Part shown: one piece after another, positions 1-64,000 of the stretch
Numbering within the stretch: position 1 is the first letter of the stretch
Layout of the letters: every line of letters begins with the position of its first letter
NCBI GenBank assembly: GCA_965247115.1
Contig: CBDFGR010000003.1
Coordinates: forward strand, 1-64,000
Direction: 5' to 3'
Origin: Myxococcota bacterium
GTDB taxonomy: Bacteria; Myxococcota_A; UBA9160; SZUA-336
DNA: 64,000 bases
Notes under the pieces: generated by a model
The model's database searches: none
Told to the model about the DNA's origin: nothing
Seen by the model: the letters and a program-made list of their open reading frames with translations, nothing else
Translations under genes and position numbers: made by a program

Positions 1-81
1 ACACCGCGCCCACGGACTCAGTAGAAAGATCCGCGCGACACTTGTGGGGCGGTGAATACGGAGCGGTGGATGGAGTGCTTG

Positions 82-379
82 TCACGCCGCGCCTTCGTCC
101 GCGCAGTTCGCACCGGAGTCGTCGAACTCGCCGAAGACAAGATCGACGGCCTTGATCTCGCCGTTCGAGTCAGCGATCGGCAGGCTCATCTTCACGCTGG
201 GAGTCGCGTCGCATGTGCTCGGGCGCGAGGTTCGGAATATCGCGGCGGTCTCGCGTGCCGCACATAGACTCGGCAAGATGAAACTCACCGATGACTGAGC
301 GAGCCCCTCTTGGATCGAACTGTACCGTCCCGATATCCGGAGGTGGATCGAGTCCCTTGGGCACCTGGAGTGACCTCAC
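82..379 (-). CDS. Chain of short, coupled phage hypothetical ORFs downstream of cro (about 170-379 and 82-189)
   Basis: GTGA start/stop overlaps at 376-379 and 82-85; no recognisable motif. Confidence 0.35.
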
Positions 380-606
380 GCGGCTCCCTCTGTGGCGGGT
401 TCGGCGGCGCTTACGCGGCGTCGCGCGGGAAAGTGGTCCTCTGGCCGGACTTTTCCTCCGGTGGCTGACGTGATTCGGGCCCAAACCCGACCCCGAACGT
501 CGCCTCCGTTGCAGACCCTGGAGACAGCGCTCTGGTAAATCCCAGAGCGCTTTGCAAAGGCGATCTGAGTCTCGTCTCGCTCAAATAGGTATTGCTCGAG
601 CCGCAT
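376..606 (-). CDS. Cro-like HTH regulator
   Basis: MRLEQYLFERDETQIAFAKRSGIYQSAVSRVCNG...RITSATGGKVRPED is a typical phage Cro/YdaS pattern; divergent from a CI-like gene. Confidence 0.85.
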   Translation of the reverse strand: MRLEQYLFERDETQIAFAKRSGIYQSAVSRVCNGGDVRGRVWARITSATGGKVRPEDHFPARRRVSAAEPATEGAA

Positions 607-621
607 CGGGAAGAGAGTTAT

Positions 622-680
622 CCTTATTTGGCTCAAGCGTCCATCTTTATTTGGCTGGACCTCCGCCTATCCAAATCGGG
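622..680. promoter_or_regulatory. Putative repressor operator sites between cro and cI
   Basis: CCTTATTTGGCT (622-633), CTTTATTTGGCT (645-656) and inverted CCCGATTTGGAT (669-680); the same motif recurs at 1312-1344. Confidence 0.65.
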
Positions 681-735
681 ATTCCCGCATTAACCTTTGA
701 GGTCGGGAGGTTTCGATGACTAAGCGGGGAAATAC

Positions 736-1304
736 GTGCCGTGGAAGCCGCGTCGCGTAGAGTTCGAGATGACCACGGGGAAACGAGCTGGCAACTCTTT
801 GGAGGACGTTCTCCGGGATCTAGTCGTCAAGGCGCGCGACGATCTGGGGATGAACCAGAAGGACTTTGCGAAGAATCTCGGGATCAGTCAGTCGGCCTTG
901 AGCAGATTCGAGAGCGATGCGCCCGAACCAGTCGGGGGAATTCTGAGCAGCTCAAATCGTCCGCGTTAACGAGGATTTGCGTTCTTCTCGATGAGAATCC
1001 TGTGAACTTTCTCATCGAACACCCACTGTACGACGGCGCGACGCGTGCCCGCATGACGTTTCCAAAGGACCATCTATACCGCCGCTACAACGCCCAGCTC
1101 AAAAACGCCGAAGCGCTGGGACTGCTTCCAAATCTCAAGCGGGCAAAGGACTTGGGAGTGTTCGAACAGGCGGTCGCTGCCGTCGCCAATGTCGTCGAGG
1201 CGGCGGAGGAATCCCGCGCCACTATGCCACCACTACAGCCACGCCCGGGTCCGCGTGATTCCCATCGTTCACCTAGATCGTCCCAAACTCGCCGATCCTC
1301 TTAG
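736..1304 (+). pseudogene. CI-like XRE HTH repressor split by a frameshift near 915-945
   Basis: Frame 736 gives KARDDLGMNQKDFAKNLGISQSALSRFE; the HTH continues as EQLKSSALTRICVLLDENPVNFL in the 741..1304 frame. Confidence 0.75.
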
Positions 1305-1311
1305 GTCAATT

Positions 1312-1351
1312 CCTAATTTGGGTTGAATCGATATCCAAATAAGGTTACATT
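1312..1351 (+). promoter_or_regulatory. Sigma70-type early promoter TTGAAT-N17-TACATT with overlapping inverted operator pair
   Basis: -35 at 1323-1328, -10 at 1346-1351; CCTAATTTGGGT (1312-1323) and ATCCAAATAAGG (1333-1344) are inverted copies; GGAGG precedes ATG 1382. Confidence 0.7.
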
Positions 1352-1381
1352 TGACCTCCGTCACCTACGACGGAGGCCTCG

Positions 1382-2191
1382 ATGCCCGATCCCGCCCCTT
1401 CCCCTCCCGACCCGAGGCATCCTCTCCCCGACCGTCTCGCCCAGCTGGACTCCCTGCACCTGAACACAGGTGCCTCCTCAAGCTTCGACGAAGGCCACTG
1501 CGCGCTCGAGGTGGTCGCCTGGCTCGCAGGGGAGGAGCACAGCGACCATCCGCAGTGCACGAGTGCCGTGGTCGGAGACTTCGTCCGCTGCTGGAATGAC
1601 AACCTTTTAGACGAGGATCGAGACCGTCTGCTCAAGCCCCTGCTCCCCCGCCTCGTGGGATCGGAAGGAGATCCCGACACGGAGCTCGCCCGCTCCTACC
1701 TAGCCCTCGACTGGCTCTGCCGGGTCCATACGCCCGCATGGCTGGATCTCGTGGAGAGTCTGAGCCCGCATGCCGCGAAGCTGCGCGGACTCGGCGAGAT
1801 CACGGACCTCGTTCGTGCAAGCGCGGCGCAGCCGATGATCCGTGCTGCGAGGGACGCTGCGGGGGACGCTGCGAGGGACGCTGTGGGGGCCGCTGCGGGG
1901 GACGCTGCGAGGGACGCTGTGGGGGCCGCTGCGGGGGCCGCTGCGAGGGTCGCTGCGTGGGACGCTGTGGGGGCCGCTGCGGGGGCCGCTGCGAGGGTCG
2001 CTGCGGGAGCCGCTGTGGGGGCCGCTGCGGGGGACGCTGCGAGGGTCGCTGCGGGAGCCGCGGCGGGGGCCGATGCGAGGGTCACCGCGTGGGACGCTGC
2101 GAGTGCCGCGCTCGAGCCGACCGTGCTCACGCTCCAGGATTCGGCACGCGATCTCGTTTGTCGAATGCTCGCGGTGGGGGAGTCCGCATGA
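1382..2191 (+). CDS. Phage hypothetical protein with Ala-rich tetrapeptide repeat tract
   Basis: CALEVVAWLAGEEHSDHPQC...RCWND N-terminal block followed by (DAAG/DAAR/AAAG)n; good RBS; ATGA overlap with next gene. Confidence 0.85.
   Translation: MPDPAPSPPDPRHPLPDRLAQLDSLHLNTGASSSFDEGHCALEVVAWLAGEEHSDHPQCTSAVVGDFVRCWNDNLLDEDRDRLLKPLLPRLVGSEGDPDTELARSYLALDWLCRVHTPAWLDLVESLSPHAAKLRGLGEITDLVRASAAQPMIRAARDAAGDAARDAVGAAAGDAARDAVGAAAGAAARVAAWDAVGAAAGAAARVAAGAAVGAAAGDAARVAAGAAAGADARVTAWDAASAALEPTVLTLQDSARDLVCRMLAVGESA
1851..2102 (+). repeat. 12-bp degenerate tandem repeat, about 21 units (GGG[A/C/T]CGCTG[C/T]GN)
   Basis: Read directly: gggacgctgcgg gggacgctgcga gggacgctgtgg gggccgctgcgg... Confidence 0.95.
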
Positions 2192-3090
2192 CTCCCTCCT
2201 CCCCTCTCCGCAGCGATCTGAAGAGATGGGCGAGAGAGTCGAAGCCAGGCGTCTACCGTGGCCTCTCCGAGACCGAGTACGACGCGATCGACGCGGTCCG
2301 CAGCACGAAGCTCAGCTACTTCGCCGACGGTAGGACGCCCGCGCACGCGAAGTACCTGATCGACCACCCTCCGCCCCCGAAGGATCACCTCGACATCGGC
2401 GCCGCTCTGCACTGCGCCGTGCTCGAGCCGGAGAAGTTCGACGACGAGTGGGTCGTCGCTCCTAAGGTCGACCGCCGCTACAAGAAGGACAAGGCCATCT
2501 GGGCCGAGTTCGAGGCGGAGAACGCGGGCAAGGGGATTCTGAAGCGCCAGGACATGAACCTGGTCTTGGCGATGCGCGACGGGGTCAACCGGAACGAGCT
2601 CGCGCGCCGGCTGCTGAAGGGGGCGGGGCAGAACGAGCTCACGCTTGTTTGGGAGGACGAGCAGTCGGGTCTGCTTTGCAAGGCGAGACTCGACCGGATC
2701 ACGGAGTACGAGGGCTACGTCATCGTCGTCGACCTGAAGACGACGGCGCGGCTCGCTTCCAAGGAAGCGTTCGCGCGAGCGATGGGAGACTTCGGCTACC
2801 ACCGTCAGGAGGCGTTCTACCGGATGGCGATGGACGCGCATTTCGGCGAGATGCCGCGTCGGTTCGTCTTCATCGTGATCGAGAAGGCGGCTCCGCACAT
2901 CGTCGCGACGCATGAGACCGGGCCGGAGTCTCTCGATGCGGGTCAGCGTGAAGTGCGCACGCATCTGACGGAGTACGCCGCGTGTACGGAGTCGGGCGTC
3001 TGGCCTGGATACGGAACGTCGACGCTACTGACCGAGCTGCCACCGTGGCGGCTGCGACGAGTCGAAAGAGACGAAGAGGTCGTGTTTTGA
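2188..3090 (+). CDS. RecE/exonuclease VIII-like PD-(D/E)XK nuclease (DUF3799 type)
   Basis: GAALHCAVLEP, CKARLD, VDLKTT, YHRQEAFY and FVFIVIEK motifs. Confidence 0.9.
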   Translation: MTPSSPLRSDLKRWARESKPGVYRGLSETEYDAIDAVRSTKLSYFADGRTPAHAKYLIDHPPPPKDHLDIGAALHCAVLEPEKFDDEWVVAPKVDRRYKKDKAIWAEFEAENAGKGILKRQDMNLVLAMRDGVNRNELARRLLKGAGQNELTLVWEDEQSGLLCKARLDRITEYEGYVIVVDLKTTARLASKEAFARAMGDFGYHRQEAFYRMAMDAHFGEMPRRFVFIVIEKAAPHIVATHETGPESLDAGQREVRTHLTEYAACTESGVWPGYGTSTLLTELPPWRLRRVERDEEVVF

Positions 3091-4163
3091 ACTGCAAGAG
3101 CTGCAACGCCCCGGAGGGCTCCCCGCACGGAACAAACTGCAAGGTTCACCCTCCGGGCTCCAGCGAAGAGAAGCCCGAGATGGAGGAGCAACGCGGGGTC
3201 GCCACGATCGACGATTCCACTGGGGCGATCGCGGACATGAGCGAGGGCGGGCTGCGTCCGACCAACGCAAAGGAGCTCGCCGCGCTCGCGAAGCAGGCGG
3301 CCCTCTCGAGCCTGGTTCCCGAGCCCTTCCGCAACAAGCCGAACGACTGCTTCGTCGCGATGGCGATGGGGAGAGAGATCGGCTTCGACGCGTTCCAGAG
3401 CTTGCAGATGTTTCACGTCGTCAAGGGGAAGGTAGGTCTTCCCGGCGAGGCGATGGTGGCGATCATCCGGAGTCGCGAAGAGTGCGAGTCGCTCAGGATG
3501 GGCACCGAGGGGTCGCTCGAGGATGGAAACCTTACGGGGTGGGTCGTCTCAAAGCGGCGCGGTCAATCTGAGAACGACAAGGTGACCTTCAGTCTAGAGG
3601 ACGCGATGCTGGCTGGGCTCTACCCCGGCAAGAAGGATCGCAACGGCGAGCCGAGCGTCTGGTCAAAGTACCCGAAGGACATGCTCATCTGGAAGGCCGT
3701 AGCGCGCGACTGCCGACGGAACTGGGCCGACATGACCCGGCGTGTTCCCGTCGCTGAGGACATGCCCGGCTACGGCGAGTCAAGGCTTGAGATCAACGTC
3801 ACACCGCCGCGCGAGGAGACTCCGACGGCGGACCCGGCTCGTGCACTCTTCGCGGGTGAGTCGATCGAGCCTGAGATCGTCGGACCCGAGGGGCCCGGCG
3901 GTCCCGCTGCACCGAACGCAGAGCCTGCGAACGCCGGGACGCCCTCTGACGATGCGAATGCAACGGGTCGCCCGGCTCCGAGTGAGGGATCCAGTGAGGC
4001 CACGCCGGAGCCGGGACTTCCCAACGAGGACGGCCCGAAGTTCTCGGCGCTACCCGAGGACTTCGACCCGAGTCGCGACAACTGCCCCGACTGCGAGCGC
4101 ACGGCTGATCTCGGTCACAACCCGGGGTGCTCCATCGCGAAGCTGCTGAAGGAGCAGAGGTGA
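3087..4163 (+). CDS. RecT/Red-beta-like single-strand annealing protein (start TTG 3087 or ATG 3180)
   Basis: LVPEPFRNKPNDC, GREIGFDAFQSLQ, WSKYPKDMLIWKA; directly after the RecE-like gene. Confidence 0.8.
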   Translation: MNCKSCNAPEGSPHGTNCKVHPPGSSEEKPEMEEQRGVATIDDSTGAIADMSEGGLRPTNAKELAALAKQAALSSLVPEPFRNKPNDCFVAMAMGREIGFDAFQSLQMFHVVKGKVGLPGEAMVAIIRSREECESLRMGTEGSLEDGNLTGWVVSKRRGQSENDKVTFSLEDAMLAGLYPGKKDRNGEPSVWSKYPKDMLIWKAVARDCRRNWADMTRRVPVAEDMPGYGESRLEINVTPPREETPTADPARALFAGESIEPEIVGPEGPGGPAAPNAEPANAGTPSDDANATGRPAPSEGSSEATPEPGLPNEDGPKFSALPEDFDPSRDNCPDCERTADLGHNPGCSIAKLLKEQR

Positions 4164-4348
4164 CACGAACCACCGACCAAGAGTTGGTCGACCGCGTCCC
4201 CTGTGAGGGCTCCGAGGACTGCGAGCAACTGGTCGATCGCGACGGCTTCCGTCTCTGCGCCGAGCATATGAAGGAGGCATGGGACGGGATGGAGGAAGCG
4301 GAGAACACGCCTCCGTCTCGCAGACCGAGGCGAAGAGATGGCAACTGA
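4160..4348 (+). CDS. Small phage protein with C-x5-C-x11-C-x2-H motif
   Basis: GTGA overlap with the recT-like stop; PCEGSEDC...LCAEH. Confidence 0.55.
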   Translation: MTRTTDQELVDRVPCEGSEDCEQLVDRDGFRLCAEHMKEAWDGMEEAENTPPSRRPRRRDGN

Positions 4349-4427
4349 GCCGACGGCTCGACTTGCCATGATCTGCGGTGTGGTCTGGTATGGTGCGATC
4401 CAGCTTGTGGGAACGCTCGTGCCATGA
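4338..4427 (+). CDS. 29-aa hydrophobic peptide (MATEPTARLAMICGVVWYGAIQLVGTLVP)
   Basis: Translated by hand; fills the gap between two genes and its stop overlaps the xis start (ATGA). Confidence 0.5.
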   Translation: MATEPTARLAMICGVVWYGAIQLVGTLVP

Positions 4428-4681
4428 AGGACCCGTGCTGGAGTCTCGATCAGTGTGCAGAGTTCCTTCAGTGCAGCACCAAGACCGTGCGAAAGATGAT
4501 GAGGGGCGGATTCCCGCACTTCTACGTGGGCCGGAGACCTCGGTTCCGTCCGGAGGCGGTAAGGGAGTGGGTGCATGAGCAAGAACGGAGTCGCCCCCAT
4601 AGCCTCACCGTCGCTGCGGATCGAATCCGGGAGTCCCGTGTCCAGGAGCGCATCCTGAGAAGAGCCGCCCGTGTCTCGTAA
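4424..4681 (+). CDS. xis: Excisionase-like HTH_17 protein
   Basis: SLDQCAEFLQCSTKTVRKMMRGGFP...GRRPRFRPEAVREW; overlaps the integrase start. Confidence 0.85.
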   Translation: MKDPCWSLDQCAEFLQCSTKTVRKMMRGGFPHFYVGRRPRFRPEAVREWVHEQERSRPHSLTVAADRIRESRVQERILRRAARVS

Positions 4682-6089
4682 GGCAGACGGCCCTCGAATC
4701 TTCAAGCGTGGCGCGCACTACTACGTGGAGTACGTAGAAGGCAACGAGATACTCATCCCCCGTCAGTCCCTCCGGACCAAAGACGCCGGGAAAGCAAGGG
4801 CCGCTGCGTCGAGGCTCATCCTGGAGTATGAAGAGCGCGGCTACACACCAGAGGGTGACGAGCTCCTCTTCCGAGACGCAGCCGCCGCCTACCTCAAGCA
4901 CGGGATGTCGAACCTGGCAGGTACAACGCAGGATGACCACAGAAATCATCTCCGTCTTGGCGGAATGCTGGACCGGGCTTTTGGCGACATCCCGATATCT
5001 CAACTCACGGATGAGTCGCTACTCCGGTGGTGGGAAGAGAGCATCGAGGGGAAGCGAGCGACAAGTACGGGACGGCGATATCTCGATAGCGTCTCGGCAA
5101 TTATGCGCCGAGCCCGTCGTCACCGGCTCATCGTGCACAATCCCGTCGTAGACTTTCAGGCCATTATCCGGGAGGAGAACAAGACCAAGAAGGGCAGAGC
5201 TCTAAGTGAGGCGGGGAAGCATGTCCGGCCTATTGAGGACCCCGCGGAAATCGAACGCATCCTTGCTTCGGCCCGAGAGGAGAGTCTAGAAGATCACGTG
5301 CTGGTGCTGCTCATGCTCGACGCTGGACTGCGCATCGGAGAAGCCATGCAGATCCGCTGGCGGGCAGTCAACTGGGGAGAGGACGAGAACGACCTAGGCC
5401 GCAGCCTCGAGATCTCGGAGTCGAACCCCAGAGGCATGTACCCCGGTGATCCACCCAAGAGTGGGAGGACGCGCTATGTGGATCTCTCCAGGCGGCTACG
5501 ACGGGTCCTGATGGAGCTCTACACACAAGAGTTCCGGCCCAGCCCGGATCGTGTCATTGTGCCGCGCGACCAGGGCAACTGGAGGCAGAGGCAGTGGCGC
5601 AGAATCCTGGCGCGTGCCGGGACCACTCGAGCGTGGCGACCGAAAGATCTGCGCGACACCTTCGCGAGCCAGCTGCTCTCGAATGGTCAGGAGCTCGTGC
5701 ACATCGCCGACCAGCTGGGCCATTCGTCCGTGGGCGTGACGGAGCGTCACTACACCAAGTACATCCGTCGCAAGAGGTATCAGCCGACACCGCCACTAGC
5801 CTATGGCGAGCTCCCGACGGACGCGCTGGCTCGGCTTGGCGCGCCCAATAAACGTCCACAAAGCGGACACTCGGGGTTTTCAGACCAACACGCTCCTGGC
5901 GACAGTGCAGAAACTGTTAGCAATGTCGCGGGCTTCCGTGGTGAGCGCGGCCGGGATCGAACCGGCGACCGGCGGATTCGGAGTCCGCGAGGCAGGATAC
6001 TGTCCATCACGAAGCCAGCCCGTCCGGGGCCATTAATCAGAGAAGCACTAAGAGGGCCGGGCTCATGGCAATTTCCTCGGCGCAAGTGA
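4671..6089 (+). CDS. int: Tyrosine integrase 1 with long C-terminal tail crossing an att core
   Basis: DAGLRIGE, PKS, KDLRDTFAS, QLGH, ERHY catalytic motifs. Confidence 0.95.
   Translation: MSRKADGPRIFKRGAHYYVEYVEGNEILIPRQSLRTKDAGKARAAASRLILEYEERGYTPEGDELLFRDAAAAYLKHGMSNLAGTTQDDHRNHLRLGGMLDRAFGDIPISQLTDESLLRWWEESIEGKRATSTGRRYLDSVSAIMRRARRHRLIVHNPVVDFQAIIREENKTKKGRALSEAGKHVRPIEDPAEIERILASAREESLEDHVLVLLMLDAGLRIGEAMQIRWRAVNWGEDENDLGRSLEISESNPRGMYPGDPPKSGRTRYVDLSRRLRRVLMELYTQEFRPSPDRVIVPRDQGNWRQRQWRRILARAGTTRAWRPKDLRDTFASQLLSNGQELVHIADQLGHSSVGVTERHYTKYIRRKRYQPTPPLAYGELPTDALARLGAPNKRPQSGHSGFSDQHAPGDSAETVSNVAGFRGERGRDRTGDRRIRSPRGRILSITKPARPGPLIREALRGPGSWQFPRRK
5939..5988 (-). repeat. 3' half of tRNA-Arg(CCG); att core
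   Basis: Minus strand folds as gcgga-ctCCGaa-tccgc, cggtc, gccgg-ttcgatc-ccggc, cgcgctc-a-cca; D-arm and 5' acceptor strand absent. Confidence 0.9.
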
Positions 6090-6099
6090 GGATACCCAC

Positions 6100-6627
6100 G
6101 TGCTAAGAGAGATCTTCGTGCGACCGATCGGGGGAAACAAGAAGCAGGTCTTGCGGGCGTTGGCGGTCTTGGCTGCGACCAGTTTGGTTGCCGCTACAGC
6201 CTTGGCAGAGGGTGCTGGGTTGATCTCTCTCGTTCGGCTCGTTGCCGTACCCGAGCAATACGATGGCCAGCTCGTTCAGACCATGGGCGTCATCACCTTT
6301 GAGCCTCGACTGACGATGCTCTATATCTCGCCGTCAGATGCAAAACACGCAGTGATGCCGAACGGGATTGTCGTCGAATTCACTGGTGGGGAGATTGATC
6401 TCGATTACGCCCGTCAGTTCGATGGGCAGTTCGTGTTCGTCCGGGGAGGTTTTCGATCGACCAAGGACGAATACCGGAACCTTCCCGCGGGAATTATCAG
6501 CAGTATTGAAGAGATCTACGGCGAGGAGAACTGGAACTATCTCGCCGTCAGATGCAAAACACGCAGTGATGCCGAAACGGGATTGTCGTCGAATTCACTG
6601 GTGGGGAGCAAGCAGACAACCTGCTGA
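6100..6627 (+). CDS. Secreted hypothetical protein (moron-like); C-terminus altered by a duplication
   Basis: Signal peptide LAVLAATSLVAATALA; visibly lower GC than flanks; last ~30 codons come from the repeat read in another frame. Confidence 0.7.
   Translation: MLREIFVRPIGGNKKQVLRALAVLAATSLVAATALAEGAGLISLVRLVAVPEQYDGQLVQTMGVITFEPRLTMLYISPSDAKHAVMPNGIVVEFTGGEIDLDYARQFDGQFVFVRGGFRSTKDEYRNLPAGIISSIEEIYGEENWNYLAVRCKTRSDAETGLSSNSLVGSKQTTC
6324..6608 (+). repeat. 70/71-bp direct repeat (6324-6393 and 6538-6608)
   Basis: tatctcgccgtcagatgcaaaacacgcagtgatgccga(a)acgggattgtcgtcgaattcactggtggggag; copies differ by one inserted A. Confidence 0.95.
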
Positions 6628-7074
6628 GGGTAGAGTGGCGTTGGCGCTGGATCCGGTTCCTCTACCACCGCGCGGTCTTCGTGGGCGGGAACTTCGGCGC
6701 CTACGATACCTGCGGACCGGAAGCGGGCGAGCGATGCCGGCACAACATGAGGATGCCGGACTGGATGCGTTCGCTGGCGCCATGAGCCTGCCTCTCTCGG
6801 AGCCGCACCAGATCGATTGGGTCAGCCGATCGGCCACCTCAGCGTAGTCGTCGTCGGACGCGAAGCACCAGTCCGGTACGCGCACGTCTTGCTCGAAGTT
6901 CCTGCGGAATTCCGCCATTAGCTGGCGCGCGGCCGCTCCCGCCTCCACCGGCGTTGACGGGCAAGACGTGGCGACGAGACTGCGACGGTTGGCGCAAGGA
7001 GGAGAGGGGGTTGAGGGACTCATGTATGCGAGGTCTGTTCATGGTACGCAGGCCCGGGGGTCGGGTGTTGGAAA

Positions 7075-7673
7075 CGGTCGGCCGCCTGCAGCGTCAGGAG
7101 CACGTCTACCGAACCCTCGTCATCGACACGATCGACCACGTCGAGCCTCTCGTCTGGGAGGAGACGTGTCGTCGCATGTCCGAGGGGGGGCGGAAGACGT
7201 ACGAGCACGTCGAGGATTTTGGGTATCAGAAGGGCTACCTGTTCGCCGATCGCGAGTGGACGCAGCTCTTTCACGCGCTGGACGCGATCCGACGCGACCC
7301 CGGCATGATGATCGTCGTGCTCTCCCACAACGAGAGCAAGACGTTCGAAGATCCGGTGATCGGTCCCTACGACCGCGTCACTCCGAAGCTCCACAAGCGA
7401 GCGAACGCGCTGCTCTACGAGTGGGCCGACATCGTCGGCTACCTGGAGATCCAGCGAGCCACGATCGAGAAGGAGGGCGCGAAGAGTCGGAAGGTGCGCA
7501 CCAGCGCCACAACCGGCACGCGCGAGCTCTTTCTCGAAGACACCGGAGCCTTCATCGCGAAGAACCGCTACGGGCTCCCCATCCGAATCGAGGTGCCCCA
7601 GGCCAACCCCTACACCCCGCTGCGCGAAGCGCTGAAGTTAGCGCTCGGAGTCCAGAAGCAGGAGGCCGCGTAA
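7075..7673 (+). pseudogene. Sak4-like/AAA_24 phage ATPase, 5'-truncated
   Basis: YRTLVIDTID (Walker B), FGYQKGY, VVLSH, EWADIVGY and AKNRYGLP present; no Walker A and unrelated sequence upstream. Confidence 0.8.
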
Positions 7674-8177
7674 ATGCCGCGTATCGGAGCAGCGTTACAC
7701 GATGTAGAGGACGACGACATGCCGAGAGACAGTTGGATCGCCCTCGAGTCCGGTGACTACCCGTTTATGATCACCGACACCGAGTACAAGAGCACTAAGG
7801 CCGGGAACGGGATGTGCCTGCACGTCACGTTGCATTGTATCCACCCGGATCACTCTCGAGTGGAACTGCGAGATTTCCTGACGCTCGAGCATCCCAATCC
7901 CGACACGGTTCGGATCGCAAAGGGTCGCCTGAAGCAGATCGGACTGGCCTGCAAAGTCAAGAACCCCGACTTCATCCAGGACAGCGAGGAGCTCCACAAC
8001 ATCCCGTTTGTCGCCAGCGTCTCGAAGGAAGAGGCACAGGATCCAAAGTACGGGGATGTGGACGGCTACGAGAACCGGATTGCCAAGTACAAGCAGATCG
8101 ACGGCAACGCCCCGATGTCCGAGCCACTGCCAGAGCAGTCGCAGCCTACTCAGGCCTCCGGCGACCTCCCCTTCTGA
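7674..8177 (+). CDS. DUF669-like phage single-stranded DNA-binding protein
   Basis: GDYPFMITDTEYKSTKAGNG, acidic tail ending GDLPF; follows the Sak4-like gene. Confidence 0.85.
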   Translation: MPRIGAALHDVEDDDMPRDSWIALESGDYPFMITDTEYKSTKAGNGMCLHVTLHCIHPDHSRVELRDFLTLEHPNPDTVRIAKGRLKQIGLACKVKNPDFIQDSEELHNIPFVASVSKEEAQDPKYGDVDGYENRIAKYKQIDGNAPMSEPLPEQSQPTQASGDLPF

Positions 8178-8911
8178 TGGCCGAGCTCCCCCGCATCCGG
8201 AGTCCGCAGCCCCAGATCGCCAACCGGATCTTCCGGGCACTCGAGAGGCGGGAGGCCGATCGTCCGCGGAGCGGAAACCTCACCATGAGCGGCATCGGAG
8301 AGTGCGCTCGCCATCTCTGGGCCGAGCGAAACGAGCACTCGACGCCGAAATCCAGGCCGGGCCGGGTGCTCGCGATCTTCGAGTACGGAAACGCGACCGA
8401 GTCCCATGTGATCGGGCTCCTCCGCCTCGCGGACTACCTGATCGGCGCGGAGCAGCGTCGCGTCACCTGTGATCTCGGCGATGGACTCACACTGCGCGGC
8501 CGGATCGACGGAACGATCCTCCTCGGCAAGAAATATTCCGAACGGCTGGAGGCGCTGCTCGAGGTGAAAAGTGCGAAGGCGTCGCAGTTCGAGGAGTGCA
8601 AGGCGAAGGGCTACGAGAAGTGGAATCCGAAGTACGCGGACCAGCTCCAGATGTACATGGGCGCGGGAGGCTTCCACATCGCCATTGCCTTCGTGTATTG
8701 CAAGGACATCTCCGAGCCCTACGCGGAGAAGATCCGCTTCGAGCCGGAGCGCTACGAGGCCCTGAAGGCGAAGGCACGTCTGATTCTCACTTCCGAGGAG
8801 CCGCCCAAGCGTCCCGATGAGGCGACTTCGCAGTTCTGCAAGTTCTGCAAGTGGTGTGACGCGAACGAGTGGTGCTGGTCGCCCGTCGCGGAGACACGCT
8901 TCGACGACTGA
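8177..8911 (+). CDS. Cas4-like PD-(D/E)XK exonuclease with Fe-S cysteines (phage type)
   Basis: SGIGECARHLW, GRIDG, EVKS, QLQMY, CKFCKWCDANEWC. Confidence 0.85.
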   Translation: MAELPRIRSPQPQIANRIFRALERREADRPRSGNLTMSGIGECARHLWAERNEHSTPKSRPGRVLAIFEYGNATESHVIGLLRLADYLIGAEQRRVTCDLGDGLTLRGRIDGTILLGKKYSERLEALLEVKSAKASQFEECKAKGYEKWNPKYADQLQMYMGAGGFHIAIAFVYCKDISEPYAEKIRFEPERYEALKAKARLILTSEEPPKRPDEATSQFCKFCKWCDANEWCWSPVAETRFDD

Positions 8912-8969
8912 GAGGCCCGTGAGAGAGCTTGCTTGCAATCTCTACCCTGCCCGTAGAACATGGGCTGAC

Positions 8970-10133
8970 GTGGCCAACGATGGACGGGTCACGACCGACC
9001 GCTACCGGGGTCCCCACATCGACTTTCGGTCGGTCAAGTGGCCAGGCAGGACGGAAGGTCGGCGGATCAAGATCAACCGAGCGCCGGGCTACGGTCGCTT
9101 CACGTCAGAGGACGAGGCCGAGAAGTGCCGCCTCGAGATCCTTGCACAGTCTCTTCACAAGCCCCTCTACGACGTGCTCTCCCAGTACCTACGGAGAGAG
9201 ACGCCTGAGAACTCCGCACTCTATCGTTGGAACCATGATTTTCTCCCCGCCAAGTGGGCGAAGCACCAGCGGAAGGGGAAGCCATCGAGGAAGCGCATCT
9301 ACGAGCTCGAGCGCTACGAGCACCGTGGCCATCTCGACTTCTGGGCAGAGATCTCGATCCACTCGGTGAACGAGCCTGCCTTTGAGCGCTGGGTCGCCTG
9401 GCTCGAGACGAAGTTCCCTCACCTCGCACCGAGGACGATCAAGCACCTGGTCGATGACTTCTGGACGTTCCTACGTCACGAGAAGAAGTTCGGCGTGATC
9501 GATCAGGTGCCCGAGCGACCGGAGATCGAGGTCCCGGCACACCAGCCGAAGGTCCCGAACAAGAGCGATCGGGACCGGCTGCTGCGCGCGATCCCGTGGT
9601 CGGAGCGCGGACTGTTCATCGCGCGCACACTCGCTGGGCTCCGCCCGTCCGAGGCCCGGCGCCTCGACGTGGGTGACTACGACTTCCGCGCTGGTGAGCT
9701 TCGCATCCAATCGGTGAAGTCCAAGACGCAGCGCGGCCGCGACCTTCCCATCCGAGATGTGGTTCCAGCTCTAGACGAGTGGATCGTCGAGCACAGAGCC
9801 GAGGCGAAGGCTTGGGAGCCACTCTTCCCGAACCCGCGTGCCGAGAACCCAGAGGGGCGCTGGATGGACCGCGCCGAGCGCCTCGTGTGGACGAGGGCTG
9901 AGAAGATCTGCGGCTTCGAACACATCCGCCCGAACGAGGGGGGTCGCCACTCCTTCGCGACCCACGAGATCGGGGACGGCACCGATGTCTATGCGGTCAA
10001 GGACTGGATGGGACACACCTCTCTCAAGAGCACGGAGCGGTACACCACGATTTCCACCGTGACACTCGCCCGCCGGATGCGACCGAAGCGCGGAACAAAA
10101 TCGGAACAGGAACAGAAAGAGTCTCCTAAGTGA
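8970..10133 (+). CDS. int: Tyrosine integrase 2 (start uncertain, 8919 or 8970)
   Basis: AGLRPSE, KSKT, GGRHSFAT, WMGH, TERY; adjacent to tRNA-Cys. Confidence 0.93.
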   Translation: MANDGRVTTDRYRGPHIDFRSVKWPGRTEGRRIKINRAPGYGRFTSEDEAEKCRLEILAQSLHKPLYDVLSQYLRRETPENSALYRWNHDFLPAKWAKHQRKGKPSRKRIYELERYEHRGHLDFWAEISIHSVNEPAFERWVAWLETKFPHLAPRTIKHLVDDFWTFLRHEKKFGVIDQVPERPEIEVPAHQPKVPNKSDRDRLLRAIPWSERGLFIARTLAGLRPSEARRLDVGDYDFRAGELRIQSVKSKTQRGRDLPIRDVVPALDEWIVEHRAEAKAWEPLFPNPRAENPEGRWMDRAERLVWTRAEKICGFEHIRPNEGGRHSFATHEIGDGTDVYAVKDWMGHTSLKSTERYTTISTVTLARRMRPKRGTKSEQEQKESPK

Positions 10134-10151
10134 CTGTTTCTAAAAGACTAT

Positions 10152-10225
10152 TGGAGGCGGCGACCGGATTCGAACCGGTGATCAGGGCTTTGCAGGCCCA
10201 CGCCTTACCACTTGGCTACGCCGCC
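10152..10225 (-). tRNA. tRNA-Cys(GCA)
   Basis: ggcggcgtagccaagtggtaaggcgtgggcctGCAaagccctgatcaccggttcgaatccggtcgccgcctcca; complete cloverleaf with CCA. Confidence 0.97.
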
Positions 10226-10282
10226 AGAAGAGCTGACACCCCAGAGGAGTTTAGGAGCGCTCTGCACCAGTTCAAGCCGGAA

Positions 10283-10747
10283 TCACAGCTCGTCGAGCGC
10301 GCGGGAGAGGCCGGGGGCAGGGAGCCACTCGCCCCCGCACAGAACCGTGGCGCGACACCCCTCGATCGCCAGGTTGTTCAGCAGGTGGGCCTGTCCCTCG
10401 CGCGTAAATCGGGCAGCGAACCGTCCCTTCACGGTGCAGCGGAATGCGTCGTCGGAATCGATGGACAGGGTCTCGGGTCGCAGTGGCTCCTCGGTCTTGT
10501 CCGTCAGCTCCACGCTTCCGCGCTCGGGGTCATAAGCGACGACCCAGTACGGTGTATCCTCGACCTCGATCTGACCGCGGAAGTGGCCGATGCGCACCAC
10601 GAAGACGCCCTCCTCTTCCGCGAACTCGACGCCGCGCAGGAACGCGCTGTGGAGCCTGGCGTGGGTAACCCTGACACCCTCGTGCCAGAAGGTCATGTCC
10701 GAGCGCAGCATGAGACCGGTGGGGTGGAGGGGGGGCGCGCCCGTCAC
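10283..10747 (-). CDS. DUF1285-like hypothetical protein
   Basis: FWHEGVRVTH...IEVEDTPYWV...ARFTR pattern; GTGA overlap with upstream ORF. Confidence 0.6.
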   Translation of the reverse strand: MTGAPPLHPTGLMLRSDMTFWHEGVRVTHARLHSAFLRGVEFAEEEGVFVVRIGHFRGQIEVEDTPYWVVAYDPERGSVELTDKTEEPLRPETLSIDSDDAFRCTVKGRFAARFTREGQAHLLNNLAIEGCRATVLCGGEWLPAPGLSRALDEL

Positions 10748-10980
10748 AGGCTTTCGGCAGCTCTCGCTCCGTCCGGCTGCTCGAGAATCACCGCGCGGCA
10801 GCCGTAGCGGTGCCAGTAGATCAGACGCCTCGAGCCGTCTTCGAGCAGGTAGACCCACTTCTCGTTCCAGCGCACGCCGTTCTCTTCCCGCGTCCGCGGA
10901 TCGTTGACACTTCCCTGCCACTCGTCCGGCGTGCCCCAGCGCTCGCGCGCCGCGTTATGGGTCAGCTCCTCAGCGGTCAC
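10744..10980 (-). CDS. Small hypothetical protein
   Basis: Overlaps both nuoD and the downstream gene; protein-like composition (WNEKWVY). Confidence 0.65.
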   Translation of the reverse strand: MTAEELTHNAARERWGTPDEWQGSVNDPRTREENGVRWNEKWVYLLEDGSRRLIYWHRYGCRAVILEQPDGARAAESL

Positions 10981-12190
10981 ATTCGCCGCCGATCATGTTG
11001 ATCATGTCGAAGGTGGGAACAATATCGGCCAGCATCCCGCCGACCATCATCTCGCTCATCGGCGCCACGTTGATGAAGCTCGGCGGTCGACAGCGGACCT
11101 TGTAGGGCTTGCCCGTCCCGTCCGATACGATGTAGAAGCCGAGCTCACCGTTGGCCGACTCGATCGCAGAGTAGACCTCGCCCGCTGGAACCTGGATCCC
11201 CTCCGTGACGCCCTTGAACTGCTGAATCAGCTCCTCCATGCGCCCGAAGACGCGGTCCTTCGCGGGCCAGCGGATCTTCGGATCGTCCACGTCGACGGGC
11301 TCTCCGGCAGTCTTGCGAAGCACGGGAATGCACTGCCGGATGATCCGGATGCTCTGGACCACCTCTTCCTGACAGACGAGGAAGCGATCGTAGTTGTCTC
11401 CGATCGTCCCGATGGGGACGTCGAAGTCGAGCTGATCGTAGACGAGGTAGGGCTCAGCCTTGCGCAGGTCGAGGCCCACTCCCGCCGCACGGAGCATCGG
11501 ACCCGTGACCGCGTACTGGATCAGACGTTCCTTGGGGATCATCCCCGTTCGGCGAAACCGATCAACGAAGATCCGGTTTGCAACGATCACCTTGTCGAAG
11601 TCGATCAGCAGCTCCTCGATGCGCACGAGCGACTTCTCCAGCTGGTCCTCGAAGCCCTCCGGGACCTGGCGCTGAAGACCGCCGATCCGGATGTAGTTCG
11701 AGGTGACTCTGGCGCCGCAGAGCATCTCCTGCAGATCCCAGGTGAGCTCGCGTGCCTCGATGCCGTAGAGAAACGGGGTCATCGCGCCGAGCTCGAGGCA
11801 GGCGGCACCGAGCCGTGTCAGGTGATCGCCCACGCGCGAGAGCTCGCTGGCCAGCGTCCGTACCCACAGACAGCGATGCGGGAGCTCGACCTCCAGCAGC
11901 TTCTCGACCGCCATGCAGAACGCGAGGTTGGCCAGGATAGCCGAGTTGTAGTTCAGGCGATCGGTGTAGGGGATTGCCTGGTACCAGGTCCCGCTCTCGC
12001 ACTCCTTCTCGAAGCCGCGGTGCAGGTACCCGACCATCACCTCCATGTCGACGATCGACTCCCCGTCGAGCTCGATCACGATCTTGACCGTGCCGTGAGT
12101 GGCCGGATGCGACGGCCCCATGTTCAGGACCTGGTGATCGGTATGCAGATCGCTCTTGCCGCCGGGATCGAGCTTCTTCGCGGTGACCAC
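10970..12190 (-). CDS. nuoD: NADH-quinone oxidoreductase subunit D
   Basis: NMGPSHPATHG, GYLHRGFEK, YTDRLNY, GELGFY, GGECDR; no NiFe CxxC motifs. Confidence 0.97.
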   Translation of the reverse strand: MVTAKKLDPGGKSDLHTDHQVLNMGPSHPATHGTVKIVIELDGESIVDMEVMVGYLHRGFEKECESGTWYQAIPYTDRLNYNSAILANLAFCMAVEKLLEVELPHRCLWVRTLASELSRVGDHLTRLGAACLELGAMTPFLYGIEARELTWDLQEMLCGARVTSNYIRIGGLQRQVPEGFEDQLEKSLVRIEELLIDFDKVIVANRIFVDRFRRTGMIPKERLIQYAVTGPMLRAAGVGLDLRKAEPYLVYDQLDFDVPIGTIGDNYDRFLVCQEEVVQSIRIIRQCIPVLRKTAGEPVDVDDPKIRWPAKDRVFGRMEELIQQFKGVTEGIQVPAGEVYSAIESANGELGFYIVSDGTGKPYKVRCRPPSFINVAPMSEMMVGGMLADIVPTFDMINMIGGECDR

Positions 12191-12205
12191 GTGCCTCCTC
12201 CTGGC

Positions 12206-12718
12206 CTAGTTCCGCGGCCCGATCAGAGGCTGGCGGCGCTCCTTCGGGTAGTCCTTGCGCAGCGGGTGACCCTCGAATTGCTCGTAGAGCAGGATGCGCT
12301 TGAGATCCGGATGCCCTCGGAAGACGATGCCGTACAGATCCCAGGCCTCTCGCTCCATCCAGTTCGCGGCGGGATAGAGCTCGACCACGGAATCGATCTC
12401 GCAGGGATCTTCGCTGACCCCGGCCTTGACCCGCAGGCGCCTGGAGACGCGCGAGGGGTCGGTTCCGTGCGGCTCCGTGTCGATCGCGGCCAGGTGGTAC
12501 ACGACCTCAAAGCGAGGATCCTGCCCCAGGTAGTCGACGGCGGTGAGGTCCATCAAGAAGTTGAAGCGCAGCTCGGAGTCGCGCAACGTCTGCAACACCG
12601 CTGCGATCCGCTCCGCGTCGACGAGGACGGTCGCATCTCCCAGGCGTGCGTGGGTATCGATCACCGCGTCGCCGAGCAGCTCGCCCACCTGCGCCAGCAG
12701 ATCGTCGGCCGGCATCAC
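12206..12718 (-). CDS. nuoC: NADH-quinone oxidoreductase subunit C
   Basis: ANWMEREAWDLYGIVFRGHPDLKRIL, GHPLRKDYP. Confidence 0.97.
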   Translation of the reverse strand: MMPADDLLAQVGELLGDAVIDTHARLGDATVLVDAERIAAVLQTLRDSELRFNFLMDLTAVDYLGQDPRFEVVYHLAAIDTEPHGTDPSRVSRRLRVKAGVSEDPCEIDSVVELYPAANWMEREAWDLYGIVFRGHPDLKRILLYEQFEGHPLRKDYPKERRQPLIGPRN

Positions 12719-13257
12719 CGGTCGTACTCCTCGCGAATGAAGTCGATGCGGCGCTCGAGCTGCTCCTCGTTGCGCAGGAGGTCCTCAAGATGGAACAGCA
12801 TCGAATCCCGCTCGTAGCCGGCAAGCTCCACGTCCCTGCTCATGACGATGGCCTCCTCCGGGCAGGCCTCTTCACAGAGCCCACAGAACATGCAGCGCGA
12901 CATGTCTATGTCGAAGATATCCGGGACGCGCTCGATCGCCGCGCTGGTCTCCCCTGGAATGATGGTGATGCAGTCGGTCGGGCACGCGAACTCGCACAGG
13001 CCGCAGGCCACGCACTTGGGCTTCCCGTCGTCGAGTGCCACGAGCACCGGATGCCCGCGGAACGCATTCGGGTAGTCGACCCGCTCCTCCGGGTACTGCA
13101 CTACGAACGTCTTCTTCTTACCGACGATGTAGCCACCAAGGTTTCGAAAGAAGACCCGAGCCGTGACGCTGATGCCCACAAAGATCATCGGCAGGTAGAG
13201 ACGCTGCGCCCAGCCGAGTCTCTCTCGCCGACGGACCCGAACCACCTTTCCCGGCAT
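12715..13257 (-). CDS. nuoI: NADH-quinone oxidoreductase subunit I
   Basis: QYPEE; CVACGLCEFACP and CMFCGLCEEACP 4Fe-4S motifs. Confidence 0.95.
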   Translation of the reverse strand: MPGKVVRVRRRERLGWAQRLYLPMIFVGISVTARVFFRNLGGYIVGKKKTFVVQYPEERVDYPNAFRGHPVLVALDDGKPKCVACGLCEFACPTDCITIIPGETSAAIERVPDIFDIDMSRCMFCGLCEEACPEEAIVMSRDVELAGYERDSMLFHLEDLLRNEEQLERRIDFIREEYDR

Positions 13258-13288
13258 CGGAGCACTCCGTTCTGTTGGGGGCGGCGGG

Positions 13289-13316
13289 ATTATAGGCGAC
13301 GGCGTTCCCGAATCAA
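13289..13316 (-). promoter_or_regulatory. Sigma70-type promoter for nuoICD (TTGATT-N16-TATAAT)
   Basis: Plus strand attata at 13289-13294 and aatcaa at 13311-13316. Confidence 0.6.
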
Positions 13317-13426
13317 CGCGAGCCCGGTCCTGTGGGACCCGCGCGCGGGCGGCCGCGCGCTTCCCACCTCCGCTCAGGCCCTCGGCCTTCGCTGCGCGCG
13401 CCGCGTGCGCGGCGCTTGCACCCGAT

Positions 13427-14311
13427 CTACTGGCCCGCCAGCTCTTCCGCGTGGTAGGAGCTGCGGACCAGGGGGCCCGAGGCCACCTTTCGCAAGCCGA
13501 TTCGCCTGGCTTCGTCGGCCCAGAAGTCGAACTCGTCCGGCGTCACGTAGCGCTCGACGGGAAGGTGCACCGGACTCGGCCGGAGGTACTGACCGATCGT
13601 GAGGCGCTCACAGCCGTGTTCCAGAATGTCGACGAGGGCCTGGCGGATCTCGTCCTGCCGCTCCCCCAGCCCCAGCATCAGACCCGTCTTGGTCGGGATG
13701 TCCGGACGCAGCTTGCGCGCGTTCGATAGCACGCCGAGAGACCTGGCGTAGCGTCCTGCTTTTCGTACTGAGCGCTGGAGTCGCTCCACCGTCTCCAGGT
13801 TGTGGTTCAACACGTCGGGCGAGGCATCGAGCACGCTCCGGAGCGCGGCGCGAGAGCCCTTGAAGTCGGGGATCAGCACCTCGACGCGACAGTCCGGGGC
13901 CTGCGAGCGGATCTCGGCTATTGTCCGTGCGAAGTGACCGGCGGCACCATCGGCCAGGTCGTCGCGCGCTACCGAGGTCACGACCGCGAAGCGGAGCTCG
14001 AGCGTGCGCACCGCAGCGCCGACGCGCGCCGGCTCGCCCGGATCGAGCGCTTCGGGCCGGCCGGTCTGCACGTCGCAGAAACCGCAGCGGCGCGTGCACA
14101 GATTGCCCGCGATCATGAAGGTCGCCGTTCCGCGCGCCCAGCACTCGCCAAGGTTCGGACACGAGGCGGACTGGCACACCGTGTTCAGCTGCTGCTCTCG
14201 AACAAGCGTGCGCAGGGCGGTGAGCTGTGGTGTCTGGCGGTAGCGGACACGCAGCCAGGGCGGCCGTTCGGAGTGGCGCGGGGCTTCACCGATCTGCACG
14301 AGCCGGCTCAC
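13427..14311 (-). CDS. lipA: Lipoyl synthase
   Basis: TVCQSASCPNLGEC, CTRRCGFC, RSSYHA. Confidence 0.97.
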   Translation of the reverse strand: MSRLVQIGEAPRHSERPPWLRVRYRQTPQLTALRTLVREQQLNTVCQSASCPNLGECWARGTATFMIAGNLCTRRCGFCDVQTGRPEALDPGEPARVGAAVRTLELRFAVVTSVARDDLADGAAGHFARTIAEIRSQAPDCRVEVLIPDFKGSRAALRSVLDASPDVLNHNLETVERLQRSVRKAGRYARSLGVLSNARKLRPDIPTKTGLMLGLGERQDEIRQALVDILEHGCERLTIGQYLRPSPVHLPVERYVTPDEFDFWADEARRIGLRKVASGPLVRSSYHAEELAGQ

Positions 14312-14952
14312 GAGAATACCTTCCTCAGCTGGAACTCGACCCGCTGCGCGACTTCGGACAGCTCGAGTCGAACGCCAAGCACCTCGCTCATGCTGGTCAT
14401 CTCGACCCCGTCGAGTCCGCACGGAATGATCGCCGAGAAGCGGCGCAGGTCGCAACTGACGTTGAGCGCGAAGCCGTGCATCGTCAACCAGCGCCGCAAG
14501 CCCACCCCGATCGACGCGATCTTGCGCCGCTCGTCCAGCCAGACACCCGCATAGCCGTCCCTGCGGGCGGCAGTGATGCCGAAGTCTGCGAGCACGTCGA
14601 TCAGCACACCCTCCAGCTCGCGCAGGTACGCATGAACGTCACGCCGCGCGCCAAGATCCAGAATCGGATAGCCAACCAGCTGTCCCGGTCCGTGCCAGGT
14701 CACGTCGCCGCCCCGATTGACGCGGAACACCTCGTAGCCGGCGGTTTCGAGCTCGGTGTCGTCGAGCAGCGCGGTGCCCGGCTTTGCAGAGCGCCCGAAC
14801 GTGATCACGTCGGGATGCTCGAGCAGCAAGATCGTATCTCCGACCAGCGCCTGCTCGCGTGCCGCGCGCAGCTCGGTCTGCAGCTCGAGGGCATCCGCGT
14901 ACGGCATGCGCCCGACATGTCTCACATCCAGTACTGGCTCGCAGGCGCTCAT
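14308..14952 (-). CDS. lipB: Octanoyltransferase
   Basis: LLEHPDVIT, RGGDVTWHGPGQLVGY, KIASIG, HGFALN, IIPCG. Confidence 0.97.
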   Translation of the reverse strand: MSACEPVLDVRHVGRMPYADALELQTELRAAREQALVGDTILLLEHPDVITFGRSAKPGTALLDDTELETAGYEVFRVNRGGDVTWHGPGQLVGYPILDLGARRDVHAYLRELEGVLIDVLADFGITAARRDGYAGVWLDERRKIASIGVGLRRWLTMHGFALNVSCDLRRFSAIIPCGLDGVEMTSMSEVLGVRLELSEVAQRVEFQLRKVFS

Positions 14953-14976
14953 CCTGGCGTCAGGCCCTCGCGCTGG

Positions 14977-16254
14977 CTAGAGCTCGAACTCGGCGGCCTC
15001 GAGCTCTCTCGCGACCCGGTATAGGAACCCGTTTCCCGTCACCCCGTCAATGATGCGGTGATCGTAGGAGAGCGCAAGGAACAGCATGGGATGGATGGCA
15101 ATCGTCTCCTCGCCGTCCCGCTCGACCACCACGGGTCTCCTCTTGATCTCGCCCATGCGCAGGATGCCCACCTGGGGCTGGTTGATCACGGCAAAGCCGT
15201 AGAGGTTTCCCTGGCGACCGGGGTTCGTGAGCGTGAACGTGCCGCCCTGCAGCTCGTCCGCCGTGATCTCGCGCTCGCGTGCGCGCCGAGCCAGGTCTTC
15301 GATGCCGTGCGCAAGACCGGTGAGCGAGAGACGGTCCGCGTCCCGCACGACTGGAACGAGCAGCCCGCGTTCCGTCTCCACGGCCACGCCAATGTGTATT
15401 CCGCGGCGCTCGATGATCGACTGCTCGACCACGCTCGCGTTCATGCGCGGAACCTCCTTGAGCGCGCGCACGGTGGCCTGCACGACGAAGGGCAGATACG
15501 TGAGCCCAAAGCCCTGGCTGCTGCGAAACTGCGCTTTTGTTGCCTCGCGCAGCTTCACGAGCCTGTGCAGATCGAGCTCGGCCACGGTCCCCACGTGCGG
15601 CGAGACGGTCTTGCTCACCACCATGTGCTCTGCGATGCGCCGGCGGATGGCCGTGAAGGGGATGACGGTGTCTCCTTCTTTCGGCGCGTACTTCGGGATC
15701 CTCATGCCGCCAAGGAACTCGCCGAGCGTTCCCGGGGCGTCGCTCTGGTGCTGCACCGCCGGCGCCACGGGCGTCGCGACCCGCGTCTGCTGCTGGGGCT
15801 CAACCGGCTGCGGCGCGAGATCTGCCCTGGTCACGCGTCCCGAGACTCCCGAGCCGCTCACCTCGGTGAGATCAATGCCCTCATCCGCTGCCATACGCCG
15901 CGCCAGGGGTGTCGCGCGCACCTGGGGCTCGGGCTCCTCGTGTCGAACGGGCTCGATCGGAGCCGCATCAGCCGCGGCGGTCCTGGCCCTCCCGGCATCT
16001 TCCCCGGCCCCCGCGGCATCTTCCGCGGTGATCACCGCGAGCTTGGCGCCCACCTCGATCGTCTCGCCCTCAGCAACGAGCAGCTGAGTGACAACGCCGG
16101 CTTCCGGAGCGGGAATCTCCGTGTCCACCTTGTCGGTGGTGATCTCACACAGGTTCTGATCCCTGTCGACGCGCTCTCCCTCACGCACCAGCCAGCGCTC
16201 GAGGGTTCCCTCGACCACGCTCTCCCCCATCTGCGGCATCGTGACGACGGCCAT
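14977..16254 (-). CDS. 2-oxoacid dehydrogenase E2 (dihydrolipoamide acyltransferase)
   Basis: Lipoyl domain TTDKVDTEIPAP, binding domain ATPLARRMA, catalytic DHRIIDG. Confidence 0.95.
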   Translation of the reverse strand: MAVVTMPQMGESVVEGTLERWLVREGERVDRDQNLCEITTDKVDTEIPAPEAGVVTQLLVAEGETIEVGAKLAVITAEDAAGAGEDAGRARTAAADAAPIEPVRHEEPEPQVRATPLARRMAADEGIDLTEVSGSGVSGRVTRADLAPQPVEPQQQTRVATPVAPAVQHQSDAPGTLGEFLGGMRIPKYAPKEGDTVIPFTAIRRRIAEHMVVSKTVSPHVGTVAELDLHRLVKLREATKAQFRSSQGFGLTYLPFVVQATVRALKEVPRMNASVVEQSIIERRGIHIGVAVETERGLLVPVVRDADRLSLTGLAHGIEDLARRAREREITADELQGGTFTLTNPGRQGNLYGFAVINQPQVGILRMGEIKRRPVVVERDGEETIAIHPMLFLALSYDHRIIDGVTGNGFLYRVARELEAAEFEL

Positions 16255-16266
16255 AGCAGCTCCCGC

Positions 16267-17652
16267 CTAGAAGTTGATGGCCCGGCCCTCGGCGGCCAGA
16301 GCCGATTCCATGAGGAGCTCCGACAGCGTGGGGTGCGCATGCGTGGTCTCGCCGAGCTCGTGCACGGTCGACTCGAGGGTCATCGCCAGGCCCACCTCGT
16401 TGATGAGCTCGGTCGCGTTCTGACCGATGACGTGACAGCCGAGCAGCTCGCCGTACTTGGCGTCCGTCACCATCTTGACGAAGCCCTCCGTGTGCCCGGT
16501 CCCGACGGCCTTGCCCGACGCCAGGTACGGGACTTTCCCGACGCGCACGTCGTAGCCCTGCTCGCGCGCCTGGGATTCGGTCAACCCGATCGTTGCCACC
16601 TGCGGCTGGCAGTAGATGCAGCCAGGAATCGTTGCCAGGTTCACGCCGTTCTCGCGCTCCCCCGCCATGAACTCGGCCGCGGCAACACCCTGGTGGGACG
16701 CCTTGTGCGCGAGCATCGGAGCACCGATGCAGTCGCCAATGGCCCAGATGCCGGACGCGCTGGTGCGATAGTCCGGGCCCACCTCGATGAACCCGCGCGC
16801 AAGTCCCACGCCGTTCTCCTCGAGTCCGATGCCGTCCGTCTGCGCCACGCGCCCGACCGCGAACAACACCTGCTCCGCCCGCAAAGCTCTCTCTCCCGCC
16901 TCGCTCTCGACGCTCACGATCACCTCGCTCACGCTCGTCTCCAGCGCCTTGTAGGAGGTGCGCGTGGCGATCTCGATACCGCGGCGCTGAAACGAGTTCG
17001 CCAGCGCCTCGGCGACCTCCCGGTCCGTACCGGGGAGAAGCTGATCTGCCATCTCGACCAGCGTGACGCGGGAGCCGTAGGCCGCGTACGCGTAGGCAAA
17101 CTCGGCGCCGACCGCGCCAGCGCCGATGATCACGATCGACTCCGGGAAGTCCCTGGCCTCTAGCGCCTCGCGGCTCGTGAGCACGCGCTTCCCATCCACC
17201 TCGATGCCGGGGAACACGAGCTCGCTGGAACCGGTTGCGAGCAGCACGTTCGTGCCCTCGACCATCCGCTCGTCCTCGCCATTCCGTACCACCACCTGGC
17301 GACCACCGCCGAGGCTGCCGCGGCCCTCGAGCACCTCGATCTTGTTCTTCTTCATCAGGCTCTTGACGCCCGCGTTCAGGCGCCGGGCAGCCTTGCGGCT
17401 CGCGTCGATGACAGCGCCCCAATCCGCGCTGAGACCCTCCACCACGAGCCCCGGAATCCCCCGCTTTACCGCCTCGTAGTGCTCCGCCGCATCGAGAATG
17501 CTCTTGGTCGGGATGCAGCCCCAGTTGAGACACACGCCGCCGAGCGCGTCTTCCTCGACGATCGCAACCCGCAGCCCGAGCTGGGCTGCTCGGATCGCCG
17601 CCACGTAGCCACCGGGACCCGAGCCGATCACGACTAGATCAAAGGACGTCAT
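16267..17652 (-). CDS. lpdA: Dihydrolipoamide dehydrogenase
   Basis: GSGPGGY, GGVCLNWGCIPTK, GAGAVGAE, HAHPTLSE. Confidence 0.97.
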   Translation of the reverse strand: MTSFDLVVIGSGPGGYVAAIRAAQLGLRVAIVEEDALGGVCLNWGCIPTKSILDAAEHYEAVKRGIPGLVVEGLSADWGAVIDASRKAARRLNAGVKSLMKKNKIEVLEGRGSLGGGRQVVVRNGEDERMVEGTNVLLATGSSELVFPGIEVDGKRVLTSREALEARDFPESIVIIGAGAVGAEFAYAYAAYGSRVTLVEMADQLLPGTDREVAEALANSFQRRGIEIATRTSYKALETSVSEVIVSVESEAGERALRAEQVLFAVGRVAQTDGIGLEENGVGLARGFIEVGPDYRTSASGIWAIGDCIGAPMLAHKASHQGVAAAEFMAGERENGVNLATIPGCIYCQPQVATIGLTESQAREQGYDVRVGKVPYLASGKAVGTGHTEGFVKMVTDAKYGELLGCHVIGQNATELINEVGLAMTLESTVHELGETTHAHPTLSELLMESALAAEGRAINF

Positions 17653-17715
17653 GTGCTTCCCGCATCGGGGGGCGGCGGAGTCTCCTTGAGAGGCAGGGAG
17701 AGTGCGGAAGCTGCC

Positions 17716-18261
17716 TCAGGCCACGGGTTTTTCGATCACGGGGAGCGACAGATCCTCGATCTCGCGGTGGTGGGGCTTGTTCCAGCCCGGTGTCGCCTGC
17801 ACGCGCGCCTGCAGCTTGAGGAGGCCGTCGATGACGGCCTCTGGACGAGGGGGACACCCCGGGATGTAGATGTCCACGGGAACGATGGTGTCGATCCCCT
17901 GGACCGTCGCGTAGTTGTTGTAGGGTCCGCCGGAGCACGTGCAAGCGCCGAAGGCTACCGTCCACTTCGGCTCCGCCATCTGGTCGTAGACCTTCTTCAG
18001 GATGGGCGCTTGACGGTGGCTGATGGTACCCACGACCATCAACAGATCGGCCTGGCGAGGCGAGAAGCGGGGCAGTGCCGCGCCGAAGCGATCGAGGTCG
18101 TAGCGCGGCCCCGCCGCGGACATGAACTCCATGCCACAGCAAGCGGTCACGAACGGATAGAGAAAGAACGAGTACTTCCGGCCCCAGTTGACTACAGCGT
18201 CGACCGTCGTCGTGAGGAAGGAATCATCTCCCTGGCGCAGGATCTCTCGTTTCTCTGTCAT
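17716..18261 (-). CDS. nuoB: NADH-quinone oxidoreductase subunit B
   Basis: TACCGME, SPRQADL, GAC, IPGCPPRPE. Confidence 0.97.
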   Translation of the reverse strand: MTEKREILRQGDDSFLTTTVDAVVNWGRKYSFFLYPFVTACCGMEFMSAAGPRYDLDRFGAALPRFSPRQADLLMVVGTISHRQAPILKKVYDQMAEPKWTVAFGACTCSGGPYNNYATVQGIDTIVPVDIYIPGCPPRPEAVIDGLLKLQARVQATPGWNKPHHREIEDLSLPVIEKPVA

Positions 18262-18297
18262 CGGCGAAGAATATAGCTGCTCGGGTATGCTCTGCCC

Positions 18298-18993
18298 GTG
18301 GGACTGCTTGCGGCCTGGCTCGTCCACTTCTACACCGCCTCATCGGCGATCTTCGGCTTGTGGGCGATCGTGGCCACGATCCAGCTGGAGTTCCGGCTCG
18401 CGATCTACCTGATGCTCCTCACGCTCGTGATCGATTCCACGGACGGTGCCTTCGCCCGGCTCGTCGACGTGCGCCGCCGCATCCCATGGATCGACGGCCG
18501 GCGTCTGGACGACATCTGCGACTACTTTACCTACGTGCTCGTACCCGCCGTATTCGTGATCCAGACCGAGCTGCTGCCGCACGCAGCGTGGGCGGCGCTC
18601 CCGGTGCTGGCCTCGGCCTACGGCTTCAGCCGGAGCGACGCCAAGACGGAGGATCACTTCTTCGTCGGCTTTCCCTCGTACTGGAACGTCGTCGCCATCT
18701 ACGCCTACCTGCTCCAGCTGGATGCAGACCTCGCACTGTGGATTGTGCTCGGCCTTTCCGCCGCCGTCTTCGTCCCCCTTCGCTACATCTACCCGAGTCG
18801 CACGCGGACCCTGCGGCCGCTGACGCTGGGCGTACTGGGCCTCTGGGTCGTGGGCTTCTCGTGGACCGCGGTCCGGATCCAGCCCGACCCACTCTGGCTG
18901 CGGGTAAGCCTGCTCGGGCCCGCCTACTACCTGGGCGCGTCGCTGCTCCTGAGCCTGCGGAGACGCGAGGCACGAACGAGCGCACCGGGCTAG
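18298..18993 (+). CDS. pcs: Phosphatidylcholine synthase-like CDP-alcohol phosphatidyltransferase
   Basis: VHFYTAS, IDSTDGAFAR, DGRRLDDICDY, KTEDHFFVGFPSYWN, YIYPSR. Confidence 0.8.
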   Translation: MGLLAAWLVHFYTASSAIFGLWAIVATIQLEFRLAIYLMLLTLVIDSTDGAFARLVDVRRRIPWIDGRRLDDICDYFTYVLVPAVFVIQTELLPHAAWAALPVLASAYGFSRSDAKTEDHFFVGFPSYWNVVAIYAYLLQLDADLALWIVLGLSAAVFVPLRYIYPSRTRTLRPLTLGVLGLWVVGFSWTAVRIQPDPLWLRVSLLGPAYYLGASLLLSLRRREARTSAPG

Positions 18994-19003
18994 ACTTCTG
19001 GCG

Positions 19004-19948
19004 ATGCTCGAGCAGCGCGTTCTACTGGCCAGTCCCAGGGGATTCTGCGCGGGTGTCGATCGCGCGATCGAGATCGTCGAGCTCGCACTCGAGACCTACG
19101 GTCCGCCGGTGTACGTACGCCACGAGATCGTGCACAACCGCCACGTGGTCCAGCGGCTGCGCGATCGAGGTGCAATCTTCACCGAGGACCTGGACGAGGT
19201 ACCGGCAGGGAGCCGGGTGATCTTCAGCGCCCATGGGATCTCGCCGGCCGTCCGCGAGCAGGCTCGCGCACGTGACCTGCTCAGTATCGACGCCACCTGC
19301 CCGCTCGTGACCAAGGTGCACGTTGAGGCACTCCGCTACGCGCGGGCCGGCTTTCGCATCGTCCTGGTCGGACATCGCGGCCACGTGGAGGTCGAGGGAA
19401 CGCTCGGACACGCCCCCGACCGTATGCACCTGGTTGAGACACTGGACGACGTGGCGAGGCTCGAGCTGCCGGACACGGACAAGCTCGCTCTGCTCACGCA
19501 GACGACCCTCTCCATCGACGACACCCGAGCGATCGTCCTGGCCTTGCAGCGGCGCTTTCCGAAGATCCGCCTGCCGAGCAAAGACGATATCTGCTACGCC
19601 ACGCAGAATCGACAGAACGCGGTCAAGACCATCGCGGCGGACTGCGAGCTGGTCCTGGTGGTGGGGGCCCCGACCTCGAGCAACTCGAATCGGCTCGTGG
19701 AGGTGGCTCGCGCGCACGGGGCACGAGCACACCTGGTCGAGGACGCAGCAGCGATCGAGCCGGCCTGGCTGGAAACGGCGCGCAGCATCGGCGTGACAGC
19801 CGGCGCCTCGACGCCGGAATTTCTCGTCGAGGACGTGATCCGGAAGCTCGCCTCGCTCGGGTATCCGGAGCCCGAACACGTGGAGCTGGTACGAGAGGAC
19901 ATCCGCTTCACGCTCCCGCTCGAGCTGAAGCGGGATCTCCCGGGCTAG
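19004..19948 (+). CDS. ispH: 4-hydroxy-3-methylbut-2-enyl diphosphate reductase
   Basis: PRGFCAGVDRA, DATCPLVTKVH, DICYATQNRQ, TAGASTP. Confidence 0.98.
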   Translation: MLEQRVLLASPRGFCAGVDRAIEIVELALETYGPPVYVRHEIVHNRHVVQRLRDRGAIFTEDLDEVPAGSRVIFSAHGISPAVREQARARDLLSIDATCPLVTKVHVEALRYARAGFRIVLVGHRGHVEVEGTLGHAPDRMHLVETLDDVARLELPDTDKLALLTQTTLSIDDTRAIVLALQRRFPKIRLPSKDDICYATQNRQNAVKTIAADCELVLVVGAPTSSNSNRLVEVARAHGARAHLVEDAAAIEPAWLETARSIGVTAGASTPEFLVEDVIRKLASLGYPEPEHVELVREDIRFTLPLELKRDLPG

Positions 19949-19982
19949 CCCACCCAGCCCGGCCGCAGCTTCTAGAGCCGTT

Positions 19983-20366
19983 TCAGAGGGCCGCCAGGAT
20001 CGCCGCGCCGAGACCTCCAAGAGCGAGAATGGACGTGGCCAGGAATCCGATCCCAAAGCCCAAGCCGCGCTTGTCCGGATCCTTGACGTAGCCTCGTAGG
20101 TAGAGGATTCGGCCGAGAATGAAGAACAGGCCGATGATCGCGGCCGCCACCGGGTTGAGGAACAGGCCGAAGAGCCACAGGCTTGGCAGGAAGACTACCA
20201 GCTGCTCGATGGTGTTCTGCTGCACGCGGTAGTAGCGCTCGAAGATCTCGTGCCCTGTCGTCGCGGGAGCCGGGACCCCATACTTGCCCCGCGCCCGACC
20301 GACCAGGAGCTGGACGGTGACGTATTCCAGCACTGCCAGCATGGTGACTACCGAGATGTACTCCAT
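19983..20366 (-). CDS. MAPEG family membrane protein
   Basis: VGRARGKYGV, FERYYRVQQNTIEQ, GRILYLRGY. Confidence 0.9.
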   Translation of the reverse strand: MEYISVVTMLAVLEYVTVQLLVGRARGKYGVPAPATTGHEIFERYYRVQQNTIEQLVVFLPSLWLFGLFLNPVAAAIIGLFFILGRILYLRGYVKDPDKRGLGFGIGFLATSILALGGLGAAILAAL

Positions 20367-20455
20367 GTCCGGGAGTGTACCAGGCTCGCATGACGCATCT
20401 TCGTCGGACCCTGACACTTCCACGCGGACCCCGACCTCTGCTACGCTCAACACGG

Positions 20456-21133
20456 ATGGTACTCGTGGTCCTTCTCCTGCTCGCTACCCCGCTGCCGGCG
20501 ATCGCCGACGGCACCCCGGACGTGGGCGCGGCCAACTGCGTCGCCTGCGAGAGTCCGCTGCCGAACCCCCGAGCGCTCTACTCTCCTTCCGACTGGGAGG
20601 CCCTCGAGGGGGGATCGATCCTCCTGGCCAAAGGGGACGAGCTGCCAAAGCGGGGCCACGGGAAGGGGCAGGATAGCTCTGCCTCGGGCCTGATTCGTCA
20701 CGCCCCCGGACAGGTTTGGAAGGTCCTGACGGACTTCGAGACCTGGCCGACGTTCATGCCGCACATCACGCGGACGCGCGTCACCCGCAAGGACGGCAGC
20801 CGCACCTGGGTGCGTCAGAACTACCGGGTCGTGTTCTTCGGTATGGAGCACACGACGGTCTACACACTGGATCCGCGCTTCGGGGAGCTGAGCTGGTCGC
20901 TCGATCTGACTCAGAAGCACGACATCAAGTCCAGTGCGGGACGCTGGCAGCTCATCCCGGCGAACAGGGGCCACGAGACCTTGATCCGCTACGTCGCGGA
21001 GATGAACGCGGGCCGCAAGGTTCCCCCTTCGGTGGAGGGGATGTTGAGAAAGCGGTCGCTCTCGCGGTTGATTGCGAGTTTGCGGCGCGAGGTGAACCGG
21101 CGCTACGGGACGAACGGGTCGGCGGCGGACTAG
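20456..21133 (+). CDS. Secreted SRPBCC/START-fold protein (start uncertain)
   Basis: Signal peptide; APGQVWKVLTDFETWPTFMPH. Confidence 0.75.
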   Translation: MVLVVLLLLATPLPAIADGTPDVGAANCVACESPLPNPRALYSPSDWEALEGGSILLAKGDELPKRGHGKGQDSSASGLIRHAPGQVWKVLTDFETWPTFMPHITRTRVTRKDGSRTWVRQNYRVVFFGMEHTTVYTLDPRFGELSWSLDLTQKHDIKSSAGRWQLIPANRGHETLIRYVAEMNAGRKVPPSVEGMLRKRSLSRLIASLRREVNRRYGTNGSAAD

Positions 21134-21212
21134 GTCGTCTGGCTCGAGAGCCGAGCGGTACGCCCGACACCGGAGGCTGCGGAACGCCCTCCGGCGGATG
21201 TCTCCACGGAGC

Positions 21213-22310
21213 TCAGCTCAGGCCGGGTATGAGACAGGAGTGGATGGACTCCTCGCCGGGGATCTCTCGCGCCAGCGTGCGGATGGCCAGCTCCGCCTCG
21301 CGCAGGTCGAAGTCGTGCGTGTGCATCTTCTCGATCGGGATCTTGCCGGACTCGAGCAGGCGGATCGCGCTCCTGTAGCCCGTCGAGGTGACGCCGATGG
21401 CACCGCGGATCGAGATCTCCTTCATCACGATCTTGTCGGAGACGAACCCATCCACCGGCTTGTAGCCCTTGACACCCGCGAGCACGATTGTGCCGCCGGG
21501 ACGAACATAGTCGAGGGCCTCGGCGACCGGCTCCGTGGCGTAGGACGTCACGTCGACCACGACCTCTGCGCCGCGGCCGTCCGTGAGCTCGCGGATGCGC
21601 TGCCTGGCGTTCTCGTTCTGCACGTCGATCACATGGTCGGCTCCGAACTCCTTCGCGAGCAGCAGCTTCTGCGCGTCCGCCGCCAGGCCGGTGACGATGA
21701 TGGCGTCCGCGCCCGCCTCGCGGCAGGCGATCACGCTCGAGAGCCCGCGCTGACCGGGGCCGAGCACCACGACGGTGTCACCAGGCCCGGTCTCCGGGAT
21801 CTCGACGGCCCAGCGGAACCCGGCACCCAGCGGGTTGAACATAACGGCGACCTCTGCCGGGAGCGTCGGGTCTACCTTGTGCACGATGGCGTTCGCTGCG
21901 ATGAACATGTACTCGGCGTACGCGCCCCACAGGCCCGGCTCATCGGTGACCGGAATGTAGGAGTAGATGCGGCGCTGCTCGCAGAGGTGGTAGCGCCCCG
22001 AAAGGCACGGCCCGCAGAAACGGCACGAGAGCATCGTCTCGACTGCAACCCGGTCGCCCACGTCGACACCCCAGCGTCTTGCTGCGCGATCTCCGATCTT
22101 GTCGATGATGCCCAACGGCTCGTGACCGGGAATCACCGGGTCCTTGATTCGCAGCACCCCCTCGAACTGCTCGTAGTCGCTGCCGCAGATGCCACAGGTC
22201 TCAATACGAAGCAGCGCGGTGTCCGCGTCGATCTCAGGGATGGGCAGGTCCCGAGCTTCGAGCGTGCGCGGAGCCGTCTGCACCATTGCCAGGCACTTTT
22301 TGCTGGCCAT
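21213..22310 (-). CDS. Zn-dependent medium-chain dehydrogenase
   Basis: CGICGSD, GHE, CRFCGPC...C, GPGQRG. Confidence 0.92.
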   Translation of the reverse strand: MASKKCLAMVQTAPRTLEARDLPIPEIDADTALLRIETCGICGSDYEQFEGVLRIKDPVIPGHEPLGIIDKIGDRAARRWGVDVGDRVAVETMLSCRFCGPCLSGRYHLCEQRRIYSYIPVTDEPGLWGAYAEYMFIAANAIVHKVDPTLPAEVAVMFNPLGAGFRWAVEIPETGPGDTVVVLGPGQRGLSSVIACREAGADAIIVTGLAADAQKLLLAKEFGADHVIDVQNENARQRIRELTDGRGAEVVVDVTSYATEPVAEALDYVRPGGTIVLAGVKGYKPVDGFVSDKIVMKEISIRGAIGVTSTGYRSAIRLLESGKIPIEKMHTHDFDLREAELAIRTLAREIPGEESIHSCLIPGLS

Positions 22311-22344
22311 CCTGGCTATCATTGTAGAGGAAGGAGAATGCGCC

Positions 22345-22914
22345 ATGCAGCCCGAGCCCCGGATCGAACGACTGTCAATCGAGGACGCCCGCGCGGCCGC
22401 GAAAGAGGTCGGCGTCAGAGAGAGCATGGCCGAGCTGAACGTCTTCCGCGTGCTCTTGAACCACCCGCCGGTCGCGAAGGCCCTCCATGACCTGCTCGTT
22501 GCCCTGCTCTTCGAAGGGAAGCTCGACCCACGCCTGCGGGAGCTCCTGATCATGCGCATCGGCTGGGTGACGGGCTCCGACTACGAATGGACCCAGCACT
22601 GGCGCGTGGCCCGGCAGCTCGGGGTGAGCGACGAAGACCTGCTCGCCGTGCGCGACTGGCGCGGGTCTGACCGCTTCGGCGCCGCGGAGCGGGCCGTACT
22701 GGCGGCGACGGACGACACACTCTCTAGCGGCAAGATCTCGCCGGCGACCTGGGCCGAGTGCGAGGCGACCGTCGGGGGGAAGGATGAGCTGATCGAGCTG
22801 GTGGGGGCGATCGGCAACTGGCGCATGATCTCGCACGTGCTCCAGAGTCTGGACGTGCCGCTGGAAGACGGTGTGGAGGGCTGGCCACCCGACGGTCGAC
22901 CAGGAGCCGCCTGA
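22345..22914 (+). CDS. Carboxymuconolactone decarboxylase family protein
   Basis: LDPRLRELLIMR...YEWTQH. Confidence 0.88.
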   Translation: MQPEPRIERLSIEDARAAAKEVGVRESMAELNVFRVLLNHPPVAKALHDLLVALLFEGKLDPRLRELLIMRIGWVTGSDYEWTQHWRVARQLGVSDEDLLAVRDWRGSDRFGAAERAVLAATDDTLSSGKISPATWAECEATVGGKDELIELVGAIGNWRMISHVLQSLDVPLEDGVEGWPPDGRPGAA

Positions 22915-22975
22915 CGCACGGGCTCCACGGCGGGGCCCCGCTCGTTGCGATACCCTGGGATGGGAGGAAGTCGCG

Positions 22976-23557
22976 ATGTCCGAAGCCATCATCAGCGTGA
23001 CCGAGACTGCGGCGGCCGAGATTCAACGCCTGCTCCAGGCCAAGGACCTCGAAGACAGCGCCATCCGTGTCGAGGTCCGCGATCTGGCCGGGCGCATGTA
23101 CAACCTGCGCTTCGTACCGCGTACCGAGCAGAACGACGACGACGTGCTCGTAGAGTCGCGCGGCGTGGCTCTGCTACTCGACTCGAGGAGTGCCTCACGC
23201 GTTGCCAGCGCCTCTCTCGACTTCGTCGAGGAGCTGAACTCGAGCGGCTTTCGCCTGGAGAATCCGAATCGGCCACCCCTCACAGGACTCGCCGCAGACG
23301 TGCAGGAAGCGATCGACCGCCACGTCAACCCGATGGTCGCCCAGCACGGCGGACAGGTGCTGTTGATCGACGCAGTAGATGGCCGCGTGCGCCTCGAGTT
23401 CGGCGGCGGCTGCCAGGGCTGTGGGATGGTGGACGTGACGCTCAAGCAAGGGGTCGAGACGATGCTGAAAGAGGCCGTCCCCGGGATCACGGAGATCGTG
23501 GACGCGACGGATCACGCAGCCGGCGACACCCCCTACTATCCACCCGAGGCGCCCTGA
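22976..23557 (+). CDS. nfuA: Fe-S carrier NfuA
   Basis: Cys-less A-type domain plus NifU-C domain HGGQV...GGCQGC. Confidence 0.9.
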   Translation: MSEAIISVTETAAAEIQRLLQAKDLEDSAIRVEVRDLAGRMYNLRFVPRTEQNDDDVLVESRGVALLLDSRSASRVASASLDFVEELNSSGFRLENPNRPPLTGLAADVQEAIDRHVNPMVAQHGGQVLLIDAVDGRVRLEFGGGCQGCGMVDVTLKQGVETMLKEAVPGITEIVDATDHAAGDTPYYPPEAP

Positions 23558-23565
23558 CCGAGTCC

Positions 23566-24600
23566 ATGAGCTCGACCCCTCCCCCTTTGGACAGCTACGG
23601 GCGCCAGCTGCGCGATCTGCGCATCTCGGTGACCGATCGCTGCAACTTCCGCTGCCCGTACTGCATGCCGGCGGAGATCTTCGGCGAGCGCTACCAGTTT
23701 CTGCCGAAGGCAGAGGTCCTGAGCTTCGAGGAGATCGAGCGGCTGGCCCGTCTCTTCGTCGACCTTGGTGCGCGGAAGCTGCGCATCACGGGTGGCGAGC
23801 CCCTGGTCCGCTCGGAGCTGCCGCGCCTCGTAGAGCGCCTGGCGGCCATCGACGGCGTGGGCGACCTGGCCATGACCACAAACGCGTCACTCCTGGCGCC
23901 CGTAGCGCAGCAGCTCGTGGACGTAGGGCTGCGGCGGGTCACCGTGAGCCTCGACAGTTTGAACAAGGACGTGTTCGAGCAAATGAACGGCACGGCCTTT
24001 CCACTCGAGAAGGTGCTGGCGGGCCTGGAGGCGGCCGAGCGCGTCGGCCTCACGCCGATCAAGATCAACTGCGTCGTCCAGCGTGGCGTCAACGATGAGT
24101 CGCTGGTCGAGCTCGCGAGGCGCTTCCGCGGCCAGAACCACATCCTGCGTTTCATCGAGTTCATGGACGTGGGCACGCTCAACGGCTGGAAGCTCGAGCA
24201 GGTCGTCCCCGCGGCAGAGATCCTCGCGCGCATCGACAAGGAGCTGCCGCTGGAGCCGCGGGAGCCCAGCTATGTGGGAGAGGTGGCCCGGCGCTACGCC
24301 TATCGGGATGGGGGAGGCGAGATCGGCATCATTGCGTCCGTGACGCAGCCCTTCTGTGGGGACTGCACGCGCGCGCGACTATCTGCCGACGGCCACCTGG
24401 TTACGTGCCTGTTCGCCAAGTCGGGGACCGACCTCAAGACGCCCCTCCGCGCTGGAGCCTCGGACCGCGAGCTCCGCGAGCGGATCACTGGCGTGTGGCG
24501 AAGCCGCTCGGACCGCTACTCGGAGGAGCGACTTGGCGAGACCCCCGGCGCCGAGCTCGAGCGGCGCAGCAAGATCGAGATGTACAAGATCGGGGGGTAG
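23566..24600 (+). CDS. moaA: GTP 3',8-cyclase
   Basis: LRISVTDRCNFRCPYC, TGGEP, FCGDCTRARL, C-terminal IGG. Confidence 0.97.
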   Translation: MSSTPPPLDSYGRQLRDLRISVTDRCNFRCPYCMPAEIFGERYQFLPKAEVLSFEEIERLARLFVDLGARKLRITGGEPLVRSELPRLVERLAAIDGVGDLAMTTNASLLAPVAQQLVDVGLRRVTVSLDSLNKDVFEQMNGTAFPLEKVLAGLEAAERVGLTPIKINCVVQRGVNDESLVELARRFRGQNHILRFIEFMDVGTLNGWKLEQVVPAAEILARIDKELPLEPREPSYVGEVARRYAYRDGGGEIGIIASVTQPFCGDCTRARLSADGHLVTCLFAKSGTDLKTPLRAGASDRELRERITGVWRSRSDRYSEERLGETPGAELERRSKIEMYKIGG

Positions 24601-24645
24601 CAGCAGAGGCGCCCACAGCGCGAGCGTCGTAGAATGCGGCCGCAC

Positions 24646-25989
24646 ATGAGGCTCGAGAACAAGATCCTTGCCTTCGTTGCCGCAGTCTCGAGTCTGCTGT
24701 TCTGGGGGGCCTGCTCGCCGACGTCGGCCCCCTCCGATCCGGCCCCACGCGTCGACAGACTCACCATCCTCCACACGAACGACGTGCACGCCCACCTGCT
24801 GCCGGACGAGCAGGGCCGCGGCGGTTGGGCCTCGATTGCGGCGCTGATCAAGGCCAAGAAACAGAGCCAGCAGGATGTCCTCGTTCTTGACGGGGGCGAC
24901 ATGACCCAGGGAACTCCCGTGAGCACAATCTTCTACGGGACGCCGATCTTTCACGTGATGAACGCGTCGGCCTACGACTTTGCGGTGCTGGGCAATCACG
25001 AGTTCGACAATGGCACGGCCTACATCCGCGAGTTTCGCGAGATCGCCTCGTTTCCCCTGCTCTCGGCCAACGTGCTCGAGCGTGGACAGCTGGTGGCGGA
25101 CGCACCCACCGCGCTGGTGGACGTCGACGGTGTACGGGTAGGCATCATCGGCATCACAACGAGCGACGCGATCCACGAGGAGGGTGTCTCCTTCCTGTCG
25201 CCGGAGGACGTGGTCGCCAAGTACGTCCCCGAGCTGGACGAAGAGGCGGACCTGATCGTCGCCCTGACCCACCTCGGCTTCGAGAGAGACAGCGAGCTCG
25301 CCGCGGCGTCGGAGGGAATCGACGTGATCGTGGGTGGCCACTCGAATACGGAGCTCGAGGCCCCGGTCAAGGTCCAGAACACGTGGATCGTTCAAGCCGG
25401 CTCGTGGGGGTTGTTCCTCGGGCAGCTGGACCTGCGCATCGACCTGGATACGGAAGAGCTGATCTCGGTGCACGGCGAGCTCATCCCCATCCCCGAGGCT
25501 GGCACGGTTCCGGACCCCCAGACGCTCGCCGTCGTTCGCGAGTGGGAGGGGAAGGTGGCGGATCAGATGGACGTGAAGATCGGCCACAACCCCGTCGAGC
25601 AGGACATCCCCACGCTGAAGCAGAACATCGAGCGCGTCTGGCTAGCAACGTATCGCACCGACTTCGCGTACCAGAATCCGGGCGGAACGCGCGCCTATCT
25701 CCCCGCCGGCGACATCCTGGTCCGCCACATCTGGAGCGCGATGCCGTTCGACAACACGCTGGTCACGGTGGATCTCTCGCAAGAGGAAGTCCGGACCATC
25801 ATGCCGGACGCCGAATTCGCGGAGCCCAAGCAGCACTACTCCGTCATCACGAACAGCTACGTCGGCGACCGCATGCGGAGCGGCGGCGGCTTGCCTGCTG
25901 AGAGAATCCACCGGATCGACACCACGTGGCGCGAGCCCATCTTGAAGTACGTGCGGGCGAATGGCCATCTGAATCCGGATTCGCGCTAG
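24646..25989 (+). CDS. 5'-nucleotidase/metallophosphoesterase, probable lipoprotein
   Basis: HTNDVH, DGGD, GNHEFD, GGHS, NPGG, PFDN. Confidence 0.92.
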   Translation: MRLENKILAFVAAVSSLLFWGACSPTSAPSDPAPRVDRLTILHTNDVHAHLLPDEQGRGGWASIAALIKAKKQSQQDVLVLDGGDMTQGTPVSTIFYGTPIFHVMNASAYDFAVLGNHEFDNGTAYIREFREIASFPLLSANVLERGQLVADAPTALVDVDGVRVGIIGITTSDAIHEEGVSFLSPEDVVAKYVPELDEEADLIVALTHLGFERDSELAAASEGIDVIVGGHSNTELEAPVKVQNTWIVQAGSWGLFLGQLDLRIDLDTEELISVHGELIPIPEAGTVPDPQTLAVVREWEGKVADQMDVKIGHNPVEQDIPTLKQNIERVWLATYRTDFAYQNPGGTRAYLPAGDILVRHIWSAMPFDNTLVTVDLSQEEVRTIMPDAEFAEPKQHYSVITNSYVGDRMRSGGGLPAERIHRIDTTWREPILKYVRANGHLNPDSR

Positions 25990-26000
25990 ACTGGGCGCTC

Positions 26001-26627
26001 GTGGACCTCGAGATCCGCCCAGCCACGCTCGCCGACGTGCCGGCGCTGGAGCGCCGTTGCTGGCGCGGCGGCGAGGCCGAGATGCGGCAGCGGATCGCGG
26101 ATCAGGGCACGTGCTCGTTCATCGCGTGCGATGCGGGGCGCCCCGTCGCACAGCTCTATCTCCGCGCGTATCGGCCCGGCTTCCGTTCCCCCGCGGGGCT
26201 GACGGACGGCGCATGGTGGGCCGACTTGAAGGGGGTCGAGGGAAGCGTCTCGCTGCCTTCCCGGATCGCACTCCTCGGTTGCTGGCACGTGGGACGCGTG
26301 AGGATGCCGGATGGAACGGAGGCCGAGGCAGAGGAGTACCGGGGCAGAGGCGTGGGCGTCGCACTGCTCGAGGCGGCCGCGGACTGGCTGCGCGCTCCCG
26401 GCTCTCCCTTCGATGCGCTCGCCGGAAAGGCGACGGACAGCGAAGACCGCGGCTACCTCGGCTGGGTCGGAGGCCTGCCCCGGTCTGCCTTCGCTTCGCT
26501 CGGCTTCCAGTGCCTCGCGAGCTTCGAGGATTCCTACCTCGTTGCGGAGCCGGAGGCGGTGCCGGAGTCGGCCGTTGCCGAGCATCCTGCGCGCTTCCAC
26601 CTGATGCTCCTGCCACGCGAGGCATAA
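26001..26627 (+). CDS. GNAT-fold protein
   Basis: EIRPAT N-terminus; EYRGRGVGVALL acetyl-CoA motif. Confidence 0.75.
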   Translation: MDLEIRPATLADVPALERRCWRGGEAEMRQRIADQGTCSFIACDAGRPVAQLYLRAYRPGFRSPAGLTDGAWWADLKGVEGSVSLPSRIALLGCWHVGRVRMPDGTEAEAEEYRGRGVGVALLEAAADWLRAPGSPFDALAGKATDSEDRGYLGWVGGLPRSAFASLGFQCLASFEDSYLVAEPEAVPESAVAEHPARFHLMLLPREA

Positions 26628-26628
26628 C

Positions 26629-28017
26629 GTGGGGAGGCCGGACTACCGGGAAGAGAGCTTCTGGATGAGGAGCCTGTCAGACGATCTTTCTCCGCGTCCC
26701 CCGCTCGAGAGCGACACCGAGGTGGACGTGGCCATCGTAGGGGCCGGCTACACCGGACTGTGGACTGCCTTTTACCTCAAGCACTTGCAACCAGATCTTC
26801 GAGTGGCGATTGCAGAGGCCGAGATCGCCGGATACGGGGCTTCCGGGCGCAACGGCGGCTGGTGCGTGGGGGCGACGTCCGGGATGGAGACCTACCTGGC
26901 AACTCCGGAGCTCCGCGACGGCGGGCTCAGGCTGCAGCGCGCGCTCTTCGAGACCGTGAACGAGATCGGGCGGGTGTGCGAGACGGCGCGCATCGACTGC
27001 CACTTCCAGAAGGGCGGCTTGCTGCAGCTCGCGACCGCGCCTGCACACCGGGTGTCGATCCGGGCGCGGCTCGAAAAATACCGTGCTCTCGGCCTGGGTG
27101 AGGAGCACTACCGCTGGCTCGAGCCCCCCGAGTCCGCAGCGCGGATTCGCGTTCGCAGCAATCTGGGGGCGATGTTCACACCTCACTGCGCGGCCGTGCA
27201 CCCGGCTCGCCTGGCGCGCGGTCTCGCAGCTGCGGTAGAGGGAAAGGGCGTTCGGATCTACGAGCACTCTCCCGTCGTCGCCGTCGAGCGTGGAGTCGCG
27301 ATCACAGCGCGGGGGCGGTTGCGGGCGGATCTCGTCGTGTTGGCGACCGAAGCCTATACGCAGACGCTGCCCGGCCACGCGAGGCGACTGATCCCCATAC
27401 ACTCCATGATGATCGCGACGGAACCGCTGCCGGAAGAGACCTGGAAGGAGATCGGACTCGAGCGGCGCGAGACCTTCGGAGATGCGCGGCGGATGGTGAT
27501 CTACGGCCAGCGCACGGCAGACGATCGGATCGCGTTTGGTGGGCGCGCCGGCTACTACCTGGGCTCCAGGATCCGCAACCGGTTCCCGAGCGACCACGCG
27601 GCCTTTGGCCGGGTCCGGGCGATCCTCACCTCCCTGCTCCCGATCCTCTCCGGTGCCCGCGTCACGCATCGCTGGGGAGGCGCGCTGGGGGTGCCGCGAG
27701 ACTGGCTTGTGTCGGTCGGCCTCGACCGAGGGAACAAGCAGGCCTGGGGGGGCGGCTATGTGGGCGAGGGAGTCGCGGCGTCCAACCTGGTCGGACGCAC
27801 GCTCGCGGACCTGATCCTGAAGCGCGACACGGAGCTCGTCGGCCTCCCGTGGGTCCGGCCTCCCGCTCGAAACTGGGAGCCGGATCCCCTTCGCTGGCTC
27901 GCGGTACGGGCGGTCCGCGCACTGGGCGACTCGCTCGACAGAAGCGAGCTGCGCGGTGCGAGGCCCTCCAGGCTGCGGCGTGCGCTCTTCCGGGGCCTGT
28001 CCGGCAGGGGGTCCTAG
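26629..28017 (+). CDS. FAD-dependent oxidoreductase (DAO/PuuB-like)
   Basis: VGAGYTGLW, GASGRNGG, HPARLARGL, WEPDPLRW. Confidence 0.92.
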   Translation: MGRPDYREESFWMRSLSDDLSPRPPLESDTEVDVAIVGAGYTGLWTAFYLKHLQPDLRVAIAEAEIAGYGASGRNGGWCVGATSGMETYLATPELRDGGLRLQRALFETVNEIGRVCETARIDCHFQKGGLLQLATAPAHRVSIRARLEKYRALGLGEEHYRWLEPPESAARIRVRSNLGAMFTPHCAAVHPARLARGLAAAVEGKGVRIYEHSPVVAVERGVAITARGRLRADLVVLATEAYTQTLPGHARRLIPIHSMMIATEPLPEETWKEIGLERRETFGDARRMVIYGQRTADDRIAFGGRAGYYLGSRIRNRFPSDHAAFGRVRAILTSLLPILSGARVTHRWGGALGVPRDWLVSVGLDRGNKQAWGGGYVGEGVAASNLVGRTLADLILKRDTELVGLPWVRPPARNWEPDPLRWLAVRAVRALGDSLDRSELRGARPSRLRRALFRGLSGRGS

Positions 28018-28036
28018 ACCCGGTTCGAGGGTCGGC

Positions 28037-28690
28037 TCAGAGGTTGCCGGACAGTCGCGCCGCCTGCGCCCTCTGCACGGCAAGGTTGACGCGAGCGAGA
28101 GCGGACTTGAGTGTGGCCGTCTTCCTCTCGTCGTCGATCGCCCGGATTCCATAGCGCATATTCTTGCCGTACTCGCGCGCGCTCTGGACCACGACCGTAC
28201 CCAGAATCGAGTCCCCGTCGTGGTACAGCGTCGCCTGCATCGTCTGACCGATCTGGTACTGGGCGGTCGAGAAGACTGCGAAGCCCGTGGCGCTCACGTC
28301 GAGCACCTCGCAAAGCTCGGGATCCTCACCGAGCTGAGCCTTGATACCCGTCGCGTAGCACGAGACCCGGTAGCACTCGCGGCTCTCAGCGGAGACCGGA
28401 TCTCCCGTCGTCTCGAGCTCCATCGAGAGCCCGCTCTCCTCCGTCTGCACCGAGGAGAGCACACGCACTGGCTGCTGCATGAAGCGGCGGTTGACCTCGT
28501 AGTAGGCGATGACTTCAGCGCCATCCTCCAGCTCGAAACCCTGGACTTCGAAGGCGATGGTGAACCCCTTGGCCGAGATGGCCGACACCTTCCCGGCATG
28601 GAGCTTCGAGTGCTCCGGAGTCCGCACGAAGACGTCCATTTCGGTCTTCATCTTGGAACTCCTATGGGCGGGTCCGAGCCTCGCCTCCAC
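28037..28690 (-). CDS. PilZ-domain protein (start uncertain)
   Basis: RECYR and DVSATG c-di-GMP motifs. Confidence 0.8.
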   Translation of the reverse strand: MEARLGPAHRSSKMKTEMDVFVRTPEHSKLHAGKVSAISAKGFTIAFEVQGFELEDGAEVIAYYEVNRRFMQQPVRVLSSVQTEESGLSMELETTGDPVSAESRECYRVSCYATGIKAQLGEDPELCEVLDVSATGFAVFSTAQYQIGQTMQATLYHDGDSILGTVVVQSAREYGKNMRYGIRAIDDERKTATLKSALARVNLAVQRAQAARLSGNL

Positions 28691-28816
28691 GTACCTATCG
28701 GAGTCTTCTGACTGGAGTGAAGCCCCGAAAGGAGCTCGCGCGAGGGAGCTTTGGCGCTCAGTCGATGATCGCGGGGTAGATCAGGCTCTGTAGCTGGCCC
28801 CGACCTCCCGCCGCTT

Positions 28817-29467
28817 CTACGCTCGCATGCCAGCGGCAATGGCAGCAGGATGCAGGCTCTGCTCGGCGCTGGGCCGCGCGGCGACCCGACCGAACCAGGC
28901 GTCCACGTTCTTCTGCTCCGGGTCGCGCGACTGACCAACGCCAGCTCCGAAGTCGAGAGCACAGTAGAGCACGATGTCGGCGAGCGTGAAGCGGTCGCCC
29001 GCGATCCAGGACTTCCCTCTCAGCAGCTCATCCAGCCAGGCCAGCCGCTCCTGGACAATGGCTTTCAGATCATCCGCCGCCTGCGGAATGACGTGGACTC
29101 GGTCCTTGAACATGTCCAGTCCTTCGCCGTAGCGAAAGCCGTTGTAGAGATTCTCGGTGATGTTCAGCTCTATGCGCCGCACCCACATGCGCGTCTCCGC
29201 TTTCTCTTCGGGGTTCGCGCCGACCAGGGGCGGCGTCGGATGCTTGTCCTCCATGTACTCGCAGATCGCCACCGTCTCGGAGAGCACCCTGCCATCGTCG
29301 AGTCCGATGCTCGGCATCTGGCCGGTCGGGTTCTTGGCTGTGTACGGGGCTCGACGATTCTCGCCTGCAATGATGTCGATCTCCTCCGCCGGAACCTCGA
29401 TCCCCTTTTCGAGCATGAACATGCGTACGAGTCGTGGATTCGGGCCGAGCGAGTTATAGAATTTCAT
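28817..29467 (-). CDS. Glutathione S-transferase
   Basis: GPNPR, KNPTGQMP, LSETVAICEY, FTLADI. Confidence 0.95.
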   Translation of the reverse strand: MKFYNSLGPNPRLVRMFMLEKGIEVPAEEIDIIAGENRRAPYTAKNPTGQMPSIGLDDGRVLSETVAICEYMEDKHPTPPLVGANPEEKAETRMWVRRIELNITENLYNGFRYGEGLDMFKDRVHVIPQAADDLKAIVQERLAWLDELLRGKSWIAGDRFTLADIVLYCALDFGAGVGQSRDPEQKNVDAWFGRVAARPSAEQSLHPAAIAAGMRA

Positions 29468-29547
29468 CGGGGGCCTCCTTGTGGCTCCAAGCTTAACCCG
29501 AGAGCAGGCAGCGAGGAAAGCCCGCCGGGCAAGGCGGAGGAAGAACC

Positions 29548-29799
29548 GTGACCTACACGTCGATCACAGTGGAGCCCATCGCCGCGGCGCTCGGGGGCCC
29601 AGATCCACGGAGTGGACCTGTCCGGGCCGCTCGACGACACGACGATCAAGGAGATCCGGGGCGCGTGGCTGGAGCACCAGGTCCTCTTCCTCCGGGATCA
29701 AGAGATCGACATCGAGCAGCACAAGGCATATGCCCGGCGCTTTGGCGTGGCCGCAGGCGCATGGAGCGGGTGACGCTCAAGGGCGACAAGCCCTTCTGA
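29548..29799 (+). pseudogene. TauD-family dioxygenase remnant (frameshift plus large internal deletion)
   Basis: ITVEPIAAALG / IHGVDLSGPLDD...WLEHQVLFLRDQ...YARRFG joined to the terminal RRRMERVTLKGDKPF. Confidence 0.85.
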
Positions 29800-29891
29800 G
29801 GCCCGCCGGGCGGATTCGCGAGCTTTGGCCCTCGAATCACTGCGGTGTGCGGCGAGCTAGGATAGAGCCGCTGTAAACGGAAGGAGAGATC

Positions 29892-30887
29892 ATGGCTGTG
29901 GCTACGCAGAGCTGGTTGGATCTGACGCGCGAGGAGCCGCTCGAGCTCGAGATCTGCGACCCTCACCACCACCTGTGGGACCGCCCCGAGAGCCGCTACA
30001 TGCTGGAGGACCTTGTTGCAGACGCGGAAGGCCACCGCGTCACCAGGACCGTGTTCGTGGAGTGCATGTCGATGTACAACGCGGACGTCGCCGAGGCGCT
30101 CCGGCCCGTGGGAGAGACCGAGTTCGTGCAGGGCGTTGCCGCCATGAGCGCGAGCGGCGCGTTCGGCGCCATGCGCGCGGCCGCAGGCATCGTGAGCTTC
30201 GCAGACCTCGCTTTGGGAGCGGGGGTGGACGAGGTGCTGGAGGCCCACGTGCAGGCCAGCCAGAACCGCTTCCGCGGTATTCGTCACGCGAGCGGCTGGC
30301 ACGCGAGCGACGCGGTCCGGAACTCGCACACCCGACCACCCGAGGGGCTGCTCCTGGATGCAGGCTTCCGACAGGGCTTCGCGTGCCTGGAGAAGCGCGG
30401 CCTCGTCTTCGATGCCTGGCTATACCACACGCAGCTCCTCGACCTGGTCGACCTCGCGCAGGCCTTCGAGGGCACCACCATCATCCTCGACCACGTCGGC
30501 GGTCCGCTCGGAATCGGTCCCCATGCGGGCCGACGCGAGGAGGTGTTCGAAGTCTGGAAAGCCGGGATCGACGCACTGGGCCAGTGCCCGAACGTGGTCG
30601 TCAAGCTCGGCGGGATGACCATGCCCATCTGCGGTTTCGACTTCCACCAGCGCGACAAGCCCCCAAGCTCCGTGGAGCTCGCGGACCTGTTGGGCCCGTA
30701 CTATCGGTTCTGCATCGACCGCTTCGGCCCCGAGCGCTGCATGTTCGAGAGCAACTTCCCCGTGGACAAGGCGTCTTGCTCCTACGGCGTCTTGTGGAAC
30801 GCTTTCAAGCGCATCGCGGCGGGATTCTCGACGGGGGAACGGGCCGCGCTGTTCCACGACACCGCGGCCCGGGTATATCGGCTGTAG
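29892..30887 (+). CDS. Amidohydrolase_2 family protein
   Basis: DPHHHLW, RGIRH, ILDHVG, MFESNFPVD. Confidence 0.92.
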   Translation: MAVATQSWLDLTREEPLELEICDPHHHLWDRPESRYMLEDLVADAEGHRVTRTVFVECMSMYNADVAEALRPVGETEFVQGVAAMSASGAFGAMRAAAGIVSFADLALGAGVDEVLEAHVQASQNRFRGIRHASGWHASDAVRNSHTRPPEGLLLDAGFRQGFACLEKRGLVFDAWLYHTQLLDLVDLAQAFEGTTIILDHVGGPLGIGPHAGRREEVFEVWKAGIDALGQCPNVVVKLGGMTMPICGFDFHQRDKPPSSVELADLLGPYYRFCIDRFGPERCMFESNFPVDKASCSYGVLWNAFKRIAAGFSTGERAALFHDTAARVYRL

Positions 30888-30912
30888 GGGAAAAGGGGAG
30901 TCCAGGTGACCG

Positions 30913-30939
30913 GGGATCCGGGGGGTAACCCCGGATCCC
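30913..30939. terminator. GC hairpin between convergent genes, probable terminator
   Basis: gggatccgggg-ggtaa-ccccggatccc, perfect 11-bp stem; no immediate U-tract. Confidence 0.5.
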
Positions 30940-30965
30940 AGCGGTCGTTCGGACTTCAGGGCGAC

Positions 30966-31574
30966 CTAGAAGACCTCCAGGCCGAAGTTCGCGTTGTCAC
31001 AAGGTCCAACCTGATGCTGCATGGCGACGGCCGCACCCGTGGTCTGGGTGAGCTGACGGTTCAGCACGGTCGTGCAGCCCTGCGTCGCGCCGATCGTGAA
31101 GTTGTTCTTCAGATCGGGCTTCTGGAGGCCCCAGATGTTCAGCGTTCCGTCACCGTCGATGTCCGAGTTGCCGACCGCAAAGAACTGGTTGCTCGGCGGC
31201 GGGGCGTTCGTGGCAACGATGTAGTTAAAGTACACGTCGCCCTCCGGCTCCCAACCGATGAAGCAGTAGCCCGGATCGCCGGCCTGCGGCGGCGAGTTCG
31301 GACAGACGGTCCAGGCCGCCTTCTGCGAGTTGGGAGCTCCAGCCGGGGTCTGGCCCCAGTTCTGGAAGGTCCCGAGCTCTGCAAAGTAGGCTTCCTGCGC
31401 CGTGCGGATCGCGGCCAGGTTGAGCTTGCCCTCGCCCGCCTTCGATCGCAGCTGGAACTTCAGGAAGTTCGGAATCGCGATCGCTGCCAGAATCCCGATG
31501 ATCGCGACGACGATCATCAACTCGATCAGGGTAAACCCCTGCTTCTTCTTGAGCTTGTTGACCAATGAAATCAT
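30966..31574 (-). CDS. pilA: Type IVa major pilin
   Basis: KKQG/FTLIELMIVVAIIGILAAIAIPNF prepilin site; DIDGDG motif. Confidence 0.93.
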   Translation of the reverse strand: MISLVNKLKKKQGFTLIELMIVVAIIGILAAIAIPNFLKFQLRSKAGEGKLNLAAIRTAQEAYFAELGTFQNWGQTPAGAPNSQKAAWTVCPNSPPQAGDPGYCFIGWEPEGDVYFNYIVATNAPPPSNQFFAVGNSDIDGDGTLNIWGLQKPDLKNNFTIGATQGCTTVLNRQLTQTTGAAVAMQHQVGPCDNANFGLEVF

Positions 31575-31657
31575 GTTGTCTCCTCAGTTACGTCTTCGAG
31601 TACCCGCGCGGGCGTATCTGGAGGTACGCTTCGCGCAACTTCTTGATGGGGCCCTTG

Positions 31658-31674
31658 AGCAAGGGTCGTGCCCA
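31658..31674 (-). promoter_or_regulatory. Sigma54 promoter of pilA
   Basis: Minus strand TGGGCACGACCCTTGCT matches GGCACG-N4-TTGC with correct -24/-12 spacing. Confidence 0.8.
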
Positions 31675-31867
31675 GACCTGGGCGGGCACATCTCGCGGCG
31701 GCAAGTGCCGAGGTGATCGGCCCGACTCTGCTCGCGAATCGCCTTGTCAGGAGCAGCGCTAGACCGGACGCCGGAGGTGACACTGAGCGCGCCTCGAGAC
31801 GACGGATTTCGTCACCCGCCTGCCTGGTGGTCCGGACCGACACAGCTTCGTGGCGGGCAGCGGGCCT

Positions 31868-31885
31868 GAGCAAGCGGCCTTGCTC
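31868..31885. promoter_or_regulatory. Palindromic site GAGCAAG-CGGC-CTTGCTC
   Basis: Core GCAAG-N4-CTTGC also occurs twice at 38596-38632. Confidence 0.65.
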
Positions 31886-31924
31886 GACCTAAAGCAGGAG
31901 TACCGCGCCGCAGATACACAGGGT

Positions 31925-32260
31925 ATGGGCGGTCTGCAGCGTTCGACACCGAGATACAAGGTCCCGGCCCGTATTCAGTACGCGAGCGGCGAGCGGGAGG
32001 GCAGCGGTAGAATCGCGAACATCTCCTTCTCCGGGGCGCTGATCGAGCCCGCCTCTCCAACACCCTCGCCGGGCACCCCACTCGGTTTGCGCGCGTCGTG
32101 TCTCGCGTTCGCGGGCGAGCTCTCATCCGAGGTCGTGCGCACGACGCACTCCGGCTTCGCCGTCCGTTTCACCGAGCTGGACCCCGAAGCCCTCGCTGCA
32201 CTGCGCAGGCTACTCAGTCTTGCCGAGCTGAGGGTGGGATCCTCCCCGCGAACACCGTAG
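31925..32260 (+). CDS. Stand-alone PilZ-domain protein
   Basis: RSTPR and NISFSG motifs, GFAVRF. Confidence 0.85.
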   Translation: MGGLQRSTPRYKVPARIQYASGEREGSGRIANISFSGALIEPASPTPSPGTPLGLRASCLAFAGELSSEVVRTTHSGFAVRFTELDPEALAALRRLLSLAELRVGSSPRTP

Positions 32261-32382
32261 CTTTCTTCCCACGCCGAGGCGCACGAGCTGCGTTCCACGA
32301 CAGCTCTCCACTCGACCCTTGGTAGCCCCGCTTCTACGAAGTGATATGGTGGCAGCTGCCGATAGGGACGGAGATACGAGCG

Positions 32383-34611
32383 ATGGATGAGGTGTCGGGT
32401 CGAGCCTGCGCCCTGATCCTCGAGTCCGCTCTGGAGAGGGGCGGAACGGAGGCCGTACTTCTCGACGGCCTCTCGTTCAGATCCGGTGAGCTGCGTCGTC
32501 CACACAGCCGCATCGACTGGGAAGAGTTCACCATCTTCCTCGAGCGCTGTCGCACCTGCCTCGGCGGCATGGAGGCACTCGACGAGCTCGGTGCCCTGCA
32601 CGTGGGCCAGCCCTGGCCGTCCCTGGCACGATCGCTCGCGAAAGGGGTCGCGAGCGCTGCTGGACTGTACGCGCTCGGTCAGTGGAACGGACCCGCGAAC
32701 TTCTCGTGCACGCGCGTCGAGCTGGAGAAGCTCTCGAACGGACGCATCCTGCAGACCTTGGAGATCCTTCCCGGGTTCCGGGATTCCCCCGAGTTCTTCT
32801 ACGGCATGCGCGGGATCATTCGCGCCACGCCGCGGATGCTGGGGCAGCCCGATGCCGTCGTGGAGATGACGCTCACCACGCGCCGCGCGCGCTACGAGAT
32901 CACGCCGCCGCCCTCGCGCACGTGGTGGGCGCGCGCTCGTCGCCACATTTCTCGCAACGCATGGCTCACGGGAGCGCTGAAGGAGCTGAGCTTCCAGGAC
33001 TCGATGCTGCGCGAGAGCGAGCAGGAGAACCGCCAGACGGCACTGGCCTTGGACGAGAAATCGCGCCAGCTCGACAGCCTGAACGAGCTCGGCAGTCGGC
33101 TGGCGCAGCACCTCAGCATCGACGAGCTCGCCTCCGCGGTCACCAAGCTGCTCGAGGAGCACTTCAAGGTTGCAGGTCTGGTCTTCTGGGCGCGCGAGGC
33201 CGAGGGCGATGGTCTGGAAGAGGTGAGGCGCTCGGGCGACACCACCGGGGGGCCCGCACGTCGGATGGATCTGCACACAGCTGGGCGACGCGTCGGCGGG
33301 CTCTGGCTGTGGGAAGGCAGCGAGCAGCCTCGGAGCAGCGACGACGGGCGACTCGATTCTCTCGCCTCCTGGATCGCGCTGGCGGTCGACAACGCGCGCA
33401 CCTTCGAGACGCTGTCTCGTCAGACCCGGCGCCTCGAGCGCGAGATCGAGATCCGCAAGCGCACCGAGCAGCAGCTGTTCCAGGCCCAGAAGCTCGAGGC
33501 CCTCGGCGTGCTGGCTGGTGGGATCGCACACGACTTCAACAACATCCTGACGGCGATCCGAGGCTACGCCGAGCTCGCTGCGGAGCGTGTGGCCGCCGAC
33601 GAGACCTTGAGTCGAGATCTCGACGAGATTCGCATCGCCGGCGACCGCGGGTCGGCGCTCATCGCCCAGCTTCTGCTGTTCAGCAGGCGACAGATTCAGG
33701 AGCTGAGCCACGTCGATGTGAACCGCGTGATCGCGGGAATCGAGCGGCTGCTGCGGCGGCTGCTCGGAGAAACCATCGAGCTCGAGATCGCGTGGGGCTC
33801 AGACTTGCCGCCGGTTCTGGCGGATCCCGCGCAGCTCGAGCAAGTCATCGTGAATCTCGTGGTGAACAGCCGCGATGCGCTCCTGGGTGGGGGTCGAGTC
33901 GCCATCACGACATCGTGCGCTCCAGTCGGCACGGGAGCGGTCGTGCGGATCGTGGTCCAGGACGAAGGCACCGGGATGAGCGAGGAGACACGTGCCAAGG
34001 CCTTCGAGCCCTTCTTCACAACGAAAGCGCCGGGACGAGGATCGGGCCTCGGGCTGGCGACGGTCCACGGAATCGTGAGCCAGACCGGCGGCAGCGTGGA
34101 CGTGCAGAGCGAGCTCGGCCGCGGTACGACCGTCGTCGTCGAGCTGCCCGCATCAGAGGGCGAGGTCGAGCGGACGAGCGACGTCGAGCTGGCGACGACG
34201 CGCACCCGAGGGAGCGAGACGGTGCTGCTCGTCGAAGACGACACCCAGGTGCTGGAGGTCGGACGTCAGATCCTGGAGGGCCATGGCTACCAGGTCATCG
34301 CGTGCAGCTCCCCCGTCGAAGCGCTGGAACACTGCCAGTCAGAGGTCCAGCCAATCGACGTGCTGGTCGCGGACGTGGTGATGCCCCAGATGAACGGAAT
34401 CGAGCTCGCGCGGCGCCTCCGCCTGCTGGTCCCGGAGCTCCGCAACGTCTGGATGTCGGGGTATGCGCGGGATGACCTGCGGGGCGACCAGGACCCGGCC
34501 GGCATCTTCGTGAGAAAGCCGTTCACTTCCGAGACATTGCTCCTCGCCATACGCCGCACGCTTGCCATCGAGGGGGAGAGCGGCGACAAGCCCGACGAGG
34601 CTCCCGCGTAG
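32383..34611 (+). CDS. Soluble hybrid histidine kinase (N-terminal sensor, GAF-like, HisKA, HATPase, REC)
   Basis: LAGGIAHDFNN, NLVVNSRDA, DEGTGM, FEPFFTTK, GSGLGL, LLVEDD/DVVMP/KPF; no obvious TM helix. Confidence 0.95.
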   Translation: MDEVSGRACALILESALERGGTEAVLLDGLSFRSGELRRPHSRIDWEEFTIFLERCRTCLGGMEALDELGALHVGQPWPSLARSLAKGVASAAGLYALGQWNGPANFSCTRVELEKLSNGRILQTLEILPGFRDSPEFFYGMRGIIRATPRMLGQPDAVVEMTLTTRRARYEITPPPSRTWWARARRHISRNAWLTGALKELSFQDSMLRESEQENRQTALALDEKSRQLDSLNELGSRLAQHLSIDELASAVTKLLEEHFKVAGLVFWAREAEGDGLEEVRRSGDTTGGPARRMDLHTAGRRVGGLWLWEGSEQPRSSDDGRLDSLASWIALAVDNARTFETLSRQTRRLEREIEIRKRTEQQLFQAQKLEALGVLAGGIAHDFNNILTAIRGYAELAAERVAADETLSRDLDEIRIAGDRGSALIAQLLLFSRRQIQELSHVDVNRVIAGIERLLRRLLGETIELEIAWGSDLPPVLADPAQLEQVIVNLVVNSRDALLGGGRVAITTSCAPVGTGAVVRIVVQDEGTGMSEETRAKAFEPFFTTKAPGRGSGLGLATVHGIVSQTGGSVDVQSELGRGTTVVVELPASEGEVERTSDVELATTRTRGSETVLLVEDDTQVLEVGRQILEGHGYQVIACSSPVEALEHCQSEVQPIDVLVADVVMPQMNGIELARRLRLLVPELRNVWMSGYARDDLRGDQDPAGIFVRKPFTSETLLLAIRRTLAIEGESGDKPDEAPA

Positions 34612-34671
34612 CCAGACGAGGCCCGACAGCCTCAACCTTTCGCAGCGACGCTCCGATCTCAGCTAGCTGAG

Positions 34672-37083
34672 ATGAGTTCGCCGAGGCGAGTGCTGGACGC
34701 GGTCGAGAAGAACGTGGCCGCTGGCACGGAACTCGGGATGCTGCTGTTGCAGGCCGAGGACGAGCGCCTCGACGGCCGGCACCTGCTCATTCGCGGGCGA
34801 CGTATGCTCGCGTTCACATCCTGCAGCTATCTAGGTCTGGAACTCGACCAACGACTGATCGAGGGCTGCATCGATGCCGTACGTCGCTACGGCACGCAGT
34901 TCTCGGCATCGCGGACCTACATCTCGGCTCCCGGCTACGAGGAGCTCGAAGCTCTGCTGGCACAGATATTCGGCGGCCCCGTACTGACCGCCCCGAGCAC
35001 CTCGCTCGCCCACCTGACAACGCTGCCCGCGCTGGTGAGCGAGCAAGACGCCGTACTCCTCGACCAGCACGTCCACGAGTCCGTCCAGATGGCGGTCGCA
35101 CAGCTTTCGGCACAGGGCACCACGGTGGAGCGGGTCCGCCACAGCCACATCGATCGGGTCGAATCTCGAGTCAGGGCGCTGGCTCCTCATTGCGAGCGCA
35201 TCTGGTACTGCTGCGACGGCGTTTACAGCATGCTCGGCGACTACGCCCCGATCCCGGAGCTCCTGACCCTGCGGAATACCTACGAGCAGCTCCACCTCTA
35301 CGTCGACGACGCACACGGGATCGGCTGGAGCGGGCCCCGCGGCTCCGGTACGGTCTTGAGCAGACTTCCCTCCCGTGAACGGGTCTTCGTCGCGGTGTCG
35401 CTCAACAAATCCTTTGGCGCCGCCGGTGGGGCCGTGGTGTTCCCGAGCGCCCAGCTGCGTGATCGCGTGCGGCTGCGCGGTGGGCCCACACGCTACTCGG
35501 GGCCGATCCAGCCGCCGATGCTGGGCGCGGCCCTGGCTTCTGCTCGCATCCATCTGTCCGAGGAGCTCCCGCGCCTGCAAGAAGAGCTGCAGGAACGTCT
35601 GCGTCGGCGCAACGAGCTCGCGGGGGAGTGGGATCTCCCCCTGGTCAGCGGGGGCGATGTCCCGCTGGGCTACCTGCGACTGGGATCTCCCCACCTTGCC
35701 CAGAGCCTCACGCAGCGTCTGCTCGAAGCCGGGATGTACACGAACGTGGCGAGCTTCCCAGCGGTGCCCCCGGACGCGGCCGGAGTGCGCTTCACGCTAA
35801 CGCGCCACCACTCTCTGGACGACGTCCACTGTCTACTCGCCCACGTAGCGGAGCTGCTCCCCCGGGTCAGGGGAGAGCGAGCCGGGCGGCGGACCCCGAC
35901 TCCCAGCGACAGCAGTTTGCACACGGTGAGCGCCGCGCCGCACCGCACGGCTGGCTGGACGTGTCAGCACGAGACCAGCGTGCACCAGATTGGGCGGGAT
36001 GAGTGGGACCGGCTGATGCGAGGCACCATCTGCTTCGACTCTGCGGGCCTGGCATCGCTGGAAACGATCTTCGCGGAGGGGAATCGGCCGGAAGATCGCT
36101 GGAACTTCCACTACTACGTGATCCGCGACGCACAGGGCAGGCCGGTTCTTGCGGCGCACTTTACCGACGCGCTGTGGAAAGACGACATGCTCGCGCCTGC
36201 CGAGGTCTCCGTCCTCGTCGAGAACGACCGGCTCCGCGACCGGTATCACCAGACCACGCGGGTGCTCGCAGCCGGCACGCTCCTCAGCGAGGGGGACCAC
36301 GTCTACCTCGATCGCTCGCGGGACTGGCGACGCGGCCTCCGGATCCTCCTCGAACATCTCGCCCTCGAGAGCTCTCGCTGCGGGGCGGGTCTGGTGGTGC
36401 TTCGAGATCTACCCGCCGGCGACGCGGAGCTCGATCGAGAGCTCGCCGGCTCCGGCTTTGCTCGCATCGACCTTGCCGAGGGGATGAACCTGGATATCGA
36501 CTGGGCTGACGAAGAGGAGTTCCTGGCGCGTCTGAGTCGTCGCGCTCGCCGCTTTCAAAAGCGCATGGTCCAGCCGTTTGATGAGAACTTCGAAGTGGAA
36601 GTCCTGGGGGCTCAAACGCGCGCTCCTTCCGACGCTGAGCTGCGACACCTCGACCAGCTCTACCGAAACGTCAAGGACCGGAGCCTGGCCCTGAATACGT
36701 TTGCTCTCCCCGAGTGCTTCCTGCCGCGGATCCTGCAGGTCCCTGGCTGGGAGGTACTCGCCCTCACGCTGCGCAACCGACCGGTGTCCGAGGCGCAGCT
36801 GCCGCACGGCTTCGTCGCGAGCTTCCGCCACGGCGTGCAATACGTGCCCCGGGTGATCGGGCTGGACTACCGCTTTGTGCGCTCTCACGGTCTGTACAGA
36901 CAGTCGATCCGGCACATGCTGCGTCGTGCCGAGTCGCTTGGCTGCAAGCGCATGCTCTGCGGGATTGGCGCGAAATACGAGAAGAGCCGCTTTGGAGCTC
37001 GCGCGGAGCAGCGGACGATCTACCTGCAGCAGGCGGATCAGCTCACCTGCCGCCCGGAGCAACCCGCCTTCTCCCGGTCATGA
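34672..37083 (+). CDS. PLP-dependent alpha-oxoamine synthase fused to a GNAT/FemAB-like domain
   Basis: SCSYLGL, DQHVHES, DGVYSMLGD, DDAHG, SLNKSFG; C-terminal part with WADEEEFLARLSRRAR, GLDY, YEKSRFGA. Confidence 0.88.
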   Translation: MSSPRRVLDAVEKNVAAGTELGMLLLQAEDERLDGRHLLIRGRRMLAFTSCSYLGLELDQRLIEGCIDAVRRYGTQFSASRTYISAPGYEELEALLAQIFGGPVLTAPSTSLAHLTTLPALVSEQDAVLLDQHVHESVQMAVAQLSAQGTTVERVRHSHIDRVESRVRALAPHCERIWYCCDGVYSMLGDYAPIPELLTLRNTYEQLHLYVDDAHGIGWSGPRGSGTVLSRLPSRERVFVAVSLNKSFGAAGGAVVFPSAQLRDRVRLRGGPTRYSGPIQPPMLGAALASARIHLSEELPRLQEELQERLRRRNELAGEWDLPLVSGGDVPLGYLRLGSPHLAQSLTQRLLEAGMYTNVASFPAVPPDAAGVRFTLTRHHSLDDVHCLLAHVAELLPRVRGERAGRRTPTPSDSSLHTVSAAPHRTAGWTCQHETSVHQIGRDEWDRLMRGTICFDSAGLASLETIFAEGNRPEDRWNFHYYVIRDAQGRPVLAAHFTDALWKDDMLAPAEVSVLVENDRLRDRYHQTTRVLAAGTLLSEGDHVYLDRSRDWRRGLRILLEHLALESSRCGAGLVVLRDLPAGDAELDRELAGSGFARIDLAEGMNLDIDWADEEEFLARLSRRARRFQKRMVQPFDENFEVEVLGAQTRAPSDAELRHLDQLYRNVKDRSLALNTFALPECFLPRILQVPGWEVLALTLRNRPVSEAQLPHGFVASFRHGVQYVPRVIGLDYRFVRSHGLYRQSIRHMLRRAESLGCKRMLCGIGAKYEKSRFGARAEQRTIYLQQADQLTCRPEQPAFSRS

Positions 37084-37982
37084 AACCGAGACCGCGGCCC
37101 GGGCGCGTCGCCCTCCTCTGCGCCGCAACCGCCCTGCTCCCGCTGTGCGTCGTGTACGCGAGCACCGAGCTGCGCCTGCGCCGCGTCTACACGGTGCCCC
37201 CGGTGACGCTCGAGGTACCCACCGACCCCGCGTCGATCGAGCGGGGCCAGCACCTGGTCCACGTGATCGCCCAATGCACGAACTGCCACGGCGAGGACCT
37301 TGGCGGTCGCTCCCTCGGGTCGAACCCGTGGCTAGGCCGGCTGTCTGCTCCGAACCTGACCCCCGGCCACGGGGGACTCGGGTCTCACAGCGACGAAGAG
37401 CTGGTCTGGAGCATCCGGTACGGCGTCGGCCGCGACCGTCGCGCTCTGGTGATGATGCCTGCCCAGTACCTGAGAAGGGTAGGCGACACAGACCTCGGAG
37501 CCATCGTGGCTTACCTCCGCTCCCTGGCTGCCGTGGACCGCGAGGTCGCGCCGTTTCGGGCGGGGCCACTGGCGCGCCTGCTCCTGTTCCTAGGTCGGGT
37601 GCCTGACGTGGTCCCTGCGGAGGCCGTGATCCAAGCCGGCGAGCCGACGCCCCCGCCACCGCCCGGCCCCACCATCGAGTACGGCGGCTACCTGGTCGAC
37701 ACTGCAGGGTGTCGGATCTGTCACCGTCACGACCTGTCTGGCGGGCTCCACCCTCTCTCGCTGCCGGGTGAGCCCCGGCCCCCCCGACTCACTCCAGAAG
37801 GACCGCTGGCGGCCTGGTCGGAGCGGGATTTCCTCCGCACGCTGCGGACCGGAACGACGCCCGATGGGCGCGGCCTGGATGAGGCGTACATGCCCTGGCG
37901 CCGTATCGGACGCATGTCGGACCCGGAGCTCAAGGCAATCTGGCGCTACCTGCGTTCGCTCGAGCCGACGCGGCCGGGTTAG
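37080..37982 (+). CDS. Membrane-anchored dihaem cytochrome c
   Basis: CTNCH and CRICH, APNLT, MPW; N-terminal hydrophobic helix; ATGA overlap with the synthase. Confidence 0.92.
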   Translation: MKPRPRPGRVALLCAATALLPLCVVYASTELRLRRVYTVPPVTLEVPTDPASIERGQHLVHVIAQCTNCHGEDLGGRSLGSNPWLGRLSAPNLTPGHGGLGSHSDEELVWSIRYGVGRDRRALVMMPAQYLRRVGDTDLGAIVAYLRSLAAVDREVAPFRAGPLARLLLFLGRVPDVVPAEAVIQAGEPTPPPPPGPTIEYGGYLVDTAGCRICHRHDLSGGLHPLSLPGEPRPPRLTPEGPLAAWSERDFLRTLRTGTTPDGRGLDEAYMPWRRIGRMSDPELKAIWRYLRSLEPTRPG

Positions 37983-38536
37983 CGGCGGACCGGACGATCG
38001 TGCCCGATCATCTGCTGGACGGCCTGACGCGACACCCCCAGCAGGCGTCCCGCGGCACTGCGGTTTCCCCCCGCCAGGGCAAGCGCCTGGTCGAGCATCA
38101 CCTGGCGCACGCGCTGCTGAACCTCGCGGATCGGGGTCATCCCCACGTTCCGAACCACCTGAGCTTCGAACGCTGGCGGATCCTCGAGCGCTGAGTCGAT
38201 CGCGGTGCGCAGGCGTTCCAGCGAGAAGGGCTTGGTGACGTACCAGTGAACGCCTAGCCGCGCGAGCTCGAACGCCTCTTCTGTCGTGGCGAGGCCGCTG
38301 ATGGCGATCACCTTTGGAGCCGGTCTCATCTGGCTCGCGAGACGCGCGAGCTCGACGGCGCTTCCGTCCGGCAGGTGCACATCGAGCAAGACAAGCGGCG
38401 GCTTTGTCGCGAGCAGCTCGCGTGCCTTCGACAGCGTGTCTGCCCGAAGCACGTCGAAGCTCCAGCTTTCCGCAGCCCGCGCCAGCAGATCGCCAACCTG
38501 TGGATCATCCTCGACGATCAACACTCGCTGGGACAC
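37979..38536 (-). CDS. Response regulator, REC plus Fis-type HTH (RegA/PrrA-like architecture)
   Basis: LIVEDD, LLDVHLPDG, KPF, GGNRSAAGRLLGVSR. Confidence 0.92.
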   Translation of the reverse strand: MSQRVLIVEDDPQVGDLLARAAESWSFDVLRADTLSKARELLATKPPLVLLDVHLPDGSAVELARLASQMRPAPKVIAISGLATTEEAFELARLGVHWYVTKPFSLERLRTAIDSALEDPPAFEAQVVRNVGMTPIREVQQRVRQVMLDQALALAGGNRSAAGRLLGVSRQAVQQMIGHDRPVRR

Positions 38537-38595
38537 ACTTCACCCCCGAGACCACCAAAGGTAGCGGCCGGCGCGGACAGGACCAGTTTTCGAGT

Positions 38596-38632
38596 GCAAG
38601 CAACCTTGCGCTCTGGCGGCAAGCCCGCTTGC
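38596..38632. promoter_or_regulatory. Two GCAAG-N4-CTTGC palindromes 23 bp apart
   Basis: gcaag-caac-cttgc (38596-38609) and gcaag-cccg-cttgc (38619-38632) between divergent genes. Confidence 0.7.
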
Positions 38633-38688
38633 ACTGGGTCCCGACCCCCGAGAGCGGTAGCTTGCCTTGCGAGGGGATCCCGGCGTCC

Positions 38689-39543
38689 ATGCTCGACCTA
38701 GCCGCGCTGACCGAGGCCTGCTACGACCTGGACCCACTGCCCGCGAGCGCGACGCGGCTGATGCGGCTCGCGGCAGAGGCCGACGCGGATGTCGAGGAGA
38801 TCGTCACAATCGTCACCTACGATCCCGCGCTCACCGCGCGCCTGCTTCGGGTCGCGAACTCCGTCGAGGCCGGCGGAGTGCGCCCCATCGCTACGGTTCG
38901 GGCCGCAGTGCTTCGACTCGGCATCGGGCTCGTGCTCGGTATCGCGCTCGGGTCTTCGGCTCGCATGCACCTCAGCGCAGCGTCGCACGAGTACTACATC
39001 CAGGAAGGAGAGCTCTGGCGGCACTCGGTCGCGGCCGCCATCGCCGGTCATCTCGCACGGAGTGTCGCCGCCGTCGAGCTCCCGCTCGAGTCCTTCACCG
39101 CCGCGCTGCTGCACGACATCGGCAAGCTCGCGCTCCTGCGACACATGACGCCGGAGGTCTTCCACGTCATGCAGCAGGCAAGGGAGCAGACGAGCCTCAG
39201 CCAGCTCGAGGCCGAGTCAGAGATCCTCGGAATTCACCACGGTGAGCTCGGCGGCTTGATCGCACGGCACTGGCGCTTGCCGGAAAGGATTATCCAAGGC
39301 GTCACGCACCACCACGACCCGGCCGCGTGCGAGCAAGCCGAGGACAGCACGATCTGCTTCGTCGTGCACACCGCGGACCTGGTCGCAAAGCTCGCCGGTG
39401 CCGGAGTCGGCGAGGACGAGGCCGCCGGAATCGAAGAGCCCGCTCTTGCCACCGGGCGACTGGGCATGAGTGGCGACGGGTTTGCTCAGCTCTGCGAGCG
39501 GGTCAAGGAGAACCTGGACGCCGTGCTGCACTGGTACGCGTAG
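38689..39543 (+). CDS. HDOD-domain protein
   Basis: DPALTARLLRVANS, LWRHS, LLHDIGK, HWRLP, HHHDP. Confidence 0.95.
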   Translation: MLDLAALTEACYDLDPLPASATRLMRLAAEADADVEEIVTIVTYDPALTARLLRVANSVEAGGVRPIATVRAAVLRLGIGLVLGIALGSSARMHLSAASHEYYIQEGELWRHSVAAAIAGHLARSVAAVELPLESFTAALLHDIGKLALLRHMTPEVFHVMQQAREQTSLSQLEAESEILGIHHGELGGLIARHWRLPERIIQGVTHHHDPAACEQAEDSTICFVVHTADLVAKLAGAGVGEDEAAGIEEPALATGRLGMSGDGFAQLCERVKENLDAVLHWYA

Positions 39544-39686
39544 GCTCCCTCGCCGACTGCCCCAGAGCCGCGCCAGGAAATCTCGCGAGACCTCGAGCGT
39601 GTCCTTGCACGGGCCGGCGAAGGTGCCCTCACACCGGACCCACTACAGTCCCAGTGGGACTATGATGGCGCCCGGAAGGATCCCGC

Positions 39687-41081
39687 TTGACCCAGGCCGC
39701 TCCCACAGAGCAGCTCCATGCACTCCGACTCTCTCCGGTCGAGCGCTGTCTGCGCATCTTCACAGACATCCGGCCCGGCGAGGGGCGTACCGGCCTGATG
39801 ATGTTCGCCAACGTGCTGCTCATCCTGTGCGCCTACTATCTTGTGAAGCCATTGCGCGAGGGATGGCTCGCCGTGTCTACGGTCGAGGGGCTGACAGCGA
39901 TGGAGCTCAAGGCCTACTCGAGCTTCGCGCAAACCGTGCTCCTGGTTGGTGTGGTCGCCGTGTACGGCCGGCTTGTAGGTCGCTGGTCGCGCAGCGTCCT
40001 GATCACACGCTCCACGCTGTTCTGCATGTCGAACCTGCTCCTCTTCTGGCCCCTACAGCCAGACTTCCTGATCGGAGTGCTGCCGGGTGTGGGGATCGTC
40101 TTCTACCTGTGGGTCGGCATGTTCGGCGTCTTCGTGGTGGCCCAGTTTTGGGCCTTCGCTGCAGACCTGTACGCGGAGGAGCGCGGGAAGCGCCTGCTCC
40201 CGATGATCGCCATCGGGGCTACCAGCGGCGCGGTTGTGGGAGCCTGGCTGACGGAGCAGCTCATTGCCTCTGGGCTGCTGCGCACAGAGAACCTCATGCT
40301 CGTGGCGCTGGTGCCGCTCACCGCTTCGATCCTGCTGACGCGCAGCGCCGACAGCAGAGAGGCGGACCGCGAGGTGGCAGCCAAGGCCGCGGCGCCGAAG
40401 CCGGAGACGGGGGGAGCCCTGCCCCTGGTACTCAGGACACGCTTCCTGCTGGTCGTTGCGGTGATCACCCTGCTGTTGAACTGGGTGAACACGAACGGGG
40501 AGAACCTGCTCTTCCGGGTCGTCCAGGAGATGCTCGCGCGCGACCTCGTCGGCATGGGGATCACGGGTGAGGCAGAGGTCGTCTCCTACCTGCGCGATGC
40601 CACCACCGTATTCTATGGGAGCTTCTTCTTCTGGGTGAACCTGCTGGCCCTGGTCATGCAGGCGCTGCTGGCGTCGCGTCTGCTCAAGTACGGTGGCTTT
40701 GGCGCGATCTTCCTGCTCCTGCCAGTGATCGCTCTGATCTCGTACTCGGTCATGGCGCTCGTTCCGATCCTGATCGTGGTCAAGTGGATGAAGGTGGCCG
40801 AGAACGCCACCGACTACTCGATCAACAACACGGCACGTCACGTGCTGTGGTTGCCGATGAGCCGAGAGGTCACGTTCAAAGCAAAACCCACCATCGACTC
40901 GCTCTTCGTGCGAGCGGGCGACGGACTCGCGGCACTGACCGTCCTGATCGGGGTGCGGGTGTTCACGTTCCCGCTAGAAGCCTACATGGTCGTGAACATT
41001 GCGCTGGTCGCCGCGTGGCTGGCGGGCGGGCTGTGGGTCGTGCGCCGCTACGCGACTCTCTCGGAGTCCGGGGCAGCGTGA
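39687..41081 (+). CDS. NTT/TLC-like (ATP/ADP translocase family) MFS transporter
   Basis: YYLVKPLRE, QFWAFAADLY, GKRL, DYSINNT, KAKPTID...RAGD. Confidence 0.85.
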   Translation: MTQAAPTEQLHALRLSPVERCLRIFTDIRPGEGRTGLMMFANVLLILCAYYLVKPLREGWLAVSTVEGLTAMELKAYSSFAQTVLLVGVVAVYGRLVGRWSRSVLITRSTLFCMSNLLLFWPLQPDFLIGVLPGVGIVFYLWVGMFGVFVVAQFWAFAADLYAEERGKRLLPMIAIGATSGAVVGAWLTEQLIASGLLRTENLMLVALVPLTASILLTRSADSREADREVAAKAAAPKPETGGALPLVLRTRFLLVVAVITLLLNWVNTNGENLLFRVVQEMLARDLVGMGITGEAEVVSYLRDATTVFYGSFFFWVNLLALVMQALLASRLLKYGGFGAIFLLLPVIALISYSVMALVPILIVVKWMKVAENATDYSINNTARHVLWLPMSREVTFKAKPTIDSLFVRAGDGLAALTVLIGVRVFTFPLEAYMVVNIALVAAWLAGGLWVVRRYATLSESGAA

Positions 41082-41132
41082 GCGGGGCGCCCTAGCTCGC
41101 ACGGTCGCTCTCGTATGTGCGACAATGCGCCC

Positions 41133-42314
41133 ATGAGTGAGCGAAGCATTCGTGGAAAAGTGGCCGTCGTCGGTGTGGGAGAGACTACGTACTACAAGCG
41201 CGGTCAGTCACCCGACCCCGAGTTCGTACTGGGACTGAAGGCGATTCTGGCAGCCTGTCAGGATGCCGGCATCGATCCACGCGAGATCGATGGCTTTGCC
41301 TCGTACAGCAACGACCGGAACGATCCGTCGCGCTTCGCGGCCGCCCTTGGGCTCCCCGAGCTGCGCTTCTCGAACATGCACTGGGGCGGCGGTGGCGGGG
41401 GCGGCTCCGCCGCGGTGGGAAACGCTGCGGCAGCCATCGCGGCCGGCTACACGAACTGCGTCGTCGTGTTCCGCTCGCTCGCCCAGGGCCAGTTCGGGCG
41501 GTTCGGGGCCGGCCCCCGGCGCGCCGCCGTCGCCGGGGAAGCAGCCCTGTCGCTGCCGTACGGGCTGATGTCCCCTGCCCAGTCGTTCGCGATGCGGGCC
41601 CAGCGGCTGATGCACGAGTTCGGCATCAAGCAGGAGGCGCTCCGGGCCATCTCCCTCGCCTCGTACTACCACGCGCAGCAGAACCCCCGCGCGGTCATGC
41701 ACGGGAGGCCGCTCACGGAGGAGTCGTACGAGAGCTCCCGCTGGATTGTCGAGCCCTTTCACCTGTATGACTGCTGCCTCGAGAACGACGGGGCGGCGGC
41801 ACTCATTCTCGTTCCGGCAGAGCACGCCCGCGACTTGCGCCAGAGGCCGGCGTACCTGCTCGGCGCTGCCCAGGGCTCCCAGCACCGGGCCGCCGCGGGT
41901 TCCCACAACAGCCCGGACTATGCGACGGCAAACTTCAAGACCCTGGCACCACGACTCTACGAGATGGCGAAGGTGCGCCCCGAAGACGTGGACGTGGTGC
42001 AGAGCTACGAGAACTTCACGGGCGGCGTGGTGATGAGCCTGATCGAGCACGGCTTCTGCAAGCCGGAAGAGGCGAACGAGGTCCTCCAGTTCGAGAACCT
42101 CCGGGCGCCCGACGGGCGCCTGCCGCTGAACACGAGCGGCGGCAACCTGGCCGAGTGCTACATGCACGGGCTCGAGCTGCAGGTCGAGGCGGTGCGCCAG
42201 ATCCGCGGCACCTCACCGAACCCCGTACCGGACGTGAACGTCTCGCTGGTCGGCTCAGGACCCATGGTGACACCGCTCAGCAACATGATCCTCGGCTCCG
42301 AAGCGGCGCTCTGA
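41133..42314 (+). CDS. Thiolase-like (SCP2/Ltp type) protein
   Basis: VGVGET, DCCLENDG, NTSGGNLAE. Confidence 0.9.
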   Translation: MSERSIRGKVAVVGVGETTYYKRGQSPDPEFVLGLKAILAACQDAGIDPREIDGFASYSNDRNDPSRFAAALGLPELRFSNMHWGGGGGGGSAAVGNAAAAIAAGYTNCVVVFRSLAQGQFGRFGAGPRRAAVAGEAALSLPYGLMSPAQSFAMRAQRLMHEFGIKQEALRAISLASYYHAQQNPRAVMHGRPLTEESYESSRWIVEPFHLYDCCLENDGAAALILVPAEHARDLRQRPAYLLGAAQGSQHRAAAGSHNSPDYATANFKTLAPRLYEMAKVRPEDVDVVQSYENFTGGVVMSLIEHGFCKPEEANEVLQFENLRAPDGRLPLNTSGGNLAECYMHGLELQVEAVRQIRGTSPNPVPDVNVSLVGSGPMVTPLSNMILGSEAAL

Positions 42315-42754
42315 TGGCCGGCTACCTTCCCGAAGGACTGCCGGCGCCCGCCCCGCTACCCGATGGTCTCGACGCGGCGTACTGGGAGGGAACCCGCGCA
42401 CATGAGCTCCGGGTGCAGGAGTGCAGCGCGTGTGGAGGGTGCCAGTGGGGGCCAGAGTGGATCTGCCACAAGTGCCTGTCCCTCAAGCTGGGATGGAAGA
42501 CGCTCGAGCCCTGGGGGAGGATCTACAGCTGGGAACGCGTCTGGCACCCGGTCCACCCTGCACTCAAGGATGGAGTGCCCTACGTCGTGGTGCTGGTCGA
42601 GCTCCCGCAGGCGGATAGCGTTCGCATGATCGGAAACCTCGTCGGTGACCCCGAGCAGCCCGTCCCGATCGGTGCGGAAGTCGAGCCTGTCTTCGAGGAC
42701 CACGACGACTCGGACACTCCGTACACGCTCGTGCAGTGGCGGATCCGCGAGTAG
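42314..42754 (+). CDS. DUF35 Zn-ribbon/OB-fold partner protein
   Basis: QECSAC, ICHKC, PYVVVLVEL; coupled to the thiolase. Confidence 0.9.
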   Translation: MAGYLPEGLPAPAPLPDGLDAAYWEGTRAHELRVQECSACGGCQWGPEWICHKCLSLKLGWKTLEPWGRIYSWERVWHPVHPALKDGVPYVVVLVELPQADSVRMIGNLVGDPEQPVPIGAEVEPVFEDHDDSDTPYTLVQWRIRE

Positions 42755-42774
42755 CGAGCCGCATCCAGAGCAGC

Positions 42775-43767
42775 ATGGAAGAAGTACTGCCGCGCCTGTA
42801 CCGCGTCGTCGTCCCCCTTCCCGACAATCCGCTCAAGGAAATCAACTCCTACATCCTCACCTCCGACGACCGGAACCTGATCGTCGATACGGGCATGAAT
42901 CGCCCTGAGTGTCGAGAGGTGCTCGAGCGCGGTTTGCACGCGATAGGAGTCGACCTGGCACGGACCGACTTCATGGCGACGCATCTGCACTCAGATCACC
43001 AGGGGTTGATTCCCACGTTGAAGAGCGAGAGCTCGGACGCCTACATGGGTGAGCGCGACGCGCTCCAGATGAAGAGCGGCACGGGGCTCGGCTTTGCGGA
43101 CGGACCCATGGGCAGGTACGCGGCGCGCAGCGGCTTTCCGGCAGAGGAGCTGAACACCTCGCTGCAGGAACACCCCGGCCGCAAGTACGGGCCCGTGGGG
43201 GAGGTCGACTACATTCACCTGCGCGGGGACGAGGTCTTCGAGGTCGGAGAGTACCGGCTGATCAGCGTCTCGACGCCGGGACACACGGATGGGCACATGT
43301 GCCTGTACGAGCCGGAGAAGAGGCTCCTGCTCTCTGGCGATCACGTCCTCGGAGACATCACCCCCAACATCCAGGCGTGGTCCGACGAGAACGACCCTCT
43401 GGACATGTACCTCCAGAGCCTGGAGAAGGTCCTCGGACTGGAGGTGGAGCTCTGCCTTCCCGGCCACCGCGGCTTCATCACAGACTTCGGAGGCAGGATC
43501 GAGGAGCTCGTGGAGCACCACCGAGCCCGGGCAAACGAGGTCCTGGACGTGCTGAAGGACCGGGCCAAGACCGCGTATCAGACCGCGGCCGGAATGAGCT
43601 GGCGCATCCGGGCCAGATCGTGGGACGAGTTCCCCGTCATGCAGAAGTGGTTCGCGACGGGTGAGGCGATCGCCCACCTCCGCTACCTCGAAGAAAAGGG
43701 ACTGGCCCGGCGGGAGGAGAGGAACGACCAGATCTTTTACTCGGCGGAGGGCAGGACCAGGCTCTGA
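42775..43767 (+). CDS. MBL-fold metallohydrolase
   Basis: THLHSDH, TPGHTDGH, SGDH, LPGH. Confidence 0.92.
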   Translation: MEEVLPRLYRVVVPLPDNPLKEINSYILTSDDRNLIVDTGMNRPECREVLERGLHAIGVDLARTDFMATHLHSDHQGLIPTLKSESSDAYMGERDALQMKSGTGLGFADGPMGRYAARSGFPAEELNTSLQEHPGRKYGPVGEVDYIHLRGDEVFEVGEYRLISVSTPGHTDGHMCLYEPEKRLLLSGDHVLGDITPNIQAWSDENDPLDMYLQSLEKVLGLEVELCLPGHRGFITDFGGRIEELVEHHRARANEVLDVLKDRAKTAYQTAAGMSWRIRARSWDEFPVMQKWFATGEAIAHLRYLEEKGLARREERNDQIFYSAEGRTRL

Positions 43768-44396
43768 TGGACGAGAGCCGGCACGCGGTCATCCTGCTGG
43801 ATCTCGGCGGAGTCCTCTGGGACATCGGCGGTGGCGAGAGCTTCTTGCGCAGGCTGGGCTCGCGCTTGAGCCGCGCTGAGGAGTTCGACTTCTGGTCTCG
43901 CTCTGGCTGGCTGGAGCGCCTCGACGTCGCCAGCTGCACACTCCACGAGTTCGCCACGAGCTTGATCACAGAGCTCCAGCTCTCTGCGCAACCCGAGCGC
44001 GTGCTTGCGGAGCTGGCGAAGGTCGACCGCGGCTTGTTCCCTGGTGCCATGGAGCTCCTCGACGCCCTGCGCGGCCGGTACCTGCGCGCCTGCCTGAGCA
44101 ACAACAACGAGCTCCACTGGGAGCGGCTGCAGGCCACGGGAATCGAGGGCGGCTTCGAACGCTGCTACCTCTCGCACCAGATCGGGCTCCGAAAGCCCGA
44201 TCCCCGCGTGTTCCAGCACGTGGTCGAGGATCTGGGCGTAGCGGCCGAACGGATCCTGTTCCTCGACGACCGGGCCGAGCACGTCGCGGCCGCGGCGGCA
44301 CTCGGGCTCGACGCCCATCGGGCAATCGGCGTCGCGGGAGTGAGAGAGGTGCTCGTGTCCCGGAACGTCCTCCCCCCGCCTACGCCCACCCCTTGA
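43767..44396 (+). CDS. HAD family phosphatase
   Basis: DLGGV, LSNNN, RKPD, FLDD. Confidence 0.9.
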   Translation: MDESRHAVILLDLGGVLWDIGGGESFLRRLGSRLSRAEEFDFWSRSGWLERLDVASCTLHEFATSLITELQLSAQPERVLAELAKVDRGLFPGAMELLDALRGRYLRACLSNNNELHWERLQATGIEGGFERCYLSHQIGLRKPDPRVFQHVVEDLGVAAERILFLDDRAEHVAAAAALGLDAHRAIGVAGVREVLVSRNVLPPPTPTP

Positions 44397-45585
44397 GCAT
44401 CAGGTTCCAGTACATGAACGAGAGCCCGTAGCGCTTCAGATACCACATGTCGCGCCGCTCCTTGATCGTGTTGATCAACGGGATCGAGGGCTTCGGCGTC
44501 AGCGTGTAGTCGAACTCGGCGAGGAGCATCTTGTTGCGGGCGGTTGTGAGCGGGCAGGACGAGTAGCCCTCGTAGCGGGCCTGCGGCTCCTTGCCATCCA
44601 TCACCGCGAGAAGGTTGCTCACGACCACGGGAGCCTGGCTGCGGATCGCGGCCCCGGTCTTGGAGTTCGGAGAGCCTCCGGCGTCGCCGAGTGCGAACAC
44701 GTTTGGCCAGCGCGCGTGCTGCATGCTGAACTTGTCGATGTCGACGTACCCCGGGGGCTCCTTCGTGGCCAGCGGGCTCTTCTTTAGCCAGTCCGGGGGG
44801 CTCTGCGGGGGCACAGCGTGCAGCACGTCGTAGCCCAGCGTCGAGGTCTCCTCGGCATCGTTCTGCCGATTCACCAGCGTGACCTGCTTCGTGCCGGGGT
44901 CGACGGCGGTCAGCTCGGTCTTGAGCCGCACGTCGATCCCGTAGCGCTCGGCAACCCCGACCAGGACCGCAGCGAACTCGGGCACCGAGAACATTGCGGG
45001 AGTCGGCATGGCGAGCACGACGTGAACGTCCTTTAGGATGCCGAGCTGCTGCCAGTAGTGGGCCGCCAGATACGCGATCTTCTGCGGCGCACCGGGACAC
45101 TTGATGGGCCCGGCAGGCATGGTGAAGACGGCGGTTCCCCCGCGCAGCTCCTTCAGGAACTCCCAGGTCTTGGGCGCGAGGTCGTAGCGGTAGTTGCTCG
45201 AGACACCGTTCTGCCCGAGTGTCTCCCCCAAGCCCGGGATCCTGTCCCAGTCGAGCTGGATGCCCGGCGCTACGACCAGGAAGTCGTAGCCAAGCGTCTC
45301 GCCGCCCCGTGTCGAGACGCTGCGGTTGTCGGGATCCACCTCTATGGCCGCGTCGCGGATCCAGCGCACCCCCCGCGGGATCAGGTCGGCCTCGTTGCGC
45401 TCGCTCTCGGTATCTGGCGCACAACCACCCCCCACGAGCGTCCAGAGCGGCTGGTAGTAGTGCTTCTCCGAGGGCTCGATCACCGCGATGTCACTCTGGC
45501 CCGCTCTCCGCAGGCGCGCGGCGACGGTGATCCCGGCGGATCCCCCACCGATGATCAGGATCCGATGCTGGCTGCTGGCTGCCAT
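44380..45585 (-). CDS. sqr: Sulfide:quinone oxidoreductase, type II-like
   Basis: GGGSAG, HYYQPLWTLVG, IKCPGAPQK, KTGAA, YSSCPL, LLAEF. Confidence 0.85.
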   Translation of the reverse strand: MAASSQHRILIIGGGSAGITVAARLRRAGQSDIAVIEPSEKHYYQPLWTLVGGGCAPDTESERNEADLIPRGVRWIRDAAIEVDPDNRSVSTRGGETLGYDFLVVAPGIQLDWDRIPGLGETLGQNGVSSNYRYDLAPKTWEFLKELRGGTAVFTMPAGPIKCPGAPQKIAYLAAHYWQQLGILKDVHVVLAMPTPAMFSVPEFAAVLVGVAERYGIDVRLKTELTAVDPGTKQVTLVNRQNDAEETSTLGYDVLHAVPPQSPPDWLKKSPLATKEPPGYVDIDKFSMQHARWPNVFALGDAGGSPNSKTGAAIRSQAPVVVSNLLAVMDGKEPQARYEGYSSCPLTTARNKMLLAEFDYTLTPKPSIPLINTIKERRDMWYLKRYGLSFMYWNLMLKGWA

Positions 45586-45758
45586 TGTTTTCTCCCCCTG
45601 GCGTGCTCCCGGCGCGCCCACATCGTACACCCCCTCGGGCGGGACCGCGCCCCCGAATCACGCCCTCGACCGAGAGTACGCAGGTCCCTGACGTCAGGTT
45701 GCCGGCACGAGCTGCCGATATCCCTCCCGCGCCCATCCGAGCCAGGCACGGAGGAACC

Positions 45759-46160
45759 ATGAGACTGCGTACCCTCAGCTTGATACTGGCTGCCTCTACC
45801 ACGCTAATCGCGGGCTGCGTCGTCGTCCCGCGAACTCCAGTACTCCGGAGCCGAGTCCACACGGTTGGACCGCCACCGCAAGCGCCCGCTCACGGCTACC
45901 GCCACAAGCAGAGCTCGGGAGTGGAGCTCGTTTTCGACTCCGACGTCGCCGTTTACCTGGTGGTGGGACGCCAGCACTACTACTTCTCTGGCCGGAGGTA
46001 TCTGCGCATGCGGGGTGGCGTCTGGCAGGTCAGTCAACACCTAGAACACGGCTGGGCACGCCTGCCCGTCGAGAAGGTCCCGAAGCGACTCCGGAGCAAG
46101 CACGCCAAGCGGAAGGGACGACCCTGGCCGAGACACGTGCCCGCGAGCGCGCGTCACTAG
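45759..46160 (+). CDS. Basic lipoprotein, hypothetical
   Basis: Lipobox LIAGC; GPPPQAPAHGYR; good RBS. Confidence 0.75.
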   Translation: MRLRTLSLILAASTTLIAGCVVVPRTPVLRSRVHTVGPPPQAPAHGYRHKQSSGVELVFDSDVAVYLVVGRQHYYFSGRRYLRMRGGVWQVSQHLEHGWARLPVEKVPKRLRSKHAKRKGRPWPRHVPASARH

Positions 46161-46178
46161 CAGGGGCCGACTGGATGC

Positions 46179-48419
46179 TCAGTAGCGGAAGGTCCACCGG
46201 ACCTTGCCGGCCAGCTGCGTCTCGGTCGCGTCGAACCGGAGCTCATCGTCGCGCTCGAAGAACGAGTCGACGGCCAGCACCAGCTCGTTGCCCGGCTCGA
46301 CGATCCAGGTAAAACGGCTGGACCAGCCCAGCTCCTCACTCTCGTTGTCCCACTGGACGAGATTCGTCCATGACACGTCGGCGTTGAACGCGAAGTCGAG
46401 GTTGGCGCGCACCACCCGCGTCGTGAAGTCGCCCTCGGGGAGGCGGACCTGGAACTGCTCGTACTCGATACCCAGGAACACGTGCTCGCTCGCTCTCCAC
46501 TTGGCGTCGAGGATCGTGTCGAAGCGCGTCCCCGTGTAGAACTGACCGTAGACCAGCTCGACCCCTCCCTCGAGCGGGCGATTCCTCGAGGTGTGCAACT
46601 CGATCTTGTAGCGGTCCCAGCGGTAGTGGTCCTTCGGGATGATGATGCCCAGCCGGATCTCGAAGTCCTCGAGCAGGTCTTCGCGCACATAGTCGACGCC
46701 AATCCGGAAGCGGTCGCCGATGTCGGTCTGGATCATCACCGGATAGAACGCGAGCTTCATGCTCTGGAAGTCGTTGTCTGTGGCCGTGACGAGTCTGCCA
46801 CCGAGCTGGATGTCGATCGTCCGGAGGAGCCCGGCCATGCGCCAGCGACGGCGGATGCGTCCTTCGTAGTCGCGGATCGCCCTGCGATTCGCGAAGCCGA
46901 GCGCGGGATTGAAGTTCTCCTGGATCTCGGTGGCGTGCCCCTCCCAGTTCCACTTGTCGTTCGGATACTGGAGCGAGGCGCCGAAGGCACCTTCCTTGTC
47001 TTTGAGTCCCGAGGACGAAGTCTACTGTCCCCACGCCGAGCCCTGCAGGATCTTGTCGCCGAGGAACCGGACCGTGCGGTAGTTGAAATCCGCGCCGAAC
47101 AGCTTGTTGTGCTTGTTCTCGGCGGGATCTCCGTAGGTCATGATCAGGCCGACGCTCGACTCCTCCAGAACGTTGAGCGTCGCTCGCCCGACCGTGAGCC
47201 ACTTTCCCTCCGCGTCAACGAAGGTGTCGTCCGCGACACTCCCCGCCGTGTATCCCTCGATGCGGGAGCTCAAGAACCCGACGTTCAGGGGGCCGATCCG
47301 TCCCGTGAGCTTCTCTCCAAAGCGGATCGCCAGGGGCCCGTCCTCGGAGAGCCCGATCTGCCGCGAGAAGAAGGGCTGGCCGTTGACCTTTTGGGGGGCG
47401 AACGGCCGAAAGCGCCCGAAGTCCGCGAAGCGGAAGATGCCCGCGTCCTGAAGGAAGAAGTCGCGCTGCTCAGGAAAGAACAGTGAGAAGCGTGTCAGGT
47501 TCGCGAGACGCCGGTCGGGCTGCGCCTCTGTGAAGTCAGTGTTCGTAGTCAGGACGTTCGTGAGCTCGGGCGTGATCTTGTAGAAGACGTCGAGGGAGGC
47601 TATCCCCTGGTTGCTGACGTTGCTCCCTGCGTTATCTCGCGTCTGGCGAAGCGTGTACGCCGGAATCGCGTCGAGACCGATGCCCTGCTCCAGCCCACGG
47701 AGCCCATCCAGGTGGCCGAAGCGAGCCACGTCGAACAGGAACACGTTCTGGAGCGGGAAGGCCCACCGCCCAGTCTGGTTCTGACGCGCGACGCCGCGAA
47801 AGAGGTTGAGGCCCCAGACTCCCCTTCCCTCCTCGGGGAAGTTGAGGCTCTTCATCGGGATCGCGATCTCGACGACCCAGCCGCTGTCAGTCATACGCGA
47901 CTCGGCATCCCAGATCGCGTCCCACTGACTGTTCACGCTTCCGCCGTCCTCGATCAGAGCATCCCAGCGCGCGCCGTTCGGGTTGACCTGGAACGCGTAG
48001 CCGGTGCGTCGCTCGTAGAAGGTGTCGAGCATGACCATGATGCGGTCGTCGCTTCGCAAGTCCGCGTCACGACGGAGCGCGGTCCTCACCACCGCCGCGG
48101 GATCGTCAAAGCACGTGAACCCGAAGTAGATCGCTTCTTCGTCGTACAGGATGCGGACGACGGTGGGCTGGCGCAGCGGCACACCGGCGATCGGCTCGGT
48201 GACGCGAAAGTCCTCCACGACCGTCGCGTCGCGCCAGGCCGGCTCGTCCAGCACGCCGTCGATGACCGGGGCCTCGTCCGTCCGTCTGGCCGTGACACGC
48301 GGCCCCTCATCAAGCTCGGCCTCGGGGTCGAAGCCCTCCTGCGCCAGAGCCGGCCGCGGGTGAGCAAACGCGCTCACAAGCAGGGCGAAGAGGCAGATCG
48401 AGAGCCGGGTCGCAGTCAC
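46179..48419 (-). pseudogene. CBM9-like plus DUF5916 secreted/outer-membrane protein with one in-frame TAG
   Basis: PVIDGVLDE, GWVVEIAIP, NLTRFSLFFPEQRDFF; ORFs 47022..48419 and 46179..46838 share a frame and the gap reads openly (ENFNPALGF). Confidence 0.85.
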
Positions 48420-48450
48420 CGGGATCAGGCTCTCGAGAGGCGCGCGCGGT

Positions 48451-48843
48451 TCAGGATTTCTCGACGAGCTGAACCAACACGCCGTGGGCAGAGCGCGGGT
48501 GGATGAACACCTGCCCCCCTGGCTGATCGGCTCCGATCAGCTGTGCGCCCTTCTGCTGAAGGTCCTTCACGGTCTGCTCGAGATCATCCACAGCCATGGC
48601 CACGGTGTGGATTCCCTCGCCGCGACTCTCGATCGCTCGTCCGACCGGGGTCTCGGCCCCAAGCGGCGCAACGACCTCCAGAAAACCGCCATCGGCGAGG
48701 GGAAAGAAGGCTTGCTTGATACCGATCGCCTCCGACTCGGCGGTGCGTTCGATCTCCATCCCCAGCGTGTCCTTGTAGGTGGCTATGCCCTCGTCGATGT
48801 TCTTGACCCGTACGACGATGTGGTCAACACCCTTGATTGCCAT
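48451..48843 (-). CDS. VOC family protein, methylmalonyl-CoA epimerase-like
   Basis: DHIVV, GEGIH, FIHPRSAHGVLVQL. Confidence 0.85.
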   Translation of the reverse strand: MAIKGVDHIVVRVKNIDEGIATYKDTLGMEIERTAESEAIGIKQAFFPLADGGFLEVVAPLGAETPVGRAIESRGEGIHTVAMAVDDLEQTVKDLQQKGAQLIGADQPGGQVFIHPRSAHGVLVQLVEKS

Positions 48844-48950
48844 CCGTCCCCTCCTTTTTGCCGTGCGAGTGTACTCTCCCGCAAGTAACGCCGTCTCGCC
48901 GCTTCGGAACCCTCTTTGGTCACGACGAGTTGCAGGGTATTCTTGCTCCC

Positions 48951-50051
48951 GTGCATGATGGCCCGCCCTTCCGCGCAGAGCATGTCGGCAGCCTGCTCAG
49001 GCCGCCCGAGCTACGACGCGCCTTTCGAGCGCAGCGCGACGGCGGAGTTCGAGCGGCGGACTTCTCCGCGCTTCAGGACCGGGCCATCGAGCAGGCGGTT
49101 GCGCTGCAGGAGCGCGCCGGCCTCCAGGTCGTGACGGACGGGGAGTTTCGGCGGGGCTCCTACTGGAGTCGCTTCGTAGAGCGGGTCGAAGGACTCGGCG
49201 TGCGCGAGGCCCAGTTCGAGTTCCAGGATGACTCGGGCGGCCGTCGCGCGTTCACCGCTCCCCATGTGGAGGGACGGCTGCGTCGCACCCGTGGGATCTC
49301 GACGGACGAGTTCGCGTTCCTTCGCTCGGTCACGTCGCGCACGACCAAGCTCACCCTGCCCTCACCCCCGACCATGCACTTCTGGCGCGGACCCGCTGGC
49401 GTCGAAGACGGCCTGTACGCCGAGCTAGAGCCGCTGTTCGCGGATCTCGCGCAGGTGTACCGCGAGGAGATCGCGGAGCTCGGTCGGATGGGTGCCCGCT
49501 ACGTTCAGCTGGACGAGGTGCCGCTGGCGATGCTCTGCGACGCTCGCGTTCGAGAGGCGGTCCGGGCCCGCGGCGAAGATCCCGACGCTCTGGTGTCGAC
49601 CTATGTCATGGCGATCAACTCCGCACTCGCCGGGCGTCCAGCCAATATGGTCGCCGCGCTGCATCTGTGTCGCGGGAACCTCAAGGGCAGCTACCTCTCC
49701 GAGGGAAGCTACGAGGCCGTGGCCGAGCGCATCTTCGGCGCGATCGAGGTCGACGCCTTCCTGCTGGAGTTCGACACCCAGCGCGCCGGCGGCTTCGCAC
49801 CCCTTCGCTTCGTACCTGAGGAGAAGCTCGCCATTCTCGGACTCGTGAGCTCCAAGCGCCGCGAGCTCGAATCGCCGGATGACCTGATGCAGCGCATCGA
49901 CCAGGCCAGCAAGGTGGTACCGCTGGGGCAGCTCGGGCTCAGCCCGCAGTGCGGGTTCGCGAGCACAGCCGCTGGAAACCCGCTCACCCTCGAGGACCAG
50001 GAGGCAAAGCTCCGGCTCGTCGTCGACGTTGCACGGCGCGTCTGGAGCTGA
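48951..50051 (+). CDS. Cobalamin-independent methionine synthase II family protein
   Basis: HVGSLLRP, TDGEFRR, HLCRGN, SPQCGFAS. Confidence 0.93.
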   Translation: MHDGPPFRAEHVGSLLRPPELRRAFRAQRDGGVRAADFSALQDRAIEQAVALQERAGLQVVTDGEFRRGSYWSRFVERVEGLGVREAQFEFQDDSGGRRAFTAPHVEGRLRRTRGISTDEFAFLRSVTSRTTKLTLPSPPTMHFWRGPAGVEDGLYAELEPLFADLAQVYREEIAELGRMGARYVQLDEVPLAMLCDARVREAVRARGEDPDALVSTYVMAINSALAGRPANMVAALHLCRGNLKGSYLSEGSYEAVAERIFGAIEVDAFLLEFDTQRAGGFAPLRFVPEEKLAILGLVSSKRRELESPDDLMQRIDQASKVVPLGQLGLSPQCGFASTAAGNPLTLEDQEAKLRLVVDVARRVWS

Positions 50052-50067
50052 CAGGCCGCTATCGATC

Positions 50068-52332
50068 TCAGCGACTCTCGAGCTTGTTCTCCAGCGTGTG
50101 GGTAAGTAGCTCGAAGACGTTCTCGGGAGTGACCGGGAGCTCCTTCACGCTCACTCCGACCGCATCGAGGATGGCGTTCACGATGGCCGGGGCAACTCCG
50201 CTGATCGACTGCTCGCCGATCGGCTTTCCGCCGTAGGGAGCGGGTCCTCCGGTCTCGCTTCGGAGCAGCACCGTGCGCAGCTCCGGGATGTCGCGGATCG
50301 TGGGTAGCTTGTACTCGCCCAGCGACGGGTTGGTCACACGACCGTCGTCGTACTCGAGCGCCTCCAGCAGCGCAGCGCCAATGCCCTGCACGATGCCGCC
50401 CTCGATCTGCCCCTGGTGGGCGATGGGATTGAGAATCGCGCCAACATCGTGCGCGGTCGTGAAGCGCACGAGCTTGACCTGTCCCGTGTCGGGATCGACC
50501 TCCACCTCGGCCACCTGACTCGAGAAGTTCGTGATCGACGCATCGACCTCGCCCTCGTGCGTATATCCGGCCTCCACGCTGCCGCCCGCACCCTGGGCCA
50601 GCTCCGCGAGCTCGAGTGCTGGGCCCTCGCCCACGAACGCGCGTCCGTCGGAGAAGCGAACCGCCTCGGGAGCGCCGCCGAGTCTCGCCGCGGCAAGCCT
50701 TGCGAGCTGCGCACGGAGCTCGCGCGCGACGCCGTAGGCCGCGTGTCCTCCCACGTTCGTGACCCGAGCTCCTCCAACGCCGCTGTCGAAGTCCGCGTCA
50801 TCGGTGCTCCAGGTCTCGACGCGCACGGACTCGTGGGGCACCTGGAGCTCCTGCCCTATGATTTGACGCAATACCGTGTAGAACCCAGTACCCGTGTCCC
50901 GCAGAGCCGTGTAGAAGGTGAGCGACCCGTCGCCAGCCAGCACCAGCTTCGCGGGGGACACGCCGGTGGGGACGGCCCGCTCGCAGATCGCCATTCCCCG
51001 ACCGACTTTCCTTCCGCGCTGGACCGGCTTGGGGTCGCGATAGCCGGACTCCTTGGCGGCCGCCTCCAGGGTGCGAGTGGCCATGATGTTCTGCCAGCTC
51101 TGGCCGAGAGGAGCCAGGTCCCCGTCCCGCACCAGGTTCTTGAGCCGGAACTCGTAGGGGTCCATTCCGAGCTCGCGCGCGATCAGGTCGATCTGCGCCT
51201 CGGAAGCAAAGACGGACTGGGGGTCGCCGGGAGAGCGCATGCTGCCGCAGGGAACGTGATTCGTGTACACCATGTACGCGTCGATCCTGCCGTGCTCCAT
51301 CCGGTATGGACCGAGGCTGCGGCGCCCGTACATGATGCCGGGCGCAGGCTTGAAGGCGGCATAGCCACCGCTGTCGAAAACGAGGTGAGCGTGACGAGCG
51401 GTGAGCGTGCCGTCGCGGCGCACACCCGTCCTGAAGGTTATGACCGCGGGGTGGCGAGGGTTCGCAGCCATGAGCTCCTCGCTGTAGCTCATGGTCATCC
51501 GGATGGGCCGACCCGTCGCCCTCGCCAGCCAGTAGCAGACGTGGGTGTCCATGAAGCCGCCCTTGCCGCCGAAGTCCCCCCCGATGAGGATCGGATTGAC
51601 GCGGACGCGGTCCTGCTCGACCCCGATGCCGCCCGCAAGCTGCTGGCGGAGCTGAAAGGGCATCTTGCTGTTGGCCCAGACCTCCACGCGGTCCTCGTCG
51701 GTGATCCGCACGACCGTGGCGTGAGGCTCGATGTAGCCCTGGTGCTGGTGAGCCGTCCGAAAGCGGTGCTCGAAAACGAGCTCCGACTCCGCGAGCGCGC
51801 GCTCGACGTTCCCGTTCTCCCAGACCGCGTGCGCGGTCACATTCGGGTGCTCCTGCGGTCCATCCACCCGACCCTTGTAGTCCATGAAGCCCGGGTGAAG
51901 AGCAGGAGCATCGGCTTCCATCGCGTCGAGAGGATCGAGCAGCGGCTCCAGCTCCTCGTACTCCACGTCGATGAGCGCGAGGGCCTCCTCGGCGACCTCC
52001 GGGGTGTCGGCGGCGACTGCCGCCACCTTCTGCCCGGCAAAGCGCACGACGTCGCGAGCGAGCACGGGAATGTCCCGCAGGAAGCGCCCGACCAGCACAT
52101 CGGGCAGGTCCCGGCTCGTGAGCACAGCGCGAACGCCGGGAAGGGCGCGGGCCTCTGACGCATCGATCGAGACGATTCGCGCGTACGGAACCGGGCTCCT
52201 GAGGCACTTGCCCACGAGCATGCCGGGCAGGCGGAGGTCAGCCGGATACAGCCCTCGCCCCGTCACCTTCTCCGGGCCATCCGCCCGTCCGACCTCGACT
52301 CCGATGGTTCCAGTGGCCGTCGACATCGTCAT
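50068..52332 (-). CDS. Xanthine dehydrogenase-family molybdopterin subunit
   Basis: KVTG, YIEPH, GGDFGGK, GSMRSPG, GQIEGG, KPIGE. Confidence 0.93.
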   Translation of the reverse strand: MTMSTATGTIGVEVGRADGPEKVTGRGLYPADLRLPGMLVGKCLRSPVPYARIVSIDASEARALPGVRAVLTSRDLPDVLVGRFLRDIPVLARDVVRFAGQKVAAVAADTPEVAEEALALIDVEYEELEPLLDPLDAMEADAPALHPGFMDYKGRVDGPQEHPNVTAHAVWENGNVERALAESELVFEHRFRTAHQHQGYIEPHATVVRITDEDRVEVWANSKMPFQLRQQLAGGIGVEQDRVRVNPILIGGDFGGKGGFMDTHVCYWLARATGRPIRMTMSYSEELMAANPRHPAVITFRTGVRRDGTLTARHAHLVFDSGGYAAFKPAPGIMYGRRSLGPYRMEHGRIDAYMVYTNHVPCGSMRSPGDPQSVFASEAQIDLIARELGMDPYEFRLKNLVRDGDLAPLGQSWQNIMATRTLEAAAKESGYRDPKPVQRGRKVGRGMAICERAVPTGVSPAKLVLAGDGSLTFYTALRDTGTGFYTVLRQIIGQELQVPHESVRVETWSTDDADFDSGVGGARVTNVGGHAAYGVARELRAQLARLAAARLGGAPEAVRFSDGRAFVGEGPALELAELAQGAGGSVEAGYTHEGEVDASITNFSSQVAEVEVDPDTGQVKLVRFTTAHDVGAILNPIAHQGQIEGGIVQGIGAALLEALEYDDGRVTNPSLGEYKLPTIRDIPELRTVLLRSETGGPAPYGGKPIGEQSISGVAPAIVNAILDAVGVSVKELPVTPENVFELLTHTLENKLESR

Positions 52333-52796
52333 CCCGTAGAGGAGGGCGCCGCACCGAGCTCATGGCTGACCTGCTCCGCGAAGCCACGCAGCATGGCCTG
52401 GGTCTTGCGCCGGATCAGTGGCTGCCCGAACTCGCTGATCTTCCCCTGTAGCTGGGCGTCGAGCCCGACTTCGAGCTGCGTTCTGCCCGCGTTCTCCTCG
52501 GAGAGCTGCAGCTGCAGGTACGCGCGAAGCCGACCTCCGCGCTTGCGATCCCTCGCGTCCGCACGGAGCAGAATGCGCGAGCGCGCGGGGTCGCGGAGCT
52601 CGACCTGCAGGGTTCCCTCGAAACGCAGGGCGACCGGACCCAGCTTGACGCGAAGGGCGCCGCGGAACTGATCGTCGTCGAGCGCGTCGAAGGTCTCCAC
52701 CCCCTCCATGCAACGCGCTACGCTGGGTGCGTCGAGAAAGAAGTCCCAGACCGCGGGCCGGCTCGCGTGAATTGTGCAGCTCTCGGTAAACTTCAC
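52329..52796 (-). CDS. CoxG-like SRPBCC protein
   Basis: VWDFFLD...VARCMEG, VKLGPV, GKISEFG. Confidence 0.85.
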   Translation of the reverse strand: MKFTESCTIHASRPAVWDFFLDAPSVARCMEGVETFDALDDDQFRGALRVKLGPVALRFEGTLQVELRDPARSRILLRADARDRKRGGRLRAYLQLQLSEENAGRTQLEVGLDAQLQGKISEFGQPLIRRKTQAMLRGFAEQVSHELGAAPSSTG

Positions 52797-53661
52797 GCGG
52801 CCTCCAGCGCTCTCTGCCACGCGTCCTCGAGCGCGCGTCGCACGAACACTCCGGCCATAGAACGCTTGTACGCAGCCGATCCGCGCGTATCGGTCAGCGG
52901 ATCCGTGACCTCCATGGCCGCGCTGGCAGCAGCAGCCGAGAGCTCCGGGCTGAGTCGCTGCCCGCGAACCAGGTCTTCGCTCGCCCGAGCCCGCAGTGGC
53001 GTCGGTCCCACGCACCCCATTGCGATGCGACAGTCCGCACAGGTCTCGGTGGCGCGGTCCAGCCGGACCGAGGCCGCCACCGCCACGGTGGCGTAGTCGT
53101 CCTCGCTGCGGGGCAGGAACTTGTGATACACGACGCCGGTGTCTGCATTGGGCAGCGGGATGCGGACCCCGGTGACGAGCTCGTCGGGCTCGACCACCGT
53201 CTCGTAGTAGTCGCGGAAGAAGCTCCCCAGGGGCACGTCGCGGCTCCCCGAGCTGGAGCGCAGCTCGGCTCTGGCGTCCAGCGCCAGCAGCGTCACCAGC
53301 GGATCCTGATTCGGGTCGGCGTGCGCCAGCGATCCACCGACCGTGGCCAGATTGCGAATCCGGATCGTGGCGACACGATGATAGGTCTCGGAAAGAGCGG
53401 GGATGTGAGCTCGGACTTGCGGCGCGAGCTCTACGGCCCGATGGGTCAGCAGCCCTCCGAGACGAAGCTCGCTCGTGTCGACGTGGACTCGATCCAGGTC
53501 CGGCACACGCGACACGTCGACTACGAGCTCCGGGACGAGCAAGCGCTGCTTGAGCATCAGGACGAGCGCAGTCCCACCCGCCATCAGCCTGGCCTCGTCG
53601 CCGTGCTGCCTGAGCAGGTCGAGGGCCTCCTCCAGCTTGCCGGCTGAGCGGTACTCGAAGC

Positions 53662-53665
<4 letters not shown>
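52793..53665 (-). CDS. Mo-hydroxylase FAD subunit (CoxM-like)
   Basis: MAGGT, IRNLATVGG, DTRGSAAYKR. Confidence 0.93.
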
Positions 53666-54171
<506 letters not shown>

Positions 54172-54304
54172 CGGCTGGAGGCGATGATCCGTGAGCGGAG
54201 CGGTCGAGGTCAAGCGGCTTGCCGCCTGCGCAGGGTCCGGCGTTGCGGCCAGGTCGAAGTCGGAGGCAGCCCGACGTAGACTGACAAGTCAGAGAGGAGG
54301 AGGC

Positions 54305-54769
54305 GTGTCAAAGCAACGAGACAAGATCCGGATGTCCGATGAAGAGATCCGCGAGTTCATCGAGGAGCAGAAGAGCCTGCAGGTCGCCACGCTGAATCGC
54401 GACGGCTCCCCCCACCTGACCACCCTCTGGTTCGCGATCGTAGACGATGACATCGTCTTCGAGACCTTCACGAAGTCACAGAAGATCAAGAATCTCGAGC
54501 GCGATTCCCGCATCACCGTGCTGCTCGAGGACGGAACGGACTACGCCGAGCTGCGCGGCGTCTCGATCAGCGGGCGTGCAGAGCTGCACAAGGATCCCGC
54601 GGTCGTCCATGGCTATGCAACCCAGTTGATGGCGCGCAACAACCCCGAGGTTTCAAAGGAGAACCTGGCCCAGGCTGCGAAAAGAATGGCCGCGAAGCGC
54701 ACCGTCGTCGTGGTCAAGCAGCAGAAGCTCGTTTCCTGGGACCATCACAAGCTGGGCGGCCCCAACTGA
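54305..54769 (+). CDS. PPOX-class split-barrel flavin/F420 oxidoreductase
   Basis: DGSPHLTTLWF, SQKIKNLERD, SWDHHKL. Confidence 0.85.
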   Translation: MSKQRDKIRMSDEEIREFIEEQKSLQVATLNRDGSPHLTTLWFAIVDDDIVFETFTKSQKIKNLERDSRITVLLEDGTDYAELRGVSISGRAELHKDPAVVHGYATQLMARNNPEVSKENLAQAAKRMAAKRTVVVVKQQKLVSWDHHKLGGPN

Positions 54770-54802
54770 AGCTCCGCTCTTTCGTGATGTCGAAGTCCGC
54801 GC

Positions 54803-56020
54803 CTACTTGCTCCTCTGCGCGGCCCAATCTCGCGGAAGTCCCAGCCCTCGCTCTCCAATGATATTGCGCTGAATGTTCGAGCTGCCGGCCGCGATTGCTC
54901 TGCCGAGCGAGCCCATGTAGCTCGCGACCCAGCCGCGACTGTCGCTCGGTGGCTCGACATCGAATACCTCAGCCTCGGTGGCCGCCAGCAGGCCGTCGTC
55001 ACCAATCAGCTCCATCGCGAGCTTGGCCAGCTCCTGCCCGATTTCGGTCGCGATCAGCTTTGCCATGAGCTGGATCCGCCCAGGATCCTGCCCCTTGATG
55101 TTCTTCGTGCCGCGGTAGTGGAGCGAGTACTCATACGCCTTGATGTAGCCCTCGATCTCCGCAAGCTTCTGCCGAACCTCGGGGTCCTCGATAGCCGGCC
55201 TGCCGTTGCGCCTGGTGCTCTGTGCTAGCTTCACCAGCGCAGGCAGCTGAGCCGTCACCTGGCCGACGTTGAGCTGACCGCTGCGCTCGTGCTTCAGGGT
55301 CGTGCGCGAGACCAGCCACCCCTCGCCACGCTCGCCCACGATCCAGTCCTTGGGCGTCTTCGCATCGGTGAAGAAGACCTGGCTGAAGCCGGAGCTTCCA
55401 GTCATCTGCAGCAATGGGCGGACCTCGACGCCCGGCTGGTGCATGTCGATCAGCAGGTACGAGATGCCAGCATGCTTCGGCTGATCCGGCTCGGTGCGCA
55501 CCAGGCAGAAGCAGTAGTCCGCTTCCTGGGCTCCGCTGGTCCAGATCTTCTGGCCGTTGATTACCCACTCGTCGCCGACGAGCTCTCCCTTGGTCTGAAG
55601 GGAGGCCAGATCGCTGCCCGAGCCCGGCTCGCTGTAGCCCTGACACCAGCGGATGTGACCGCGGATGGTCGGGCGGATGAACTTCTCCTTCTGCCACTCC
55701 TCGCCTCGCTCGAGGAGCGTCGGGACCAGCAGACCCATACCCGCTCCGATTCCAACGGGATCGCCGGGCGCTCGGACGCTGCGAAACTCCTCGCTGATCA
55801 CGGAGGCCTTTCCGGCATCCGTCGGCTGCTCCGAGCCTCCGTACTTCCTCGGTACCGAGCGCGCCAGGTAGCCAGCGTCGACCGCCTTGTCGCGAAAGCG
55901 ATCGGCCTGCTCCTCGCGCGAGAGCTCCGTGTCCGGGCCTTTTGGAGGCCAGTTCTGGGCGAGGAACGCCTGTACCTCCGCGCGAAACCCCTCGTACTCT
56001 TCCCCGTGGCTCAGGTCCAT
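54803..56020 (-). CDS. Acyl-CoA dehydrogenase
   Basis: WCQGYSEPGSGSDLASL, NGQKIWTS, IAAGSSNIQRNIIGER. Confidence 0.95.
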   Translation of the reverse strand: MDLSHGEEYEGFRAEVQAFLAQNWPPKGPDTELSREEQADRFRDKAVDAGYLARSVPRKYGGSEQPTDAGKASVISEEFRSVRAPGDPVGIGAGMGLLVPTLLERGEEWQKEKFIRPTIRGHIRWCQGYSEPGSGSDLASLQTKGELVGDEWVINGQKIWTSGAQEADYCFCLVRTEPDQPKHAGISYLLIDMHQPGVEVRPLLQMTGSSGFSQVFFTDAKTPKDWIVGERGEGWLVSRTTLKHERSGQLNVGQVTAQLPALVKLAQSTRRNGRPAIEDPEVRQKLAEIEGYIKAYEYSLHYRGTKNIKGQDPGRIQLMAKLIATEIGQELAKLAMELIGDDGLLAATEAEVFDVEPPSDSRGWVASYMGSLGRAIAAGSSNIQRNIIGERGLGLPRDWAAQRSK

Positions 56021-56102
56021 GTCAGGACTCCCCTCGTCAACCGAGCTAGTCGGCTGCGGGCAAGGTTCTCATCATCGTGCCGTCGGGCACAACTCCGAGC
56101 AG

Positions 56103-58973
56103 TCACTCCGTCGAGCCGCCCCAGCGAGCAATGAAGAGATTCGTCTCTCCGGCGGGTCCAGCGCGGTTGCTCGCGAACACGAGCCAGCGGCCATCCGGCG
56201 AGAGCATGGGGAAGCTGTCGAAGCCCTGCGCGTACGTGACCCGTACCGGCCGGTCACCCTCGAGACCCACGGTGAAGAGATCGAACTCGCGTTCGGAGCC
56301 CCCCAGGTTGCTGGCGAAGATCGCTCCCGAGCCGTCGGGCAGAGGGTACGGAGCGAAGTTTGCTCGTCCGTTGTCCGTGAGCTGGCGCACGTTCGATCCG
56401 TCCGCATCCATCCAGAAGATCTCGAGCGCAGAGGGCTGAACCAGGTCAGCGGCGAGCAGCTCGCGGTACTTCGCGAGCTCCTCGCCGTGAGGACGCGAGG
56501 CGCGCCACACGAGCGAGGAGCAGTCCTGCGTGAAGAAGGCGCCACCGTCGTAGCCAGGCGTGTCCGTCAGCTGCCGGAGATCAGAGCCATCGCTGTTCGC
56601 TACGTACAGGTCCAGGTCACCGTTGCGGGTCGAGGTGAACACGACGCGGCCATCGCGCATGCAGACGGTGGCCTCCGCGTCGTAGCCGGGGTGCGGCAGG
56701 AAGCTCGCGGGGCTCGAGGCAGAGTCGGACTGCCAGACCAAGTCGTACTCGAAGAGACCCCAGACGTAGCCGCGCGAGCGGTCCGGCGGTGCCGGACACT
56801 CCGCGCTGACCGACTCGGTGGTCGCGTAGATCACTCGCTCGCCCCGGGGATAGGCGTAGTAGCCGCAGGTGGTGCGACCGCGCCCTGACGAGAGTCGGGT
56901 CTGGGCCCCGCTGGAGAGGTCCAGGAGGAATTGCTGATCGCAACCCCCGTCCGCCGGCGTGCGCTGGAACACGAGCGAACGACCATCGGGTGAGAAGTAG
57001 GCCTCCGCGTTCTCGCCGCCGAACGTGAGCTGGCGCAGGTCCGCCAGCTGCAGCTCGCGGGGCTCCAGCAGGTGGCCCGCGTCTTTGCCCGCGGTGGGAG
57101 CCCAGTCCTCTTGCGAGGGCGCCGCGTGGGCAGGCGCGCTGCTCGGATCCACGCTCTCGCGGCGTCCGAGCGTCGCGGTCACGTCGACGCGCGTGCCGTC
57201 GCGCAGCAGCTCGATCTCGATCACCTCGCCAGGACGATGCTCCCGCAGCACGAAGGTCATGTCGTACAGGTTGTGGATCTCGACACCCGCCATCGAGACG
57301 ATGCGATCGCCGGCGCGCAGCCCCGCTTGATCGCCGGGCCCATCCTTGCGGACGCCGCTCAGCAGGACGCCGCCCGTTCCACCCATCATCTCGCTGAAAT
57401 CCGGAACCGTACCGAGATAGGAGCCGTAGCTGCGGCTATCCCCCACGAGGGGCGCGGCGCTCTCCGCGGGTCGATAGGTGAGCGCCTGGTCGGCTTCCAG
57501 CAGCTCGCGCAACACTCCCTGCAGGAGTCCCGCCACCTGCCCCCCACCCTCGAGGTTCAGTGTTTTCGGATCGTCGTCCGGGGTGTGGTACTCCGTGTGG
57601 CCCCCGGTGAAGAGGTGGACGACCGGGATTCCCTGCTCGTAGAAGGGCAGCTGATCGGAGGGGCCGTAGCCATCTCCTCCGGTCACCACTTCCAGCCCGG
57701 ATTGCTTGCCGCGGCGCTCCAGGAGTGCCGACCACTCTGGTGCCGAATCGCTGCCCAGCCCCCAGAGCTTGTCATCGCGAAGGCGCCCCACCATGTCGAG
57801 ATTCACCATCGCGGTGGTGGCCTCGAGCGGAAAGGCCGGGTGGCGCACGTACTCGAGCGAGCCTGCCAACCCGATCTCCTCGGCGGTGAAGGCGATCACC
57901 ACCAGGCTGCGGCGGTGCGGACCCGGGTCGTTCTCCAGCTCGCGGATCAGCGCGCCGACGCCGCACACCATTGCCGCGACGCCGGACGCATTGTCGTCCG
58001 CCCCATTGTGTACGGCGGCGCCGCGTTGGAGCGAGCCGGTGCCGCCCATCCCCAGGTGATCGTAATGAGCGCCTACAACGACCGCCTCCCGCGCCAGCGA
58101 TCCGCGTCCGGGCAGCAGACCCACGACGTTCTTGACACTGACTCGTGTAGTCTGCAGATCGATGCGCCCGCTGACCTCGAGCCCCTCGATCTCGAAAGAG
58201 TGGGGGCGAGTGTCCGCGTCGATCGCCGCGTGCAGATCTTCAGGGTCACGGCCGGCGGCGAGCAGCCACTCCCTCGCCACGGCCTGTGAGACCTGGAGGA
58301 CAGGCAGACCCGCGGGGGACACGGGACCACGGGCACGCAGCGGCGGGAGTCTGTCCTCTTCCTCTCCGGGGGGAGAGACCAGTACGAGCGCCGCAGCTCC
58401 GGCCTCGCGGGCGATCAACGCCTTGTAACGCAGGCCCGACCAGCGGCTGGCCCGCGTGCCCTCGAAGGGGCTGTCCGGGTCGCGTTCCCCTGGCTCGTAG
58501 CGCCAGGCCAAGGCTACCTTGCCCGTGACATCGAGGCCTGCGTAGTCGTCATACCCCAGCGGCTCCGCGCGGATCCCGTAGCCGACGAAGACCAGGGGTC
58601 CGGCGAACTCCCCCGCCGACGAGAAGCCGAGCGGAGTGAAGTCCACGCCCCGCTCGCCCCGGGTGCTCTCCCATTCGAGCGAGCTGGCGGGTCCCTGGGC
58701 AACACCCGTAACGGTCTCGAAGGGCTGCGCGTAGCCGGTTCCTGTCGCCTGCAGGCCAACGGCGGCGAAACGCTCCTCCAGGAAGCGAGCAGACCGCTCG
58801 AGGCCCTGGGTTCCAACACCACGGCCCTGCATGTCATCGTCCGCGAGCACCTCGACAATACCCTGGAAGCAAGCCGTTGCCGGAGCCACACCTCGGGCGC
58901 GGGCCGTTGGCTCGGCCACGCACCCCAGCAGCACCAGACTTGCGCCGATCACCCCACGGGTAGACTCGAGCAT
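56103..58973 (-). CDS. M28 peptidase lipoprotein with PA, PDZ and C-terminal PD40/TolB-like repeats
   Basis: LLGC lipobox, GAHYDH, GADDNASG, AEEIG, YLGTVPD, GENAEAYFSPDG, YDGGAFF. Confidence 0.9.
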   Translation of the reverse strand: MLESTRGVIGASLVLLGCVAEPTARARGVAPATACFQGIVEVLADDDMQGRGVGTQGLERSARFLEERFAAVGLQATGTGYAQPFETVTGVAQGPASSLEWESTRGERGVDFTPLGFSSAGEFAGPLVFVGYGIRAEPLGYDDYAGLDVTGKVALAWRYEPGERDPDSPFEGTRASRWSGLRYKALIAREAGAAALVLVSPPGEEEDRLPPLRARGPVSPAGLPVLQVSQAVAREWLLAAGRDPEDLHAAIDADTRPHSFEIEGLEVSGRIDLQTTRVSVKNVVGLLPGRGSLAREAVVVGAHYDHLGMGGTGSLQRGAAVHNGADDNASGVAAMVCGVGALIRELENDPGPHRRSLVVIAFTAEEIGLAGSLEYVRHPAFPLEATTAMVNLDMVGRLRDDKLWGLGSDSAPEWSALLERRGKQSGLEVVTGGDGYGPSDQLPFYEQGIPVVHLFTGGHTEYHTPDDDPKTLNLEGGGQVAGLLQGVLRELLEADQALTYRPAESAAPLVGDSRSYGSYLGTVPDFSEMMGGTGGVLLSGVRKDGPGDQAGLRAGDRIVSMAGVEIHNLYDMTFVLREHRPGEVIEIELLRDGTRVDVTATLGRRESVDPSSAPAHAAPSQEDWAPTAGKDAGHLLEPRELQLADLRQLTFGGENAEAYFSPDGRSLVFQRTPADGGCDQQFLLDLSSGAQTRLSSGRGRTTCGYYAYPRGERVIYATTESVSAECPAPPDRSRGYVWGLFEYDLVWQSDSASSPASFLPHPGYDAEATVCMRDGRVVFTSTRNGDLDLYVANSDGSDLRQLTDTPGYDGGAFFTQDCSSLVWRASRPHGEELAKYRELLAADLVQPSALEIFWMDADGSNVRQLTDNGRANFAPYPLPDGSGAIFASNLGGSEREFDLFTVGLEGDRPVRVTYAQGFDSFPMLSPDGRWLVFASNRAGPAGETNLFIARWGGSTE

Positions 58974-59031
58974 AGCGGGCATATAGGTCGTGGGAGCCGC
59001 ACGGTCAACGCCTCTGGTATCCTTCGCGTTC

Positions 59032-59598
59032 GTGACCCTCGATCGAGCGAGCGCATGGGAGCAGCTCTGCTCCTGGACGGAGACCGAGTCCCTCCGCAAG
59101 CACGCGCGCGCCGTCGAGCTGGTCATGCGCGCCGCGGCCGAACGCTACGGGGCGGGCGAGTCGGACGTGGAGCGCTGGGGCATCGCCGGCATGCTGCACG
59201 ACGCCGACTACGAGCGCTGGCCCGAGGAGCATCCCAAGCGCATCGTCGCCTGGCTAGAAGAGTCAGGGGAGCCCGAGATCGCCCACGCCGTCTCCGCGCA
59301 CTACACCAAGTGGAACGTCGCTCACGAGACTGCCCTGGACAGAGCGCTGCTCGCCTGCGACGAGCTCACGGGCTTCATCGTGGCATGCTGTCTGGTCCGA
59401 CCGGACGGGATTCGCAGCCTTCGGCCGAAGAGCGTGCGCAAGAAGCTCAAGGACAAGGCCTTCGCCGCAAAAGTCGAGCGTCACGAGGTCGCATCGGGCG
59501 CGGAGCTGCTAGGAGTCGACCTCGCCGAGCACATCCAGTTCGTGATCGATGCGCTGACGCCTCACCACGACGAGCTCATGCTCGGAGGGCGTGGCTGA
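59032..59598 (+). CDS. HD-domain hydrolase
   Basis: LRKH, MLHDADYE, ACDELTG, KDKAFA. Confidence 0.9.
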   Translation: MTLDRASAWEQLCSWTETESLRKHARAVELVMRAAAERYGAGESDVERWGIAGMLHDADYERWPEEHPKRIVAWLEESGEPEIAHAVSAHYTKWNVAHETALDRALLACDELTGFIVACCLVRPDGIRSLRPKSVRKKLKDKAFAAKVERHEVASGAELLGVDLAEHIQFVIDALTPHHDELMLGGRG

Positions 59599-59600
59599 GC

Positions 59601-60266
59601 TTGGACCTCCGCTACACGGCACACGTTCCCAGCGGGGCGGGCCCCTTTCCGACGGTGCTCGCGCTCCATGGCTGGGGGGCGAACGCACACGACCTGCTCG
59701 GACTTGCACAGGTGCTACATCGAGGGGATGCGCTCATGCTGTGCCCCGAGGGTCCCGTCTCTACACAGATCGGCGGCGGGATGGTCGGCCACGGCTGGTA
59801 CGAGATCGCCGGAGGCAGCGCGCGAGATCGGTCCGAGTTGGAGGCCGCGGCGGACGCGGTGCGAGCCTTTCTGGCCCTCTCCCTCGAACGGTACCCGGTG
59901 GACCACAGCAAGCTCATCATCCTGGGCTTCAGCCAGGGAGGCGTGATGGCCTACGACCTCTTCCTGCGCGAGCCCGGGCGCTTCGCCGGCCTGATCGTCC
60001 TCTCGTCCTGGCTCCCCGAGGAGATTGCAGACGCTGACCTCGACAGCGGCGAGCTGGCGACCCGCCCAGTGCTCGTGATGCACGGCACGCGCGACCCCAT
60101 GATCGACGTGGAGCGGGCCCGCGAGTCGCGCACCCGACTCATCCAGCTCGGCGCCTCGCTGACCTATCGCGAGTACGAGATGGGCCACGAGATCGCACCC
60201 GAAGCCCTGCGTGACCTCGTCACATGGCTAGACGAAAAGGCAATCAGCCCGATCCAGCTCGCGTGA
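59601..60266 (+). CDS. Phospholipase/carboxylesterase (start uncertain)
   Basis: LHGWG, GFSQG, HGTRD, MGHEI. Confidence 0.9.
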   Translation: MDLRYTAHVPSGAGPFPTVLALHGWGANAHDLLGLAQVLHRGDALMLCPEGPVSTQIGGGMVGHGWYEIAGGSARDRSELEAAADAVRAFLALSLERYPVDHSKLIILGFSQGGVMAYDLFLREPGRFAGLIVLSSWLPEEIADADLDSGELATRPVLVMHGTRDPMIDVERARESRTRLIQLGASLTYREYEMGHEIAPEALRDLVTWLDEKAISPIQLA

Positions 60267-60375
60267 CTCCAGTCGGTGCAAGAGCAGAGCACGAGCGCCA
60301 GCGCAGGCGAGAACATCTGCGGCCTTCGCCCGAGGGCGTAGAAGGTGTCGACACGGCCTGAGAGTGTAGGTCCGC

Positions 60376-61068
60376 CTAGGGCGAGGCCCGCGCTCCTCCA
60401 GGTACATCCAACGGATCGAGCAACCCGCCGCGTCGCCAACCCTCTCTGAGCAGCCACGTGCGTGCGGTCGCAACGGACCGAGGCCCCAGACGACGCTCGA
60501 CTCGCGCAGCACCTCTCTTCCAGCCGGAAAACCAGCGCCCCGAGGAGGCGCGATCCAGCGTCTCGCGCGTAGCGCCGCGATGGCAGGCCGCGTTGAGCAG
60601 CACGTACCGGATCGCATTCCGGACCTCGCGCGGCGTCTTCAGCACCCGCATGTGGTAGCGATCCGCCAGCAGCCCACCACGCCACTCGAACGCTCGCCGC
60701 ATCGCCCAGACCATCCTCCTGCTGAGAGACTTCATCCCTCGACCGAGCGCACCCCGATCCTTCGCCTCAACGATGAGATGCGCGTGATCCCGCAAGAGCG
60801 CGTAGTGCACCAGGCGAAACTCCCCCCGGTCACACCCCCGCGCCAGCGTCTCCTCAAACGCCCGCACAAACGCCGGAGCCCGCAATGACGGAGCACCATC
60901 GCGCACTCGCAGGGTCACGTGACACGGATGCCGCGACGCGAGACTCCGCCGACTTCGGTGGCGAACCAGCGGATTCGCCCCAGGCTTGCGTCCCGCCCCC
61001 TCGCGCCGCCCGCCATGACGCGCCAGAGGCCGTAGATGAAGCGAGAACTGTCGGTCTGACTTCTTCAA
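60376..61068 (-). CDS. REP-associated tyrosine (Y1/HUH) transposase
   Basis: HVTLR, HYALLRDHAHLIVE (HUH), DRYH, YVLLN. Confidence 0.85.
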   Translation of the reverse strand: MKKSDRQFSLHLRPLARHGGRREGAGRKPGANPLVRHRSRRSLASRHPCHVTLRVRDGAPSLRAPAFVRAFEETLARGCDRGEFRLVHYALLRDHAHLIVEAKDRGALGRGMKSLSRRMVWAMRRAFEWRGGLLADRYHMRVLKTPREVRNAIRYVLLNAACHRGATRETLDRASSGRWFSGWKRGAARVERRLGPRSVATARTWLLREGWRRGGLLDPLDVPGGARASP

Positions 61069-61110
61069 TTATATCACTAATTAGTGTAGATTAGGGCTTT
61101 CTATATATTC

Positions 61111-61456
61111 TGTCAAGGTACAGACCTGGTAGATGGTTGACATGTCAGAACCGGAACATCGCGGACTACGACAGCGAGCTTTACAGCATGACCGAGCTCT
61201 GCGAGCGCTTCGCGTGAGTCGCGAGACCAACGACAAGTGGATCCGACGCTACCGTACTGAAGGAGCTGCGGGGTTGGAGGACCGGAGTCGAGGTCGCTCG
61301 GTCGCGACCATGAGGAAGACCGGAAGGTCTTTCGGGTAGACCGGGCTCCTGCGAGCCCGTGTCTCGAAGCCAAGGACATCAAGGGAACAGAGAAAGAAGA
61401 CAACCGAGTGTTACCCATGTTGCCGGTCTAACCGTTACCCATGTCCCGGTTGAACA
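61111..61456 (+). mobile_element. Internally deleted IS481-family remnant
   Basis: TGT...ACA ends; right end has GTTACCCATGT twice; frameshifted SMTELCERF/VSRETNDKWIRRYRTEGAAGLEDRSR. Confidence 0.75.
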
Positions 61457-61525
61457 AAGGGAGGTCCGGTCCTGGAACATGGTTTCAGGCCGCTCCCGAG
61501 AACCTCTTTCAAGGCTGCTTCGACG

Positions 61526-62503
61526 CTAGCGGTACGTTCCCGCCACGCGGGCGCGTTGCTGGATCAACGAGAGCACGACGTCGAGAATTGGCGTGGGAAG
61601 GCCGACGAGGCGGCCCATCTCCTGAATGGCGGTCACGAGGGCGTCGATTTCCATTGGGCGGCCGCGCTCGAGGTCCTGGAGCATGGAGGTCTTGTGGGCG
61701 CCGACCGCCTCCGCTCCGGCAATCCGCTTGTCGACGTCGAGGCCGAAGCGGACGCCGAGCTTCTCCCCGATCGCTTGCGCCTCGAGCATCATGGAGCGAG
61801 CGATGCTGCGCGTCCCGGGATCCGTCGCGATCACGTCGAGCGGCGCGTGCGTCAGCGCGCTGAGCGGGTTGAAGCAGAGGTTTCCCCAGAGCTTGAGCCA
61901 GATCTCGTCCCGGATACGAGGACGCACCGGCGCGCGGAACCCAGCGCCGATCAGTGCCTCGCTGAGCCGCCCGACACGCGGCGTCCGTTCACCACTCGGC
62001 TCACCCAGCGTGAAGCGGTTGCCACCCAGGTGCTCGATCACGCCGGGCTCGAGAACCTCGCAGGCTGGATAGACGACACAGCCAATCGCTCGCTCGGGCC
62101 CGATTCCCCGCCACTGCACGCCGCCCGGATCGACGCTCTCCAGCCGATGATCGGTCCAAGGTCCCTCGAGCTCGTGGAAGTACCACCAGGGCACTCCGTT
62201 TGCGGCGGTCACGACGGCCGTGTCCGGTCCGAGCAGCGCCTGCATGTCGTCCACGACCGCTGGCACAGAATGCGCCTTGAGTGTGACGATCACGCAGTCC
62301 TGAACGCCGATCTCGCCGGGGTCGTCACTGCAGCGGGGGCGCGCGACGCGCTCGTCGCCGTCGACGACGAGCCGCAGGCCGTCGCTCCGCATGGCCTCGA
62401 GGTGAGGCCCGCGAGCGATCAGAGTCACGTCCTGACCGGCGAGCGAGAGCTGCCCGCCGAGGTAACCGCCGATCGCGCCCGCGCCGTAGACGCAGATCCT
62501 CAT
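61526..62503 (-). CDS. Ketopantoate reductase family protein (PanE2/oxalyl-CoA reductase-like)
   Basis: GAGAIGG, NGVPWWYF, IWLKLWGN, HKTSMLQD. Confidence 0.88.
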   Translation of the reverse strand: MRICVYGAGAIGGYLGGQLSLAGQDVTLIARGPHLEAMRSDGLRLVVDGDERVARPRCSDDPGEIGVQDCVIVTLKAHSVPAVVDDMQALLGPDTAVVTAANGVPWWYFHELEGPWTDHRLESVDPGGVQWRGIGPERAIGCVVYPACEVLEPGVIEHLGGNRFTLGEPSGERTPRVGRLSEALIGAGFRAPVRPRIRDEIWLKLWGNLCFNPLSALTHAPLDVIATDPGTRSIARSMMLEAQAIGEKLGVRFGLDVDKRIAGAEAVGAHKTSMLQDLERGRPMEIDALVTAIQEMGRLVGLPTPILDVVLSLIQQRARVAGTYR

Positions 62504-64000
62504 TCGGTGAGGCCGAGCTTCTCGGCCAGTCCGATCCGCTGCAGCTTGCCCGTAGCCCCCTTCGGGATCTCAGCGAGGAAGACGATCTTGCGCGGGACCT
62601 TGAAGTCCGCCAGGCGGTCCGCAGCAAAGCGACGGATCTCGCGCGCCTCCGCTTCTGCACCCTCGCGCAGGACCACGGCGGCGGCCACCTCCTCTCCAAG
62701 CTTGTCGTGCGGCATGGCAAAGGTCACGACCTGCTCGATCGCCGGGTGGTCCATCAGGGCGTCGTCCACCTCGCGGGGCGAGATCTTCTCGCCGCCGCGG
62801 TTGATGATCTCCTTGAGCCGCCCAGTGATGGCGACGTAGCCCTCTTCGTCCATCACGCCCTGGTCGCCGGTGCGAAACCAGCCACTCGTGAAGCACGCCG
62901 CGTTGGCCTCCGGGTTGTTCTCGTAGCCCGCCGTCACGTTGGGGCCGCGAATCACGAGCTCTCCCACCTGTCCCGCCTCTAGCAGCGTGCCCTTCGCATC
63001 CATCACCGCAACCTCCGGGCCCGCCGCGACACCCACGCTGCCGGGCTTCCTCGGTAGGGGCGGCAGCGGGTTGCTGGTCATCTGATGAGCCGCCTCGGTC
63101 ATCGCGTAGGCTTCGACGACCGGAGCCCCGAACGTCTCCTCCAGCGCCTTCATGACCTGGGGCGGGAGCGAAGAGGACGACGAGCGAACGAAGCGCAGCC
63201 GGGTGCCCGCGATGATCGCCGCGTTCCGCTGCGCGCGGACAAGCACGGCCTGATGCATGGTCGGTACGGCCGTGTACCAGCTCGGTCTGGCATCCCCGAG
63301 CCAGGCGAAGAAGCGGAGCGCGTTGAAGCCCGGCGTGCAAAATACGCTTGCCCCCGCCGAGACGGACGCGAGGACCGCGGCCATCAAGCCGTGGATGTGG
63401 AACAGGGGCATGACGTTCAGACAACGATCGCTGGCCCCCAGGGCGAGGGTGCGACGGATGTGATGGGCGGAGGCGCACACGTTCGCGTGACTGAGCGGCA
63501 CGATCTTCGGGCGCGACGTGGTGCCGGAGGTGTGGAGGATGAGCGCAACGTCGTCGCTCTCGGCCATCCCCCCCGCTCGCATCAGAGGTGTCGCGGGGTC
63601 GGGCCCGATGAGCTCGAAACGGCCAGCGGGGTCACCCGGGTCGGACACGAGCTCGAGCACGGGGAGCTCCAGGGCGGATGCAGCGTCGAGCGCGGCGGAC
63701 GTGCTGCCGCGCTCGACGAGCAGCGCGCGAGCGCGAAGGTCGGACAGGTAGAACTCGAACTCTTCTCTGCGATACGCCGGGTTCAGGGGCGCCGTGGTCG
63801 CGCCGGACGCGATGCTGACGAAGGCGCTGGCCATCTCGGGCCCGTTCGGGAGCACGATCGCGACTCGCTCGTTGCGGCCAACGCCGAGGCGGTTCAGCGC
63901 GGCGACCGTGCGTTCGCCCTGGGAGCGCAGGTCGCGATAGGTGAGCGGCTCGCGCTCGGGAGCCAGCAGTGCCGCCGCGGCGTCGCCGCCCGCAGCGAGC
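62500..64000 (-). CDS. Acyl-CoA synthetase, oxalate-CoA ligase-like; 5' end beyond the window
   Basis: LHTSGTTSRPK, PLFHIHGL, EAYAMTEAAHQM, FRTGD, RGGEKISP, TGKLQR. Confidence 0.9.
   Translation of the reverse strand, partial: LAAGGDAAAALLAPEREPLTYRDLRSQGERTVAALNRLGVGRNERVAIVLPNGPEMASAFVSIASGATTAPLNPAYRREEFEFYLSDLRARALLVERGSTSAALDAASALELPVLELVSDPGDPAGRFELIGPDPATPLMRAGGMAESDDVALILHTSGTTSRPKIVPLSHANVCASAHHIRRTLALGASDRCLNVMPLFHIHGLMAAVLASVSAGASVFCTPGFNALRFFAWLGDARPSWYTAVPTMHQAVLVRAQRNAAIIAGTRLRFVRSSSSSLPPQVMKALEETFGAPVVEAYAMTEAAHQMTSNPLPPLPRKPGSVGVAAGPEVAVMDAKGTLLEAGQVGELVIRGPNVTAGYENNPEANAACFTSGWFRTGDQGVMDEEGYVAITGRLKEIINRGGEKISPREVDDALMDHPAIEQVVTFAMPHDKLGEEVAAAVVLREGAEAEAREIRRFAADRLADFKVPRKIVFLAEIPKGATGKLQRIGLAEKLGLTE

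Follow-up and report, generated by a model that had tools for sequence, protein, structure and literature searches.

The tyrosine integrase gene (int) at 4671-6089 of the window (the whole 64-kb stretch analysed, the first 64 kb of contig C3) almost certainly ends in a recombined attachment-site junction, in which a tRNA-Lys-derived core lying inside the int frame has been joined to a site that is not a tRNA gene. We propose, with a probability of about 0.62, that a tRNA-Lys-type phage module sits here on the end of an RHS-repeat gene, that its 7-bp overlap TTCGGAG was captured at a secondary site and has been reused at least once, and that the accompanying change of the integrase tail is probably incidental.

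The integrase, its core and the junction with an RHS gene

The genome (G000) comprises 5.17 Mb in three contigs (C1, C2 and C3). The left 10 kb of the window is phage-like, and Pfam matches and open reading frames place there Cro/CI-type genes, a DUF3799 nuclease, the HTH_17 gene, for which position and Pfam match suggest an excisionase role, and int (Table 1). AAA_24, DUF669, a second integrase and a tRNA-Cys lie 3' of int. The stop codon of the second integrase (8817-10225) is 18 bp before the convergent tRNA-Cys; no other tRNA-Cys fragment was found in the assembly, hence this region looks like a short prophage remnant. An Ala-rich ORF at 1382-2191 contains tandem repeats, the number of which differs among the prophage copies of the genome.

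Table 1. Features of the int locus (window positions) and empty sites elsewhere in the genome (contig:position)
Feature	Position	Strand	Remark
Xis-like HTH gene	4424..4681	+	Overlaps int start; Pfam HTH_17, E 2e-7
Tyrosine integrase, 472 aa	4671..6089	+	Pfam Phage_integrase PF00589 at residues 191-363
Codon of catalytic Tyr361	5751..5753	+
AACGTCCAC, putative arm-type Int site, int-side arm	5851..5859	+	126 bp before overlap
tRNA-Lys(CTT) 3' part carried by phage	5939..5976	-	CCA end, T arm, 3' anticodon stem; phage-side core half-site
Last 37 codons of interrupted RHS-repeat (polymorphic toxin-like) gene	5976..6089	+	In frame with int
7-bp overlap TTCGGAG	5977..5983	+	TTAAGAG in tRNA-Lys copy
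Target-side core half-site TCCGC	5984..5988	+	From invaded gene; mimics 5' anticodon stem
Gene after RHS end	6100..6627	+	71-bp internal duplication; no Pfam match
Empty TTCGGAGTCCG sites	C2:508232, C3:629856, C3:786560, C3:678488

The predicted product of int carries the catalytic signature of lambda-like tyrosine integrases: the PF00589 match scores 72.8 bits against a cut-off of 27.1, and R221, K263, R328, H351 and Y361 are invariant across 76 sequences, with K325 occupying the His position. The frame continues for 111 residues beyond Tyr361 and through the core at 5939-5988, in agreement with the roughly 110 codons reported in the earlier note. Conservation ends near residue 389; the structure model built on the 76-sequence alignment is confident to about residue 392 and gives pLDDT values below 50 for residues 406-472, where the alignment has little depth, and this tail is predicted to be unstructured. 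The same model has three strands and a helix at residues 7-56, a candidate N-terminal arm-binding domain, while the single-sequence fold (mean pLDDT 35.9) was uninformative. AACGTCCAC, likely an arm-type Int site, occurs on both att arms, on the far-end arm as a 12-bp tandem (C3:2564580/2564592 and C2:235484/235496). The closest integrases among named records come mostly from Myxococcota or deltaproteobacterial MAGs, which makes a host from these bacteria likely; no close integrase was found in cultured phages, all 602 matching records being below 60% identity and the 25 listed at 23-27%. Viral contigs scanned with the single integrase protein yielded no relative; scanned with the integrase alignment they yielded 13 loci, four of them family-level and one with a tRNA fragment.

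The core is a 50-nt tRNA 3' part on the minus strand (5939-5988), with a paired anticodon arm, a T arm and a CCA end, lacking the 5' half and lying inside the int ORF, as the earlier note had seen. That note took it for tRNA-Arg(CCG). Comparison with all ARAGORN tRNAs of the genome gave instead 48/50 identical positions with tRNA-Lys(CTT) (C3:2634119-2634194), both differences being anticodon bases, and only 32/50 with tRNA-Arg(CCG), which rules out the latter as the target; tRNA-Arg(CCG) has an island of its own with a different fragment (C3:939033-939077). A host tRNA does therefore match the fragment, though not the one named. Forty nucleotides of the core match the 3' end of the host tRNA-Lys exactly (E about 1e-15), and the stretch assigned to the phage side is identical to it. 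The overlap was positioned by inference, from the divergence point of the junctions and a gap of 7 bp in a genome of the same genus (G002, see below). Its two altered bases (5979-5980) account for the false CCG anticodon and replace K by R at Int residue 437, and the paired "anticodon arm" is a composite of the phage half-site GCGGA, the overlap and the target half-site TCCGC. Rfam detected no tRNA at the fragment at E values up to 0.1, and the 17-nt anticodon arm of the window is present in two of 224 other genomes of the class, as part of a tRNA in neither.

Downstream of the core the sequence belongs to the invaded gene. Int residues 439-472 (34 aa) come from the end of the RHS gene; residues 436-472 share 89% amino acid identity with residues 2062-2098 of an intact 2098-aa RHS paralogue (C3:678379-684672), and window 5976-6537 is 95% identical to C3:677925-678489 over 565 bp of DNA. 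C3:678489, 38 codons before the end of that paralogue, is an unoccupied site with the same overlap and half-site as the window. The three RHS-repeat paralogues of the genome (C3:678379-684672, 2358752-2362003 and 2393236-2398935) are more than 90% alike, diverge at their C-terminal ends and lie in prophage-like regions. The gene that follows the RHS end may by its position be immunity-like; its duplication (6324-6393 and 6538-6608, 98.6%) makes it longer than its 152-aa paralogue.

The phage arm which follows the core at far-end junctions (C3:2564498+ and C2:235402+, with AACGTCCAC repeats) is absent from the window. With an RHS gene end on its right flank in place of the far arm, the window site represents an int-side junction that has already recombined. 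The unrecombined attP proposed in the earlier note, matched to tRNA-Arg(CCG) of this or a previous host, is thus very improbable, and for the present host it is refuted: although CCG does stand in the loop of a fully paired anticodon arm, the 3' part is that of tRNA-Lys, the flank is an RHS gene instead of a phage arm, and in none of the other genomes of the class that were searched is the anticodon arm part of a tRNA. An orphan tRNA fragment with a false anticodon had misled the assignment. The replaceable tail counts 34 residues, against the ~32 of the earlier note, and these residues are the product of integration and not its substrate. No partner junction for the locus, which would join the RHS 5' part, the overlap and the far arm, was found in the assembly, and the side of the locus on C1 carries a different structural module that ends at a tRNA-Leu fragment. 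As its partner end is missing, the window copy, as assembled, would be unable to excise precisely.

In reverse complement, C1:1-6007 matches window 1349-7341 at 99.2% identity, so the same locus has been assembled twice, once in C1 and once in the window. Between window 1-5992 and the C2 copy identity reaches 99.9%, and contig depth, a poor measure, is 4.3-5.1 on the first 1.35 kb of the window and 9.6-17 on int; this identity together with the single-copy-like depth suggests that the start of the window contig was borrowed from the C2 prophage. The C1 version has one extra base just before the core, with which int would end at 424 aa, and one might suppose that this is the true sequence and that the read-through in the window is a product of assembly, the more so as the contig start is likely borrowed and C1 is the other assembly of the locus. 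We consider this improbable, since the C1 letters are a column-by-column mix of two real alleles, the extra base is in none of the short-read contig pieces listed at the locus (both alleles shown there keep the frame open), and the int copies on C2 and at tRNA-Lys both read through. Given the mixed letters and the absence of the base from the contigs, we treat it as a probable consensus error. Short-read contigs of two runs (X2 and X3) span the window junction (5949-6140) with zero differing letters, and loose contig ends also show the empty RHS site, the C2 junction, the intact tRNA-Lys and the tRNA-Lys far end. The runs come from one sample, possibly the source sample, so they check the assembly and do not represent an independent occurrence; at the window locus the arm alleles could not be phased from contig depth.

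Three loci and a shared variant overlap

Four near-identical integrase copies were found by tblastn: in the window, at C2:278063 (+), at C1:2672 (-) and at C3:2635462 (-). With C1 and the window counted as one, these make three loci, at each of which int reads across the core and takes its last residues from the target.

At the first locus an intact tRNA-Lys(CTT) (C3:2634119) adjoins a 98%-identical int, which reads through the tRNA in antisense and encodes 463 aa; the overlap is TTAAGAG on the int strand. A displaced 45-nt tRNA-Lys fragment (45/45 identical) lies at C3:2564454-2564498, its match ending exactly at the end of the 7-nt loop, as at both far-end junctions, and after C3:2564498 begins the far phage arm, which carries tandem AACGTCCACTTT. 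With both the intact tRNA and the displaced fragment present, this locus reads as an anticodon-loop integrative element of tRNA-Lys(CTT). Its two ends are inverted relative to each other in the assembly, owing either to recombination between the many related prophages or to misassembly. Such inversion relative to the intact gene, with linkage to other prophages, is seen for the far-end fragments at C3:2564454 (versus 2634119) and C1:41864 (versus 279065). A tRNA-Leu(TAA) at C1:279038-279364 (L222:3102-3341) is interrupted by a group I intron of 238 nt (RF00028 in Rfam, 68.2 bits) and was missed by ARAGORN without its intron mode; inside the related integrase region beside it lies a 1.29-kb insertion sequence (C1:277177-278466) with 27 other near-identical copies.

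The second locus is a 44-kb prophage (C2:235396-279375) with terminase, portal and major head genes. It carries TTCGGAG at both ends (C2:235396 and C2:279369) and the same far arm as the tRNA-Lys locus, and it occupies the 3' end of a YihY/BrkB-family gene. In G002 the YihY-family gene is uninterrupted, and the two prophage flanks align contiguously, 7 bp apart. The third locus, that of the window, has the overlap TTCGGAG as well, with only one end seen.

We propose that Int would bind the GCGGA/TCCGC inverted repeat, that is the anticodon stem, and exchange strands about the loop of 7 bp. If the phage once inserted, as a rare event, into a target mismatched at the two central bases and was then excised, the resulting attP could carry the overlap of that target; the altered attP would prefer TTCGGAG sites over tRNA-Lys, and the overlap might be reused for entry into protein-coding genes (YihY-family, RHS). 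In the lambda secondary-site model of Rutkai et al. 2006, attP reportedly takes on bases of the secondary attB. The adaptation signature, in which both prophage ends carry the overlap of the secondary site, is found at C2; the window locus offers one end only. The attP of Sa3int is reported to adapt to secondary sites and to integrate there better (PMC8649754), and mv4 Int is described as accepting any overlap identical in both partners (bioRxiv 2023.11.06.565760). In ICEBs1 a mismatched 7-bp crossover is reported to leave unlike left and right ends unless repaired (PMC3715440; also PMC8649754); the identical ends of the C2 prophage would accordingly fit an incoming attP that already carried TTCGGAG.

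Over window 2191-5988 the C1 and C2 modules are separated by 10 alignment columns, and either one is separated from the tRNA-Lys copy by 86-92. At 84 columns, a 33-bp deletion among them, the window, C1 and C2 have a common state that the tRNA-Lys copy lacks, and the two TTCGGAG modules are sisters. At eight columns, of which five fall within the att-proximal arm, C1 has the letter of the tRNA-Lys copy against that of the window and C2; at two it is private, and two end columns are a trimming artefact. The Lys-like columns of C1 fit an independent capture or a later gene conversion.

Nine sites in the genome follow the pattern A-TTNNGAG-TCCG: four have CG in the centre (three junction copies and the empty paralogue), one has AA (tRNA-Lys) and four have other bases. 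From these nine sites, a small number, the probability that two independent off-target picks share CG is no more than modestly low, at about 0.07-0.14. The full TTCGGAGTCCG occurs seven times (three junction copies and four empty sites), the Lys version once. No excised TTCGGAG circle was seen among the contig loose ends of four runs, in which contigs drop rare variants and cannot show absence.

Heritable capture and reuse of the overlap is, on this evidence, likely. It would not be needed if a TTAAGAG phage had hit two TTCGGAG sites independently and its ends had been evened by repair or conversion, or if the window junction were an Int-mediated rearrangement between a C2-type left end and the RHS site and not the insertion of a circle. 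Candidate sites are indeed few, and in a genome this rich in GC their centre is most often CG; close to att the arm of C1 resembles the tRNA-Lys copy, the window locus lacks a partner end and prophage ends are shuffled across the genome; collapsed repeats, moreover, could have homogenised the copies, which also counts against capture. Such a history is nevertheless unlikely, at perhaps one chance in four, because the overlap of the target is on both C2 ends, the C1 and C2 modules are sisters, and the route by rearrangement would still require a recombination-active variant overlap.

The genome holds several further tRNA fragments of interest. The 5' 40 nt of tRNA-Lys(CTT) are duplicated 1.5 kb upstream of the intact gene in the same orientation (C3:2632593-2632632), with two changes, one of them in the loop, and may be an old junction. 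A tRNA-Phe 3' fragment (C3:1041667-1041840) ends at the loop and is followed by an arm 78% like the far arm of the window element; as tRNA-Phe shares the GCGGA/TCCGC stem with tRNA-Lys, this suggests a sister element differing in the overlap. Altered overlaps are also seen in a tRNA-Pro(CGG) fragment (C3:2333624-2333670, one changed loop base) and in a tRNA-His fragment (C2:1100731-1100773, a short duplication at the loop). The tRNA-Pro(CGG) fragments at C3:652791 and C3:2333624 were considered as parallel cases and set aside, as they look like ordinary far ends with no ORF across.

The integrase tail and the family survey

Since the core lies inside the int frame, integration changes the C-terminus of Int. 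The crossover falls at int codons 436-438, after which 34 (window), 11 (C2) or 25 (tRNA-Lys) residues follow, for totals of 472, 449 and 463 aa. In the circles reconstructed in silico the frame runs on through the far arm for a tail of 53-54 residues with a net charge of -10 and an acidic end (491-492 aa in total), while the integrated tails are neutral to basic. The translated att forms thus bear out the earlier suggestion of an Mx8-like layout, with five forms of 449-492 aa in this one genome.

Relatives were surveyed at 162 loci, of which 83 were usable after removal of 43 without the motif, 24 with short downstream DNA and 12 duplicates; the anticodon loop was taken as the crossover throughout. 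An intact convergent tRNA was found at 40 of the 83, a same-strand tRNA at seven, a fragment at 12 and nothing at 24. The 40 convergent tRNAs cover 14 tRNA types. In 28 of them the int ORF crosses the anticodon loop, in 10 it stops before the tRNA and in two within the 3' part or loop. That homologous integrases would stop before the crossover therefore holds for 12 of 40 relatives and fails for the other 28, att within int being the layout of most, and the family evidently functions whether or not int reads through. Across the loop the int frame stays open in 28/40, against 17/40 and 9/40 for the other two frames; a stricter control, in which near-duplicates and kin remain, gave 28/37 versus 26/57 (p about 0.003). 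The 28 crossing ORFs use all three frames (13/11/4). Among the relatives with a fragment only, 7/12 end exactly at the end of the loop (two of them being copies of one element), the pattern expected of a true attP or of a tandem junction. In one relative (L038) the integrase is followed by a tRNA-Arg(TCG) fragment that includes four bases of the 5' stem and then by non-tRNA DNA, a candidate for a second secondary-site junction in the family.

The tails beyond the catalytic Tyr, aligned for 107 of 111 homologues, have a median of 61 residues (10th-90th percentile 42-102, extremes 16 to 250-type), and the 107 share no tail sequence past about residue 389. In attP-like relatives the tails, where there are any, are unrelated and range from 7 to about 70 residues. 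Residue 438, the swap point, lies about 50 residues beyond the last conserved motif, from which a small effect on activity, or none, would be expected. The changing tail is probably incidental and dispensable.

It is conceivable that the tail is a regulatory switch, a possibility we find doubtful, and a little more so in its strict Mx8 form, in which the acidic circle tail would mark an active or stable Int and the target-derived tails would lower activity or stability and hold the prophage in place. Both circles keep an open frame of 53-54 codons with the acidic end and the charge of -10 opposed to neutral or basic integrated tails, in relatives the int frame is open across the loop more often than the other frames are, and there is the precedent of Mx8, probably of the same phylum (PMC6070905, PMC4701971), where the swap point is also far past the Tyr (about 68 residues) and the swap is nonetheless reported to lower activity. 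On the other hand, 12/40 relatives end before the crossover and three frames are used, the tails of attP-like relatives are unrelated in sequence and length, and the tail is predicted to be unstructured in a region without alignment depth; furthermore, the circle tail is read through arm-type repeats, so that its sequence is fixed by DNA function.

Comparison with known systems

An att site inside int (Mx8) and the adaptation of attP (Sa3int, lambda) are each known; here they probably occur together in nature, with controls in the same genome. The controls are the original tRNA-Lys insertion, two non-tRNA insertions that have one variant overlap in common, the empty paralogue of a target and four empty matches, and the natural attP/attB pairs with five Int tails provide material for the study of integrase target change and of Mx8-type regulation by tail swap. 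Our literature search, which left most subscription journals outside, found no paper on this integrase family or on such a case. The fullest interpretation would have a tRNA phage leaving its tRNA by a heritable two-base capture for a new set of protein-coding targets, four more of which stand empty, each site writing the C-terminus of Int and the acidic circle tail being the on-state. We hold this to be quite unlikely; if true, the choice of target and the activity of the integrase would be linked at every site, throughout a widespread and undescribed integrase family of the Myxococcota.

The elements resemble anticodon-loop (site A) islands (Islander, PMC4383910; PMC8371274) in the 7-bp loop overlap, the stem as inverted core sites, an attP that carries the tRNA 3' part and the displaced 45-nt far-end fragment; unlike these, the window copy brings the tRNA 3' part into a non-tRNA site, which results in an orphan fragment with a false anticodon. 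ICEBs1, as described in PMC3715440, likewise uses a tRNA site with 5-bp inverted repeats around a spacer of 7 bp and inserts off target in protein-coding genes, but its ends differ left and right and it tends back to attB, whereas the C2 prophage ends carry the identical variant. In Sa3int (phi13; PMC8649754), and reportedly in lambda, attP takes bases of a secondary attB, with identical attL and attR then found at that site. The primary site is reported to be mutated in the Sa3int host, whereas here the primary tRNA-Lys is present and occupied by a sister copy; in contrast to both systems, the variant overlap is common to two unrelated protein-coding targets on one chromosome, and the change lies inside the int frame.

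In Mx8, attP is inside int and integration is reported to exchange 112 C-terminal residues for 13 (IntP to IntX), with lowered activity (PMC4701971); the layout is also described in PMC6070905 and PMC4383910. As in Mx8, a tyrosine integrase is convergent with a tRNA, its ORF passes through the tRNA antisense and attP, and its C-terminus is replaced on integration. The two proteins have no significant similarity, however (best BLASTP E 0.035), and the Mx8 integrase is not among the matches listed (25 of 602 phage records). The present element further differs in a crossover placed in the tRNA-Lys anticodon loop, in a circle tail of 53-54 aa that is acidic and of low complexity, in having two of its three loci outside tRNA genes, and in a change of activity that is here only putative.

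What the first reader, a model, noticed from the sequence alone, without database searches (positions are those of the whole stretch)
31925..39543. Candidate undescribed lipid-signal (quorum-sensing-like) system
Seen: PilZ > soluble hybrid kinase > alpha-oxoamine synthase-GNAT fusion > dihaem cytochrome c, then a convergent Fis-HTH response regulator and a divergent HDOD gene, with a shared palindrome at both ends. No biotin genes are nearby. Known: CqsA/LqsA are alpha-oxoamine synthases that make alpha-hydroxyketone autoinducers beside their sensor kinases; bacterial ceramide synthesis uses Spt plus a GNAT-fold N-acyltransferase. Inference: one polypeptide condenses acyl-CoA with an amino acid and N-acylates the product. 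The resulting lipid could be sensed inside the cell by the adjacent kinase and relayed to the regulator and c-di-GMP/pilus outputs.
Basis: partly seen in the sequence, partly recalled or inferred. Interest (0 to 1): 0.82.

Follow-up and report, generated by a model that had tools for sequence, protein, structure and literature searches.

The report
Aminoketone signal maker with soluble receptor
An unstudied two-part enzyme that likely builds an aminoketone and likely caps it with an amino acid is inherited together with a soluble sensor protein that would detect the product, which makes this a likely new chemical signalling circuit in myxobacteria-like and marine bacteria.

Summary
The six genes and the palindrome are real. 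The conserved core is three genes: a soluble sensor, an alpha-oxoamine synthase (AOS) fusion and a dihaem cytochrome c. In 191 genomes of the class, 40 of 43 synthase genes have the sensor-domain gene directly upstream. The two trees are congruent, and the pairing recurs in a Gammaproteobacteria family (6 of 7).

The sensor domain has a haem-less H-NOX/VirS-type fold. The synthase is its own clade, not CqsA, Spt or BioF. Such a product could cyclise to a DPO-like pyrazinone.

The palindrome follows the Fis-HTH regulator rather than the synthase. Regulator and HDOD are linked only within the genus, and PilZ only here. A same-genus genome lacks the whole block.

Product, ligand and quorum-sensing role are untested.

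The parts
31824..39686 (.). Whole block, present in G000 and replaced by 312 bp in same-genus G002 (gained or lost as a unit)
31870..31883 (.). Palindrome GCAAG-N4-CTTGC about 55 bp before the PilZ start; likely operator of the REC-Fis regulator
31925..32260 (+). Single-domain PilZ protein; accessory, not beside the module in other loci, one of about 10 paralogues in the genome
32383..34611 (+). Soluble hybrid histidine kinase: N-terminal input domain, a GAF-like segment (inferred by eye; no Pfam match), HisKA (H383), HATPase, REC (D664). Core gene.
32383..32940 (+). Input domain (about aa 1-186): haem-less H-NOX/V4R fold, VirS ligand-binding-domain-like, PF12625-related; likely receptor
34672..35871 (+). 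Alpha-oxoamine synthase domain; H135, D182, S186, D212, H215, K246 and R373 invariant in 117 homologues; own clade sister to PRK07505; best solved relative Alb29. Core gene, N-terminal half.
35938..37083 (+). Tandem GNAT of FemABX type; basic helix aa 618-634 (mean net charge +4.3), invariant K771 in E-K-x-R-F-G. Core gene, C-terminal half.
37080..37982 (+). Membrane-anchored dihaem cytochrome c related to cytochrome subunits of flavoprotein dehydrogenases; start overlaps the synthase stop; third core gene in this class
37979..38536 (-). REC + Fis-type HTH response regulator (D52); linked to the synthase only in this genus; orthologues elsewhere carry the palindrome
38596..38632 (.). Two palindrome copies (38596-38609, 38619-38632) between the divergent regulator and HDOD genes; one copy kept in G001
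38689..39543 (+). Stand-alone HDOD protein; accessory, linked in the same genus

Best explanation
This is a co-inherited synthase-receptor cassette in which the fusion enzyme likely condenses an acyl-thioester with an amino acid to an alpha-aminoketone and likely caps its amine with a second amino acid taken from aminoacyl-tRNA, and the adjacent soluble sensor would bind that product in its haem-less H-NOX/VirS-type pocket. Shown here: intact AOS catalytic residues, FemABX-type fold, H-NOX/VirS-type fold without a conserved His, tight gene linkage and congruent trees. Inferred from family chemistry: the AOS reaction. Inferred from fold and motifs: the aminoacyl-tRNA donor. Inferred from DPO chemistry: the N-aminoacyl-aminoketone may cyclise to a pyrazinone. 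Inferred from linkage: ligand binding and a change in kinase activity. In this genus the kinase would likely pass phosphate to the REC-Fis regulator, which would bind GCAAG-N4-CTTGC upstream of the PilZ-kinase-synthase-cytochrome run and of itself and HDOD, closing a feedback loop. The cytochrome's role is the weakest step: it may take electrons from oxidation or turnover of the molecule outside the cytoplasm. Odds: signal-receptor pairing about 0.65, aminoacyl-tRNA donor about 0.6, regulator loop about 0.5.
For: Linkage: 40 of 43 synthase genes in 35 of 191 class genomes have the sensor-domain gene within 3 kb upstream, 13 tandem and 27 divergent; 35 of 35 synthase genomes carry the domain. 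Twelve of the 40 pairs helped build the profile; 28 of the other 31 are adjacent, and 2 of the 3 misses lie within 200 bp of a contig end. Co-phylogeny of 41 pairs: distance correlation r 0.85 (best of 2000 permutations 0.21); in 7 of 7 two-copy genomes, swapping partners lowers r. Second phylum: 6 of 7 sensor-domain kinases in 38 genomes of a Gammaproteobacteria family sit beside the same fusion. Wider family: a kinase gene within 1 kb in 37 of 80 loci; near zone 28 of 108 sides against far zone 5 of 108. Sensor fold: H-NOX Z 14.6 (rmsd 3.5, 170 aligned) tied with VirS Z 13.8 (rmsd 3.4, 177 aligned); no conserved His; VirS binds a small molecule in this domain (PMC13234193, passages). Transferase: FemX Z 22.9 (rmsd 4.2, 299 aligned), Sbb17 22.1, FemA 21.4, FemXWv 20.3, then MprF 17.6; best acyl-CoA tandem GNATs 17.5 or less. 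HHalign gives 52-61% to a FemAB protein and 0.3% to YghO. Basic helix and invariant Lys parallel the Fem features in PMC12945691 (passages). Operator: exact palindrome upstream of 5 of 10 regulator orthologues, downstream of 2 more, and in G001.
Against: No product, ligand or phosphotransfer is shown. 58 of 98 sensor-domain copies in the class are not beside a synthase, and 26 genomes have the domain without a detected synthase. In other classes of the phylum only 1 of 11 synthases has this neighbour. Five of 41 pairs have a stand-alone AOS without the transferase, and many partners lack an intact kinase (for example L093, L094, L106, L108-L113, L123). Fem-like fold is not proof of tRNA use: the Pfam families hit (PF13480 in 42 of 61, PF04339 in 9 of 61) have no donor shown in my calls, the HHalign comparisons used one sequence each, and K771 was not superposed on FemX K305. 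Some relatives lie beside fatty-acyl-AMP ligase or PKS genes (L171, L172, L020), which fits ordinary secondary-metabolite synthesis. The genomes are kin, so counts overstate independence; five of the palindrome-bearing orthologues are one genus. Regulator orthologues occur in 8 genomes without the synthase and are unlinked in 2 that have it.
Confidence: 0.45

Rival explanations
1. One reading: the second domain N-acylates the aminoketone with acyl-CoA or acyl-ACP, giving a ceramide-like lipid that the adjacent sensor reads inside the cell.
For: Same linkage evidence. Acyl-CoA tandem GNATs also score Z 16-17.5. Some relatives lie beside fatty-acyl-AMP ligases. SphR binds sphingoid bases and controls a cytochrome c gene (PMC5150637, passages); that SphR carries the same domain type is recalled, not checked.
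Against: The AOS is far below all Spt cut-offs and outside the Spt branch. No similarity to YghO. The four best structural matches are aminoacyl-tRNA enzymes. An invariant Tyr (Y742) sits where the CoA pyrophosphate loop of acetyl-CoA GNATs has Gly or Ala (motif recalled). No ACP, acyl-ACP synthetase or reductase gene in the block.
Confidence: 0.2
2. One-way control, not autoinduction: the sensor detects an outside or precursor molecule and switches on the enzyme, whose product is a secondary metabolite or envelope component; partners without a kinase would act on other kinases or on the enzyme.
For: 58 of 98 orphan sensor domains. The domain is fused to many outputs elsewhere: GGDEF-EAL, LuxR and AraC HTH. 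27 of 40 pairs are divergent, typical of regulator-target pairs. Many partners lack catalytic output. Biosynthetic neighbours in other lineages.
Against: Unrelated sensor types (MASE7, other membrane domains, CHASE8, PAS-GGDEF) are recruited beside the same synthase clade in other phyla, as expected if the product is what is sensed. No conserved exporter or tailoring gene other than the cytochrome in class loci.
Confidence: 0.22
3. A haem and gas-sensing module: H-NOX NO/O2 sensor, ALAS-like enzyme and cytochrome c.
For: Top fold matches are H-NOX proteins; the cytochrome c is co-conserved.
Against: No His column above 31% in 140 homologues, and the query has Tyr there. ALAS model 90 bits against a cut-off of 339. 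The fused transferase has no place in haem synthesis.
Confidence: 0.05
4. Housekeeping BioF, Kbl or Spt beside unrelated signalling genes by chance.
For: It is the genome's only full-length AOS match, and bioB is present.
Against: Below every cut-off; separate clade; bioD not found; not found in 156 of 191 class genomes, including same-genus G002; other genomes with the fusion keep their own Spt, Kbl and BioF-like genes; linkage 40 of 43.
Confidence: 0.03

Closest known systems
CqsA/CqsS and LqsA/LqsS/LqsR alpha-hydroxyketone quorum sensing (PMC4669118, passages)
   Same: AOS-family synthase clustered with a sensor kinase and a response regulator.
   Different: Synthase is not CqsA-clade (67 bits against 428; separate branch). 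It carries a fused Fem-type transferase. The sensor is soluble with an H-NOX/VirS-type domain, whereas CqsS/LqsS are membrane proteins (recalled). A cytochrome c is co-conserved.
DPO / AI-3-type pyrazinone autoinducers (PMC12930378, abstract and passages)
   Same: An aminoketone joined to an activated amino acid gives an N-aminoacyl-aminoketone that cyclises to a pyrazinone read by a soluble receptor.
   Different: DPO is reported to have no dedicated synthase (Tdh plus leaked Ala-AMP) and is read by VqmA. Here one polypeptide would do both steps. The product is not shown.
Alb29 (albogrisin AOS, PDB 8XHA) and NCBIfam PRK07505
   Same: Closest solved AOS (157 bits); sister clade. Alb29 condenses L-glutamate with acyl-CoAs (PMC11906848, passages).
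   Different: Below the PRK07505 cut-off (264 against 342); substrates of this clade are unknown; fused transferase and sensor partner.
FemABX-fold aminoacyl-tRNA transferases of natural-product pathways (DhpH-C, VlmA, Orf11, Sbb17; PMC12945691, passages)
   Same: Double GNAT fold, basic helix, invariant Lys near the C-terminus.
   Different: 11-14% identity; fused to an AOS, which my paper searches did not find described; donor untested.
Ketomemicin pathway KtmB + KtmD (PMC11943689, passages)
   Same: PLP C-acyltransferase plus an enzyme that ligates an amino acid.
   Different: Uses an ATP-grasp ligase in a six-gene cluster; no sensor gene among the six listed.
Bacteroides fragilis LgsGA3/TetRGA3 (10.1101/2025.08.20.671311, abstract)
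   Same: AOS divergent from a soluble receptor; makes a released regulatory molecule.
   Different: TetR one-component receptor; synthase described as CqsA-like; no transferase domain mentioned in the abstract.
Bacterial ceramide synthesis, Spt + aca/YghO (PMC9386255, passages)
   Same: AOS followed by a transferase acting on the new amine.
   Different: Not Spt, not YghO-like, and no acyl carrier, acyl-ACP synthetase or reductase gene in the block.

Membership tests
Cqs/Lqs alpha-hydroxyketone QS | Synthase belongs to the CqsA/LqsA family | tested here: not met
   NF005526 67 bits against cut-off 428; apart from L199, which scores 491, in the tree (L199 is a long branch)
Cqs/Lqs alpha-hydroxyketone QS | Sensor kinase gene clustered with the synthase | tested here: met
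   40 of 43 have the sensor-domain gene adjacent; some partners lack the kinase core
Cqs/Lqs alpha-hydroxyketone QS | Membrane-spanning sensor (feature recalled) | tested here: not met
   Maximum hydropathy 1.48; soluble fold
Cqs/Lqs alpha-hydroxyketone QS | Product is a released alpha-hydroxyketone that controls the kinase | not testable with these tools
   Needs biochemistry
Bacterial ceramide synthesis | Spt-family AOS | tested here: not met
   138, 112 and 94 bits against 500, 640 and 670; outside the Spt branch
Bacterial ceramide synthesis | aca/YghO-type N-acyltransferase | tested here: not met
   HHalign 0.3%, as shuffles; one YghO sequence only, no structure comparison
FemABX aminoacyl-tRNA transferases | Double GNAT fold closest to Fem proteins | tested here: met
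FemABX aminoacyl-tRNA transferases | Positively charged tRNA-binding helix in the second GNAT domain | tested here: met
   Net charge +1 to +7, mean +4.3, in 61 of 61; R626 97%; aligns with the Fem basic helix
FemABX aminoacyl-tRNA transferases | Catalytic Lys equivalent to FemXWv K305 | tested here: inconclusive
   K771 invariant in E-K-x-R-F-G, like F-K-E-G-F of the FemAB protein, but the HHalign ended before it and no residue-level superposition was returned
FemABX aminoacyl-tRNA transferases | Uses aminoacyl-tRNA as donor | not testable with these tools
   Needs assay
H-NOX gas sensors | H-NOX fold | tested here: met
   Z 14.6, rmsd 3.5, 170 aligned
H-NOX gas sensors | Conserved haem-ligating His and Y-x-S-x-R (motif recalled) | tested here: not met
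   No His column above 31%; no such motif among conserved columns
VirS / PF12625 ligand-binding domains | Same fold and profile match | tested here: met
   VirS Z 13.8; one member above the PF12625 cut-off and one below it; the window's own kinase has no Pfam match there
VirS / PF12625 ligand-binding domains | AraC HTH output | tested here: not met
   Kinase output here; 1 of 40 scanned homologues has an AraC HTH
BioF (biotin synthesis) | TIGR00858 above cut-off and bioA/bioD in the genome | tested here: not met
   155-157 bits against 426; bioD not found; bioA below cut-off
PRK07505 / Alb29-like AOS | Above the NF005697 cut-off | tested here: not met
   264 against 342; sister clade, supports 99 and 98, joint 100
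RegA/PrrA/ActR regulators | NF033791 above cut-off | tested here: not met
   47.5 bits against 250; same architecture only

The most novel reading that the evidence does not exclude
The fusion is a dedicated, single-polypeptide synthase for a pyrazinone-type (DPO/AI-3-like) or aminoacyl-aminoketone autoinducer built from an acyl-thioester, an amino acid and an aminoacyl-tRNA. The haem-less H-NOX domain is its cognate cytoplasmic receptor, and paralogous cassettes in one genome are separate chemical channels. It would be a quorum-sensing class spread over Myxococcota, Gammaproteobacteria and, with other receptors, Bacteroidota.
Probability: 0.22. Interest if true: 0.92.

Novelty: new variant of a known kind. 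Interest (0 to 1): 0.76.

Why it matters
It offers a named enzyme and a named soluble receptor for a likely signalling molecule in lineages where my searches found none described. Both proteins are soluble, so the claim can be tested directly. It assigns a candidate ligand class to a large unannotated H-NOX-fold domain family (1,443 representatives at E <= 1e-10). If the donor is aminoacyl-tRNA, the signal would report translation status, and a pyrazinone product would be a case of the dedicated synthase reported missing for DPO (PMC12930378).

Tried and rejected
Complex prediction of the AOS dimer with the sensor domain gave no verdict; it is not used as evidence. No RNA holder was listed for the locus. 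Metagenome scans: the sensor alignment had no usable pattern and the single-protein scan found nothing. Profile searches of PDB sequences with the transferase and sensor alignments found nothing meaningful. NCBIfam names no family for the transferase. The Atlas search for the sensor domain gave only scores under 0.9 (V4R, DUF2378 leads). No sigma-70 promoter or relevant terminator was found. The palindrome as a synthase-linked element was rejected: 0 of 95 upstream regions of synthase and sensor genes. A LuxR-type output for the stand-alone-AOS loci was considered and rejected on reading the sequences. No CqsA over cut-off in 38 gammaproteobacterial genomes; one CqsA-family protein came. No conserved neighbour beyond the three core genes across genera. 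The careful AOS tree did not finish; the quick tree is cited and no clade test was run. The primary ceramide-synthase paper was not held under the id tried and the Alb29 structure paper was not read. SphR domain membership was not verified. Paper searches (listings and abstract starts only; at most 30 rows of up to 82 hits seen) showed no description of this fusion or receptor; subscription journals and supplements were not seen.
Full report
Observation. The kinase has no transmembrane stretch, and its phospho-His and receiver Asp are present. The cytochrome has two CxxCH motifs and an N-terminal hydrophobic helix, and its start overlaps the synthase stop. The window is the start of contig C3 of G000; titles of the closest related records point to Myxococcota. 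Direction (gain or loss) was not tested.

The synthase. The 803-aa protein is widespread: 915 clusters at E <= 1e-20 among 8,000 candidates scored. AOS catalytic residues are invariant in 117 aligned homologues (their roles are from general family knowledge). It is below the cut-off of every named AOS family: PRK07505 264/342, BioF 155/426, Spt 138/500, CqsA-type 67/428. In a 52-row quick tree the family is one clade (SH-aLRT 99) sister to PRK07505 proteins (98), apart from Spt, Kbl, BioF and a CqsA-family protein classified (one of 30 reference rows was left out, and 23 of the 44 family rows were used). The best solved relative is 8XHA, which PMC11906848 identifies as Alb29, using L-glutamate and acyl-CoAs (passages). 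The substrates here are unknown. G000 has bioB but no detected bioD and no bioA over cut-off.

The transferase. An AlphaFold model (pLDDT 93) is a tandem GNAT. Its four best structural matches are aminoacyl-tRNA enzymes (FemX Z 22.9, Sbb17 22.1, FemA 21.4, FemXWv 20.3), then MprF 17.6; acyl-CoA tandem GNATs score 17.5 or less. Foldseek agrees. The Atlas puts it with FemAB_like/Acetyltransf_6 clusters at 0.96, and Pfam finds PF13480 in 42 and PF04339 in 9 of 61 members. The profile aligns to a FemAB-family protein over 155-180 columns (52-61%) but to E. coli YghO, named as the ceramide N-acyltransferase homologue in PMC9386255 (passages), only at shuffle level. A basic helix and an invariant Lys near the C-terminus parallel the tRNA-binding helix and Lys305 of FemXWv described in PMC12945691 (passages). 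This makes aminoacyl transfer likelier than N-acylation; it does not prove it. N-aminoacyl-aminoketones cyclise to pyrazinones, as for DPO, which is reported to lack a dedicated synthase (PMC12930378, abstract and passages). That is the source of the pyrazinone idea, which is inference.

The sensor. Neighbourhood maps of 80 loci from all genomes and 10 from relatives showed signalling genes beside the synthase. In this class the partner always began with the same ~190-aa soluble domain. Its model (pLDDT 91.5) matches H-NOX (Z 14.6) and the VirS ligand-binding domain (Z 13.8), then TRAPP, V4R, CdpR and DmpR. It has no conserved His, so a haem-less pocket is likely. One member passes the PF12625 cut-off. 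Homologues carry kinase, GGDEF-EAL, LuxR or AraC outputs (40 scanned of 150 listed).

Linkage. In 191 class genomes there are 43 synthase genes and 98 sensor domains. 40 of 43 synthases have the domain gene directly upstream in two arrangements, and all 35 synthase genomes carry it. Twelve pairs trained the profile; 28 of the other 31 are adjacent. Two misses are at contig ends and one (G121) is real. For 41 pairs (39 class loci plus L012 and L083; one truncated pair dropped) the trees are congruent, r 0.85, and each of 7 two-copy genomes keeps its own partners. This shows inheritance as a unit, not ligand co-evolution. In a Gammaproteobacteria family, 7 of 38 genomes have the domain and 6 of the 7 have it beside the fusion. 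Against: 58 of 98 domains are orphans; outside the class but in the phylum only 1 of 11 synthases has this neighbour, and two lie beside fatty-acyl-AMP ligases. Five of 41 pairs have a stand-alone AOS, and several partners have lost the kinase core. Across phyla a kinase gene lies within 1 kb in 37 of 80 loci, with near-versus-far counts of 28 and 5 of 108 sides. Those sensors are of other types.

Cytochrome, regulator, palindrome, PilZ, HDOD. The cytochrome follows the synthase in 23 of 41 pairs, and 28 of the 32 class genomes that have it also have the synthase. It resembles cytochrome subunits of flavoprotein dehydrogenases, but no conserved flavoprotein partner is near. It is absent beside the gammaproteobacterial pairs. 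The regulator and HDOD are linked to the synthase only in G001. PilZ is not upstream of the G001 kinase and was in no other locus. The palindrome is absent upstream of other synthase and sensor genes (0 of 95) but follows regulator orthologues: exact copies upstream in 5 of 10 (one genus), downstream in 2 more (two other families), and in G001. It is therefore likely the regulator's operator. In G000 it brackets the cassette, which suggests a feedback loop added in this genus.

Mechanism and rivals. Best reading (0.45 as a whole): AOS makes an aminoketone, the Fem-type domain adds an amino acid from tRNA, the product or its cyclised form binds the soluble domain, and in this genus the signal reaches the Fis-HTH regulator.

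Comparison and novelty. It works like Cqs/Lqs (PMC4669118, passages) and like the B. fragilis Lgs/TetR pair (abstract), but fails membership of Cqs/Lqs, ceramide synthesis, BioF and H-NOX on tested features. Paper searches (listings only) showed no description; closed journals and supplements were not seen. Earlier notes of this scan report the same fusion beside sensors in Bacteroidota, and a PilZ-fused form (unchecked, and not independent support). I rate it a new variant of a known kind, interest 0.76.

Noticed in passing
window 30966-31574 (-) and about 31657-31675: Type IV pilin gene (N_methyl motif) with a sigma-54-like GG-N10-GC site upstream (read by eye, consensus recalled). It lies outside the indel block and is kept in G002.
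   Followed up: partly
window 28037-28690 (-): A second PilZ-domain protein 3 kb upstream; the genome has about 10 single-PilZ paralogues.
   Followed up: no
L115, L117-L121, L124, L126, L127, L129, L131, L132, L134, divergent intergenic regions: In one genus a repeated TCAAG-N(7-11)-TCAAG motif and a conserved promoter-like word lie between the divergent sensor and synthase genes, a different candidate operator.
   Followed up: no
L108-L113, L123, L093, L094, L106: Partners keep the input domain and GAF-like segment but have no kinase core, a degenerate one, or only a REC. Five of them sit beside a stand-alone AOS that lost the transferase.
   Followed up: partly
L222:1-1815: The G001 kinase lacks the GAF-like segment (about aa 245-364), and a palindrome copy lies inside its REC-coding end.
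   Followed up: no
L171, L172, L179, L180, L020: Relatives beside or fused to fatty-acyl-AMP ligase/ACP (L179 is ACP-AMP-binding-AOS; L180 has a similar length and layout, not scanned) or beside a PKS: biosynthetic uses of the same AOS clade.
   Followed up: partly
L028, L031-L033, L041, L045-L051, L057, L077, L086; L065, L068, L075, L078, L081, L088, L090: Bacteroidota: stand-alone AOS with a membrane PAS kinase and a single REC; or the fusion with DUF7793 and a soluble PAS kinase.
   Followed up: partly
L013, L018 (upstream, opposite strand): Solirubrobacter fusions are divergent from a membrane PAS-GGDEF-type gene (read by eye).
   Followed up: no
L225, L228-L231, upstream of the regulator: A conserved hairpin-rich element ending in a shared purine-rich word about 50-60 bp before the palindrome; possibly a structured RNA.
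   Followed up: no
L204 (G206:C1:1543054-1543878): A second, long-branch 794-aa paralogue of the fusion in the same gammaproteobacterial genome.
   Followed up: no
L170: Three sensor-domain kinases clustered within 9 kb with no synthase nearby.
   Followed up: no
window 39687-41081 (+): A 464-aa multi-pass membrane protein with no Pfam match, conserved in G002 and outside the block.
   Followed up: no
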